Below are positions 1 to 64,000 of a stretch of 64,000 nt of DNA, one piece after another; position 1 is the stretch's first letter, and the number at the start of each line of letters is the position of its first letter. Source of the stretch: Octopus vulgaris (Eukaryota). The notes beneath the pieces are model-generated. The model saw only the letters and a program-made list of their open reading frames with translations, was not told where the DNA came from and ran no database searches. Location: NCBI GenBank assembly GCA_951406725.2, contig OX597824.1, forward strand, positions 98,146,001-98,210,000, given 5' to 3'. Position numbers and translations under genes: made by a program.

Positions 1-364
1 CCATGTGGCTAAGTCATACATGAACCATTGGAATTCCATTCCGGGTGATCAGTTTGAATGCCACGTCTGTCAAGAAGAAGCCTGCAAGTCGTGCCGAGGA
101 CAGAAGCGAACACTCGAACGTTTATAATAAAGATTGAAGACGATAACAGAGCCAAGGCTGAAATGAGACATTGCGGCAGTAAAGGGGATCAGATCGTCAA
201 ACATTTTTCAGGGCTCAAAAGTCAATAAAGATCTCACACAAGGAAAGAGCAATAACAGACACAAGAAGGGGTCAAGTTCTGCAAGGAGCAGACATACCCT
301 GATTAGGAATTAATAACTTTACCTTTACGGTTATTTTATGCTTGCTAACCACTTATTCTTCTTC

Positions 365-605
365 TTATTATTATTATTATTATTATTATTATTGAGTGAG
401 AGAGCAGTGCATGCCATCAAAGTGACACTGGGGTAAAATATACGAAGCCCAGTATACCCATCATGACTACCCGTCTCATAAGGGTACACCAGGCACATGC
501 ATCACAACCATATGTGCGCGACATGGTGATCTCATATCAAGATAAATAGCGCATAACCTTGCAGGTGAGGCCCAGTTAGAATTTTCTTCTGGTCGAGTTG
601 CCATC
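365..605 (-). repeat. Probable 3' end of a non-LTR retroelement with an (AAT)n tail
   Basis: (TTA)n tract at 365-393 abuts a unique ~210 bp block, the usual layout of a reverse-oriented 5'-truncated retroposon. No coding motif was recognised. Confidence 0.3.
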
Positions 606-1689
606 TGGGATAATTTTAGTAACAAATAAAACAGGTAAGATGCATTAAGAATTTCAATTTTAGTGTTTATCCATAATGTTATTGCTTTTACACCTGTTAA
701 TTAAATTTACCTGCCTATAAAAGTCAAATTTATTCAGCAAGATCAGCTAAAATTGCATAACAATAAACCAGTGGTACATAAAGGACCCACTGACAAATTT
801 CAAATCTGTAAGTAAAAAACTTACAAAGTTACAAGCAAATATTGTGGATTCCCTTCTTGAACCTGAATAATTCAAAATAATGTGAACAAATAAACTTTAC
901 ATTTGACAGATTTGAACACTAAAGATGTTTGAGGTGTTTTTTTTCTTACACACTCACATAACACGGTCTCCCTCGGTTGGGACTACACGTGTGTTATTTT
1001 GACATCATCGATCCCTAAAATTTGTTTATGGGGAGGAAAATATTGAAAAATATCAATAGATGTGTGAGTGAGAAAGGAACAAGGAGGGAGGTTTGGGAAT
1101 GTGCTAGATACAACAGCCAGATCGCCCTTAAATTACACATTTTCCTCTGAAATTATTAACATATTTTTCTTAAACCGAAAATGTTCCTCTCACGGGTTTT
1201 AAGTGCGTAGTGAAAAAAAAACAAATGACCAAAATCGTTTCGGACTGGGATGGTGGGGAGGAGGTGTAAGTGAAATATGCCTCCCATCATTCTGAAGATT
1301 TTGGTAAAAAAAATATTGGAATAAGTCTTCGTCAAAACGGAGAAATTCCAACTTATGTTGTCCAGAAACTCCTCCCCCAACCCCCTCCATAATTTTGCCT
1401 ACAAATTTCTTTTTAATCAAAATCTACACCGTTTGAAAGGCATTTCTATAAAATTCCATTAAAAAATACCTGTTTTCCAGAAAGTTATGAGGGGGAAAAT
1501 GTTAGGTCCTGTGAATTTTCCGAAACTTCTCAATCCCTCGGAAATTTTTTCAACAAATCTTTCAATACACTCAATCTACCGGATATAAGCGATTATTTGG
1601 TGAAAGTTTCGTTAAAAGATATCCATTTTTCTGCAAGTTAAGAGGCAACAAAGTCGGTCGGGTATCAAACTGTAGAGATGCCATTTTCA

Positions 1690-1834
1690 ATAAAACGTTA
1701 ACGTTAACGGATTCACGTTAACTTCCGTTACAATTTCAAAGAATTAACGGATTAATGATTAACGAAGTTAACTCTTTGGTTAACGGATTAACGATTAACG
1801 GAGTTAACTTTTCGACAAACGGTGCGCACCTCTG
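1690..1834 (-). mobile_element. Possible hAT-type DNA transposon terminus with subterminal TTAACG/GTTAAC repeats
   Basis: Minus strand starts CAGAGGTG (Tol2/hAT-like TIR start) and is followed by about 10 short TTAAC(G) motifs. No matching second TIR was identified. Confidence 0.4.
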
Positions 1835-2409
<575 letters not shown>

Positions 2410-2412
2410 ATA

Positions 2413-2448
<36 letters not shown>

Positions 2449-2589
2449 TGTATGTATATGAGTATATACATATACATACACACACACATGTATAATAATG
2501 TATACATATATACATATATGTGAATATATATGTGTGTGTGTAGTGTGTGTGTGTGTGTGTGTGTATGTGTGTGTATGTGTGGTACCAGA

Positions 2590-2900
2590 ATCAGTTAAGT
2601 CATTTTCAAGTCAAGCTTTGTGGTATCATATCCCATTCAAGTAGAGAGTCGTTGACAGAGACTGTGTCCAGGTATGGGTGACTTCGACAGAATCTCTTGA
2701 AGAAATTTGTCCAGGTAATGTTTGAAGGTGATGGAATATTATTCACCGTTGATTTATTTTGGGATAAGTTTAAATAGAGAAGGGCCTGTTGAGGAGAAGA
2801 AATTATTTCAGGGAATTTGTAAAGATATTTCAGGTTTCCTAACTCATCTACACAAGGAAAATACTGTTGTTTCTTGCATAAAATAGCAGCCTAAAAACAA
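2590..2900 (-). mobile_element. Degraded 3' fragment of a CR1/Jockey-group LINE
   Basis: Minus strand reads [12 protein letters not shown] and matches 20540-20575 ([12 protein letters not shown]) of the LINE cluster. Confidence 0.6.
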
Positions 2901-3023
2901 TTGCCCTCAATGAAAGGAAGTCACATCAAAGCAAAAATATATATATATATAGGAAGGGAGATAAATCTCACAGATGGTTATTTGTGTTCACTCCCCTATC
3001 AGCTTCCCTACTTATTAACGTTT

Positions 3024-3060
<37 letters not shown>

Positions 3061-3097
3061 TGCATGTATATAGTTTACATACATACATACATAACTC

Positions 3098-3509
3098 TCT
3101 CTTTTACTCTTTTACTTGTTTCAGTCATTTGACTGCGGCCATGCTGGAGCACCACCTTTAGTCGAGCAAATCGACCCCGGGACTTATTCTTTGTAAGCCC
3201 AGTACTTATTCTATCAGTCCCTTTTGCCGAACCACTAAGTAACGGGGACGTAAACACACCGGCATCGGTTGTCAAGCAATGCTAGGGGGACAAACACAGA
3301 CACACACACACATATATATATACATATATATATATATACATATATACGACAGGCTTCTTTCAGTTTCTGTCTACCAAATCCACTCACAAGGCATTGGTCG
3401 GCCCGGGGCTATAGCAGATGACACTTGCCCAAAGTGCCATGCAGTGGGACTGAACCCGGAACCATGTGGTTGGTTAGCAAGCTACTTACCACACAGCCAC
3501 TCCTGCGCC
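3098..3509 (-). mobile_element. tRNA-derived SINE, family A, full length
   Basis: Reverse complement of 1981-2409 along its length, including head and tail. Confidence 0.9.
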
Positions 3510-3529
3510 TATAACTGAACTTTTTTTCT

Positions 3530-3745
3530 CTTTATCTTTACTAGTTTCAGTTATTGGAGTGCGGCCATGCTGGGGCACCGGCTTGAAGAGTTTTAATCGC
3601 ATGACTCGACCCCAGGACTATTTTTTTACTTTTTTAATCTTGGTATTTATTCTATCGGACACTTGTGTCGAACCGCTATATTACGGAGACGAAAACAAAC
3701 CACCATCGGTTGTCAAGCAATTGTAGGGGGATAAACACAAGCACA
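3530..3745 (-). mobile_element. SINE family A, diverged 3' half
   Basis: Contains GCGGCCATGCTGGGGCACC, CGAACCGCTA and CATCGGTTGTCAAGCAA blocks shared with the full copies. Confidence 0.75.
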
Positions 3746-3749
3746 AAGA

Positions 3750-4016
3750 CACACGCACACATACACAAACACACACACATACATACATTCATACACACAT
3801 ACATACATACATACATACATACACACATACATACATACATACATACATACATACATACACACATACAAACATTCATACATACATACATACATACATACAT
3901 ACATACATACATACATACATACATACGTACATACATTCATACATACATACATACACACATACACACACACATACACACATACACACACACATACACACAT
4001 ACACACACACATACAT
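3750..4016. repeat. (ACAT)n/(AC)n microsatellite
   Basis: Seen directly. Confidence 0.95.
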
Positions 4017-4084
4017 AAGGTAAACACTATAAACCAGACTAGTAACATCTCCACCAAAATGCTGACCGTTTCCCCTGTATGCGA

Positions 4085-5100
4085 CGAGAATGTTACAGGT
4101 ATCTGGGGGTGGATAAAAATATCTTACAATGGCACCTGTAGCAAAACACGTGTCACTAAAGAATATTGCATCCGAATGAACAAAATTTGAACCTCAGAAC
4201 TTTCTGCATTCAATAAAACAGTGGCCCATTGTTTTATTGAATGCAGATGGAAGGATGAGCCTGTATGAGCAGAAGACTTAGCAGAAAGCTCCGTGATGAT
4301 GGTAACATCGATCATCAAAGCAGTTTACCATGGACGAATAGCCGGATTCCTACCTCCCACTTTGAAGGGTATGCGTTTGCAATCCAGGAACAGGAAATAT
4401 CAACCACATACCTGATGCATAAAAGGGATAAAGATGCGGGAAAAGCCGTAAAATGTGATAACCGATAGAGACATTGTGGAGTTCACACCGAAGATATCAC
4501 TCACATCATAATGTCCTCACGGTATTATCTACCGATGAGAGATGACGTATTTGCTAGGACACTCTATAATGAAATCCGTCGGAAAGATAACCCCGAGGAC
4601 AAAGAAATAAAACCCCAGGATATGGTAGAAGCCATAGCCACTCATAATAAAAAAGGAATACTGGTGGAATGTACCAGTGAAAAGATCAACAAAATGTAAG
4701 CACAACAGACCTGATATAATGATTTGGGATTGAGAAGAGAAACTGTGCACAGTTGTGGAAATTAGCTGAGCAGTGGATGTTAACAAAAAGCTGAAGATTA
4801 GTGAAAAAGAGAACACCTATGATGAACTATTGATAAATCTGTAATTACTCTATCAAGATTACAGCTCATACCTGTAATTATTGGAGCCCTGGGATATGTA
4901 ACACGATGCCCAAATACCAATCTTGAGAAATTAGGTTTCTCCAAACCAGAAAGGAGAAAGCTAATTCGAAGACTTCAGATCCAATCCATCACTGGAACTG
5001 TAAAAATCTGTAAAACTTTCCAGAAGTTTATCATTTAAATAGATATGAGCAGGTCTTGCATGAGAATACATACATAAAGCAAAATATATAAATCTGCACA
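4085..5100 (+). mobile_element. Degraded R4/Dong-like non-LTR retrotransposon, 3' part with restriction-like endonuclease
   Basis: Frame-broken peptides HFEGYAFAIQEQEI, a Cys/His knuckle region (CDNR..HCG..EDITHI), KHNRPDIMIWD, VVEIS and PVIIGALG. These are RLE-domain motifs; several stops. Confidence 0.75.
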
Positions 5101-5104
5101 TACT

Positions 5105-5206
5105 TACATGCATACATACATACATACATACATACATAATACATACATACACATACATACATACATACATACATACATACATACATACATACATACATAC
5201 ATACAT

Positions 5207-5245
<39 letters not shown>

Positions 5246-5319
5246 CATACATACATACACACATACATACATACATACATACATACATACATACATACAT
5301 ACATACATACATACATACA
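5105..5319. repeat. (ACAT)n microsatellite
   Basis: Seen directly. Confidence 0.95.
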
Positions 5320-5664
5320 TTGGGTCATCCCATAAATAATGCGATATTTTCATATAGACGTGACTGCAAAGAAGCACACACATTCGCTCTCTGCGCGCGA
5401 TTAGATACGGAGAATTTGTAAGGAACCCATTGACCCAATTTTCTGACTTTTCCTATGACACACAGATGTCAATTAATGGTTGGATGACCAAACCCAAGCT
5501 TCTCTGCTAATTCCTCAGCTGTTACGATGGGATTCTGTTCCCTAAGAACAAGGTAAAATTACTACCTGCTTTTATAGCAAGTTGTTGCAGGTAGTTTATT
5601 CCGTCCCCCTCTGACTTTTGGTTCATGCAATTGAAAAAGCCGCATCATTCACGGGATGAACCAA
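5320..5664. mobile_element. Tc1/mariner-type non-autonomous element (MITE-like)
   Basis: Imperfect ~24 bp TIRs: TTGGGTCATCCCATAAATAATGCG on the left and CGCATCATTCACGGGATGAACCAA on the right, followed by TA. Confidence 0.7.
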
Positions 5665-5667
5665 TAT

Positions 5668-5722
<55 letters not shown>

Positions 5723-6155
5723 GTTTCTGATTTAGGCACAACGCCAGCAATTTTAAGAAATCAACCCCAGTGCTTGACTTGTACAATAAAATAATGGTTT
5801 CTGATTTAGGCACAAGGCCAGCAATTTTAAGAATAATAATAATTCTTAAGTAACGAGTGGATGGATTTAGAAATTAATGTTTATTTCGTACAGCGATTAA
5901 TACCAAATCCATCTTTTCGTTACTTAAAATATTGTTATTATTGTCTCAACACTGCAGAGTTCCCGAAATAGATTCAACGAAAAAATACGCCGTCCGCAGA
6001 TGACACCAGGTAACCCGAAACTGTGTCAGGGCTTTACTCAACGCTTTTAAACTCACTAATATACATATACCCGTTAGTCCAGAATAGTAAACGTGTGTGT
6101 GTGTGTGTGTGTGTGACTAAACCCGGAACCAGACGGCTGGAAAGCAAGCTTCTTT

Positions 6156-6192
<37 letters not shown>

Positions 6193-6508
6193 TGTATGTA
6201 TGTATGTATGTATGTATGTATGTATGTATGCGTGTATGTATATTCAGGCAAATTTATACACACACACACACACACACGTACATACTCACACACACGTATA
6301 CATACATACATAACAAACAAGCATATATATATTCATGTGTATGTGTGTGTGTGTAAATAGGCGTGTCCGTGTGCGAGTGTAGCGTCAGCGCGTATGTGTC
6401 TGCCAATGTGCGCATACCTGTCTGTTTGTGTGCGTGTGTGTGCGTGTGTGTGCGTGTATGTGTGTGTCTGTGTGCGTGCGTGTGTGTGTGTGTATGTGTG
6501 TGTGCGTG

Positions 6509-6539
<31 letters not shown>

Positions 6540-6616
6540 TTCCAAATTTCTTTCATTTGCTTTATGCATATCTATGGTCATCACCGGAAGCTCAATTAAC
6601 AGAAATAGACTTGACC

Positions 6617-6652
<36 letters not shown>

Positions 6653-6827
6653 TCCAGATTACGAGACTCTCATGGTCTGTACAAGTCGTCACTGCCTATC
6701 GGAGTGTACAGCATTTGTAGGTGTCCAGACACTCACTGGACAATGGACAAACTGCAATATGTCCGGACTTCCCCGTAACAGAGAGCAACCTGGTTTTTCG
6801 GCTGAATGCAAACGGCAAAACTCCGAA

Positions 6828-6867
<40 letters not shown>

Positions 6868-7444
6868 CTCTGACCGATTAAATGAGGACGTTGACTGCTA
6901 GGCTTAGCTCAGGCCTGACACGGAGGCCACACGGTAACACCTCCCTACCTCACTCTCTGCCAGGGTTGCTACGTTGTCGCGCGATATGCAAGAAATAGCT
7001 GTCAAATCACCCTCACATCACAATCAGAAATATAAAAGTGTTATGATATAGAACAAGATTCATATTCTTGGAAGTCATGACTCGGTGGTCACGACCTGAA
7101 TTGTTTCTTTATTTTTTTTTCATAGGTCACTGACCTCTCTCCGCGTACAAAAACTCACCCAATTATTAAAAAAAAAGCATTATATAAATGCGCGCGTGTG
7201 TGTATGTGTGTGTGTGTGTGTATGCGTGCGCGCATTATCTATATATATGTATATATGTACATAAATATATATGCATGTGTGTATGTATGTATTTTTGTAT
7301 ATGTATATAGGTATATATATATATGTGTATATACATATATATATACACATACGTACATATGTGTATATATATATGTGTGTGTGTGTGCGTGTGTATGTAT
7401 ATATATAAATATATATATTATATATATATATATGCATACGTGTG

Positions 7445-7496
<52 letters not shown>

Positions 7497-8017
7497 TAAT
7501 AATTTGTAAGCTTAAAGCTTAAAGTGTAATGATTAAAGAAAATAGTCTAATATTGGGGCATATAAGGAACCCCCGAAGGAAGAAAGTAGGACTTTCGTCC
7601 GTGTATATGTGTATATATTCACACGTATAAAATGTATATATGCGTGTATATATGCTGAGTGAGTGTGTATATATACATAGATATGTATATGTTTGCATGT
7701 GTGTGTGTAAAACTGTCCCACAACCATATGAGTACCCTACACGATATAGTATTCTCTCTCTTTCTTTTTCTCTTCTTCTTTCTCTCTCTCTCTCTCTTTC
7801 TCCACACACACACACACACACATACAAACTGTCCCTCCTCCCAAACAATATCTTCTTTCCGGTCCCACAACAGCAAACCCAACTACTACTTCAAAGCCTC
7901 AACACACAAACCTCAGCGTACGTTGACCTCACCTTGTACTATAACACACACACACAAACAAGCACTCTCTCTCTCTCTCCCCCTCCCTCTCTCTATCTCT
8001 CTATCTGTCTATCTATC

Positions 8018-8048
<31 letters not shown>

Positions 8049-8189
8049 TAACCAACCAACCAGCCAGCTGACCTACTATTCTGTTCGTTAATTCCTGTAT
8101 TCGTTTAATCTCTCATTCAAACTTTTCTACTCTGTTCGAAAAGGTTTCATTCGTTCTTTCTTCTCTTCTTTTGTTTTTTTTTTATCATT

Positions 8190-8245
<56 letters not shown>

Positions 8246-8549
8246 CGTGGTGGTGGTGGTGGTGGTGGTGGTGGTGGTGGTGGGTGTGTTGGTAGTGTTC
8301 TAAGTAGCTGCACCTTTCTATGTAATTTTAGCTGGAATCCTTGTTTATTTAATTATATGATTCTGTGTTAGTGTGTATAAGTCAATGTGTGTGTGTATAC
8401 ATCCATACATATATTTGTATATGTACTATATATATACACACACACACACATTTTAAAATAAACAGTCAAATATATAATTATTTATATAATGGTAAACGTG
8501 CACACTTCATAAACGCATAATAAGATACATTAGACACACATAGACACAC

Positions 8550-9840
<1,291 letters not shown>

Positions 9841-11840
9841 AATGACTGGACTCGGATGTAGCAGAGAAAGGAAGGAAAGAAAGACAGAAGTCGAGAAGTG
9901 TTGGCCACAGTAGCGACATCAGTTCCGTGTATAAGGACGGCGACCTTTGCTGTAAAAGTTCTCTCCTGTTTGTGTGTGTGCAAAAATCCTCCTCCACTTC
10001 TTCTCTCTCTGTCTCTCACTCTCTGCTTCTCACTCACTTACAGCCTTTCTCTTTTTCTCATTCTCTCTCTCTCTCTCTCTGCTTCTCACTTACAGCCTTT
10101 CTCTTTTTCTCACTCTCTCTCTCTCTCTCTCTCCAATTATGTCTTACTGTTTTGTATTAAGAACCTTAGAAAACCTTGCAAACAGGTTGGGGCAGAAGGA
10201 GGAGGAGATGAAGGGGAAAAGGTAGAGAGTGAATAGAGAGAGAGAGAGAGAGAGAGATTGAAAGCGAACGGGACAGAAAGAGAGAGATAGATGGGGACCA
10301 GAGAGAGTGAACAGGGAGGGAGAGAAAGAGGAGAAGTAGGATAATGCGGGAGTGAATGGAGGAGGTGGGGCGGTTGAACCAGATAAGGAAAGAGAGATGG
10401 AAGGAGAAATAGGATAGAGAGAGAGAGAGAGCAACAGAGTGAGAAAGAGAGAGAAATGAGAGGGACAAAGAGGAAAGTTTAGAGGTAGAGAAGAAACCAA
10501 AAGTGGTAGTGACAGAGAGAGAGGGGGGAAGATGGAAGAGAGAGAGAGAGGTTTATAAATGGACAGATACCTCCTCCTCCTCCTCCTCTTCTCCTTTAGC
10601 TGTTCCTCCCCTTCCTCCAACTCCGTCAAATTCCCTACTTTCTCTTGTAAGTTTACCTACTCCTCCTACCCCTCCTGCTCCCATCACCTCCTCCTCCCAC
10701 TCTCTTACCTTCTGTTTTCCATTGTTGTTATTTTGTTTTTTCGAAACGCAAAAACTGGATTTTTCTGTGTGAGAATATGTGTGTGTGTGTGTATGTGTAT
10801 GTATGTGTGTGTGTATGTATGTGTGTATGTATATGTGTGTATGTATGAATGAATGTATGTATGTATGTATGAATGTATGTATGTATGTGCGTCTGTATGA
10901 AGGTTTGTCTCTGAATATGGACGGGTGGATGTGCGTATGTATGTGTATGCGTAGGCATTAATGTATGTTTTCGTATATGTATGTATAAATGCATTTATGT
11001 GTACGTGTGTGTGTGTTTGCATTTGTTTTGTTTCTGTGTATCAAAATGTGTGAATATAATGTATGCGTATCAATATAAGTATGTGTGTGTGTGTGTGTGC
11101 TTGTATCAGTGTACCTGTATGTTTGTGTGCGTGTGTGTTTATAGATGTATGTGTATGCGACATTCGGTCGTCATCCACACACCACCAACATCACCGCCAC
11201 CACCAACCCCACCACTATTGTTGCTTGTCAATATCTAATCGTCTAAACAATTAATTATGCATTCAATTATTTAATTTACATATCTCTAATTAACAACTTA
11301 ATGTTTTTACTGACGTCGCTGTTCCTTGTGGGAGAGGCATCAATGCCTCCAAAACCTCATCTCTGCGGGTGAAAGGAGCAAGAGGTTTATTAAGTGATCA
11401 AATCTGCTCCAGCTTTGATAGAACTTTTACTTAGACATGCATAGTGTATCTAGGACTACATTGTTTAATGTGTATGTCTTAGGTATATGCTTTGACTACT
11501 ATACCACGTTTGTGCACGCGCGAGTGTGTGGTATCCTTCATTAAACATGAGGTTTAAATGTGAGCTACAAAAGTTTCATACTTCTGATAGTACGATAGTC
11601 GAATGCGCTTGTATAGCGTGTCGTGTCCTACCGTCCAGTGAAACTTTCTTACAACTTGCTGCTCCAACATGAAAATATTATTACACGTAAATCTCACAAG
11701 GCGACTACTCCCAAATGTAACTTCAGAAATCCGAATACTTGCCCACTCGACCAGACATACTTGGTTAGTTCAGTGATATACAAAAGCTGAGGTCACCTCA
11801 GTGCTACAGAATAACAAACACACAGACACACACACACACA

Positions 11841-11906
<66 letters not shown>

Positions 11907-14900
11907 GCAATTAAGGGTAAAACTAATTAATTACGAAGTAATCAATAAATTTCACCAAGTAGAATTCGGTATGAAAACAGGACCGTTATACGGTAAATTC
12001 TAGTAATACTAATATTAGAATATATATATATATATATGTACAACAGAAAAATACGAAGTACGAGTACATGGAATATGAACTATTTTTTCGAACAACAAAC
12101 GACACAAATGGAAAACAAGACAAGCAACATAAAGAACGACCCCCCCACCACCACCACCACCAAAAAAAAAAAAAGATTTACCAACCACCAGTCTTCTTTC
12201 CTGTACGAAGACAAGAAGAAAACCAGGAAGTTGGCTAACCTCGTCTGGGGCCATGAAGAGGCCCGCCGTTGAGCGATCCACGCTATACGTTACCTGATCA
12301 AGGAGGAGCAGGTTTTCTATAGGTGATAGAACTTATATCCTTTTTAAATCTAAGAACTCTACCAAACTGAACTTTAGAGTCGAGATCTTCACTAAATGCA
12401 AGCATCTGAATAAGTTTCTATTATTACCCTCTCCGGATTAAGAGAACATTGCCGTCTCCGGATTAGGCATACAGTCTCATAAATTTTAACATTTCCCTGT
12501 CCAATTAACCAGTCCAACCATTGTTAATTCTTGACCGACCAAAAGGACACAATTCCTTTCCCCCTTTTCTTTTGTCGTTTGTTTGTTTTTTTTTCTTTTG
12601 CCTTTTTCTCCTTTTTCTCGCTTTTTTCTCAAGAGCAATCATGTTTTATTTTAAACTTGAGAGATTCCAAGATAGTGCACGAAATACCATTGTAGAATCA
12701 GAGCCTGCCTTCATCGATTCTTTACAACATTTCACTTTTATCATAGACCGATATGTTCTACCTATATCTACTTCATACCAGCTTTGTGGGGCCTCTAATT
12801 TCTTTAACTTTGTCCCTGATTATTTCTACCTTCATGTTTTATGATGATTTATAATCTTTCGACCTATTTATTTACATTAATTATTGTTATTTTCTGATTT
12901 ATCACTAATCCATTAATTTCTCATATATTTAATCCAATTTTCCTCCCCCCCTAATCGGATCAACAACTACCAGCGTCGATCTTTACAATCTCCTGCAAGT
13001 GTTCTACCGAGGTTGCAACCTTCCCCCATACTTGGAAACTTCCAACCACTTCATAACCAGACAACTTCGCGACTCTATACGCAACAGGCTGTCGTAAAAC
13101 TCTTCTTTAATTCTTACTTCTCCCCCCCTCTCTCTCTCTCTCTTACATTCTTTGATGTCTACCACTGCCTCACTTTCACTTTTTAGAATTCACTATTTAT
13201 CTAGAACGACCGACGACTGGTGTCACGGTTACACCACTCATATTTCTCGTCTCTACATCTTCCTTTTCTCCCTCACCCTCTCCTTCTTTTCCTTATCTTT
13301 CTCTTATCGTCAGCCCTCATTTCTAGCATTTCATATTTCTTTATCTTTTATTCTATGCCAACCATTCAATGTATTTTATTAACATAACCCGTCCAGACTA
13401 ACAATCTATTTACATCTTTGTTTATATATCTTGTGATTTCTCTTCTAGTGATTTCGCTTCTAGTGATTTCGCTAGACAGTTCGCATAACTCACACATTTT
13501 ATATATGTAGACACATTTCACATAACTTCCCCCAGAAACAGATGTAAGGAACTACCCACACTTCCTTATCCATTAGTTGCGAAGTCTCCATTAGTGATCC
13601 CATGCACTTTACTTCCCTATGTGGGTTGATCCAACATGAAGGACTACTCAAATGCTCGTCTGTCTCATCAGTACGAATTACTGCATGTATTTCCTGGATC
13701 TATATCTGTCTATGCAGAGATCCCTAAGAAACATTCACCCTCTGAATTCTCGAAGTTTTCTGTTGAATCTATTTATTTCTGTTCTCACTTCTCTATAAAC
13801 ATCTCATAAATCACTTGACGAATTTTACGGACTCCAAAAAATCTGTAACCTTCAATGGCAAGTCTTTTTAGATTAAGATGAAAAAAAAAAAAATAATAAT
13901 AATCTACTTTTTGGTTCAAAAGATTTATCCGAACTCATCAATAGTGTAGGGTTTAAAGTGGAAATATCTTGCATTAAAGAGATTCGCTAACAAATAAAAG
14001 ATTTGTCAGCTGCGCACTCAAGAATCCGGTGAAATTCTTTGACTCCCAGAACTAGTCTCAACTTACTTGGTACTTTGAACATTAAAATATTTCAAACAAC
14101 TTATCTTCCCAGACAGATAATAATCCTAATGACCACAAAACCACGCAATTGTCCAGAAAACTTATACGCCTCGCTTCCACTGATTTCTATATCCTACAAT
14201 GGACGCCCTTACCCAAAGAGAAATCTCACTTTTTTTCAGTTGTTTTAATTACAACTTTGAAATTTTATAATGACCTGTAATACAAAATTATTCTATAATA
14301 ATTAACGAAACCAGAACTTCGATTGTCCCACTTATAATTATTTTTAAAAAATCATTTAATGCTTTTTATCTTACAATTTTCTTTTAAACTATCAATTTAT
14401 GAAGTTTCGCGAAGCCTTATTCATAGCAAATAGCTCATCAACCCCCTTTTTATTAAACAGATTTCACTCTCTCATGCCGAACAACTCTTCCGCAAAATAC
14501 AAACGGGTTATTTCAGCGAATCTATGTTCCACTTTCAAAATATCTTTCTTTATTCTTTTAAAAGGCATTACCGTGTGGTTTGAAGAAGAGTTAGCTTCTG
14601 TTTCTAGCAGGTCAGTTAACTGTTAGATTTTCTTATTTATATTTGATCTCTTCTTGGCAGTTTCCATATCTTAAGCTTTTCTGGCGAATACAAAGATTCG
14701 AAGATATTTATCAAAAACTTTCCATCGTTCCAATGCTTTTTGTGTATTGCAATGACTAAGTGATTCAAAACTTCGTTTGACATTCTTGTGGTTCTGGGTT
14801 CAATCCTATATCACCGCATCTTGGACATATGTCTGTCCCCTATTTGGTGGTGGCTCACTTAATCTGTCGTCCATATTAACATCCACCACTTACCCCTCTG

Positions 14901-15112
14901 TAGACTTTAGCATCCCCACCCCCTTGTTGCAATAATTCGGGGAGGAAAGGCATTCTGTCAGAAGATAACTTCTACCCTGTCCCCGTCACCAGCCTTGGAA
15001 CCCCAAAGAAAAGTTAAGGGTTCTGTCGTTCCTCCTCCGATAAACAATAATAGAATAATGTCTATCCGTTTCGCTTTGAATTTGATATCGTCTGAACGGA
15101 TGCTTATAGGAT

Positions 15113-15188
<76 letters not shown>

Positions 15189-15247
15189 TGTGTGTGTAGA
15201 TAGATTGGTAGATAAGTAAATGGACAGACAGACAGATACATGTACAT

Positions 15248-15289
<42 letters not shown>

Positions 15290-16038
15290 GTATATATATA
15301 AATGAGTGTTTTGTATACGTGACTGTACGGTGCGTGGCTTTCGCTGTGTGGTGGAGGTGGGTGAGTGAGCGAGTGTGATCGAGTCCTTGAAATGCGTTCC
15401 CCCCCCCCCCCCTGCCCTATGAAACGCCGACCGATATTGCGAAAGGTTCCACTGTTTGACGGAGCCCAGTGTCCCAGTTGTGTCGTTGTTTCTATAAACA
15501 AGGAGAGCGAGTTTTTGTCAGGACAGACTGACATTGTGTTCGTCGAGTTATCAAGGTGAAGACGAGGTCAAGGAACCCCCGAAACAATGATCGAAATAAG
15601 GGAGGGGGGACAGACGAGCGGGGACACGGTTTCAAATCTCTGGTGAATTCCTTGCGACAGAAACTCATTAAGAGATTGCGAAAGAAATAATGATAACAAT
15701 AATAATAATAATAATAATAACAATAACAATAACAATAACAATAACAATATTTTTTTATTATACTTGAAACTGGAACATAAGCCTATATATATATGTGTGT
15801 GTCTGTCTGTGTGTGTGCGCGCAGATGTAAAGATACAAATACAGACACACACACTAACACTCAATAAATACCGAAGGGAATGGAGATTATTTTCCAGTAT
15901 AAAATTTCTCAACCATGTTAATTAGCGAAAGAGAGAGAGAGAGAAAGAGAAAAGGAGGAGGAGGAGAGAGATGTCTGTACACTCTCTGTTCAGTATTCTG
16001 TGTTGGGTGGGTGGGTGTACTTGTATGCATGTATATAC

Positions 16039-16073
<35 letters not shown>

Positions 16074-16399
16074 TATGTACGTACCTACATATGTATATGT
16101 GTGTGTATATATTTATATATATATGTGTGTGAGCGTGTTTGTGGAGAGAGAGAGAGAGAGTAAAAGAGAGTAAAAGAGAGTGGGGAGAAGTTACGATGAA
16201 CACAAGCTTGTATCATTCGTTCCTACGTACGTTTCACCCTTGTGCATGTTTGGACGTCTGCAATTGGATGCTTAAGCACAACGTGTCGTCAGAGAACATT
16301 TTACAGCATTGTTCGCAAGTGGTTTAATCCCTATTTCACTGGAAGCAGACTGGACGATGACAATCTACTCTAAACGTAACAATATCAGTCATACATCCC

Positions 16400-17290
16400 A
16401 CTGTACACACAAGGTACACGATGCAAATATTTCTACCGGGAAAGTCTACTGAGTATAAACTTGACTTGTATCAGTGCTTTATTGATCTCACCAAGGCAAC
16501 GGAGCAATGCTACGGAATGGCTTAATGAAGTTTGGTTGTCCAAATAAAAGTTTACAAACCTGATGCGATCTTTGCATGAAGGCTGGAGTGTACTTTAATG
16601 GTAATTTATCTTATCTTTTTCCACCTTGAAGGTGGAGTAAAGCAAAGAAACATTCTTGAACCATTGTTATTTGCTCTTTACAGCAGTGTTCATGGTAACA
16701 GTCAAAGGTAACACTAAGAGAGTCTAGGTTTGGAACCCTTGGAAGATTCTTCGCTATTAAGAGATGTATCGCAGATACTAAGGTGTTAGAATCTTCTGTT
16801 AGGGATCTGCTATATGCAGGTGGTTGTGATTGAGCATTTCACACAGAACAGGGACAGCAGGATCCGATTACAATTTCTTAATGCATCATTCAAAGCTTTT
16901 GGTTGGAAATGAATTTGAAGGAAACAGAAGTTATGTTGTCGGCTGCGCCTAGAAAAGCAGATATTAAGCCAACGATATTAGTAAGAGATAAAGAATTGAA
17001 GGGATCAAGTCTTTTACTTACCTGGGAAGTGTTCTGTCGGATGATTTAAGTTTAGAGAAGGAGACCTTATACAGAAGGGGAAATGTTTCTGCAGCTTTTG
17101 GAAATCTGGAAAGCAGGTTTTCATCACAAAATGGGGTTTGATTAAGCACTAAGACATCATTCCACAAAACTAGAGTTCTCCAAACTTTATTTTATGGCCG
17201 TGGAACTTGGATGATCCTACAAACACCACGCTCAAATAGTTTCACCAATGGTGTTTGAACCATATACTCAGTAATCATTGATGGTGCAGC
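16400..17290 (+). mobile_element. Old, heavily degraded RTE (BovB-like) LINE reverse transcriptase remnant
   Basis: Frame-broken motifs CFIDLTKA, LMKFGCP, GVKQ, PLLFALY, DLLYAG, KETEVM and FTYLGSVLS. Confidence 0.7.
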
Positions 17291-17369
17291 ATTATTTGAG
17301 AGAGGAAGAATTTAGTATGCGTCAAATAGCAATTTGGAAGCGGAAGCAAGCAGCAACACACACACACAT

Positions 17370-17433
<64 letters not shown>

Positions 17434-18064
17434 CATTTAACATATATAAATAAAATGAGAATATCTGAAATAAACTCGACTGCTCTCACAAATGAGAATA
17501 CTACAAATGAACCCGACCGGTCTCAAAAAATTAAGTAAAAAAGAACAGAAAAATAATCCAAAATCCTTGTTAGGTACTGGATCAATCCCAAAATCTACTC
17601 AGTTCATGCCAGTCATGAGGCCAAACATTCCTGAAAGTTTCATCCAAATCCATCCATCAGTTCTTGAGATATCTTGTCCACAGACAAACGAACAAACGTG
17701 ACTGAAAAACAATACCTCCTCCTTCGCTAAAGCAGAGGTAAAAATAGTCAATGTCAAATACGTGGAAGAATGTGTCTTTCTGTTGCTGGTTTCGAGAACC
17801 ACTTGAGAGAACATGATGACACGAAACAGGGTCAGTATCGTCAGCACCTTGGTTTCAAGTGCACCATGTGTGGCGAAATGGTGAAGTCGAAAGTTAGCAT
17901 AAAGAACCATCTACGAAGTGGTGCTGAGGAACAGGCTCAAGAAGAAATTCTGAGACAACTTTATCGACGACGAGTTGACAACTTATATGAAAAATGTATT
18001 TATGTATAATACGTATATGTTTGTATATATATATGTGTGTGTATGTTTGTGTACAATGTGTAAT

Positions 18065-18260
18065 ATATTTAAGTTTTTATGTACGTACGTATGTATGTAT
18101 GTACGTATGTATGTATGTACGTACGTATGTACGTACGTATGTATGTATGTACGTACGTACGTATGTATGTATGTACGTACGTATGTATGTATGTATGTAT
18201 GTGTGTATGTATGTATGTATGTGTGTATGTATGTATGTATGTATGTATGTATGTGTGTAT
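18065..18260. repeat. (GTAT)n/(GTAC)n microsatellite
   Basis: Seen directly. Confidence 0.9.
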
Positions 18261-18779
18261 TGCATCGTGACCTGCATTCCGGTTCAATGGCCAGCAATAC
18301 AAACTAACATACTCCACAACGGTAGTCATTACACATATTGGTGAAATTTGTATTGATTTTGTTTATGACGAACTTCTCCTTTGTCAACTTTTGTTCCAAG
18401 TTTTCCGATTCTCGTTTGTTTTGAAGGAACGTTCGATCGGTGAAGAAATCCTTTTATTTATTACTTTGTCTGATTATATGCAAGTTTGATTTGGTAACGT
18501 TCAGCGTATTCTGATTGCTTGGATTGTGCGTTTCTACAAAGAGAACTCTGTCCTGGTCTTGTGTTCTTCTTTCTGAGCTTCTCTCGATGTTGTCCAATAG
18601 GTATTCGTTTTCAGAGAGAAAAAAGAAAACGATCGGGAGACCGATCTCGGAAGACATGAGCTCCAACACCGGCGACATCGACCAACGGGGCAGCAACGAA
18701 CTTAGAGCTTCTGTCTGGGTAGGGTTGAGTATATTTAAGTATAAATCCTTTGACTGCTACGAGTCTTTCCATGTTATAT

Positions 18780-19460
18780 ACCTCACCAACAACGATACAA
18801 ATTTTCGTCACCGGACACTGAAATGCTATGGATGGTTTGAAAGTTTGAAAGTTCAGGTCCTGATGTGTGTCCCTGTCTTTTTAATATATATATATCCATT
18901 GCTTAGCACGCCGGGTGAAATGCTTAGCGGTATTTCGTCTGTCTTTATGTTCTGAGTTCAAATTCCGCCGAGGTCGACTTTGCCTTTCATCCTTTCGGGG
19001 TCGATAAATTAAGTACCAGTTGCATAATGGGGTGGCTCTAATCAACTGGTCCCCGCACCAAAAATTTCGGGCCTTGTGCTTAGAGTAGAAAAGAATATAT
19101 ATCCATTGCAATATTACAGTTATTTTTAATTGCCATTATGTCGAGAAATAGTAATTTTGTAGGGTTCGACTTCCTTGTAAATTTCTGGGTTTAGTGTAAA
19201 TTGGACAGAGGGACGCTGAATTCTTTTAAAATATTCACGAATTTTGTCCAAATTAGAAAACATTCATCAAGAAATCTTTCCCATGGTTCCTCTACAACCA
19301 GGGCCATAATTTTCAACCACTTTTAGTACAGTTTTTGTTCCAAATACCTCATTACTGAATTTGCATATACTGGAGCAAATATGGTTACCATGGTTGTACC
19401 TCCGATTTGTAAATATATTCATCCTATTGTATTATCCTCAAGAGTAAGACTGGCAGTATA
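18780..19460 (-). mobile_element. Penelope-like element reverse transcriptase remnant, interrupted by a SINE
   Basis: Minus strand gives YLQIGGTTMVTIFAPVYANSVMRYLE, WERFLDECFLIW and LLFLDI, then after the SINE IYIKKTGTH. These match PLE RT motifs GTAMG..AP.YAN, WxRYIDD and LPFLD. Confidence 0.7.
18903..19094 (+). mobile_element. tRNA-derived SINE, family B, with a 15-bp target-site duplication
   Basis: B-box GAGTTCAAATTCC and central GCCTTTCATCCTTTCGGGGTCGATAAA block; TSD ATATATATCCATTGC at 18888-18902 and 19095-19109. Confidence 0.9.
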
Positions 19461-19620
19461 TGTTGGGTTGGTAACTAAGTTCCCGCGGGGTTTTTTTAAT
19501 TTTGGAATTTATTGCGTTTTTAAATTTTGGAATCTATTTTTTTCGAGAATTCTATTTTTGAATCATTTTGGAATCTTTTTTTTTTCCAGTTAATTTGTAT
19601 TTATTTTCTTATCATTAAAA

Positions 19621-20070
19621 TGGAATGAGCATTTTCGACATCTCCTTTTCGCTTTTAATCAAGGTTCTAAGGCTGCAAAAGTTGCTCGCGACATTTGTGC
19701 TGTGTATGGAGAGGGTGCCATAGCTGAAAGCTCGTGATTGGTATGCCAAGTTCAAAAATGAAAATTTTGACCTCAAAGACGCACCTGGTTCTGGCTGTCC
19801 TGTTGAGTTCGATGAAGAGCGATTGAACCAAATTTTGCCCGAAAATTCTCGTCAAACGACAAGGGAACTCGCAGAGAAAATGGAATGCTCCCACACTGCT
19901 ACGGAGAAGCGTCTTCACTCGATGGGAAAGGCTCCGAAGTATGGATCATGGGCTCCGCATACTTTAAGTGACAACAACAAAAATCAACGAGCCACAATCT
20001 CCAGTGGTTTGCTTGCTCGTCACCGCTCAACTCATGGACACAAGCAACGATTTCTTTACCGAATCGTTGT
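19621..20070 (+). mobile_element. Mariner transposase pseudogene, N-terminal HTH to WxPH region
   Basis: EHFRHLLFAFN..ARDICAVYGEGAI..WYAKFK..FDLKDAPGSG.PVEFDEE..RQTTRELAEKM..GSWAPHTLS..RFLYRIV. Frameshifted and truncated before the DD34D core. Confidence 0.85.
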
Positions 20071-20364
20071 TGTCCCGACACTATAAAAATTTCATTCTCT
20101 GTTCAATAATATTTTTGTTATTGGTAAAAAGTATTTACAAATACAAATACAAGCTGTAAAAGCAGAAATCTGATTTACTGTATTAAATGCCCGATTAATA
20201 GAGAAATATATAGTAGCCAAACAGGTAATTCATTATCCGAAAGGATACGGGTACACTGGCAACAAATTACGAACCCTTACGCCAGACAGATCCCATTAAT
20301 TTATAATTTGGAAATATGCAACAATAGTCTTTTTTAGTATCGATATTTTATAAAATTTATGACT

Positions 20365-20706
20365 CAAAAGAAGTAAAAAGAAGAGCAAAAGCAAAGAATG
20401 GATAGTAAGGGACAGTTTTTGTTGGGTGAGTTGTATCCAATTATGGGTGGCTTATCTGGTATTCCTTGAAGGAATCTATCCAGACTCCGTTTAAAGTTGA
20501 TGGGATCCTGTTCCTCTTTGATCTCTTTCGGGACAATGTTAAATAGGGCAGGGCCTGTTGAGGAAAAGAAATTATGTTGTAGTGTACATGTATGCTGTGA
20601 TCTTGAATTGGGCAGGGGACGTATGGCCCGTGGTCCCAGTCTTGGATGAACCTTGAAGCTTATGTTCAGGTCGTTTGGGCAAAGTTGGCGGTATATTCTC
20701 CACATC

Positions 20707-20710
<4 letters not shown>
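20365..20710 (-). mobile_element. CR1/Jockey-group LINE 3' fragment
   Basis: [52 protein letters not shown], homologous to the C-terminus at 27990-28300. Confidence 0.85.
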
Positions 20711-20805
<95 letters not shown>

Positions 20806-20816
20806 CACACACACAC

Positions 20817-20949
<133 letters not shown>

Positions 20950-22355
20950 GCTTGTGTCCTGAAGGTGTGTCGACACCAACTTGCATCTCCCCTTGCTAAT
21001 CTGTGGAGAAACTCACTGGATGCTGGCTATATTCCAAAAACCTTCTGTCCCAGTCTGTTGTCCCAGTTTTCAAGGAAACAAGTCCCTTGCAGTGAATTAC
21101 ATCTCACTCACCTCCTATCATCAAGGTATTTGAGAGGGTGGTGAGATCTCAAATAACAATTTCTGGAAAGCAACAGACGGCTGATCTCCAACCAACATGG
21201 GTTCCGTAATGGAAGGACTGCCTAACGCAGCTCCTGCATCACTTTGAGGACATTTTGAGAGCTTTGGAGAGGCTCCAACACCGATGTCATCTACCTTGAT
21301 TTCAGTAAGGCCTTCGACAGGGTCGATCATAAAGTTACTGAAATGGATTAAGTGTTTCCTGACAGACAGATCTCAACAGGTATTGAAGGGGTAAATCCCA
21401 GCCAAAGTCAGTAGTGGCGTTCCGCATGTGCGGCCCACTTCTTTTCATATATATGACATTAATGACATAAGCACAGCAACATAAAAATCTTTGCTGATGA
21501 CTCCAAGCTATCATAAATGAGGCGAGTATAGTCAGATATATCCAATGGGCAGAAAAAAACAATATGCTGCTGAACGAGGATAAATTTGAGCTAATCCACT
21601 TTGGAAAAGAGGATGCCTGAAACTCCATACTCCTTCCTTCAGGTGAAACTCTCGGCGTCCAACAACATCAGAGACTTGGGAGTAATTGTGGACAACAACG
21701 TAAGCTGGGCCACTCATATAAACACCAAAGTTGACATGGCCCGCAGAATGTGTTCCTGGATTCTCAGAACTTTCCAGTCAGAGATATCACACCATTATCC
21801 TTCTCTTCTCCACTTTGCCGACCCCACCTTGAATACTGTTGTCCACTGTGGTCTCCCCACACATACAAGGTATCAAAAAAGTCGAAGCACCTCACAATAC
21901 AAAATAGATGGCATACAGGCCTCGACTATTGGGTCGACTAGAAAAGCTAAACTCTATTCTCTCCAACGTCGTCGTGAGCGCTACATCATCTGCATGATGT
22001 GGAAAATATTCCATCAGCATTGCCCAAATGATGTTGGCATCACCTAAGGTACATCCAAGGCTTGGGCCCGTGCCATCATCCACTCTCATCTCATAACAAC
22101 AATACGGCACAATATTTCACCTCAATTGGCCCCGCTCTCTTAACATTACACCAAAACACATTAAAACAGAAACTGACCCTATAGGGTTCAAGAAGTCTTT
22201 GGACAGATATAAACCCTACACCCGGATATGTCTCTGTAAACAATAACTCTCTACTGAGTGGGCCATTCTGACGAAGACTTCACCAGGTGGTGCTATTAAG
22301 TTAGACATGGCCTGGGCCAATAATGGCAAACCTATCAAAGTATCAAAGTATCAAG
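20950..22355 (+). mobile_element. CR1/Jockey-group LINE copy, 5'-truncated and deletion-riddled
   Basis: Colinear with 27000-28395: DVIYLDFSKAFDRVDH, SLQRRRERYIICMMWK and the same 3' end GGTGGTGCTATTAAGTTAGACATGGCCTGGGCCAATA; (AAGTATC)n tail. Confidence 0.85.
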
Positions 22356-22393
<38 letters not shown>

Positions 22394-22503
22394 ACATATA
22401 TATATAATATATATATATATATACATATATATATACATATATATATATACATATACATATATATATATACATATATTATATATACATATAATACATACAT
22501 ACA

Positions 22504-22546
<43 letters not shown>

Positions 22547-22647
22547 TCCATTCTTCACCAAGTGCCACATATTAGAGGAGGCTTTTAGTAATAACAGTGT
22601 AGCACAAAACGGCGGTGCATCAGCATGGCCGCAGCTCTGAGCTGAAA

Positions 22648-22706
<59 letters not shown>

Positions 22707-22814
22707 CATGCATACATATATATATATATATATACATACATACATATATATATATACATACATACATACATATATATATATACATACATGCATATATATA
22801 TATATACATACATG

Positions 22815-22866
<52 letters not shown>

Positions 22867-23198
22867 CTTAGCAGATCTTACTGTTTGTTTTCACTGTCCT
22901 GTTTTTGTTACCAACTTTGACCCTCCGCAAATCCCAAAGGTTATTTAATTTGCTTTGCGGGAGCAACTGTTTTGACGAAGGCGCATCTTGTCGGAATTGC
23001 TCGAAATGCGGAGAAGATAAAACATCCGACAACTGATGAAGGGGCGTTCATTATGTTACTTGTCTTATTTTCCGTTTGTTTCTTTCGTGTTTTGTAAAAA
23101 AAAGTTCGTATTCCATGTTTTCGTATTTCATGTTGTTTACGTTCTATGTCGTCCTGTACCCATATATGCAAATGTATATACATATATGTATGTATATA

Positions 23199-23268
<70 letters not shown>

Positions 23269-23278
23269 TATATATATA

Positions 23279-23385
<107 letters not shown>

Positions 23386-23472
23386 TGCATATATATATAT
23401 ATGCATATACATATATATATGCATATATATATATACATATATATATATATATGCATATATATATATATATGC

Positions 23473-23542
<70 letters not shown>

Positions 23543-23545
<3 letters not shown>

Positions 23546-25128
23546 CTAGCGGGACCACTGAAGAAGCTCTTCAGTGGTTCCTTGGCTAACGGTAAACTGC
23601 CCAGGGCGCTAAAAGAAGGCACCATATGCCCTATCCACAAAGGAGGGAGTAGAGCAGAGGCCAAAAACTACAGGCCAGTCTCCCTGACGTCACACATAAG
23701 TAAGGTCATGGAACGAATCATCAGAAAAAACTGATCACGTTCCTCGAAGAAACTAACCGTCTCACTGACACACAGCATGGCTTTCGCCCAGGAAGAAGCT
23801 GCCTTACGCAGCTGTTACAACACTACGACTGGGTACTGAAACAACTACTGGATCGCTCACAGGTGGATGTGGTATATCTCGACTTTGCGAAGGCCTTTGA
23901 CAAAGTCGACCACGGAGTGATATGTCACAAATTACTCAGACTCGGCATAACAGGAAAAGTAGGTGAGTGGATACATGACTTCCTGAAGGACAGAAGCCAG
24001 ATGGTTGCAGCCAATGGAGCCCTCTCGGGAAAGACACCAATAGCAAGCGGGGTGCCACAGGGCACAGTCTTGGGACCCTTGCTGTTTTTGGTGGCGCTCT
24101 CTGACATGCCCTTGGTAGCACAAACAACATCCCTCACTAGCTATGCTGATGACACAAAGGTAGCACAGGCAATCAAAAACCCAGCTGATGCTGACCTTTT
24201 ACAACAAGATCTGGATGCCATATACAAATGGGCTGAAGACAACAACATGCAATTTAATGCTGGTAAATTTCAAGCCTTACAATATCAAGCTGTAAACACA
24301 TATACATTACAACACAACTATACTGGTCCAGGAGGGATCGAAATCCCAGTATCGAAATCAATACGGGACCTGGGGATAGACATGAGTGACGATGCATCTT
24401 TTTCTTCACACATCGCGAAGGTGGCGACAATGTGCAGACGACTCACTGGCTGGATCCTGAGGACATTCCGGACAAGAGACTGCGAGACCATGTTGACACT
24501 ATGGAGGACATTTGTCCTAAGCCGCCTGGACTACTGCTCCCAACTGTGGTCACCGCATAGTGTCAAACTAACCACAGAGCTTGAGACAATCCAAAGACAT
24601 TTCACCAAGAGGATTTCCACCATGAAAGAAAAGAACTATTGGGAGAGGCTTAGGGAACTCAATTTGTACTCCTTGGAACGAAGACGAGAGAGATATGCAG
24701 TGATATACATATGGAAAATCCTGGAGGGACTAGCACCAAATTTTGGAATTGAGAGCTGTTCCAATCCCCGTACAGGACGTCACTGTGTGGTGCCAAAGGT
24801 CCCGTCTTCCACATCCAGGGTAAGGAGCAGATACTGTAATAGCCTGGGGTTCAGGGGCCCTCAGCTTTTCAACAAACTGCCAAGAAAACTAAGAGATCTA
24901 CATGATGCGGATGTGGACATTTTCAAAAAACATCTAGACAAGCTGCTTTCCGGGATCCCAGATGAACCCACTGCAAGGTACGAAGGTAACCTAAGGGCAG
25001 CAGCTACAAACTCTCTCTTAGATCAGTGGCCAGCCACGGCAAACTGGACTTAGAGAGGGTAGCAACAAGGGCGGTGCCCCAGCATGGCCTCAGCCGGATG
25101 GCTGAAACAAGTAAAAGAGTAAAAGAGT
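23543..25128 (+). mobile_element. CR1/Jockey-group LINE, 5'-truncated, with an almost intact RT (ORF 23863-25053)
   Basis: [22 protein letters not shown], one frameshift near 23730, then QHGFR, YLDFAKAFDKVDH, SGVPQGTVLGPLLF, YADD and SLERRRERY. 3' tail ends (GTAAAAGA)2. Flanked by (TA)n on both sides. Confidence 0.92.
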
Positions 25129-25803
<675 letters not shown>

Positions 25804-26130
25804 CCATCAAGATGTAGGACAAGATTCTGTGATAGCCTGGGCTTCCGAGGCCCACAGCTCTTCAATATCCTCCCGAAGAACCTGAGAGACCTGCATGGGG
25901 TGGATACAGATGTCTTTAAAATGAAGCTGGATCTCTTCCTGTCAGGTGTCCCAGATGAACCAACTTCACGGCAGGAGGGGCAGATGAGGGCAGCTGCATC
26001 GAACTCTCTCATGCACCAAATAGCAGTTGCTAGAAAGCCTCCATGAAGTGAAACCAAGTAGCAACACCAAATGGCGGTGCCCCAGCATGGCCACAGCTCA
26101 TAAGCTGAAACTAGAATCAATCAATCAATC
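25804..26130 (+). mobile_element. Short 3' fragment of a related CR1/Jockey-group LINE subfamily
   Basis: [39 protein letters not shown], paralleling 24820-25010; tail GGCGGTGCCCAGCATGGCC..(AATC)n. Confidence 0.85.
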
Positions 26131-26454
<324 letters not shown>

Positions 26455-26457
<3 letters not shown>

Positions 26458-28394
26458 TTAATCATTCTTGATTCATATACTTCTTCTTGTCCCAACTGGT
26501 ACTCGAACCAACGAGATGTCACAAAAACGTCTTAGACTTAATTTTCAGCAATCTCTATCCACAATATTGCAGTGGAGAAAACCCTACTCTCCGACCATGA
26601 CATGTCGCTAGAGATTAAAAAATGCCTAAACTCCAAAACAACATGATGTCTATCATCAATCGTCAGCGAAGAGCTGAAGAGGCCTGGGTCATTGAGAAGA
26701 TCAAACTCAATCCCAAAGTGTTCTTTTCATTTGCAAAAAAACACAGAGTCACTGGTTCTACTGTTGGCCCTCTGATTGATGAAAATGGTACTCTTGAAGA
26801 CAATGCCAAAACTATGGGAGAGATATTGCAGAAACAATATTGCTCTGTTTTCAGCAATCCTGATATGAATGATCTGGGTTGTATCAGTGATGTTACTCCC
26901 CAATACACTTCATCGGACATAACCTTTGGCGCTCCTGATGTCTTAGCAGCAATAAAGGAAATGAAGTATAATTCAGCAGTAGGTCCCGATAGGTTCCCTG
27001 CTTGTGTCTTGAAGATGTATCAAAACCAGCTTGCACCCCCTCTAGCCAATCTGTGGCGGAACTCACTGGATGCTGGATATATACCAGAAGACCTTCTATT
27101 CCAGTCTGTTTTCCCAGTTTTCAAAAAGGAAACAAATCACTTGCCATGAATTACCGTCCAATCTCACTCACCTCTCATATTATTAAGGTATTTGAGAGAG
27201 TGCTGAGATCGCGTATGACTCACTTCCTTGAGAGTCATAATATGCTGAACTCCAACCAGCATGGATTCCGTAATGGAAGAGATTGCCTAATGCAGCTACT
27301 GCATCATTTTGATGACATTTTGAGAGCCTTGGGAGAGGGTTCCAACACTGATGTCATCTACCTTGATTTCAGCAAGGCCTTTGACAGGGTTGATCATAAG
27401 ATCCTTTTGAGAAAGCTGTCCAATATTGGTGTCACTGGAAAGCTGCTGCAGTGGATCAAGTGCTTCCTGTCTAACAGAACCCAACATGTTGTAGTCGAAG
27501 GAGTCAAATCCAGCCCAGCCAAAGTCAGCAGTGGTGTCCCACAAGGCACTGTGTTGGGCCCACTTCTCTTCATCATCTACATAAATGATATTACTGACAC
27601 CATCAAACACAGTAACATCAGAACCTTCGCTGATGATTCCAAGCTCCAGAAGGTCATCAATGGCGTGGATGACCGAATAAGCCTTCAGTCAGACCTACTG
27701 GCTGTTGTCCAATGGGCGGAAAAGAACAACATGTTGATAAACGAAGACAAACCTTCCAGTCGAGAGATTCCCACGCTATTATCCTTCTCTTCTCCACTTT
27801 TGCCCGACCCCACCTTGAATACTGCTGTCCACTGTGGTCTCCCTACACAAAACAAAATATTATGAGAATTGAAGCTCCCCAAAGGTCAGTCACAAAAAAG
27901 ATAGATGGCATGTCAGACCTTGACTACTGGGGTAGACTAGAGAAGCTGAAATTGTATTCACTCCAACGACGCCGTGAACGCTACATTATCTGTATGATGT
28001 GGAAAATATTCCATCAGCACTGTCCGAATGATGTTGGCATTACCTTCAAAATGCATCCAAGGCTTGGACCACGTGCCATCCGTCCACAACAAAAATCTAA
28101 ATCGCATCACATAACGACAATACGGCACAACTATTTACCTCAATTGGACCCGCTCTCTTCAACATTACACCAGGACACGTCAAAAAAGAAACTGACCACA
28201 CAAAATTCAAGAAGTCTTTGGACAAATTCCTTCAAACAGTACCGGACAAACCATCCACACCCGGATATGTCTCCGCAAACAATAACTCTCTGTTCGAATG
28301 GGCCTTGGTGCCCAAATCCTGAACTGAAAGACTTCGCCAGGTGGTGCTATTAAGTTAGACATGGCCTGGGCCAATACTATAAAACCTTTCTAAG

Positions 28395-28395
<1 letters not shown>
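26455..28395 (+). mobile_element. CR1/Jockey-group LINE, 5'-truncated pseudogene with frameshifts and an internal deletion near 27750
   Basis: IKLNPKVFFSFAK, SAVGPD, NYRPISLTSHIIKVFER, QHGFR, DFSKAFDRVDH, SGVPQGTVLGPLLF and FADD, split across ORFs 26622-27149, 27002-27865 and 27712-28353. Confidence 0.92.
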
Positions 28396-28450
<55 letters not shown>

Positions 28451-28641
28451 GTATGTAAATGGAATAAAAATGCAATAGAGGACAATAAAACATTCGGACA
28501 GATAGACGATACCAAGGCGGACAGGAGAAACAACAATTAGAAGGACAGGCAAAAAAGACGGGTCATTCGAGGCCTTCTTTCCTCAGTCAAGTCCCACAAG
28601 TCACGATCGTTTCGGGCAGTTACACTTGAGATAGTTCGACC

Positions 28642-28704
<63 letters not shown>

Positions 28705-29897
28705 GCGAACTATGTGTTTAGTGATGTATACGAAAACGTTAATGTATCCTGCAAAGAATTACAATCTCTTAATTAAGCCAGGTGATCGGTCACATTGTAC
28801 CATCACAAGTTGGGTTCGGGCTGAGATGCAGACATACATCTGTTTAAGGGACACGGTAGAGACATCATACGGATTTTAGTCGATTCTACTTCGACCCCAG
28901 GATATGAGTGGTACATTATTTTATTGATGCCGAAAGGATGGCAGGAAAAGTTGGCCTCGGCGGGATTTGAACTCAGAACCTAAAGAGAAGGAAGAAATAA
29001 CGCCAGGCACGCAACAACAACAACAACAAGGAGCAGCAGCAGCAGCAACTGAATGTGAATGTGTTTCTGGTTTAGAATAAGAAAAAAGTTGAATGGAGGA
29101 GAAAAGACAACCACAAAAAAAAATGAATAAAGCTAACAAAAATAATATAAAGAACATTACACATTCGTAAAGAATTGAAAGCGAACGAAGAGAAAAAAGT
29201 CTCTGGGAAAAATACTTTGAAAAAGAAGAGAAAAAAAGGAGACATTTAAAAGAAGAATAACTACAAGACATTACGCTCTAAAAGACACGAAAATTACAAC
29301 AGAGACGAAGTGTTTTGGGTGAATTCGGTTATTTCCGTAATGTTTATTATTTCAACAGTGAGTCAATGGTGTTTTGATGGTTCAGGGTATAGTTTCAGCT
29401 GTGAAAAGGATGGAGAAGGGGTGGATGGGTTGGTCGCCGTCGCTGGTTGAGGGTCGGGTTTCCATACATTCATGGAACAAACTGAATGTGTTCAGCATTT
29501 TCATTCTTAAAACTCTATCCTCTCGTGATGACAGAGTTGTTAATGGTGATGATGATGATGATGCCGCATTTGTTGTTGTTGTTGTTGTTGCTTCACTGCA
29601 GACTTCAGACGCTTTTAAACACCCTTTGAACTTTCACTTCGCTGGAACTGAAAGCTTGTTGACCTTTCACAGTAAATAGAGACACTGGCAGGTGTTTTCG
29701 GTACCAGCATCCAGTATCTGCGCCGGTGTGTGTAGATATATGCCCCTGACGTAGATGGCTGTATGTATGTGTGTGTGTGCAACCATGTATGTATAAATAC
29801 ACTCACGCAATTATAACATATATATATATACAGACACACACGTATATACACATACTTGTATATACATACATGTACATCCACATATGTGTGTGCGCGC

Positions 29898-29932
<35 letters not shown>

Positions 29933-30077
29933 CACACACATACATACACACACACATACATACATACATACATACATACATACATACATACATACATACA
30001 TACGTACATACATACATACATACATACATACATACATACATACATACATACATACAAACATACATACGTACGTACGT

Positions 30078-30110
<33 letters not shown>

Positions 30111-30206
30111 TACATACATACATACATACATACATACATACATACATACACACACACACATATATACATACACACACACACGCACGCACATATATATATA
30201 TATTGT

Positions 30207-30340
30207 TCAAATCAGTTTGGATCGGATTCCGAGCTGTCTCAAGTTTCAAAGCCCCTCCCGGAGCCCCTCCGTGAGGGGCTAGGCTCCGTGAGGGGCTTTG
30301 AAACTTGAGGCAGCTCGGAATCCGATCCAAACTGATTTGA
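30207..30340. repeat. Near-perfect long inverted repeat (foldback)
   Basis: ~59-bp arms TCAAATCAGTTTGGATCGGATTCCGAGCTG..AAAGCCCCTC.CGGAGCC with 2 mismatches and a ~16-nt loop. Confidence 0.9.
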
Positions 30341-30494
30341 TCCATACACGAAACTACCAATAAATGTATTGAGTGCCCGTTCTTTCGTTTGTCCACTCAC
30401 TCGTATACATATGTGTGTGTGTGTGTGTGTGTGTGTATACATATGGATGTGTGTGTGTGTATGTATATAAACATACATACATGTATCATATGAA

Positions 30495-30620
30495 TGCACA
30501 GTGAATAAAGATAGAGTGACCCGAGAATATTACACCAGACTTTGGAAAACATGGCAGTCGGAACTCTTCTCTTTCAACAAAACAATATCCCACAATGCAT
30601 TTGCAGTACCAGTGCTGATA
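30495..30620 (+). mobile_element. R4/Dong-like LINE fragment
   Basis: NKDRVTREYYTRLWK..SELFSFNKTISHNAFAVPVL, homologous to 4140-4230. Confidence 0.55.
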
Positions 30621-30729
30621 TCAAGAGATAAATATTATTTATTTAAAGGTCACAACACATGTATTGAAGCGCTACCAATAGTTTCATATGTTGAGAGACC
30701 TCAAATATATTCTTCAAATCATAGTGAGC

Positions 30730-31029
30730 TAAAGAAATTGAGTAATAGAAGAAACACGAAATAATTGAGAAGGCAGAATGAAGAAAATGCAGACAGTTAA
30801 GGATAACGAAACGCCGGATGTGATAAAATGGAAAGTAATTAAGAAATCCATACCATATGTGAATGGATCGAATAAATGTAGACTTTGTTTGGCTGAAAGA
30901 GCGCAGATCCAGTTCAGATCTAACATCTCTAACGCTCTATTGAACTCTAGGTCAGAAATGTTCAGTAGTTGCATGCATATGTATAAATATATTCTGAAGA
31001 ATTGGAAAATTCCGCCTATTCCTGACTGA
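30730..31029 (+). mobile_element. Penelope-like element, C-terminal GIY-YIG endonuclease region remnant
   Basis: IKWKVIKKSIPY.NGSNKCRLCLAE..LLNSRSEMFSSCMH resembles the CxLCLxE...LLNxRxE..SxCRH end of PLE ORFs. Confidence 0.7.
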
Positions 31030-31117
31030 CTTGATATCTTTCCAGCCTTATCAGTTAAGATCTAAAGAGGATGGCTCTTTTAGCTTTTTACATTTTAGTT
31101 TCTGTTTTTCGTTTTTT

Positions 31118-33455
31118 ACATGAAGGTTACAGAGAGGGTCATAAGCCAACTAATTAGAGAGAGAGTTAGTTTAGATGAGATGCAGTTTGGTTTCGTGCCA
31201 GGGAAAAGTACCACTGATGCTATATTCCTGGTAAGGCAGCTGCAGGAGAAATACCTAGCCAAAGATAAGGCCCTGTACCTGGCTTTTGTTGACATGGAGA
31301 AAGCCTTCGACAGGGTCCCCCGATCCCTCATATGGTGGTCAATGAGGAAACTAAGAATAGAAGAATGGTTAGTGAGAGCTGTGCAAGCCATGTACAGGGA
31401 CGCTGCTAGTAAGGTGAGGGTTGGAAATGAGTACAGTGAAGAATTCCGGGTAGAGGTAGGGGTCCACCAAGGCTCAGTCCTCAGCCCCCTCCTATTTATC
31501 ATAGTCCTCCAGGCAATAACGGAGGAATTCAAGACAGGATGCCCCTGGGAGCTCCTCTATGCTGATGACCTTGCTCTAATTGCTGAGTCATTATCAGAAC
31601 TGGAGAAGAAGTTTCAGGTGTGGAAGCATGGTTTAGAATCGAAGGGCCTTAGAGTCAACCTAGCTAAAACCAAAGTCGTAATAAGTAGGAAGGTAGACAA
31701 ATCACAAACGCCTTCAGGTAGATGGCCCTGCTCGATCTGTAGAAAAGGTGTAGGTAGAAACTCTATAAGATGCACCAAGTGTAAGCTATGGACACATAAG
31801 AGGTGCAGCAATGTCATAGGAAGGCTAACTAGGAAGATGGTTTTTGTATGTGGCAGATGCTCGGGAGCATTAACCTCTGAAAATCTGCAGAAAACAACTT
31901 CCGTCACTTTCCAGGGGGAAAAACTAGAAGTGGTTGATAGCTTCCGTTATCTTGGTGACCAAGTCAGTAGTGGGGGTGGGTGTGCTGAAAGTGTAACGGC
32001 TAGAGTAAGAATAGCCTGGGCAAAGTTTAGGGAGCTCTTACCTCTGTTGGTGACTAAAGGCCTCTCGCTCAGAGTAAAAGGCAGACTGTATGATGCATGT
32101 GTACGAACAGCTATGCTACATGGCAGTGAAACATGGGCCGTGACTGCTGAGGACATGCGTAAGCTCGCGAGAAATGAAGCTAGTATGCTCCGTTGGATGT
32201 GTAATGTCAGTGTTCATAGTCGACAGAGTGTAAGTACCTTGAGAGAAAAGTTGGACCTAAGAGGAATCAGATGTTGTGTGCAAGAGAGACGATTGCGCTG
32301 GTATGGTCATGTGGTGAGAATGGATGAAGATAGGTGTGTGAAAAAGTGCCACACCCTGGCAGTTGAGGGGACCTGTGGAAGAGGTAGACCCAGGAAAACC
32401 TGGGTCGAGGTGGTGAAGCACGACCTTCGAACTCTAGGTCTCACCAAGGAAATGACCAGAGACCGAGACCTATGGAAGTATGCTGTGCGTGAGAAGACCC
32501 GGCAAGACCAGTGAGAACAATCAAAATCAAATCATATATCAGAAAGCAGGGGTTAAGTGACCCATCTGTTCGTGTCCGCTGTCAGCCTCGTCTGGCACCC
32601 GTGCCGGTGATACGTAAAAGCACCATTCGCTCATGGCCGTTTGCCAGCTCTGCCTGGCCCCGTGTCGGTGGCACGTAAAAGCACCATCCGTTCGTGTTCG
32701 TTGCCAGCCTCGCCTGGCCCCGTGCCGGTGACACGTAAAAGCACCGTCCGTTCGTGGCCGTTGGCCAGCTCTGTCTGGCCCCGTGTCGGTGGCACGTAAA
32801 AGCACCATCCGTTCGTGGCCGTTGGCCAGCTCTGTCTGGCCCCGTGTCGGTGACACGTAAAAGCACCATCCGTCCGTGTCCGTTGCCAGCCTCGGCTGGC
32901 CCCCGTGCCGGTGAAACGTAAAAGCACCATCCGTTCGTGGCCGTTTGCCAGCTCTGTCTGGCCCCGTGTCGGTGGCACGTAAAAGCACCATCTGTCCGTG
33001 TCCGTTGCCAGCCTCAGCTGGCCCCCGTGCCGGTGACACGTAAAAGCACCGTCCGCTCGTGGTCGTTTGCCAGCTCTGTCTGGTGCCGGTGACACGTAAA
33101 AGCACCGTCCGTTCGTGGCCGGTTGCCAGCTCTGTCTGGCCCCGTGTCGGTGGCACGTAAAAGCACCGTCCGTTCGTGTCCGTTGCCAGCATCGCCTGGC
33201 CCCGTGCCGGTGACACGTAAAAGCACCATCCGTTCGTGGCCGTTCGCCAGCTCTGTCTGGCACCTGTGCAGGTGGCACGTAAAAAACACCCACTACACTC
33301 GCGGAGTGGTTGGCGTTAGGAAGGGCATCCAGCCGTAGAAACACTGCCAGATCTGACGAAGCCTTCCAGCTTCACAGACCCCAGTTGACCCGTCCAACCC
33401 ATGCTAGCATGGAAAACGGACGCTAAACGATGATGATGATGATGATGATGATGAC
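31118..33455 (+). mobile_element. RTE-clade LINE, 5'-truncated but young: uninterrupted RT ORF 31120-32514, 3' UTR with tandem array, (GAT)n tail
   Basis: QFGFVPGKSTTDAIF, FVDMEKAFDRVPR, GVHQGSVLSPLLF, LLYADDL, FRYLG, LHGSETW, RLRWYGHV and GRGRPRKTW; Cys/His finger insert; ends CATGCTAGCATGGAAAACGGACGCTAAAC(GAT)n. Confidence 0.93.
32562..33290 (+). repeat. Tandem array of 12 units of ~60-62 bp inside the RTE 3' UTR
   Basis: ACGTAAAAGCACC recurs near 32612, 32673, 32733, 32794, 32855, 32916, 32977, 33038, 33094, 33155, 33215 and (variant) 33277. Confidence 0.95.
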
Positions 33456-36400
33456 ATCTGTAAAAATGGTTTATTAATGAGCAATGTTGTTTATAATCTC
33501 CTCCCTGATAAGATTGATACATTATTCCACATTATTTTTCCATCACTCTTATATACATATATATATATATTTATATATATACATATATGTGTGTGTGTGT
33601 GTGTGTAAGAAATTAAAGAAGGAACTGCACACATTTTACATAGTTTTAATATATTTTACGATGTCCTCACTATTCTGCTCAAAAATTGCTCGCCCTCGTT
33701 GTTGTAGCGATTAAGTAAACATTGGCAAACCTCAAGACGTTTGCTTTTGTGCTCTGCAGTAAGCTCTCTTGGCAACTATCTTGCACAGACTTTATGGAAG
33801 CCGAGTTAGGCCTCCAACCAGGCTTTCACGATACTTTTAAAGCCAGGAAGTTTTCAGCACCCCCTTTATATATATACATATATACACTTACACACACACT
33901 ATATGTATGTATATTATAACTATCATAAACTTACCCACCTACCTTGTGCAGTCCTGTCCCTCTTCTCACTTATACCTATCCTTTTATACTTTGAGGGAAC
34001 ACCATGATATTTAGCACAAACCCACTTCCCAAATTAAGAAGGGATGTAAATTTTTGTACTTTATTGAAAAAGATGGGGTTTTTACAAAAGTATATAATAT
34101 AACTGCTCTTGTTACCTAGTGAGTCTATATAAATGAAGGCTTGTAGCTAGCCATTACACGTTTATTGCAATGGATATATCCCCTTTAAGAAGTGAAACCG
34201 GTTTGTAATAATGTACTTCAGAATATTTAATAGTGAATTTGTGTAATAAAATTATTTAAAATGTTTGAATCAGAAATTTTACTATAGAATATGCAATCTT
34301 GAAATGATCTGATTACAGTATTGTATTTTGGATAATATATATATATATATTGGAATATGTGATAATGTACTTTGAAAAAAATTGTGATAATCAGAATTAA
34401 CTGCAATATAAAAGGAATAATGCATATTTCAAAATTATTATCTTCCCTCTTGAGTGGAAGATATATACATATATATCAAAGGTTAGGTAGAGAAGGCTCT
34501 CATTATTTTTGACAAAGCCATGAGGAAGGCAGCTCTGCTGGAAGAAAGATTCTCTGACATAGGACTTGCAGTCAAAATAGTATCAGACATCTTATACTGC
34601 TTGTCACTGGAGCCTACTAAGCTGACCGAGAGAGTGGCAAAAGTGCTGGACAAGCATTGGTCACCTAAAACCCAATGACGTCCAAATGCCTCACTGTCAT
34701 TTCAGTTCTTGATCCATTTCATGTTTCATGAAGTCCTATGGCGATGGATGCACGGCATTGAAAGTCATATCCACACACACAAAATGATGAAAATAAATCA
34801 GATCAGGCTCAATGTGAGATGGCTATCATCTGACAAGATAAAGCAATCTTCATCATTATTATCATTTAACATCCGACTTCCTATATCTATATATTACCTG
34901 GTATTTTTCCTCATTTGTATCTCTTTGTATTCCTGTGTTGCTCTTTGTCAATGGGATGCTAAAAATAGCACACTGATGTGGGTATAAAACGAAAGGAAAC
35001 TAAAGATGATCTTGCAGGTCTTGGATCCTGAAGATGAGAAGGTACACAGCTATTGCTGGATCATATCACATGCAATAATGTGTTTAATATGTGAAACACT
35101 CAGCAATGATCAACTGATATTGGTGCACAGAAACGATTGTAGGGATTTGAAATGAAGCCTGTTCATTCCATCTTCTCACAATAAAATCCTTTTACATCCC
35201 ATGTAGAATTTCTTCAGCTGAACTCAAGAGTTTGTCTATATTTGTCTTTCCCTGCTGGCATCAGCTTCCCACATCCATTCCTGTCTAATCATCCGTTTTC
35301 ATCTGCTGCAGAGGCCAACACAAGAAAACTGTCCACTCTCAAGGCTTTGGTTGGCTTCTTGCGATAATAGAACACACTTGGCCAGTGTGTTACACGGTGC
35401 GACTAAACCAAATCTCATTTGTTTGGGAAGCAAAGTTCTTCACCACACAACCACACCCGCTTTGCAATGTCATCATCTTCCTTTTCTTATAAGACAATGG
35501 TGGGGGTGAGCCATTTGTGAAGTTGGCTGCTGTTTCTAGCAAGTCAAGTGATCACTTAAGAAACTTCTTTTAATAGTTCAACAGCAAGACGAAGTTTGGT
35601 GGAAGTGATGATGGTGATGGTGATGGTGATGACAGCAGAGTACTGATGGTGGTGGTGGTGGTGGGTGATGATGATGGCGGCGATGATGATATATACCTGC
35701 TCACTCCCGCACCAATTCATATTTAAAGCTGACAGAGAGAAATTATAAATTAATTAATTAATAAACAAAGAAACATTTCTAAATTTCAAATTTTGATTTA
35801 TTGAAGAAATAGGAAACACAATTGTTGATAAATTCCATAAAATATCACAAAAAATAAACAAAAATGTTTTTAAAAAATACCCACATCTACATGTGTTAGT
35901 GTGTGGTTGTGTGGAGATGGAGAAGGAGAGAGAGAAGGGTGGAGATGAGTGGATGAACAGACAGACACGTAAATAGGGTTAGGATTCAGGAATGTACATG
36001 GAAGAGAGAGACAGACAGAAGGATGGACAGAGAGGCAATGAGACAGTGAAATTAACAGGTAATTATGCAAATAAGCAATTAATGAGACGCATTAAAACTT
36101 TTTTGTAACTTGGTGGGGTAGTGGCTGTGATTTTCACAGGCCTCCTTGTCCAGTGAGTTTGATGCCATTAAGGAATGTTTATAAGTCAACATCTGTGGGA
36201 AAGATATGAGCAAGGAGCATGTCTCAAAAGGCAGACATTTTGGGAAGGAAACACTAGGAATAGTGGTTAGCATGAAGCGTAGAGTATGCAGACATGACAC
36301 AATGATGAGAAGAGGAAACACTGAAGAGATGTGGCACAAGCCAAGCCATCTCTTAGAAACAGACATCAGATGGATGGATGAATAGACAGAAAGAAGAATA

Positions 36401-37043
36401 GATAAAAAGGATAGATGTATAGAGAAAAGGATAGACAAATGGATGAATGGTCAGATGGAAGACTAGTTAGAGGAATGAATAGACACAGAAACAGACCTCA
36501 CACACACAGACAAACATAGTAGTGTGATGAGAAACAACCGTGTGGAATTCAGATGAGGTCTGTACCCCACACCTCCACCTCAATCAGGAATTTGAAAAAA
36601 CACAAAATAAAATTTCATAAGAGATAATAAAAAAATAACCACACACACACAATGTTGTTATTGTGGTTGTACTGAGATATAAATGGGATTCTGTGGTGTT
36701 CATGCATTTCTTTAATGACTTTCACTGAAACAGATCCAAGGGGAAAATTAAACAAATTTTGAGCAATAACTTTTACCACATCCTACAACTTCCACACAAT
36801 TAGTGTATTATTGAGGGGGTGAGCAACATTTCCACACACACACACACACACACAGGAAATTTCCACAGCCAGTAACATGTTATTAAGAGCAACATTTCCA
36901 CACACACACACACTCTCACATACTTGATATGTCATCATATTCTTTCCACACAGTAGTGGTGTGTCTATACAGCGTTTCCACACATACCACCAGTAATGTC
37001 CTCAATCAGTGGTATATTTGCATTATTGTGTCAGCAATAGCCG

Positions 37044-37077
<34 letters not shown>

Positions 37078-37102
37078 AAGCACATTTCCGCAGTTAGTGG
37101 TA

Positions 37103-37468
37103 TCTTTTATCTTTTGCTTCAGTCACTCAGGCATTGGACCGTGGCCATGCTGGGGCACCATCTTGAAGAATTTTTAGTTAAATGTATCGACCCCAGGATT
37201 TGTTTTTCTTTTTTAAGTTTGGTATTTATTTTATCAGTCTCTTTTGCCAAACTGCTAAGTTACAGGGACATAAACACACCAACACCAGTTGTCACGTGGT
37301 GATGGGGGACAAACCAACACAATGAGCTTCTTTCAGTTTCTGTCTTCCAAATCCACTCACAAGGCTTTGGTCGACCTGAGGTTATAGTAAAAAACACCTA
37401 CCTAAGGTGCCACATGGTAGGGCTGAACCCAGAACCATGTAGTTGGGAAGCAAGCCTCTTACCACACT
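37103..37468 (-). mobile_element. SINE family A, diverged copy
   Basis: GGCCATGCTGGGGCACC, TTTCAGTTTCTGTC..CAAATCCACTCACAAGGC and GAACC..GAACCATGT blocks match 3098-3509. Confidence 0.8.
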
Positions 37469-38052
37469 AAAAATTTCTAATTTCTACATCACATAATTAT
37501 AATTTTCTACCACTACAGTGATATGTTATTTTTATTGGGTGTGACAGCATTATTTCCACACACACACACCTACCATTTCCACAGATGATATCTGTGTGGA
37601 ACCAGTATAACTTTACACACCCATCCAATTCTTCAATACAGAACGACCCACCACAACCCCAACCACATGGTTATGTTTTAACATAATATTCCACACAAAG
37701 ACTATTGGAACTAAATATCCACACAATCACTTGATATACTTGCATTTGGTTTGCCACACACAGTAATTCCACTCACAACACCACAGTAAATTAGTTTCCA
37801 CACAAACACAGTTGATATATTCCCCATAGTTTTCCATTGATAAACTGATATATGTTATAATAAATTTCCACATACACCTGATATGTTATAATAGTAATTT
37901 TCCACACAAACTCACAGTTCGTAAGTTACTCTGTTTACCACAGAGTATTTCCACTGATGAGTTGGTGCTTGTCATAAAAGTAAAATTCCACACAATTGAT
38001 ATGCTACATGCAGAGTATTTCCATAAATATTGATACATGCTATAATACATTT

Positions 38053-38219
38053 CCACACTCACGGAGTGGTTGGCGTTAGGAAGGGCATCCAGCAGTAGAA
38101 ACACTGCCAGATCAGACTGGAGCCTGGTGCAGCCTCCTGGTTTTCCAGACCCCGCTCGAACTGCCCAACCCATGCTAGCATGGAAAACGGATGTTAAACG
38201 ATGATGATGATGATGATGA
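38053..38219 (+). mobile_element. 3' end of the RTE family (short 5'-truncated copy)
   Basis: GGAGTGGTTGGCGTTAGGAAGGGCATCCAGC..CATGCTAGCATGGAAAACGGA..(GAT)n, as at 33295-33455. Confidence 0.85.
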
Positions 38220-38394
38220 CAGTGAATAACAAACAACACAACATGCCTGATATATTGACCATAACCGATAAAGAGGCCAGCAAAACTGGTCACAACAAAC
38301 TCTGAATTAGGATTTATCTTCCACTAAATTCTATTAGTGGACTGTCCATGTTGAGTACTCCGATTTCTTCCCCAACTCCAAATTCCACCAGTGT

Positions 38395-39135
38395 ATTGGC
38401 TTTGGTGAGATGCAGTGGTTTGGGTCAAGACGAAGAACTAGTGATGACTTCTTCTTAGTGAGACAGATACAAAAGTTATTAGCCAAAAATAAGTCATTAA
38501 TCCTAACATTTGTTGACCCAGAGAAAGTCTTTGACAGGGTGCCACACCCTGTAATCCTGTGCAAGCTTGAAGAAGGGTAGAGTTAGTTACAGGTTCACAG
38601 AGAAATTTAAAGTCCATCAAGGTTTGCTTCTCTGCTTTTTGCTGTTTACCATAATTAATTCTATGACTTCAAGATTGGCCGTCAGTGGTGGGGTCTTCAT
38701 TACGTTAAGGGTGTACTTCCAGATCACCCAAAGAATTAGAGGAAAAGTTCTTAACATGGAATCAGAGTCCAGACTCAGGAAGCCTAAAGGTCAACCAAGC
38801 AGAGACAAAAGATTTCTGTCTGCTGCCATGCTTGGGAGGGGAGGAAGAGGAGGAGGATTAAGGGGAGGGGAGGAAGAGGAGGAGGATTAAGGGGAGGAGA
38901 AGGAAGTGGAGTGCAAGAAGGAGGTTGAATTGTCAGGAAGAACAGCCGGGACAAGAATCATTTCAACTGCTCAGAAGACAGTTGATAGTTTTTGTTACCT
39001 AGGCAACATCATCAACAGTGGAAGTAGGAGTAACAAGGGTATGGAAAGAGTATAGTATGGAGAAGAAGAGGAATTTGTGAGCCGTTTACTCTGTTGGCAA
39101 CAAAGGGGGTCCTTCACCAAGTGAAGGGTAACTTT
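38395..39135 (+). mobile_element. Degraded RTE LINE RT fragment
   Basis: Colinear with 31170-32080: GAGATGCAG..TTTG, TTTGTTGAC..GAGAAAG.CTTTGACAGGGT, GTCCATCAAGG and GTTGATAG..TTACCTAGG. Confidence 0.7.
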
Positions 39136-40377
39136 CATATAATCAACCCAGTAAGTTTTTTTCAATCACATCTTATAGAAATGTTATGAAGACAGTCACC
39201 GTTAGTTGTTTGGCAATAACTGAGTGCTAACAAACAGGCAACACACCGTACAGTAGAGGACTTATTTCATACAGGCTTTGTTAATGGATTGGTGTAAGTT
39301 AAGCAGAGGGAGGTCATAATGTGGTGGAGTGTGGCTTCAATGCAAAGTGAGGAGTGGTGGAGTGTGATGGAATGTGTTATAGCGGAACCCTGGAATGATG
39401 TTCAGTGTTGTTGTTCTGCCTCAGATAAGACTTGACTGGCAAAATCTATGATCAAAGCTACTCCAATTGTGACCGTCCTGCCTTGTTCCAACAAACAGGG
39501 AACACCAGGAGCACATTATTCAAAGATGGTAGAGTGTGGTTTGAAGGAAATTTGGTTGCTATTTCTAACAGACTGAGGGACCATAAACAGTCCCCTTCGT
39601 TGGTTGGTGTGGCCCAGTGGGGAGCTTCCTGAAGTGAGATCAATTGCAGAGGCTGTTGAAATTTTTGGTTTCTTTAGACCAGGGAGGAGACTAACCCCTA
39701 TAAAAAGGAGGACCCAGACAACTGCAACAGGAATTGAACTCAGGAGATAAATAGAACAAATCTAAATGCCACAAGGTATTATATCCAGTCCTGACCACCT
39801 CTACTGAACTTGTTTATTTGGACAAACAATTACTTCCATAGAGATAAGGACACAGATTTACAGGGTTTTGAGTGTAATCCTGGATTATCTCGTGGCTTTG
39901 AGATTTTGATGGTGTGGTTGTTCATTTTCAGAATAACATTGTAGGTTAGGTGTGAGAGGTTGGATCTAGTCAGTCTGAACATGCAACAGAATGTTTAAAA
40001 AGCTAAAGGGTCAATTCATGGCAATGAAAGGTAAAAATGGAATTAACTCGGGATTAGATCTGAAAACGGTTAAACAAGGAACAAAACTAAAAGCTGGGTT
40101 TGGTGCTTTGGCTTCTGGGATAAAATCAGAACCTGAAGAGAAATTGGAGAGGATTGAGAAGGGAGCTTCAGTTATGGGCTGGAATGGTCAGAGAGAGAGA
40201 GAGAGAGAAGGAAAAGAGTGAGGAGGGTGGAATAGTTGGGGGGGGGAGAAGGAACAGGAAAAGGTGGAGGTGGCGATTGGAAGACTGGAGGTCGGGTGGG
40301 GTGGCTTTTATTGTGGATAAAAGCAAAGAAGAGGAATAATTCGATGGAAAACTGTAAAAATAAACAATTTCAATAAT

Positions 40378-40489
40378 TTACTGCAAGGAACAGCGCTGAT
40401 CTCGATCTTGGAAACGTCGTCTGGTGGAAGAGAAGACACTGTTGAGGGATTTATACCTTGTGGGTGGTGGGTCCTCATGGCTTGCATTG
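40378..40489 (-). CDS. ARHGEF39: ARHGEF39-like terminal coding exon (NASHEDPPPTRYKSLNSVFSSTRRRFQDRDQRCSLQ*)
   Basis: Acceptor ctctctcctag; phase 2 matches the preceding exon; TAA at 40380-40378. Confidence 0.7.
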
Positions 40490-43400
40490 CTAGGAGAGAG
40501 AGAGAGAGAAAGAGAAAGTGTCAGGTGTTAATTACAAAGTGACGGATGAATTATATATAAAATTATCAATATCATATTAGGTGTTGGGTCTGTCATATCC
40601 CCTACGGCTCAAAAGGCCAATACTTAACCTGGTTTCTTGGTGTATAAGGGACTGAGGTAACAATATGGCCCTTTCAATGGAATGCCAACCCTTTCATCAT
40701 CATTTAACGCCCATTTTCCATGCTGGCATGGGTTTGACAGTTTCAAAGTAGCTGGCATGGTTGGAGAGCTACACCAGGTTCCAACTGTCTGTTGTGGCAT
40801 GGTTTCTCTGGATGTCCTTCCTAATGCTGTCCACTTTACAGAGTGTGGACTGGGAGCTTTTCTCATGTGGCACTGACAGAGGGCCTTTTTATGTGGAACC
40901 AGCACCAGCAGGGTTGCTAAGCAACAAGCAAAACAAAGACTTCTGAGTCGAGAAGGAGAGTGGAAGGGAGAGCAGTGGCTCCAGGCAAGACGGACAGAGG
41001 AGATACTTGGCCAGCCTAGGAGGACAGAGATGAAGGACGACGGTGGGGCAGAAGGCCTGAAATTTAGTGAGAAGGGGTTTGTCAGTTACATCAACCCCAG
41101 TATCTAACTGGTATTTATTTATCAATGCCATTTATTTATAAAAGGCGGAAGCTGGCAGAAACGTTAGCGGTATTTCGTCTGCTGCTATGTTCTGAGTTCC
41201 GTCAAGGTTGACTTTGCCTTTCATTCTTTCAGGGTCGATTAAATAAGTACCAGTTATGCACTGGGGTCGATATAATCGACTGAATCCATTTGTCTGTCCT
41301 TGTTTGCCCTCTCTGTGTTTAGCCCCTTGTGGGTAGTAAAGAAAAAGGTATTTATTTATCAATGTCACTTTGGTGGAATTTGAACTTAGAACAAAGATCC
41401 AGAAATAATGTCACTAAACATTTTCTGCAGCACATCATCATCATCATTTAACGTCTGCCTTCCATGCTGGCATGGGTTGGACAGTTTGACAGGAGCTGAC
41501 CAGGCAGGAGCTTGCACCAGACTTCTCTGTTTGGTTTGGCACAGTTTTTACAGCTGGATGCCCTTCCTAACACCAACCACTCCATAGAGTGGACTGAGTG
41601 CTTAACTGGGGCTTATTTTATCGACCCTCAAAAGAATGAAGAGCAAAGTTTGCTTTGGTGGGATTTGAACTCAGAATGAAAAGATGGATGAAATGCTGTT
41701 AAGCATTTTGTACAGCACAGTAACGATTCTGCCAGCTTGCCACCTGATTAATAATAATAATAATAATGTTTTAGACTTCAGCAGAAAGCCAACAATTTTA
41801 AGGGAGGGGTTCACTTGATGTCAGTGACCCCTGGATTTAGCTGGTACTTTATTTTATTAATCCTAGACAAGTAAAAGGCAAAGATGGTTCCAGTAGAATC
41901 TGGACTGAAAAGGTGGTGATTCACAAGAATTACTGCCGACCATTTTATCTGGCATTCAAAGGATTCGGCCCCTTGGCTGCCAAGAATCGTTTCAGATTTT
42001 GAAACAAGGAAAACGACTTTATGGTAGTGGTTAGGTCAGTTATATCAACCCCAGTATTTCGTTGGTACTGCATTTTGTCATCCTTGAAAGAGTCAGAAGA
42101 CAGGGTGGAAATGTGGATGAGATGAAGATTGAAATGGATTTACTTACAAAAACTGAGAAAGTGGGCGTGGCCGGCCTTCTCGAATATTGTTCTGGGGAGG
42201 GAGCTGGGGTGTGTCGTCAATGTTGTTGATGTTGTTGTTGATGTTTTCATTGTTTTCTGGTGTCATCAGGTCGATGCCTATGTTCTCTGTTAAACCTTCA
42301 TCGACCAACATAAAAGAATCCATCTCATCATGATGGGAAGACGTAGCTCCAGCTGGGCAAGTCAGAGATGACGACCACTGCAGAGAGAAGGGCAAAAACG
42401 TATTAGCAATTATGGATTTCATGAGGCAAAGAAGAAAGTTTAGACCAATTGTTGTTGGGGGGGGGGGGTGTGCAATGGTGTTGAAATGTAGGGGAGGGGG
42501 TGTCGAATGAATCAACACCAATATATTACTGGTACTGAATTTACCAATTCTAAAAAACAAGAAACCTAAAGTGCACTTCAGCAAAATTTGATCTCAGAAA
42601 AGACAGACAGACAGATATTGTAATTACACCAAACATTAATTAGCAATAATTGGGAAGCACGGTGACTGTGACATGTGGGTATAGATTAATAAATTTCTGA
42701 ACCCTGAATATCAACCACCACTCCCACCCTGCAACCCAAAGCCCCAAATAAATCTGGTACACAAACTTGCCAGACATCACTCAAAGACAGACTCAAAGTT
42801 GAACAGTGACTGGCAGCAAGTGGCATCGCCCAGCCCCACCACCCCCACAAAAAATGCATTGCCCCAACAAACACACACACACATGCGCATTTTATCCTTG
42901 TCAGTTCTAAACGACTGCCACTGTCATACAAGGTGTCCTTCCTTTCCAAATTTCCGGGGATGGGGGGGATACGACTTTGCTTGGAAACAGATGAGGGTTT
43001 GTGACAAGGAGAGCATCCAGCTGTGAGAAATCTGCTTCAACAAATTCCGTCTGACTCATGCCAGCAGGGAAAAGTGGACGTGAAAATGATGATGATGATG
43101 ATATATAGATGTGGGGGAGGGGGAACACACATCTTTACTTATACACCCATGCACGACCTTTAAAGAAACCTCCTCCTCATCTCTCCCTGCTATTTCTCTT
43201 TCCCTTTTTCACCTCCACCTCAATACCTATTTCTTTGCTACCCACAAGGGGGTTAAACACAGAGGGGACAAACGGATTAAGTCGATTACATCAAATCCAG
43301 TGCGTAACTGGTACTTGATGAAAAGCAAAGTCGACCTCGGCGGAATTTGAACTCAGAACATAACGGCAGACGAAATACCGCTGAGCATCTCGCCCGGTGC

Positions 43401-46400
43401 GCTAACGGTTCTGCCAAATCTAAGGGACATAACTCTAACAGGCTTAAAGGCCAGCTTCGTCCCGAAATTTTCGCTATTTACTTCTCGTAACTTGGATGCA
43501 GTATTGTGAGACTTCCAGTAAAAGAGTCCAAGCTACACTACTCCATTCAGTCATGTCACTTCGGAGGTTCTTTAACACAAAACTGTTTGCTAACAAAAAC
43601 TGATTGTTATGAAAGGAAATAAAAATCGTTATTTTCTAATTAAATACGAATGTGTTTAATTATACGAATGTCATTTTCTCATTTATGAAAACTTATTGGA
43701 AATCGATACTTCGAAGTCACAGTCACCGCTCTATTAAGAAGTTATTGAATAATTTATTCAGTTTAATGTGAAATTGTTTCTTTTCATAATTTGACATAAA
43801 AACATTTATAAATATGGGTGTGGAACTGCCACACCCACTCAAGACATCTAGATGCTGAGGGAGAGAGAGGATAAAGTGGTTCCCAAAGTGGGCGATATTG
43901 GCCCCTCCCCCAGGGGCAGTGGAAAGTTCCAAGGGGGCGTTGAAGAAAAGTGGGGCGATAATGGGTTTAACGATTCATGTAAAAACAACGAAATAAAGGG
44001 TTCCTTAGGTTAAGGTTTATTTGTGAAATACAGCTTCTACGGATTTGCTTCAGAAAGGGGTCTGTGTTTGTGATGGGTGGTTGGGGTGGGAGCAGTAGGA
44101 ATGTGGCTTGATGGTTAAGGATATGGCAGCTTGAAAAAGTTTGGGAAACACTCTGACCCAAGCAAGCATGGAAAAAGCAGATGTAAAACTATAAACGAAG
44201 ATAACGATGATGAGGATATTTGCCTCGGTTCTTAACGAGTAATTTATTTCCTTAAGGTCAGAAACATGAAAAATTAAGTCAACATCAACTGAATTTAAAC
44301 ATAGAATATAAAAGGACATAAGTAAACACCACAAGGTATTGTTTCTGGTCCTTTTATCAACTACTTCAACAAGAAGAAGAACAAGATTACCAGTTCTGAT
44401 GAGAGTTGTTTCTCAATTTCAGAGGCTTCCTTCTCCCATTTTCTTTTGAATGAAGAATCAAGAATTGCGTCGGGTTCACGGAATGGAGAATGAGACCTTG
44501 ACCTTGGGGTTGGCGTTGACTCCTTGACTTCTGATTCCATTACATCAGATGTAGGGGAGTCCTTGTCGTGGGTAAAGAGCAGGGATTTCTGAATTGTTGG
44601 TCGCACCTAGAGGAAGAAAACATCAACAAATGTATTTGGTGAACCAGAAAGGTAAAAATAAGGTTAACGAATATATTTTCAGAACTTACCAAACATTTTA
44701 CATCAAATGGCTGTAATTTTGAGGAACACCTCAAAGTGAAGATTCTCAGAAAATATTGACTCCACTGCACTTTCTGTCCTCAAAACGCATGAGGATAAAT
44801 ATATTTGTGAATCGCTAACGTCACACCCTTGACGAATGAATTAAAGTGTGTCAGGTAAATTCCATCACATTTATACAAAACTGTTTCACTAAGTCTTCTC
44901 TTTCTTGTTTTCTTTTTCTCCCTTGTTACCTGCAAAAACCGATGATGTCATTTTGTCTAAAAAGGAATGCAGGACATTCCCGTTCATATTCTGAATTTCT
45001 GTAGTTCTAGGTTCTTTCCATTTTACATTGTGAACCTGAGGGACATCATCATCATCCTTTAACGTCCGTTTTCCATGCTGGCATGGGTTGGACCGTTTGA
45101 CCAGAGCTGGCAAGCTGGAGAGCTGCACCAGGTTCCAGTCTGATTTGGCTTTCCACAGAATAACCATTCTAATCCTCCACTGCACTTCTTGTGTCCATGG
45201 CTTACACTGGGTGCACTGTATGGAATTTCTCCCAACACCCTCAGCGTACAATTTTCATCGTCCCACTACAAAGTATGACATCACTCCTTCCTTTCTCATT
45301 CATAAACACAAGAGTATTATTATAGTAGATTATCTCAGTAACCATGGGAGCTATGAAAAAATACAAAGCCCAGCATCACCACCAGATCATTCTACACATC
45401 TGTGTAATTTTTCGTGCAATTCCACCCGGCCGTTTGACTGTGAATCCCAAAACAAGAACGAATCTCCCATTTATATGTATAGATAATAATAATAATAATA
45501 ATAATAACAATAATAACTATAACTATGTAGACTTAAGTTAATAAGCAAAGAAACGGTTTAAAAACAGTGGCACCCAATATTTTGATGGCTTGACAAAGTG
45601 GAAAGAATGGTGATGGGGACAATAATAATAATAATATAAATGGTATAATATAATAAAAAGAACTGTTTCAACTCCATTACCTTCCGGCTATTTTTTTTGT
45701 CAAGTTTCTTCTGCCTCAATAGTGTCCGGCCCCGCAGTGGGACTTTGTTACTGCTGGGTTTCTTTAAGGTCTGTCGATTTTCTGTGAGCTTCCTGAAAAC
45801 AACAACAGCAGCAGCAGAAGAAGGATCATTAGTTACTAGAAAACACTAAGGAAATAATAATAATAATAATAACATTCATGTTGCACATGACACTGGAGTT
45901 CTCTCGAAAGAATTGCAGACAAACCCATCAAGGGATACTCACTTAATTGCCGATTCCAGACATTCTATCCAGTTTGTGACCTCTGCAGGATCAAGGGAAT
46001 ACAGAACTAAGGACTCCTCTTTGCAGGTGATCTGAAGAGTAAAGAAGGAGCAGAAAGCCAGAATTAGGGGTTCAAACAGGAGACAACAGAAGCAACTGTA
46101 CAAAGGAAACTGTAGAACAGATTAGTTAATTCTTTGGCTCAAAAGCAAAAAGCAAGGCCATGTAGGGGGACATGGAGTTAAGTACAGGGTGGTGTTCATG
46201 TAAAGAGTTCAGGTCATTTGTGGTCAAGGGAGACTTTGAACAAAGCGGTCGTCAGCATCTTCACCATCTCGTCTGGTAGCTTGTTCCACGGATCCGCAAC
46301 CCGGACGGAGAAAGCTCCTCTCCTTCGATTGAGATGAAATCGTCGCAGATAGAGCTTTTTGGAGTGACCCCGCAGCCGACGCTCTGGAGCAGGAGTGAAG

Positions 46401-49400
46401 AACAGCTCTTTCGAGAGGTTACACTTTCCGCTTATGATGTTGTGAGCGAGAATGAGATCACCACGGCGGCGGCGGCGGCGTTTTTCTAGAGAATAAAGGT
46501 CGAGCGTCCTCAGCCTTTCTTTGTAGGACAAATTTTTGAGACCATGAACCATGCGGGTAGCCAGCTTCTGGACTCTTTCGAGATGCTGTATGTCTTTGAG
46601 GAGATAAGGAGAAGAGGCTTGAATCCCGTACTCCAATATGGGTCTCACCAGCGTGACATAGAGCGGTAGGGTTGTAGGTTATACAGGTTTCAGGAGGAGA
46701 AAACATTTGGAAAGATTAACTCTTTAGAATTTAAATCAGTCACAGCCGACCCAAATACTCAACCTTGTTTTTTATGTTCAGACTAGCCAGATCCGGCCTC
46801 TCACACCTACCCTACAATGTCAGTCTAAACAGAAACAATCACATCATGGAAATCTCAAAGCTAGGAGATGATGAATGATTGAACACAATGTGAATAAATT
46901 GACATTACAGTTGGCAAAATGATTTGAATTCTAAAGAGTTAATCAGAAGAGAGAGAGAGAGAGAAAGTGGGAGTTAGAGGGAGAGAGAGAAAGAGATTTG
47001 ATCTCAAAACTGTGACTTTGTGCCAAATTTACTTACCTGGAACATGCCACCACTGTGGAGTTCCTTGTTATCTTCAAACAGTCGCTGTATGGTGCAGTGT
47101 CTGAGTGGCAAAACACAGCAACAGTTGAAAGAATTGCAAGTGTCCAGCAACTTTGGTTTGGCATAGATGAGCATGTCGGAGAAGAGGAAGAACATTCGGT
47201 CATGAGACTTGCCTCCTTTACGAGCGACCTGGAGAGAAGAAGTAGAGGGTGGTTTCTGGAGGTAAATAAACAAGCATAATACACACCATCAGGTGTTCAA
47301 ATCCTGCTCAAAGCATTGTTCAGTCATCAAAAAACTCATAAAAAGCCACAAAGGAGTTTCTATATCACGTGAGAAACTCCATGACCTGTGGGTGAAATTT
47401 CACCCATAATGAAACTTGAAACTGCCATCAGGTGAACTATCAGAACATGGCATTGGAATACTGCAATGATGGATATATATTACGTTTGAGTACATAAAAG
47501 GCAGGAAGGTCAGAGTTGGACTCGGATACTCATTTATCCTCGGTCAGCTGGATCAAATGTGATCTGAAGTTTGAGAATTAAGAAACCACCTCCTTGTCCA
47601 TGTGACTCTCTCTACGATGTCTATCTGTCTATCTATCTATCTATCTATATACACACATATATATATATATACATATATAGTCACTTGTGTGTCCCTAGAA
47701 CTTAGTTTGACACAAATACACTCTTAAACGCCTGAATCCCTCAACATAAGCACACACACACACATATAAACATCTCCCCCCTTACTCAGGATTCCCTAAA
47801 CTTCAGTAGAACATCAATACACAATAAATAAACACCCTCCTAAACTCCTGGGTCCATAAGCCTTAGTAGAAGTCAACCAAATGGTGTTTTTGCATTAACA
47901 TAGAGAGCAAGAGATATACAAAGGAGTGGGTAATCAATCTAATCGACCTCAGCATATGACAGGTAGATTATTGAGTCAACGTCAACAGTATAAAAGACAA
48001 AATTGACCCTGGAGCTACTCAGACACAGAATATAAAAAGGATTTAACTAAGCACCAGTAAGCATTTAATCTTAATCTTTTCTGAAACTAAGACTCAAATA
48101 AAAAATAAAAAATAAAAAAAAAACAAATCAAAACCAAGGGAAGTAACTTCTCCAGTCCAATGGTTTACAATCGCAGCAACGCAAAAAGCTAAAAGTTGTT
48201 TTAACTTTCTGTTGGACAGAAATGGACTCTGCCACGAGGTTATGGTGAACATTGGACTCTACCAATCTATCTTGCCCTCGACACTCGAAGAAAAAGACTT
48301 TGATAAAAATACAAACATTCCATTAAACGTCAAAAATGATTTTAATTCAGAAGGGTGAGTTGCTAAATATAAGGGGTTTTTTTCAGTGAGAACCCCACAA
48401 TATTTAATAGAGGAACAGACACCTCTGACCCCACTGATCAACGTGAAAGGGTCTTGTGTGGGGATCCTAACATTTATTGTAGCTACAGGAGTTACTATTT
48501 GAAAATACTCTGACCAAACTGAGGGAGTCCTGAATAACATAATATAGCTATGGGACCCTTAATCAGGTGGACTCTACTGACCAACACTACAAGAAGACAG
48601 CAGGGTCCATGCTACAGCCTATATTTTCCATGGCAACCACGCCATTTACAGATAACAAAAAGACAGTCGCAGTTTATATACAAGAGAGATGATACTGAGA
48701 ACAAAGGAAATACAGATTTGCAATGTCTTTGTTCCATCGGAAGGGAATTTGACAGTTGTGGGTCAGAAAGGAAATCTTCAGTACATGGAGTAGGAAGGGA
48801 CCGGAGGTATTTATAGAGATGACCATTATCAGCTTGGGTGGTCGTGGCAAGGCTGAGTTACTCACTTTTCGGAGTGCTCCTTCTCGAATAAACTCTCGAC
48901 CAGGAGACAGGATTTTCGGAGTCGTTCCCAGAGATTTCTGGATGCTGAGCATCTTCTGGAAGTTTTCATGCTGTCGGATATGTTCATTGATGTGGAACGC
49001 TATGTTGCAGATTTCTTTTGCAGCCTCTGAAATATTTACAAAGAGAAAGAGATGAGAGAAGGAGAGAAGGTTCGGCTGCAGAAAGAAATAAAGGCAAACA
49101 AACAAATAACGGTCCAGAACCATAAGATATTGCTTCTGTCTTGTTACAGTTTCATTTCTTTCACTTCCAGGAACATAAAAATATTTAATTTAAAAAAAAA
49201 AAAAAGATGTTCAATGTAAACCACCAGCATCACCCCATCTTTATTGTGGTGGGCATTAGGAAGGGCATCCAGCTGTAGAAACCCTGCCAGATCAGATTGG
49301 AGCCTGGTGCAGCCTCCTGGCTTGCCAGTCCTCAGTCAAACCGTCCAACCCATGCCAGCATGGAAAGCGGACGTTAAACGACAATGATGATGATGATGAA

Positions 49401-52400
49401 TTATATCTACCAATATAAACTACTGTAGTAGCACTAATACTAACAATTGTAGCTACAAAGGACTTGTTCAATATACACGCAATAACGCAGCCAGTTAAAA
49501 CGCACCAGAGGGACATCTTTGGTTATATACACCCACCTGTCCGTTTACATACCCTCATCCCCACCCCACCCCCAGGGCCATTTGTAGTGAAATACAAATC
49601 TTACCTTGTAAGTCATGGTAGTCGTAGTGAGAGGTGGGCGTGTGTTCCAGTAAATCTTCCAGCAACAGTTTATATCTGAGAGAATGGGAACAGACAATAT
49701 TTAGGGGATTAAAAGGGGATGGCAAAAGGGTGTGTGTGTGTGTGAGAAGCAAATGGCTGAAGAATGAAAAACAGAAAGAACTTGGTAAAAATAGTTTTCC
49801 TTTTTTTCTGTAATATTGTCTGGACATTTCATGTCATCTTTAAGGAATTTCTTCTTCTTCTTATGTTCTGGGATTCAATAATCTTTTGATACCAGATAGC
49901 AACACTTTCATGTCTGCTTTTCTAGACATGCAAGAATTTGTTCCAAACACCATCTTAATTATTTACTGATATATATTTTGTCTTTTATTAACGTTCCATC
50001 TTAATGTATTTGTTTTTATGTCCCAAACAGAACGGTTGAAAAACTAGGTATTTCGTTATTTCCTTCCAAATTCTTGATTATTTTAGGAATTACTCAAAAC
50101 ACAAAGAAAATTTATTCCATTAGTGATAAGGTTGAAAAGGATTATCGTAGCAAGAACTCATTTCAGAAATACAAACAATTTACCTTGGAACTCTTTGAAC
50201 AGGTGTGATTAATAATGCATTGAACTTTAATCCCATAACTTCGGGCCTGGCTTCTTGGTTTTGGATGAACTCAGCAAATTCAGAGCTTTTCTGTAACCAT
50301 TCCTGCAGAGGAAACAATTTCTTTCAAATAAAGACATGGACCATTTATAAAGTCAGTAAAATGTCGTTCAGGTCTAAATTCATTAGACTATGGCCATCCT
50401 TAACCCCGTCGCACCGTTTCCCTGCGAAAGCAGGAATAGGTGGAAAGGCATCTCTACCAGATTCTCAGTAAAGAATTAACCATCAACACACGTCAAAGAA
50501 GAAGATGCAACTGATTCCGGCCATTTACTTGCAATTGTTACTCTTGAGCTGTGAATGCAACTATTTATTTTTGCTCGGGAGCCCAAGGGGGAAAGTAAAG
50601 TTGACACAGGGACCCAGGTGTGAGAGTTAAATTACAACTCGTTTCCCGGTGTAACTGACTTTTAGAGTTACCTCCCTTACTACACATCTTTGCTTACCAC
50701 AGAAAAGCGTTCTAGAGTCAACACCTGCATGATTCGGTGAAACAATGAGCCAAGACAGCAACCGTCACACGTTCCCTTTCAGGACGCTAGAAACAGCAGC
50801 CATATGTCCCTCGAATAATTTTCCATTTTTAAAAAACAAGATATAGAATGTAGTCGCAGATACGCTGTGTCTAAATAAAAGATGGCAATGGTCCCAGCTG
50901 AGACATTTTGAATTCTAGGCTTAAGGCGGCAAAATGGCAGAATTGTTAGCACACCAGGCAAAATGCTTAGAGGTGTTGTGTCCGTGTTTACGTTCTGAGT
51001 TCAAATTCTACCGAGGTCAACTTTGCCTTTCATCCTTTCGGGGGTGATGAAATGAGTACCAGTTACGTACTAGGGTCGATGTAATCGCTTTATCCCCTCC
51101 CCACAAAAAATTTCAGGCCTTGTACCTATAACAGAAAGGATTTTTAATTATAGGTTGACTGGATCAGGACTGACCTGGGGTCAATTGAATTGGAGTAAAG
51201 AGTTAGTGACGAGTCTTACTTGGAGTGTAGGACTGAGATTTATTACAGAATGATAGGTCTTAGAGTTGAGTGACAGGTCTTTCTCAGTGACATTGTTTAA
51301 CCCCAAGTCAACCCCAACTGAGCAAACTTATTAAAAACGTTCTAGATATGACCACCCCATATGTACAAATAACCTAAGAGCAAATTACCTAACAGGTTCT
51401 TTCTTTAAGACAGTAAAAAACGACTGAGAGGGATTTTGGCTGTTATTTCTGGGAAGTCAATTTAATTTGTTTGTCAATGTTACAGTCTCATATAGAGCTG
51501 TGGAGTGACAGGTGTTTGGAGAATAGATTAAAGGGGTGGTGGGTAAAAATGTGACAAGTCTTTCTCTGAGTGTAACATACTGAGGTTTAGAATGACAAAC
51601 TTTAGTCAGAGTGCAAGATGCAGATGTGGAGAGTGTAACAAATATTATTTTGAGTGCAACATACAGATGTGTAGAGTGTGAAAGATCTTACTTGGAATGT
51701 GGCCAGTGCTTGAGTGTGGTTGTTAGCATAAGTGGAGTAGAGTTTGAGAAAAGGCCCCAGGGAGAGGAAAGCTTGTCCTATGGTGTTCTGTTCCATTTGA
51801 TCCAGCAGCTTTATGTTCACATGTTGGATTTGTTCGATGTTGCTGAACAGTTTGTTGTGGACGGCCTCTGGAATGATGCAGTCGAATCGCAGCGGGAAAA
51901 AGAAGAACTGGGAAAAAACAAAACACAACAAATAAATACAGAAACCAACAAAAAGAAAATCAGTCTTCTATTGCTTTTATTTCAACTGTTGTTCAGCCCC
52001 CTGCACTGGAGTTTAAACCATGTAATGACACATACTGTATGTTCTAATAAAATAATCAACTTTTACCTGCCACTTATCTTTTAATCTGGAACCAATAAGC
52101 AGATTTCAAGGTGATATTTGGATTCAGCGCACAAAAATACATTGGAATAAACTAGTCTCAATTAAGAAGCACAAAACCTGTAATTAGTCTGGCTCGTTCT
52201 GTTTTTAGGTGTGATTTAATGTAGATTTGGCTGCTATTTCTAGTAGGTGAAGCAATCATGCAGGATCTCCCTTGTGGTCAATAAAGGGAGAAGGATCGGT
52301 AGAGATACAGAATTAATTATGGGGGTAGGGAGGTCAATGTGATTAGTACAGAGGAGGAAGGGGAGTGGATAGACAACGGGAACATCACAACAAACAGGTG

Positions 52401-55248
52401 TATCACAACAGTAGCCTCAGCAAGGGTACCACAACAGCAACACTTAATAAAGGACCACAAATGCCACTTACTCGGTGTATGATGTCCAAGAGGTTTTGGT
52501 AAGTCTTCTCCGTTTCAAAGATTTCTTTGATGATTTTCCGGCGCCGTTTCTCTCGTTTCGCTTCATTGAATGCTGCTATTTTGGAACGCTCTTCCGGAGA
52601 TCTGTACTCAGCCTTTTCTTCTTGTGCAATCTCGTTTAATACTGAAGAAACAACAACAACCGCAACAAGAACCATATTAATTTGGAATGTGAGTGGAAGG
52701 CCAGACATTTGTGAGGAATGCATATAGTTGAGACCAACCCCAGTAGATGACAGGTACATTATTTTTAAACCTCAGGAGCAGGAAAGGCAAACTTGTCCAT
52801 GATGAGATTTGAACCCAGGACATAAATGGCCACAAGTGAATACTGCCAAACACTATGAATGATGTTCTACTGATTTTTTACAATCCCCCCACCTCAACTT
52901 AATAATGGTTTCTAATTTTGGCACAAGGCCAGCAATTTTTAGAGGTATGGGTTTAGTTAATTACATCAATCCCCAGTGCTCAAGTGGTCCCTTATTCTAT
53001 TGACCCCAAAAGGCAAAAAGCAACTTCCATGAAATTCAAACCCAGGACATAAAGAGCTGGAAGAAATTACCTCCAAGATGACACATTAACAATTCCGTCC
53101 AACAGGTTAACAATTCTATCTGACAGGTACAGTTCTGCCTTCTTACCAACTTTTTCCTCACTTTTAGCACAAGACCAGCAATCCTGAGAAGATGGGACAA
53201 GTGCATCAACCCCCAATATGTGACTGGTATTTCATTTTATCACTCTAACGATTATAGAAATAATAATCCTTTTTGTTATGGGTACAAGGTCTGGAATTTG
53301 GTGAGAGGGGCCAGTCAATTACTATGAACCCAATACTCAACTGCTCCTTATTTTATCAACCCAAAAAAGATAAACTCAGAATGTAAACAGTCATAATTAA
53401 TCACCACCAGACAAAATGTCTGATGCTCTACCAACTCAATAGCCTAAGGTCTACAAACAAAAAAAAAGAGAAAAAGACCCCATAAATTTCGAAAATTATC
53501 CAAACAAAGCAACCATATTTATTTGGTAGAGCAATGGAAGTAGGTTTTGGTTGTTTGTTTTTGGTCACAACCAAGAATTTCATCCATTTGAAGATATAAG
53601 CCTTTTTAATAACAACAAGTACGATACAATGGTTGCGTTTCAAAATGACTGAAAGACTTGTTTACCTTGGATTCTACTCCTTAAGGACATCATGATGACG
53701 GTCAGAGAATCTGAACAACCTGTGGAGAAAGAACATGGCAGGATGGAGAAATGGATGGAATATTTTATAGAATGATGAAGGAGCTCAGATTGGTGAGAAC
53801 CATCTGTTACCTGGAATAATAGAAAACATTACAGAATGGCTGAGAAATGGTAAAAGAATATTGAACAAGCTCATAGAATGATCACATGATAAAACAGATG
53901 GAAGACATCAGAGAATGAAGAAATATTGTACCAAAAAAGTAAAAGACATCAAAGAAAAGTCAAAGCAGAAAGACAGAGAAGCCCTGATGAGGAACAAACC
54001 TGTTATTTCCAAGAAATCCAATGACATAGTCTTCAGAGAAACAAAAGTAACAATAAAAATGATTCCAAGCTTGTTACAGATTTGCAATGGGAGGATATAG
54101 TCTCTATTCTGTCACACATACCCTCAGTACATAACTGGTACAGAAAGATTTCATTAGTTGACTGATAGAATTGGTCCTAAGAATGCGAGAGGATACAATT
54201 AAATAGGGAATGGCCATATTATTTGCCACAGTGTGGCACTTTGGGCAAGAATCCTCTACTATAGCCTCAGACTAACCAAATCTCTTGAGAGTAGATTTCA
54301 TCATTGTTTAACGTCCGCTTTCCATGCTAGCATGGGTTGGACGATTTGACTGAGGACTGGCAAACCAGATGGCTGCACCAGGCTCCAATCTGATCTGGCA
54401 GAGTTTCTACAGCTGAATGCCCTTCCTAACGCCAACCAGTCCAAGAGTGTAGTGGGTGCTTTTACATGCCACTGGCATGAGGGCCAGTCAGGCGGTACTG
54501 GCAACAGCCACGCTCAAGTGGTGTTTTTTACGTGCCACCTGCATAGGAGCCAATCCAGTGACACTGGCAACGACCTCGCTCGAATGTTTTTCACATGCCA
54601 GTAAGGCGACGCTGGTAACGATCATGTTGGAATGGTGCTTTTTACGTACCACCAGCACAGAAGCCAGTCAGATGCTCTGGCAACGATCAATCACACTCAG
54701 ATGGTGCTCTTAGTGCTCCACTGGACAGATTTGGTTGGTGAAGACTAAAAGAAGCCTGCTGAATATATATGTATGTGCGTGTGTCTGTGTTTGTCCTCCA
54801 CCACTGGACAACCAGTGCGGGTTTGTTTACATCCCTGTAACTTAGCAGTTCGGTAATAGAAACTGATAGAATAAGTACCAGGCTTGAAAAGAAATAAGTC
54901 CTGGAGTCGATTCCTTTGACCATCACCTTCTTCAGGGAAGTGTTGCCCCAGCATGGCCACAGTCTGATGACTGAAACAAATAGAAGATAACAGATAAAAA
55001 GACATTTGCAGTAGAACTAATCGATGGTGCCCTCAGCCAGGTTTTCTTGGCTTTCTGTGCCTCTGTTTGATATCATTGACCAGAGAAAACAAATATTATC
55101 CTACAGGAGAATCAACAAAACACACCAACTGTCACAGGATGGTAGGCATTATATACTAATGCTCCCCAACTTGCGGTCCATGGACCCCTGGTGGTCTACA
55201 AAGGTAGTAGTACTGGGGAGGGGGTCCATGAACTAAATTCAAAATTTC

Positions 55249-55280
<32 letters not shown>

Positions 55281-56469
55281 ATAACAGAAATAAGTTACAA
55301 AAAGAAAGTAGAAACTACATGTGGAAATGTAAGGGGAAAGTAAGAAGAAAAATAAGCGAAAATGCACACACACATATCATCATCATCGTTTAACGTCCGT
55401 TCTCCATGCTATATATATATACATGCTCTTCTTAATGCCAACCAATTCACAGAGCGTGGATTGAACCTGGACGCAAAATTCTTACCACACATCCACGTCT
55501 TAAGTTCTCTATAATCAACCTCAGCACAATCAAAGGTGAAGCTGACATGGGTGAAATTTGAACTCACAACACAAAAGACACAACTAAATTTTATTCAGTA
55601 ACCAATTTGGTCGTCCCAGGTACCCTAATCGTGGGTTTAGTCTGCAACCCAAGACGTCACAGTTTTACTTTCTAATTCAGGAATAAGGTCTAAAAACTTT
55701 GATTACATCGATACCAATATTTGATTGGTGCTTTATTTCATTGACCTCGTAAAGGTCGAAAAGTCGAAATTTGAACCTAGAATTAAAGAGCCGAGAAAAA
55801 TATTGCAAATTCTGAAAACTCGCCGCCTTATTAATAATAATAATATTATTATCATTTTATTATTTCAAATTTTTGCCTCAAGGGTAGCTTGGGAGAGGTG
55901 AGGACGAGTCGATTACATCGACCCCAGTGTTCAACTGGTACTTACTTTATCGACTACAAAAGGATGAAAGTAAAGTCGACCTCGGCGGAAATATGAACTC
56001 AGAACATAAGGACGGGCGAAATACCTATTTCTTTACTACCCACAAGGGGCTAAACACAGAAGGGACAAACGGATGAAGTCGATTACATCGAATCCAGTGC
56101 GTAACTGGTACTTATTTAATCGACCCCGAAAGGATGAAAAGCAAAGTCGACCTCGGCGGAATTTGAACTCAGAACATAACGGCAGACGAAATACTAAGCA
56201 TCTCGCCCCTCATACAAACAATTCTGCCAGCTCGATGCCTTTCTTTTTAACAATTTTTTCTTAAATGGTGTAGATTGTATCTTTATGTCTATAAGTACAT
56301 ATTTTTGTTCTCCTAACATAGTTAATCAATTGCCATAGTTAATGTGTCTAGGGATGCGTGTGTGGAGTAAGATGGTTTTATTTCCCGTATCCCGGAAGGA
56401 TACAACAATCCTTAACGAACTTTGTCAAAAAATTGGAGAAGCGGAAGAACTAAAGGCCTCCATATACAC

Positions 56470-56500
<31 letters not shown>

Positions 56501-58366
56501 TATTGTGTGTATCTTGTGTGTGTGTATATATTGTGTGTGTGTGTCTTGTGTAATCAATGAAAGAAAGTAACTTGAGAGCTTTTATAAAAGTCAGGCTAAT
56601 CAGGAGATTAACGAAACATCCCTCATTTCTATCCAGAAATACCTTTTCCCGCTTCATACACCGACCTTATATTTCTTATATCAGTGTCAGACATTCAACC
56701 ACGGCCAGGCTGGAGCCACGACAGTCGCTTTTTCCTCTTTCTTTTTAGGTGTGACCCCGTGCAATGTCCTGGCATTTAAATTTGCTGACCTCAAAAGAAA
56801 AACAGCAGGATTTAAACGGATTTAAAACATTCACACATAAACCTATTATATATATATACATACGGATCGCCACATATAAATAAATATAGAAAGACATAAA
56901 TACACACAAGAGACATCAATTAATTAATAAACGAAATCCTCCTTAATTACCTCATTCGCTTTTCAGTTGTTGTTGTTTGAATTTCGTGCCACAACGTTCA
57001 GCACTGAAGACTGATCTCTCTTCTCATTGGTCCATATTTCTACCGCCTCACTCTCTACTTCCTCTCTTTATTTCTCCCTTTTCTCTCTCTATCTTTCTCT
57101 TTATTTGCACGCTCTCTCTCTCTCTCTTTATAGTTTATCTTGCTTTTCTACTAATTTGTTTCTCTCTTTCTTCTTACCCTCTCAATGTATTCTCTCACTC
57201 TTTTCTCCCATTCTCTTCCTTTTCTCTCTTTCTTTTTACTCTCTCTCTCTCATCCCGTGCAAAATTATTGTCACTCTTTTCCCTAATTTAATTTTATCTT
57301 TACTCAAAATATTTCCAGTTAGCTTTTTGCTTTTTAATGTTCCTTGTGCACATAATATATACACAAATACAAACCTGTATACGTTTATATGGATATTAAA
57401 GCTGAAAAGTCTCTATTTAGAAACAGTAACAACTTATAAAGAATAAGAGGAAAATAGGTAAGAAATAAGAAAAGAAAATAATAAAAATTTATAGGAAATA
57501 ATAAGAAATACATATAACTTACTTTTAAAGAGAAAGGGTATTAAAATTTGAGGTTGGGAAGAGATAAAGGTAACCCGAAAAGCGGAGGTATGGGCGTAGC
57601 GAGGGCAGTTGGAGGTATTCAGACCGAAGAGATTTCAGAAGTGGTAATGTTACAGGTGCTGTTATATATATATGATTGGCAATCTTTCGTCTCGGGCAAC
57701 TAGAGACGAAAGATCGCCATATGATTTTATAGTTTCTATGGGGTATATAATTAGGAGACTTACTTACATAAAAGCCATTACATCATCATCATCGTTTAAC
57801 GTCCGCTTTCCATGCTAGCATGGGTTGGACGGTTTGACTGAGGACTGGCGAGCCAGAAGGCTGCACCAGGCTCCAATCTGATCTGGCAAAGTTTCTACAG
57901 CTGGATGCCCTTCCTAACGCCAACCACTCCGAGAGTGTAGTGGGTGCTTTTACAAGCCACCGGCATGATGGCCAGTCAGGCAGTACTGGCAACGGCCACG
58001 CCCTAATGGTGTTTTTTACGTGCCACCTGCACAGGGGCCAGTGCAGCGGCACTGACAATGACCTCGCTCGAATGTTGCTTTTCACGTGCCACCGGCACAA
58101 GTGCCAGTATGGCGATGCTGGTAACGATCACAGTCAAATGGTGCTTTTTACGTGCCACCGGCATGGGAGCCAGTCAGCAACCCTGGCAACAATCACGCTC
58201 GGAGGGTGCTCTTAGCGCCCCACAAGCATGGATGCCAGTCATGTGGTGCTGTCATCGAATTTGATTTCGATTTCACTTGCCTCAACAGGTCTTTCCAATG
58301 AAGGAAAGGTACGCATTTTCTTTATTATTATTATTATTATTATTACTATCACTATTATTATCATTC

Positions 58367-58406
<40 letters not shown>

Positions 58407-59241
58407 CATCGTGTGTGTTATTTTTATTTCTGTTATTATTTATACTTCCTTTAACTATAGTATCATTCAAATTCATCTCAGCATAAATAGCTATTGTGTC
58501 AGTAATCCCTGTGCTAGTATAAACCTCGGAGTTAGTCTATATTGTACATATTAGATGTATTAGTACTGTTTCTAATTCCTACATCACCATTAATATTATT
58601 CTCATTGTAGGGGTTTAAACGAGTGTTGACAACATTATTATTATTATTATTATTAACTCCTCTTGCCAATTTTATACTCTTTTTATATAACCTGGCTATG
58701 ATGGTACCTATATTGCGTCTTGCCCCTTCAACTGGTAATTAGCATCATGATTTAGAGTTTTCCCCTACCCAGCCTCCTTTTATGGACAGTTACTCTATAT
58801 CCAATTTACTACTAATGTCTCCTTCCCTCCCTGAAGAAAAGGGGTACATATGACAATATCTATGACTATACCTAGCCATGAGCTCTTGCCCTTCATTCTA
58901 AACAGACACAGTCCTCTAGTCTTAGACTGAGTGGTTGATAAAAAGACAAATAAATTAGAAATGAACCACAATCCTTTACAAGCTATGATCCCAGTGGGCT
59001 CCTTGGCATTCTTGGAAGTGTAGTCTATTTTTACCTACAATAGCAACAACATGAATTTCTTCCATCTTCTTGCTCTGTTAAAGTATTTGAGTAAAATTAT
59101 ATTAATGTGTCCAACTGTTTAAAATTCAATTTATTTGTGCAGCTGATGATAGCCCTGCATTTAAATTGATTTAATGATTGCATTGTTCAATTAAATGGAG
59201 TTGCTTGAAATGTACTGCATCACTTCTTGATATCCTGCTGC

Positions 59242-59297
<56 letters not shown>

Positions 59298-59508
59298 TCC
59301 ACAAAGTCTGGGTACATGGGAATTAACACATACTTTAAGAAATTATCATTTCTTATATTTAATTTTTTATGTTATGATTTTATTTACTCCATATACCCAG
59401 ATCAGACTGGAGCTGGTGCAGCCTCCTGGTTTCCCAGATCCCGGTCGAACCGTCCAACCCATGCCAGCATGGAAAACGGACGTTAAACGATGATGATGAT
59501 GATGATGA

Positions 59509-59560
<52 letters not shown>

Positions 59561-60553
59561 TTGAATGGTTCGACTGAGGTCTGGGAAGCCAGGAGGCAGC
59601 ACCAGGCTCCAGTCTGATCTGGTAGTGTTTCTACAGCTGGATGCCCTTCTTAACGCCAACCACTCTGAGAGTGTAGTGGGTGCTTTTTACGTGCCAGGGG
59701 AGGCTGGCAACGGCCACGGTCAGTTGGTGCTTTTTACGTGCCACCAAAGGTGGTACGTGGTTGGTGACAATGGAAATGGTTAAGATAGGAAATTTTCAAG
59801 AAGGAACAAGCTTTATGAACCAACTCAGTCAAGTGCAATATTATTAAGACAGTTGTATCATCTGAGACAGTTGCACATATAATTAGTGGATGCTCAAAAA
59901 AGGCCCCAAAAGAAGTACAAAAAAATGCAACAACAAAGTAGCAGTGTGAGTGTGAATACACTGGGAGTTGTGCAAGAAGTATGGGCTAGAATGTTCTAAC
60001 AAGTGGTTTGAGCACCAACCTTTAGCAGTAGCTGAAAGTGATTAGGTGAGGAGTCTTACATGGGATGCGCCAATGTACACAGACAAAAAGCTGCAACATA
60101 ACCAACCGGATATCACTCTTCTACAGGAGTATAAAGAATGGACCTTCACCAATGTAGCTCTACTTGCAGACCAGCATATTGTGAAGAGAGAGGATGAGAA
60201 AGTTGGGAAGCACCAAGACCTAGCATTGGAAGTGAAACCCATCCATAGAGCCTCAGAAGTGAGTGTGGTACCGATTGTGATTGGGGCACTTGGGACCATC
60301 TCAAAGAAAGCAATATTGTGACATCAAAAGCTGAAAATACCAAACTTCATAACAAGTAATAATCAGTTGGTAGCAACACTTGGCACAGCTCGTGTTTTGG
60401 GGAAAGTGTTCTGTCTCTAAGCTGCAGGATGGAGCAGAGATGAGATATGGATAAATCAGGGAAAGAAAAAAATCGTCGTCGTCGTTTTCTTTTACTACTT
60501 AATGTCCATTTTCCATGTTGGTATGGGTTGGATAGGTATCAGTAATAATAATG

Positions 60554-60615
<62 letters not shown>

Positions 60616-62320
60616 AATGATGATGATGATGATGATGTTGGTGGTGGTGGTGGATTTGGTGGTGGTGGTGGTGATGATGATGATTATGATGATGATGATG
60701 ATAATGATGATAGTAATAACAATTCAATTAAGTGCTTAATGAAACAGTTATAAAACAAAGACAAATTGAAATAGAAAATAGTTTTAATTATTTTGTGTTT
60801 TATAATTAATGAAATTTTTGGTATAAATAACTAACCGTATGAAACTGTAATAAAAAGATTGTCAACAAGGCCATAAAGGATTATTTTGCAAGGAGGAGAA
60901 GTCCCACTGCACGACTGGGAAGATCAACTTTGGAATGTAAAGGGTTGTAACTAATTACCACAAGGCATTTTGTTGGATGCTCTACCAAGCACAAGTTCAA
61001 TTATTGACTGGTTCACTCTGGAAACAGTCATCAATTTCACAATGGTCCCACTGCTGCTGCTACTTTACACACACACACACACACACATATGTGTATGTGT
61101 GTGTGTGTATGTGTGTGTGGCTACAGAGACAGACAAACAGATACTTTTATTGTTGTTGTTCTTGTTATTCTTCTTCTTCTCATCCGGTTCCACAATTTTC
61201 AAACCAAATTTTCTTCTTTACACTCACAGCATTCTTCGTTTTCTCTCTTCAACTCGTCATTCTCATCCTGTGTGCTACTCAAAGAATCTTCTGGTTGTTT
61301 CTGGAGAGTCTTTGAGTAGAAAGTAGCAGCCGGGTAAACCCATCGTTCGGTTAGTTCAGTGCCATCGGAACTCAGGTTTAAACTTTTCTCACCCTTTCGT
61401 CCACCATGAGAACATTGACCACCAGGCATGTCCTCACAGCTCATACTCAGAATGGTGGCCGATTTGGTCTCACGTACACTGCAAGCGCTGGCAAATTCTG
61501 TCTTACCAAAGCAATGCTGTCTATGTTTCCCACAGACACTGTCCTCTGCATCTGGTTTCCCCATAATCCATTCTTTATCTTTTAAACCCCCACATGTGGC
61601 TGCCATATCTTTTAGACCCCCACATGTGGCTTCCATATCACAAGGGTCACTGCAACAAAGATTGTCCTTGGCCTCTTTCAAACACTGACCTTTAGGCTGA
61701 CCGGTGAAATCATCGTTATTGTCTACGTCCTCAGCATCAATAATGTCTAAAGTAAGAGGACTGCATCGGCCACTACTACTACTACCACTGCTACTACTGC
61801 TGCTGCTACAGCTACTGCTGCCGCTACTACTACTACTACGACAATCGTAGTGTCCAGCTACCTCATCCATTTCGCCGTGACCAGCACCACTGACGGCTTC
61901 GCTTAAGTGACCATCACCTATAATGATCTCACTGATTTCATTGATCTCATCAATTTCATTTACTTCATCCAGATCAGTGATCTGATTGACCCCAATGACC
62001 TCATTAGTTTGACCTTTACCAATACCAGTAATATCTTGGATCAAAACTCTGTAAGGGTTACATCTTGACTGACCGTTAACTCTGCTGCTCTCATCCACTT
62101 CATCATTAACCTCTTCCACCAATGGTCTACCACCATCACTGCTACTGTTATTACCAAAAATGGCAGCAGCAGCAGAAATAGTAGTAGTAGTAGTAGTACT
62201 AGTACTAGTAGTAGAACTGGTATTAATAGTTGTAGTAGTAATAGTAGAAGTAGTAGCAGTAATATCTTTCAATGGCTCCATTTCTTCAACCAAACATATT
62301 TTTGTTGGTTTATATATTTC
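40378..62320 (-). CDS. ARHGEF39: Multi-exon Rho guanine nucleotide exchange factor gene (DH-PH), ARHGEF39-like
   Basis: 12 GT-AG exons with consistent phases. DH motifs: RRKIIKEIFETEKTY, LFSNIEQI, PFLKLYSTYANN, LLITPVQRVPRYKLLLEDLL. PH motifs: REFIREGAL, RMFFLFSDMLIYAKPK, NWIECLESAI. No FYVE domain seen. Gene symbol is from recalled similarity to ARHGEF39 (QEGRPEF, RMFFLFTDVLLMAKP) and needs a search to confirm. Confidence 0.8.
41143..41346 (+). mobile_element. SINE family B nested in an older antisense copy, with a probable TSD
   Basis: Head AGGCGGAAGCTGGCAGAAACGTTAGC; GGTATTTATTTATCAATG(C/T)CA repeated at 41110-41130 and 41347-41367. Confidence 0.8.
42148..42377 (-). CDS. ARHGEF39: ARHGEF39-like exon (WSSSLTCPAG...RPRPLSQF)
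   Basis: ttctctctgcag acceptor, gtaagt donor, open frame, phase 0 to 2. Confidence 0.75.
43225..43418 (-). mobile_element. SINE family B
   Basis: CAAAGTCGACCTCGGCGGAATTTGAACTCAGAAC..GACGAAATACCGCT, reverse complement of the family B head. Confidence 0.85.
43875..44152. mobile_element. hAT/Charlie-type MITE
   Basis: Imperfect TIRs AGTGGTTCCCAAA and TTTGGGAAACACT, about 280 bp apart. Confidence 0.65.
44391..44606 (-). CDS. ARHGEF39: ARHGEF39-like exon (VRPTIQKSLLF...EKQLSSEL)
   Basis: ttttcttcctctag acceptor, gtaatc donor, 216 bp, phase 0 to 0. Confidence 0.75.
45044..45250 (-). mobile_element. RTE ORF fragment fused to the RTE 3' tail
   Basis: GVGRNSIQCTQCKPWT (compare GVGRNSIRCTKCKLWT near 31750) joined to CATGCCAGCATGGAAAACGGACGTTAAA(GAT)n. 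Confidence 0.75.
45681..45792 (-). CDS. ARHGEF39: ARHGEF39-like exon (KLTENRQTLKKPSSNKVPLRGRTLLRQKKLDKKNSRK)
   Basis: gttttcag acceptor, gtaatg donor, phase 2 to 0. Confidence 0.8.
45943..46031 (-). CDS. ARHGEF39: ARHGEF39-like exon, end of PH domain (ITCKEESLVLYSLDPAEVTNWIECLESAI)
   Basis: ctttactcttcag acceptor, gtgagt donor, conserved PH Trp helix, phase 0 to 2. Confidence 0.85.
46125..46670 (-). mobile_element. CR1-clade LINE 3' fragment (intronic)
   Basis: RPILEYG..LERVQKLATRMV.GL..LSY.ERL..LDLYSLEKRR..RGDLI..RGHSKKL..FSVRV..WNKLP, the classic CR1 C-terminus. Confidence 0.88.
47037..47228 (-). CDS. ARHGEF39: ARHGEF39-like exon, PH domain (VARKGGKSHDRMFFLFSDMLIYAKPK...GGMFQ)
   Basis: cttctctccag acceptor, gtaagt donor, 192 bp. 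Confidence 0.92.
48866..49026 (-). CDS. ARHGEF39: ARHGEF39-like exon, DH-PH junction (AAKEICNIAFHINEHIRQHENFQKMLSIQ...REGALRK)
   Basis: tatttcag acceptor, gtgagt donor, phase 1 to 0. Confidence 0.92.
49250..49398 (+). mobile_element. 3' end of the RTE family
   Basis: TAGGAAGGGCATCCAGCTGTAGAAAC..CATGCCAGCATGGAAAGCGGACGTTAAAC(GAT)n. Confidence 0.85.
49605..49675 (-). CDS. ARHGEF39: ARHGEF39-like exon, DH domain (YKLLLEDLLEHTPTSHYDYHDLQ)
   Basis: cattctctcag acceptor, gtaaga donor, phase 2 to 1. Confidence 0.92.
50184..50302 (-). CDS. ARHGEF39: ARHGEF39-like exon, DH domain (EWLQKSSEFAEFIQNQEARPEVMGLKFNALLITPVQRVP)
   Basis: tttcctctgcag acceptor, gtaaat donor, DH CR3 motif. Confidence 0.92.
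50922..51142 (+). mobile_element. SINE family B, full length
   Basis: AAGGCGGCAAAATGGCAGAATTGTTAGC..GAGTTCAAATTC..GCCTTTCATCCTTTCGGGG..GGCCTTGTACCTATAACAGAAAGGA. Confidence 0.85.
51692..51907 (-). CDS. ARHGEF39: ARHGEF39-like exon, DH domain (FFFFPLRFDCIIPEAVHNKLFSNIEQI...QALATFQ)
   Basis: ttttttcccag acceptor, gtaaga donor, 216 bp. Confidence 0.92.
52472..52641 (-). CDS. ARHGEF39: ARHGEF39-like exon, start of DH domain (LNEIAQEEK...RRKIIKEIFETEKTYQNLLDIIHR)
   Basis: gtttcttcag acceptor, gtaagt donor, DH CR1 motif, phase 1 to 0. Confidence 0.92.
53666..53719 (-). CDS. ARHGEF39: ARHGEF39-like short exon (CSDSLTVIMMSLRSRIQ), possible alternative start Met
   Basis: ttctttctccacag acceptor, gtaaac donor, phase 1 to 1, in frame with the next exon. 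Confidence 0.7.
54225..54992 (+). mobile_element. SINE family A, split by an antisense RTE 3' end (54299-54726) carrying about 5 diverged array units
   Basis: SINE 5' part ends AGATTT at 54294-54299 and resumes AGATTTGG at about 54728; the insert is the reverse complement of the RTE 3' UTR. Confidence 0.75.
55865..56240 (-). mobile_element. Two tandem or nested SINE family B copies
   Basis: AAAGTCGACCTCGGCGGAA..TGAACTCAGAACATAA..CGAAATAC occurs twice (about 55972-56025 and 56143-56195). Confidence 0.85.
57780..58295 (-). mobile_element. 5'-truncated RTE LINE: last codons, 3' UTR with about 5 diverged array units, and (GAT)n tail
   Basis: Minus strand GGAAAGACCTG..CAAGTGAAATCGAAATCAAAT resembles the ORF end at 32490-32535, then repeated GGTGGCACGTAAAAAGCACC units and the standard tail. 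Confidence 0.8.
59397..59750. mobile_element. Tail-to-tail pair of RTE 3' ends around (GAT)n(TA)n
   Basis: CCAGATCAGACTGGAGC.. at 59397 and ..GCTCCAGTCTGATCTGG ending at 59622. Confidence 0.8.
59830..60420 (+). mobile_element. Degraded R4/Dong-like LINE, restriction-like endonuclease end
   Basis: ETVAHIISGCS, WDAPMYTDKKLQHNQPDI, EDEKVGKHQDLALE and VVPIVIGALGTI. Confidence 0.75.
60543..60720. repeat. Compound (AAT)n/(GAT)n/(GGT)n trinucleotide repeat
   Basis: Seen directly. Confidence 0.9.
61228..62320 (-). CDS. Large low-complexity N-terminal exon, probably of the ARHGEF39-like gene (first ATG at 62281)
   Basis: ~1.1 kb open frame (track ORF 61199-62326), acceptor tattttgcag ending at 62321, donor gtgagt starting at 61227 in phase 1, which joins in frame to exon 53666-53719. 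No recognisable domain. Confidence 0.55.
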
Positions 62321-62756
62321 CTGCAAAATAGTAAAGAGATAAGATTACATATATATACATATATATATAGTGAGCATTAACAAAAAACAAAAGACGAAGA
62401 CGGGTGTGTAAATAACAAACAGATGTATTAGTTTAACGCTTGGGAATTGAGAAAGTCTTTTACGTTTCGAGCCTATGCTCTTCAACAGAAAGGAACACAG
62501 AAATAAACTGAGAGAATATAAAAGAGGTTTAGTGGCTAGCGATCTATCATGGCAAATGCCAGACAGAGGGGTCACACAGGAGAGCTAAGTAGAAGGAGAG
62601 ATAATAAAGTAGTGGTGATCCCAAAACGATGGTGCACGTGTGCGTGTGTATGTGAGAGCGTGTATATGCGTATGGAAGGGGGCTAATGACCTTGACATGT
62701 GCGTGTGTGCATGTGCAGGTGTGTGGATGATGGTGTAGATGCTGAGAAGTGGCAGT

Positions 62757-62831
<75 letters not shown>

Positions 62832-62839
62832 TTATATAT

Positions 62840-63235
62840 CAGGTCATTAAGAAAGAAATGTCCAATTTTCTTCTGCACCAAGTTTGACAGTCCTTATCTC
62901 TTAATGTTTTATCCTGACAATTCTTTGTTTTACAACATTGAAGAGTTACATCATCACTTTCTGAAATGCCATTCCTGGTGTCTGATTGTATTGTGAGTTT
63001 TCTCTTGTAAATCAATTTTTGTGAACCCATGGAGAGATCAAAAATTCATGTTGTTTATGAATATGAGTTCCGTCAAGGGACCAATGCCTCCCAGACAGCT
63101 GGAAACACCAATGAGGTGTTTGGTGAAGATGTGGCAAATGAGTGAACTGTACATCGATGGTTTGAGAAGTTCCGGTCTGGTGACTTTACTCTGTGGCAGA
63201 CCTGAGACCAAAGTGGATAACGATGTTCTGTGGAT
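62840..63235 (+). mobile_element. Mariner element 5' remnant
   Basis: YEFRQGTNASQTAGNTNEVFGEDVANE.TVHRWFEKFRSGDF..GRPETKVDND is a mariner N-terminal HTH; begins after a TA tract. Confidence 0.75.
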
Positions 63236-64000
63236 GTATAAGGCACATCCACCTCATTCAACACATCTGACAAGGTAGACATGTCCCCAAACACACACAA
63301 AATATTAAGTATATTACAGTTTTTATGCATGTGTATGTGTGCGTACGTGTGTGTGTGTCTGTGTGTGTGCGCTTACGTGGTGACATTGTCATCCCACCCA
63401 TCCACAAGTCAACTGCTGTTTCTGTGCCTTCAAAGCTACGAAGAATAAGAGATCCTCATTTGAGAAACAGGTAAAGCTAAGCGACAGGAAGAGGATCCAG
63501 CTTTAAAGTAATGCCTCAATAATATATTCCTCTAACCCATGCAAGCAATGGAAAAATGGATGTAAAAATGAACAAACAACATCTGAGTGTGTGTTAATGA
63601 AGTCTATACGTTAGGCATTTTTTCTACAATAGGTGCAACTGCATCCTTCTGTGTTGTAAGAGATGAATGAAAGAATTGCCTCAAAAAATCCCGTCCAACC
63701 CAAGCCAGCATAGAAAAGCAGATGTAAAATGATGGTGGTGATGGTAATGATCATGATGGTGATGATGATTCTATGTTTCCAATTAGAAACCTTACCTCCA
63801 CTTCATTTGATAAACTCATATTTTTCTCCAGAGAAACCATATCAGTGTCAATGTCTTCAAGAACAGGGATGTCCTACAAGGAAAACCACAAAAATAACAA
63901 CGTTGGAGCTACATCATGACATACATAGGATATATATATATATTTATATTTATATATACATTAAATATTGAATATATATTATATAATATATAATATGGTC

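Follow-up and report, generated by a model that had tools for sequence, protein, structure and literature searches.

The window is a 64,000-nt stretch of the Octopus vulgaris genome, and the array described here lies on its plus strand at the 3' end of a retrotransposon copy. The RT frame occupies 31099-32514 (471 aa) and gives an RVT_1 match and a weak PHD match. The domain matches and a 99% identity to other copies from 31120 onward identify 31120-32514 as the 3' part (RT, PHD-like finger and C-terminus) of the single ORF of a 5'-truncated copy of a young RTE-type LINE. Across the ORF, its identity to other copies is 98-99.7%. Full copies show one frame of 1040-1047 aa with endonuclease (PF03372) and RT (PF00078) domains, the 1047-aa frames being present in three of the 18 extended loci with a located ORF end. 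The closest named protein is an RT of Octopus bimaculoides (84%), and a 33-nt tail pattern has 1329 exact matches in the genome. Judged by its sequence, the host element is a young RTE-type LINE with a single endonuclease-RT ORF, and it shows the RTE-type traits of a short simple-repeat (GAT)n tail and 5' truncation. The RTE-clade label is one that we assume from the architecture; the RT tree is made up of unnamed relatives only. The PHD-like finger (31720-31860, plus strand) is inserted behind the RT domain and is common to many of the 120 relatives listed.

A subfamily-specific spacer (32515-32558), delimited by comparison of subfamilies, leads from the stop codon to the tandem array (32559-33290), which is located between the stop of the RT frame (32514) and the (GAT)n run at 33429-33454. 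TRF reports a repeat at 32562-33284 with a period of 61, 11.9 copies, 84% matches and a score of 952, and splitting divides the array into 12 units of 56-66 nt each, confirming the 12 hairpin-plus-core units that an earlier note had read from the letters of the window. Each unit of ~61 nt consists of a linker, a GCCAG/CTGGC hairpin and a predicted pseudoknot core. The hairpin in the form GCCAG-N6-CTGGC is exact in 10 of the 12 units, and the core as first worded in 8. Variants A and B mostly alternate, as the earlier note had observed: among 50 distinct copies, which are mutually non-independent, 320 of 361 adjacent pairs alternate, and B followed by B is scarce (8 of 361). Most copies displayed keep their first and last units constant and vary in between. 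At the fifth position of stem 1, variant A pairs U.G and variant B has a C x A mismatch; the five-pair stem 1 first proposed therefore applies to A, while in B the stem has four pairs. The paired segments had been called the best-kept parts, and pairwise identity over 17 representative units, with two of the 17 hairpins mis-parsed by the script, agrees with this: 85-100% for the hairpin stems and 94-97% for stem 2, against 36-40% for the hairpin loops and 44% for the 5' linker. Hairpin loops vary in sequence and in length (6-11 nt) while their stems hold. The first three bases of loop 3 are as conserved as the stems, with 96% identity over the 17 units.

The terminal core (33265-33290) has stem 1, a 1-nt loop, stem 2 (GGTG/CACC) and an A-rich loop 3, and its position relative to the downstream module matches that of the lone core which three relatives described below (L232, L234 and L235) carry in their 5' UTRs. 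A short hairpin, assigned by reading, lies between the last unit and the module (33296-33308); a differently lettered hairpin stands at this place in the same three relatives. The GGAAGGGCATCC module follows at 33309-33348. It is composed of a covarying stem, an internal loop and a stem, with a second predicted pseudoknot in which the loop would pair with a TGCC 14 nt downstream, and is located in the 5' UTR in non-octopus relatives. A 3'-terminal stem-loop (33391-33422; z = -2.6 for the fold of 33340-33440) and the (GAT)n tail (33429-33454, by TRF) complete the element, all on the plus strand. Three other copies lie on the minus strand of the window and are those in which about five or about two diverged units had been noticed earlier: the 3' UTR of the older subfamily S5 (57790-58290) with five diverged units of ~65 nt (57940-58230), module and tail; a 5'-truncated S5 copy (54330-54720) with units at 54456-54720, one of them partly deleted; and a truncated copy with two units and the module (59560-59745), its units at 59680-59745, the second without its 5' half.

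The array is tied to the ORF end throughout the family, as the note had supposed. All 30 copies picked by protein alone carry units (4-20), 28 of them with the downstream module. Thirty copies picked with the array in the query have 11-25 units and the 23 tail-selected copies reaching the spacer or the ORF have 5-15; the variable unit number first suspected is thus real, with 4-25 among copies. Among 93 distinct tail-selected copies (100 minus six duplicates and one gap), 70 end within the UTR at their 5' side. In 33 of these 70 truncated young copies (L410-L509) an (AT)n run is found directly at the 5' junction, which may reflect a target preference or added bases. Three more young subfamilies, with 88-92% protein identity, have their own position-specific units and keep the core. 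Subfamily S5 (ORF at ~80% protein identity) has five units, the older subfamily S3 (59%) has three, and the oldest subfamily (~55%) repeats the bare 26-nt core from two to many times. All octopus subfamilies end with hairpin, GGAAGGGCATCC module, stem-loop and (GAT)n. In a random sample of 400 kb, 16 copies of the module were counted, corresponding to ~100,000 copies if scaled. The module is also shared, together with the tail, by a SINE-like family (L365-L389) with a tRNA-like head (located in 8 of 22 copies) and a (TG)n middle. The unit core was looked for in all 22 copies of this SINE and found in none, so mobilisation in trans does not require the unit. In subfamily C (L393-L399, L404, L405 and L407) a block of ~160-190 nt, containing a unit without stem 1, is triplicated.

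H-type pseudoknots of the luteovirus type have a stem 1 of 4-5 pairs, a loop 1 of 1-2 nt, a stem 2 of 3-5 pairs and an A-rich loop 3 of 6-8 nt. The octopus unit is alike in this geometry, which is a matter of shared fold type only; it differs in standing behind a stop codon, with no in-frame slippery site and no Rfam match. In stem 1, 89% of cells are paired and nine double changes are distributed over three of the five pairs, a score reached by none of 500 shuffles, with slid controls at no more than 69%; this covariation is inflated by relatedness and CpG decay, the changes of pair 1 being CpG transitions and possibly mutational. The U-A to A-U change of pair 3 comes from two outgroup rows. 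Stem 2 is 95% paired and has no double-sided change in 15 aligned units; its changes are G-C to G.U, and two rows break the pairing. A double-sided change in stem 2 occurs only in the distant relative L235, provided that L235 is homologous. Among 23 octopus unit types, stem 2 is broken or shortened in four and stem 1 is broken in a fifth; the broken core is found in 5 of 17 inner types and 0 of 6 terminal types, a non-significant difference (p = 0.27). The oldest subfamily has a C next to GGTG that could extend stem 2, and the former partner of this base varies freely (C in 63 and A in 53 of 122), as the pseudoknot model predicts. Of the H-type pseudoknot proposed in the note, the covariation of stem 1 and the recurrence of a plausible geometry in distant relatives are supported; stem 2, with no double change in the 15 units, is the weak part. 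We consider the modelled pseudoknot rather likely in an isolated or terminal unit. The terminal segment with the module is 98.6% paired and shows a double change in 5 of 11 pairs (17 rows). Every pair of the module forms in the 17 rows, with double changes, and RNAalifold recovers the module fold unaided, so the module is better supported than the unit core. According to a script and our reading of its output, 6 of 12 rows offer the module loop a possible partner 12-14 nt downstream.

Outside octopus, 79 metagenome loci with related RTs (38-67% RT identity) were collected, 38 of which reach the C-terminus. The array was sought at these 38 loci and found at none; most of the simple-repeat tails of the related loci begin within ~100 nt of the ORF end. 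Instead, 8 of 17 related loci examined have the module on the upstream side of the endonuclease motif, the motif search having located no endonuclease start in the remaining nine. In L232 and L234, an octopus-type core, with stem 1 changed on both sides, stands 43-45 nt before the module (~47 in the window) and is followed by the hairpin. L235 has a core with different letters in both stems, GGAC/GTCC plus GGACA/TGTCT, the homology of which is judged from position and geometry only. The order of terminal core, hairpin and module is equal in the 5' UTRs of all three. The RT tree gives a supported grouping with the octopus RTs for L232 (96/93) and none for L234 or L235. A strict pseudoknot descriptor, composed after L232 was seen, matches 3 of 10 windows of 90 nt that precede the module, against 7 matches among 1000 shuffles and none among 180 ORF windows. 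A looser descriptor matched 5 of the 10, and the strict count alone is used here, L221 and L273 probably representing another fold. A second pseudoknot-capable element is seen ~60 nt before the module in L221, L226, L228, L273 and L298, with loop TGCCTT/TGCCT facing AAGGC/AGGC; it sits where L232 has the octopus-type core, and its first stem varies among loci. The octopus 5' regions examined, which stop short of the outermost 5' ends, are tandem monomers with neither module nor core. In the young element these monomers are 670-850 nt long and carry a TATA-like motif (L064 at 5500-6800 on the minus strand, L069 at 3418-4040, and L305-L334), and contig C45 holds many of them in tandem. Five apparent 5' module matches near octopus ORFs were rejected, all being 3' ends of neighbouring copies.

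The octopus 3' UTR has the bipartite RTE trait of a segment homologous to an RTE 5' UTR joined to an RTE 3' tail. The other trait of bipartite elements, a non-autonomous element with its ORF deleted, is not found, as intact ORFs precede the segment. Probably, a former 5' segment has been placed before the 3' tail to make up this 3' UTR, and one of its units has been multiplied. The earlier note placed the array in the 3' UTR of an RTE LINE. It was right about the tie to ORF ends but missed the probable 5' UTR origin of both unit and module. The core pattern has eight matches in seven loci of viral contigs, with no evident stem 1 by eye, which are taken as chance. The module pattern has one viral match and seven in prokaryote bins, three chance-like in coding DNA and five resembling contamination by animal-type repeats; only L298 of the latter was used. 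L298 and L300-L303 are animal-type RTE or SINE sequence in contigs filed as prokaryotic, probably through contamination.

We suggest the following route. Through a template switch or an adjacent insertion, a bipartite 5'+3' derivative or a SINE tail would have come to lie behind the ORF and would have become the priming end. The terminal unit and the module would have stayed under selection for a role independent of position; such a role speaks for RNA stability or the binding of protein, and less for translation start. Extra units would have arisen repeatedly by slippage or unequal exchange under relaxed selection. By analogy, the terminal unit, module and stem-loop form a putative site of docking or RNP assembly for the element's own protein, an assignment we make tentatively. 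The closest parallel is the A-clade R2 3' UTR, in which a pseudoknot-hinge-stem is bound by the element's own protein and compensatory rescue is reported in the part of the paper available (PMC12180492); in R2Bm, control of the protein by a segment of 5' RNA is likewise reported (PMC2346776). R2 has, and the octopus element is predicted to have, a pseudoknot with a 3' stem behind it where the RNA of a non-LTR retrotransposon ends. R2, however, belongs to another clade with another endonuclease type, its structure is single copy and its binding is demonstrated, whereas binding in octopus is only inferred. As a whole, we give roughly even weight to the model of a VNTR in an RTE-type LINE 3' UTR, with the unit derived from an ancestral 5' UTR, a pseudoknot fold and likely protein docking.

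The alternative that survives best, though we judge it unlikely, is that of a vestigial or sequence-level element within a neutral minisatellite. Here, the captured 5' segment would persist as a primary motif (a protein site in RNA or DNA) or through recent ancestry, and no pseudoknot would matter. It is favored by the octopus hairpin stems and stem 2, which are near-invariant without covariation, and by the SINE without the unit. It is also favored by 4 of 50 copies that hold private variants in duplicate, one such variant breaking stem 2, and by an old copy of the oldest subfamily (L176, G000 C23, 43.60 Mb), in which the 26-nt core has grown into a minisatellite of at least 2 kb. Yet the 6-11-nt loops vary while the stems hold, stem 1 and the module covary across lineages, and the core is kept in elements just 55% alike in protein. 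The duplicated private variants and the old copy turned minisatellite do suggest that unit number is mostly neutral. Inserted copies go on gaining or losing units, and how many they have (4-25) is likely mostly drift.

A further alternative, which we regard as improbable, is that neighbouring units fold together into a chain of inter-unit A:B helices that compacts or protects the RNA of the young subfamily, with the alternation itself selected. The cores of A and B are distinguished only by the two partners of one pair, giving an almost perfect A:B helix of 14 pairs. Duplex energies are -24.1 kcal/mol for A:B, -20.8 for A:A and -11.9 for B:B, with local stem-1 hairpins at only -4.3 and -2.4. 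Neighbour-pair probabilities reach 0.83, nested models place most of the array in pairs between neighbours, and the scarcity of BB fits the same picture. In nested models single units also gain nothing over shuffles (z = 0.86 and -0.31), a point against the pseudoknot reading. However, the folding program cannot score pseudoknots, and the transitions between variants are inherited from few master elements. Other subfamilies show all four letter combinations, so that one anti-phase pair can be chance, and duplication of AB dimers maintains alternation without selection. Multimerisation as a function in itself, as the note had proposed, is conceivable but lacks support, with private mutations duplicated in single copies and, in nested models, pairing between neighbours that is stronger than folding within the unit. 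In its most specific form, a 5' element for RNA recognition that changed sides of the ORF and was multiplied, the resulting multivalent array of pseudoknots loading several protein copies, it is a doubtful candidate. If true, every short truncated copy would keep both 5'-type and 3'-type signals as a ready-made SINE, and the promoter-monomer 5' end would be freed to evolve, which would help explain the very large copy number of the lineage.

HDV-like ribozymes in RTEs are reportedly the subject of Ruminski 2011. Nuclease resistance or processing, another function suggested in the note, would make each unit an Xrn1 block or a self-cleaving ribozyme yielding short 3' RNAs; the compact pseudoknot geometry, the HDV-like ribozymes reported for RTE elements in the part of PMC6765202 covered, and the 70 of 93 copies that stop inside the UTR would fit, but the reading is very improbable, as the truncation points of 53 copies are spread evenly along the unit (p = 0.45 by chi-square, p = 0.64 for the best 5-nt window), the proposed Rfam search gave no family match in 32400-33500 (best E 0.32) nor in 20 full-length loci, and by reasoning cleavage here would part the ORF from its priming tail. 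Genomic 5' junctions mirror reverse transcription and RNA ends only indirectly. Our own HDV descriptor, run without a positive control, had no matches anywhere.

Relocation of a 5' UTR segment, the reading preferred here, has its nearest precedent in the bipartite RTE 5'+3' elements and SINEs (Bov-A, Ceph-SINE and others) of Kojima 2018, which join an internal 5' UTR segment to an RTE 3' tail (PMC5786205, in the part consulted). The same source, which in that part presents no structure, describes a conserved mid-5'-UTR domain, doubled in some RTEs, with a suspected function. The octopus array resembles bipartite SINEs in joining an RTE 5' UTR segment to an RTE 3' tail; it differs in that, in all the subfamilies examined, the joined segment serves as 3' UTR of an autonomous element with its ORF intact, and in that one part is multiplied in tandem. 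The module core motif has no match in a text search of the PMC5786205 supplement, and the module is not the domain aligned there as far as that is shown. A short CGTG...GCACGTTAAA stem with an A-rich run occurs in HaSE1 and gastropod SINEs, in the Nin/Inv SINE body domain (PMC5786205 and PMC4758252, supplement parts consulted); this domain and the octopus unit have only ~10 letters in common. RTE-2_OV of Octopus vulgaris is described, in the accessible part of PMC9115989, as a single-ORF RTE of 1109 aa with a C2H2 finger and a ~600-nt repetitive 3' UTR called microsatellite. It is alike in being a single-ORF octopus RTE with a repetitive 3' UTR; identity was rejected, as none of the three published primer sites is present in the window or in 30 loci, the final 1.8 kb of the ORF being covered. 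The literature searched contains no account of the array or of its fold, with Repbase, subscription papers on octopus and Ceph SINEs, and some supplements (PMC9115989, file 1 of PMC4758252) outside its scope. Bipartite RTE pieces, 3' UTR pseudoknots and tandem repeats in mobile elements are known themes; a joined piece of this kind in an autonomous element is not reported in the literature searched, and the probable relocation and the two predicted folds are what this case adds.

The array bears on RTE protein-RNA recognition and on the RTE 5' UTR pieces kept in many SINEs, for which PMC5786205, in the part consulted, only suspects a function. The octopus lineage would provide a natural transplant, with a 5' segment under apparent structural selection at the 3' end. 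It offers two short candidate folds (26 nt and ~40 nt) with natural compensatory variants in an element with intact ORFs, and the module makes up a large part of the repeats and probably of the transcripts as well. Should drift alone account for the array, a modest note on the evolution of retrotransposon UTRs would be left. Elsewhere in the window, a long inverted repeat with arms of ~60 nt, recognized by eye, is located at 30207-30340, and a different RT-encoding LINE family is represented at 21595-27865 on the plus strand by several fragments, which (AT)n runs interrupt.
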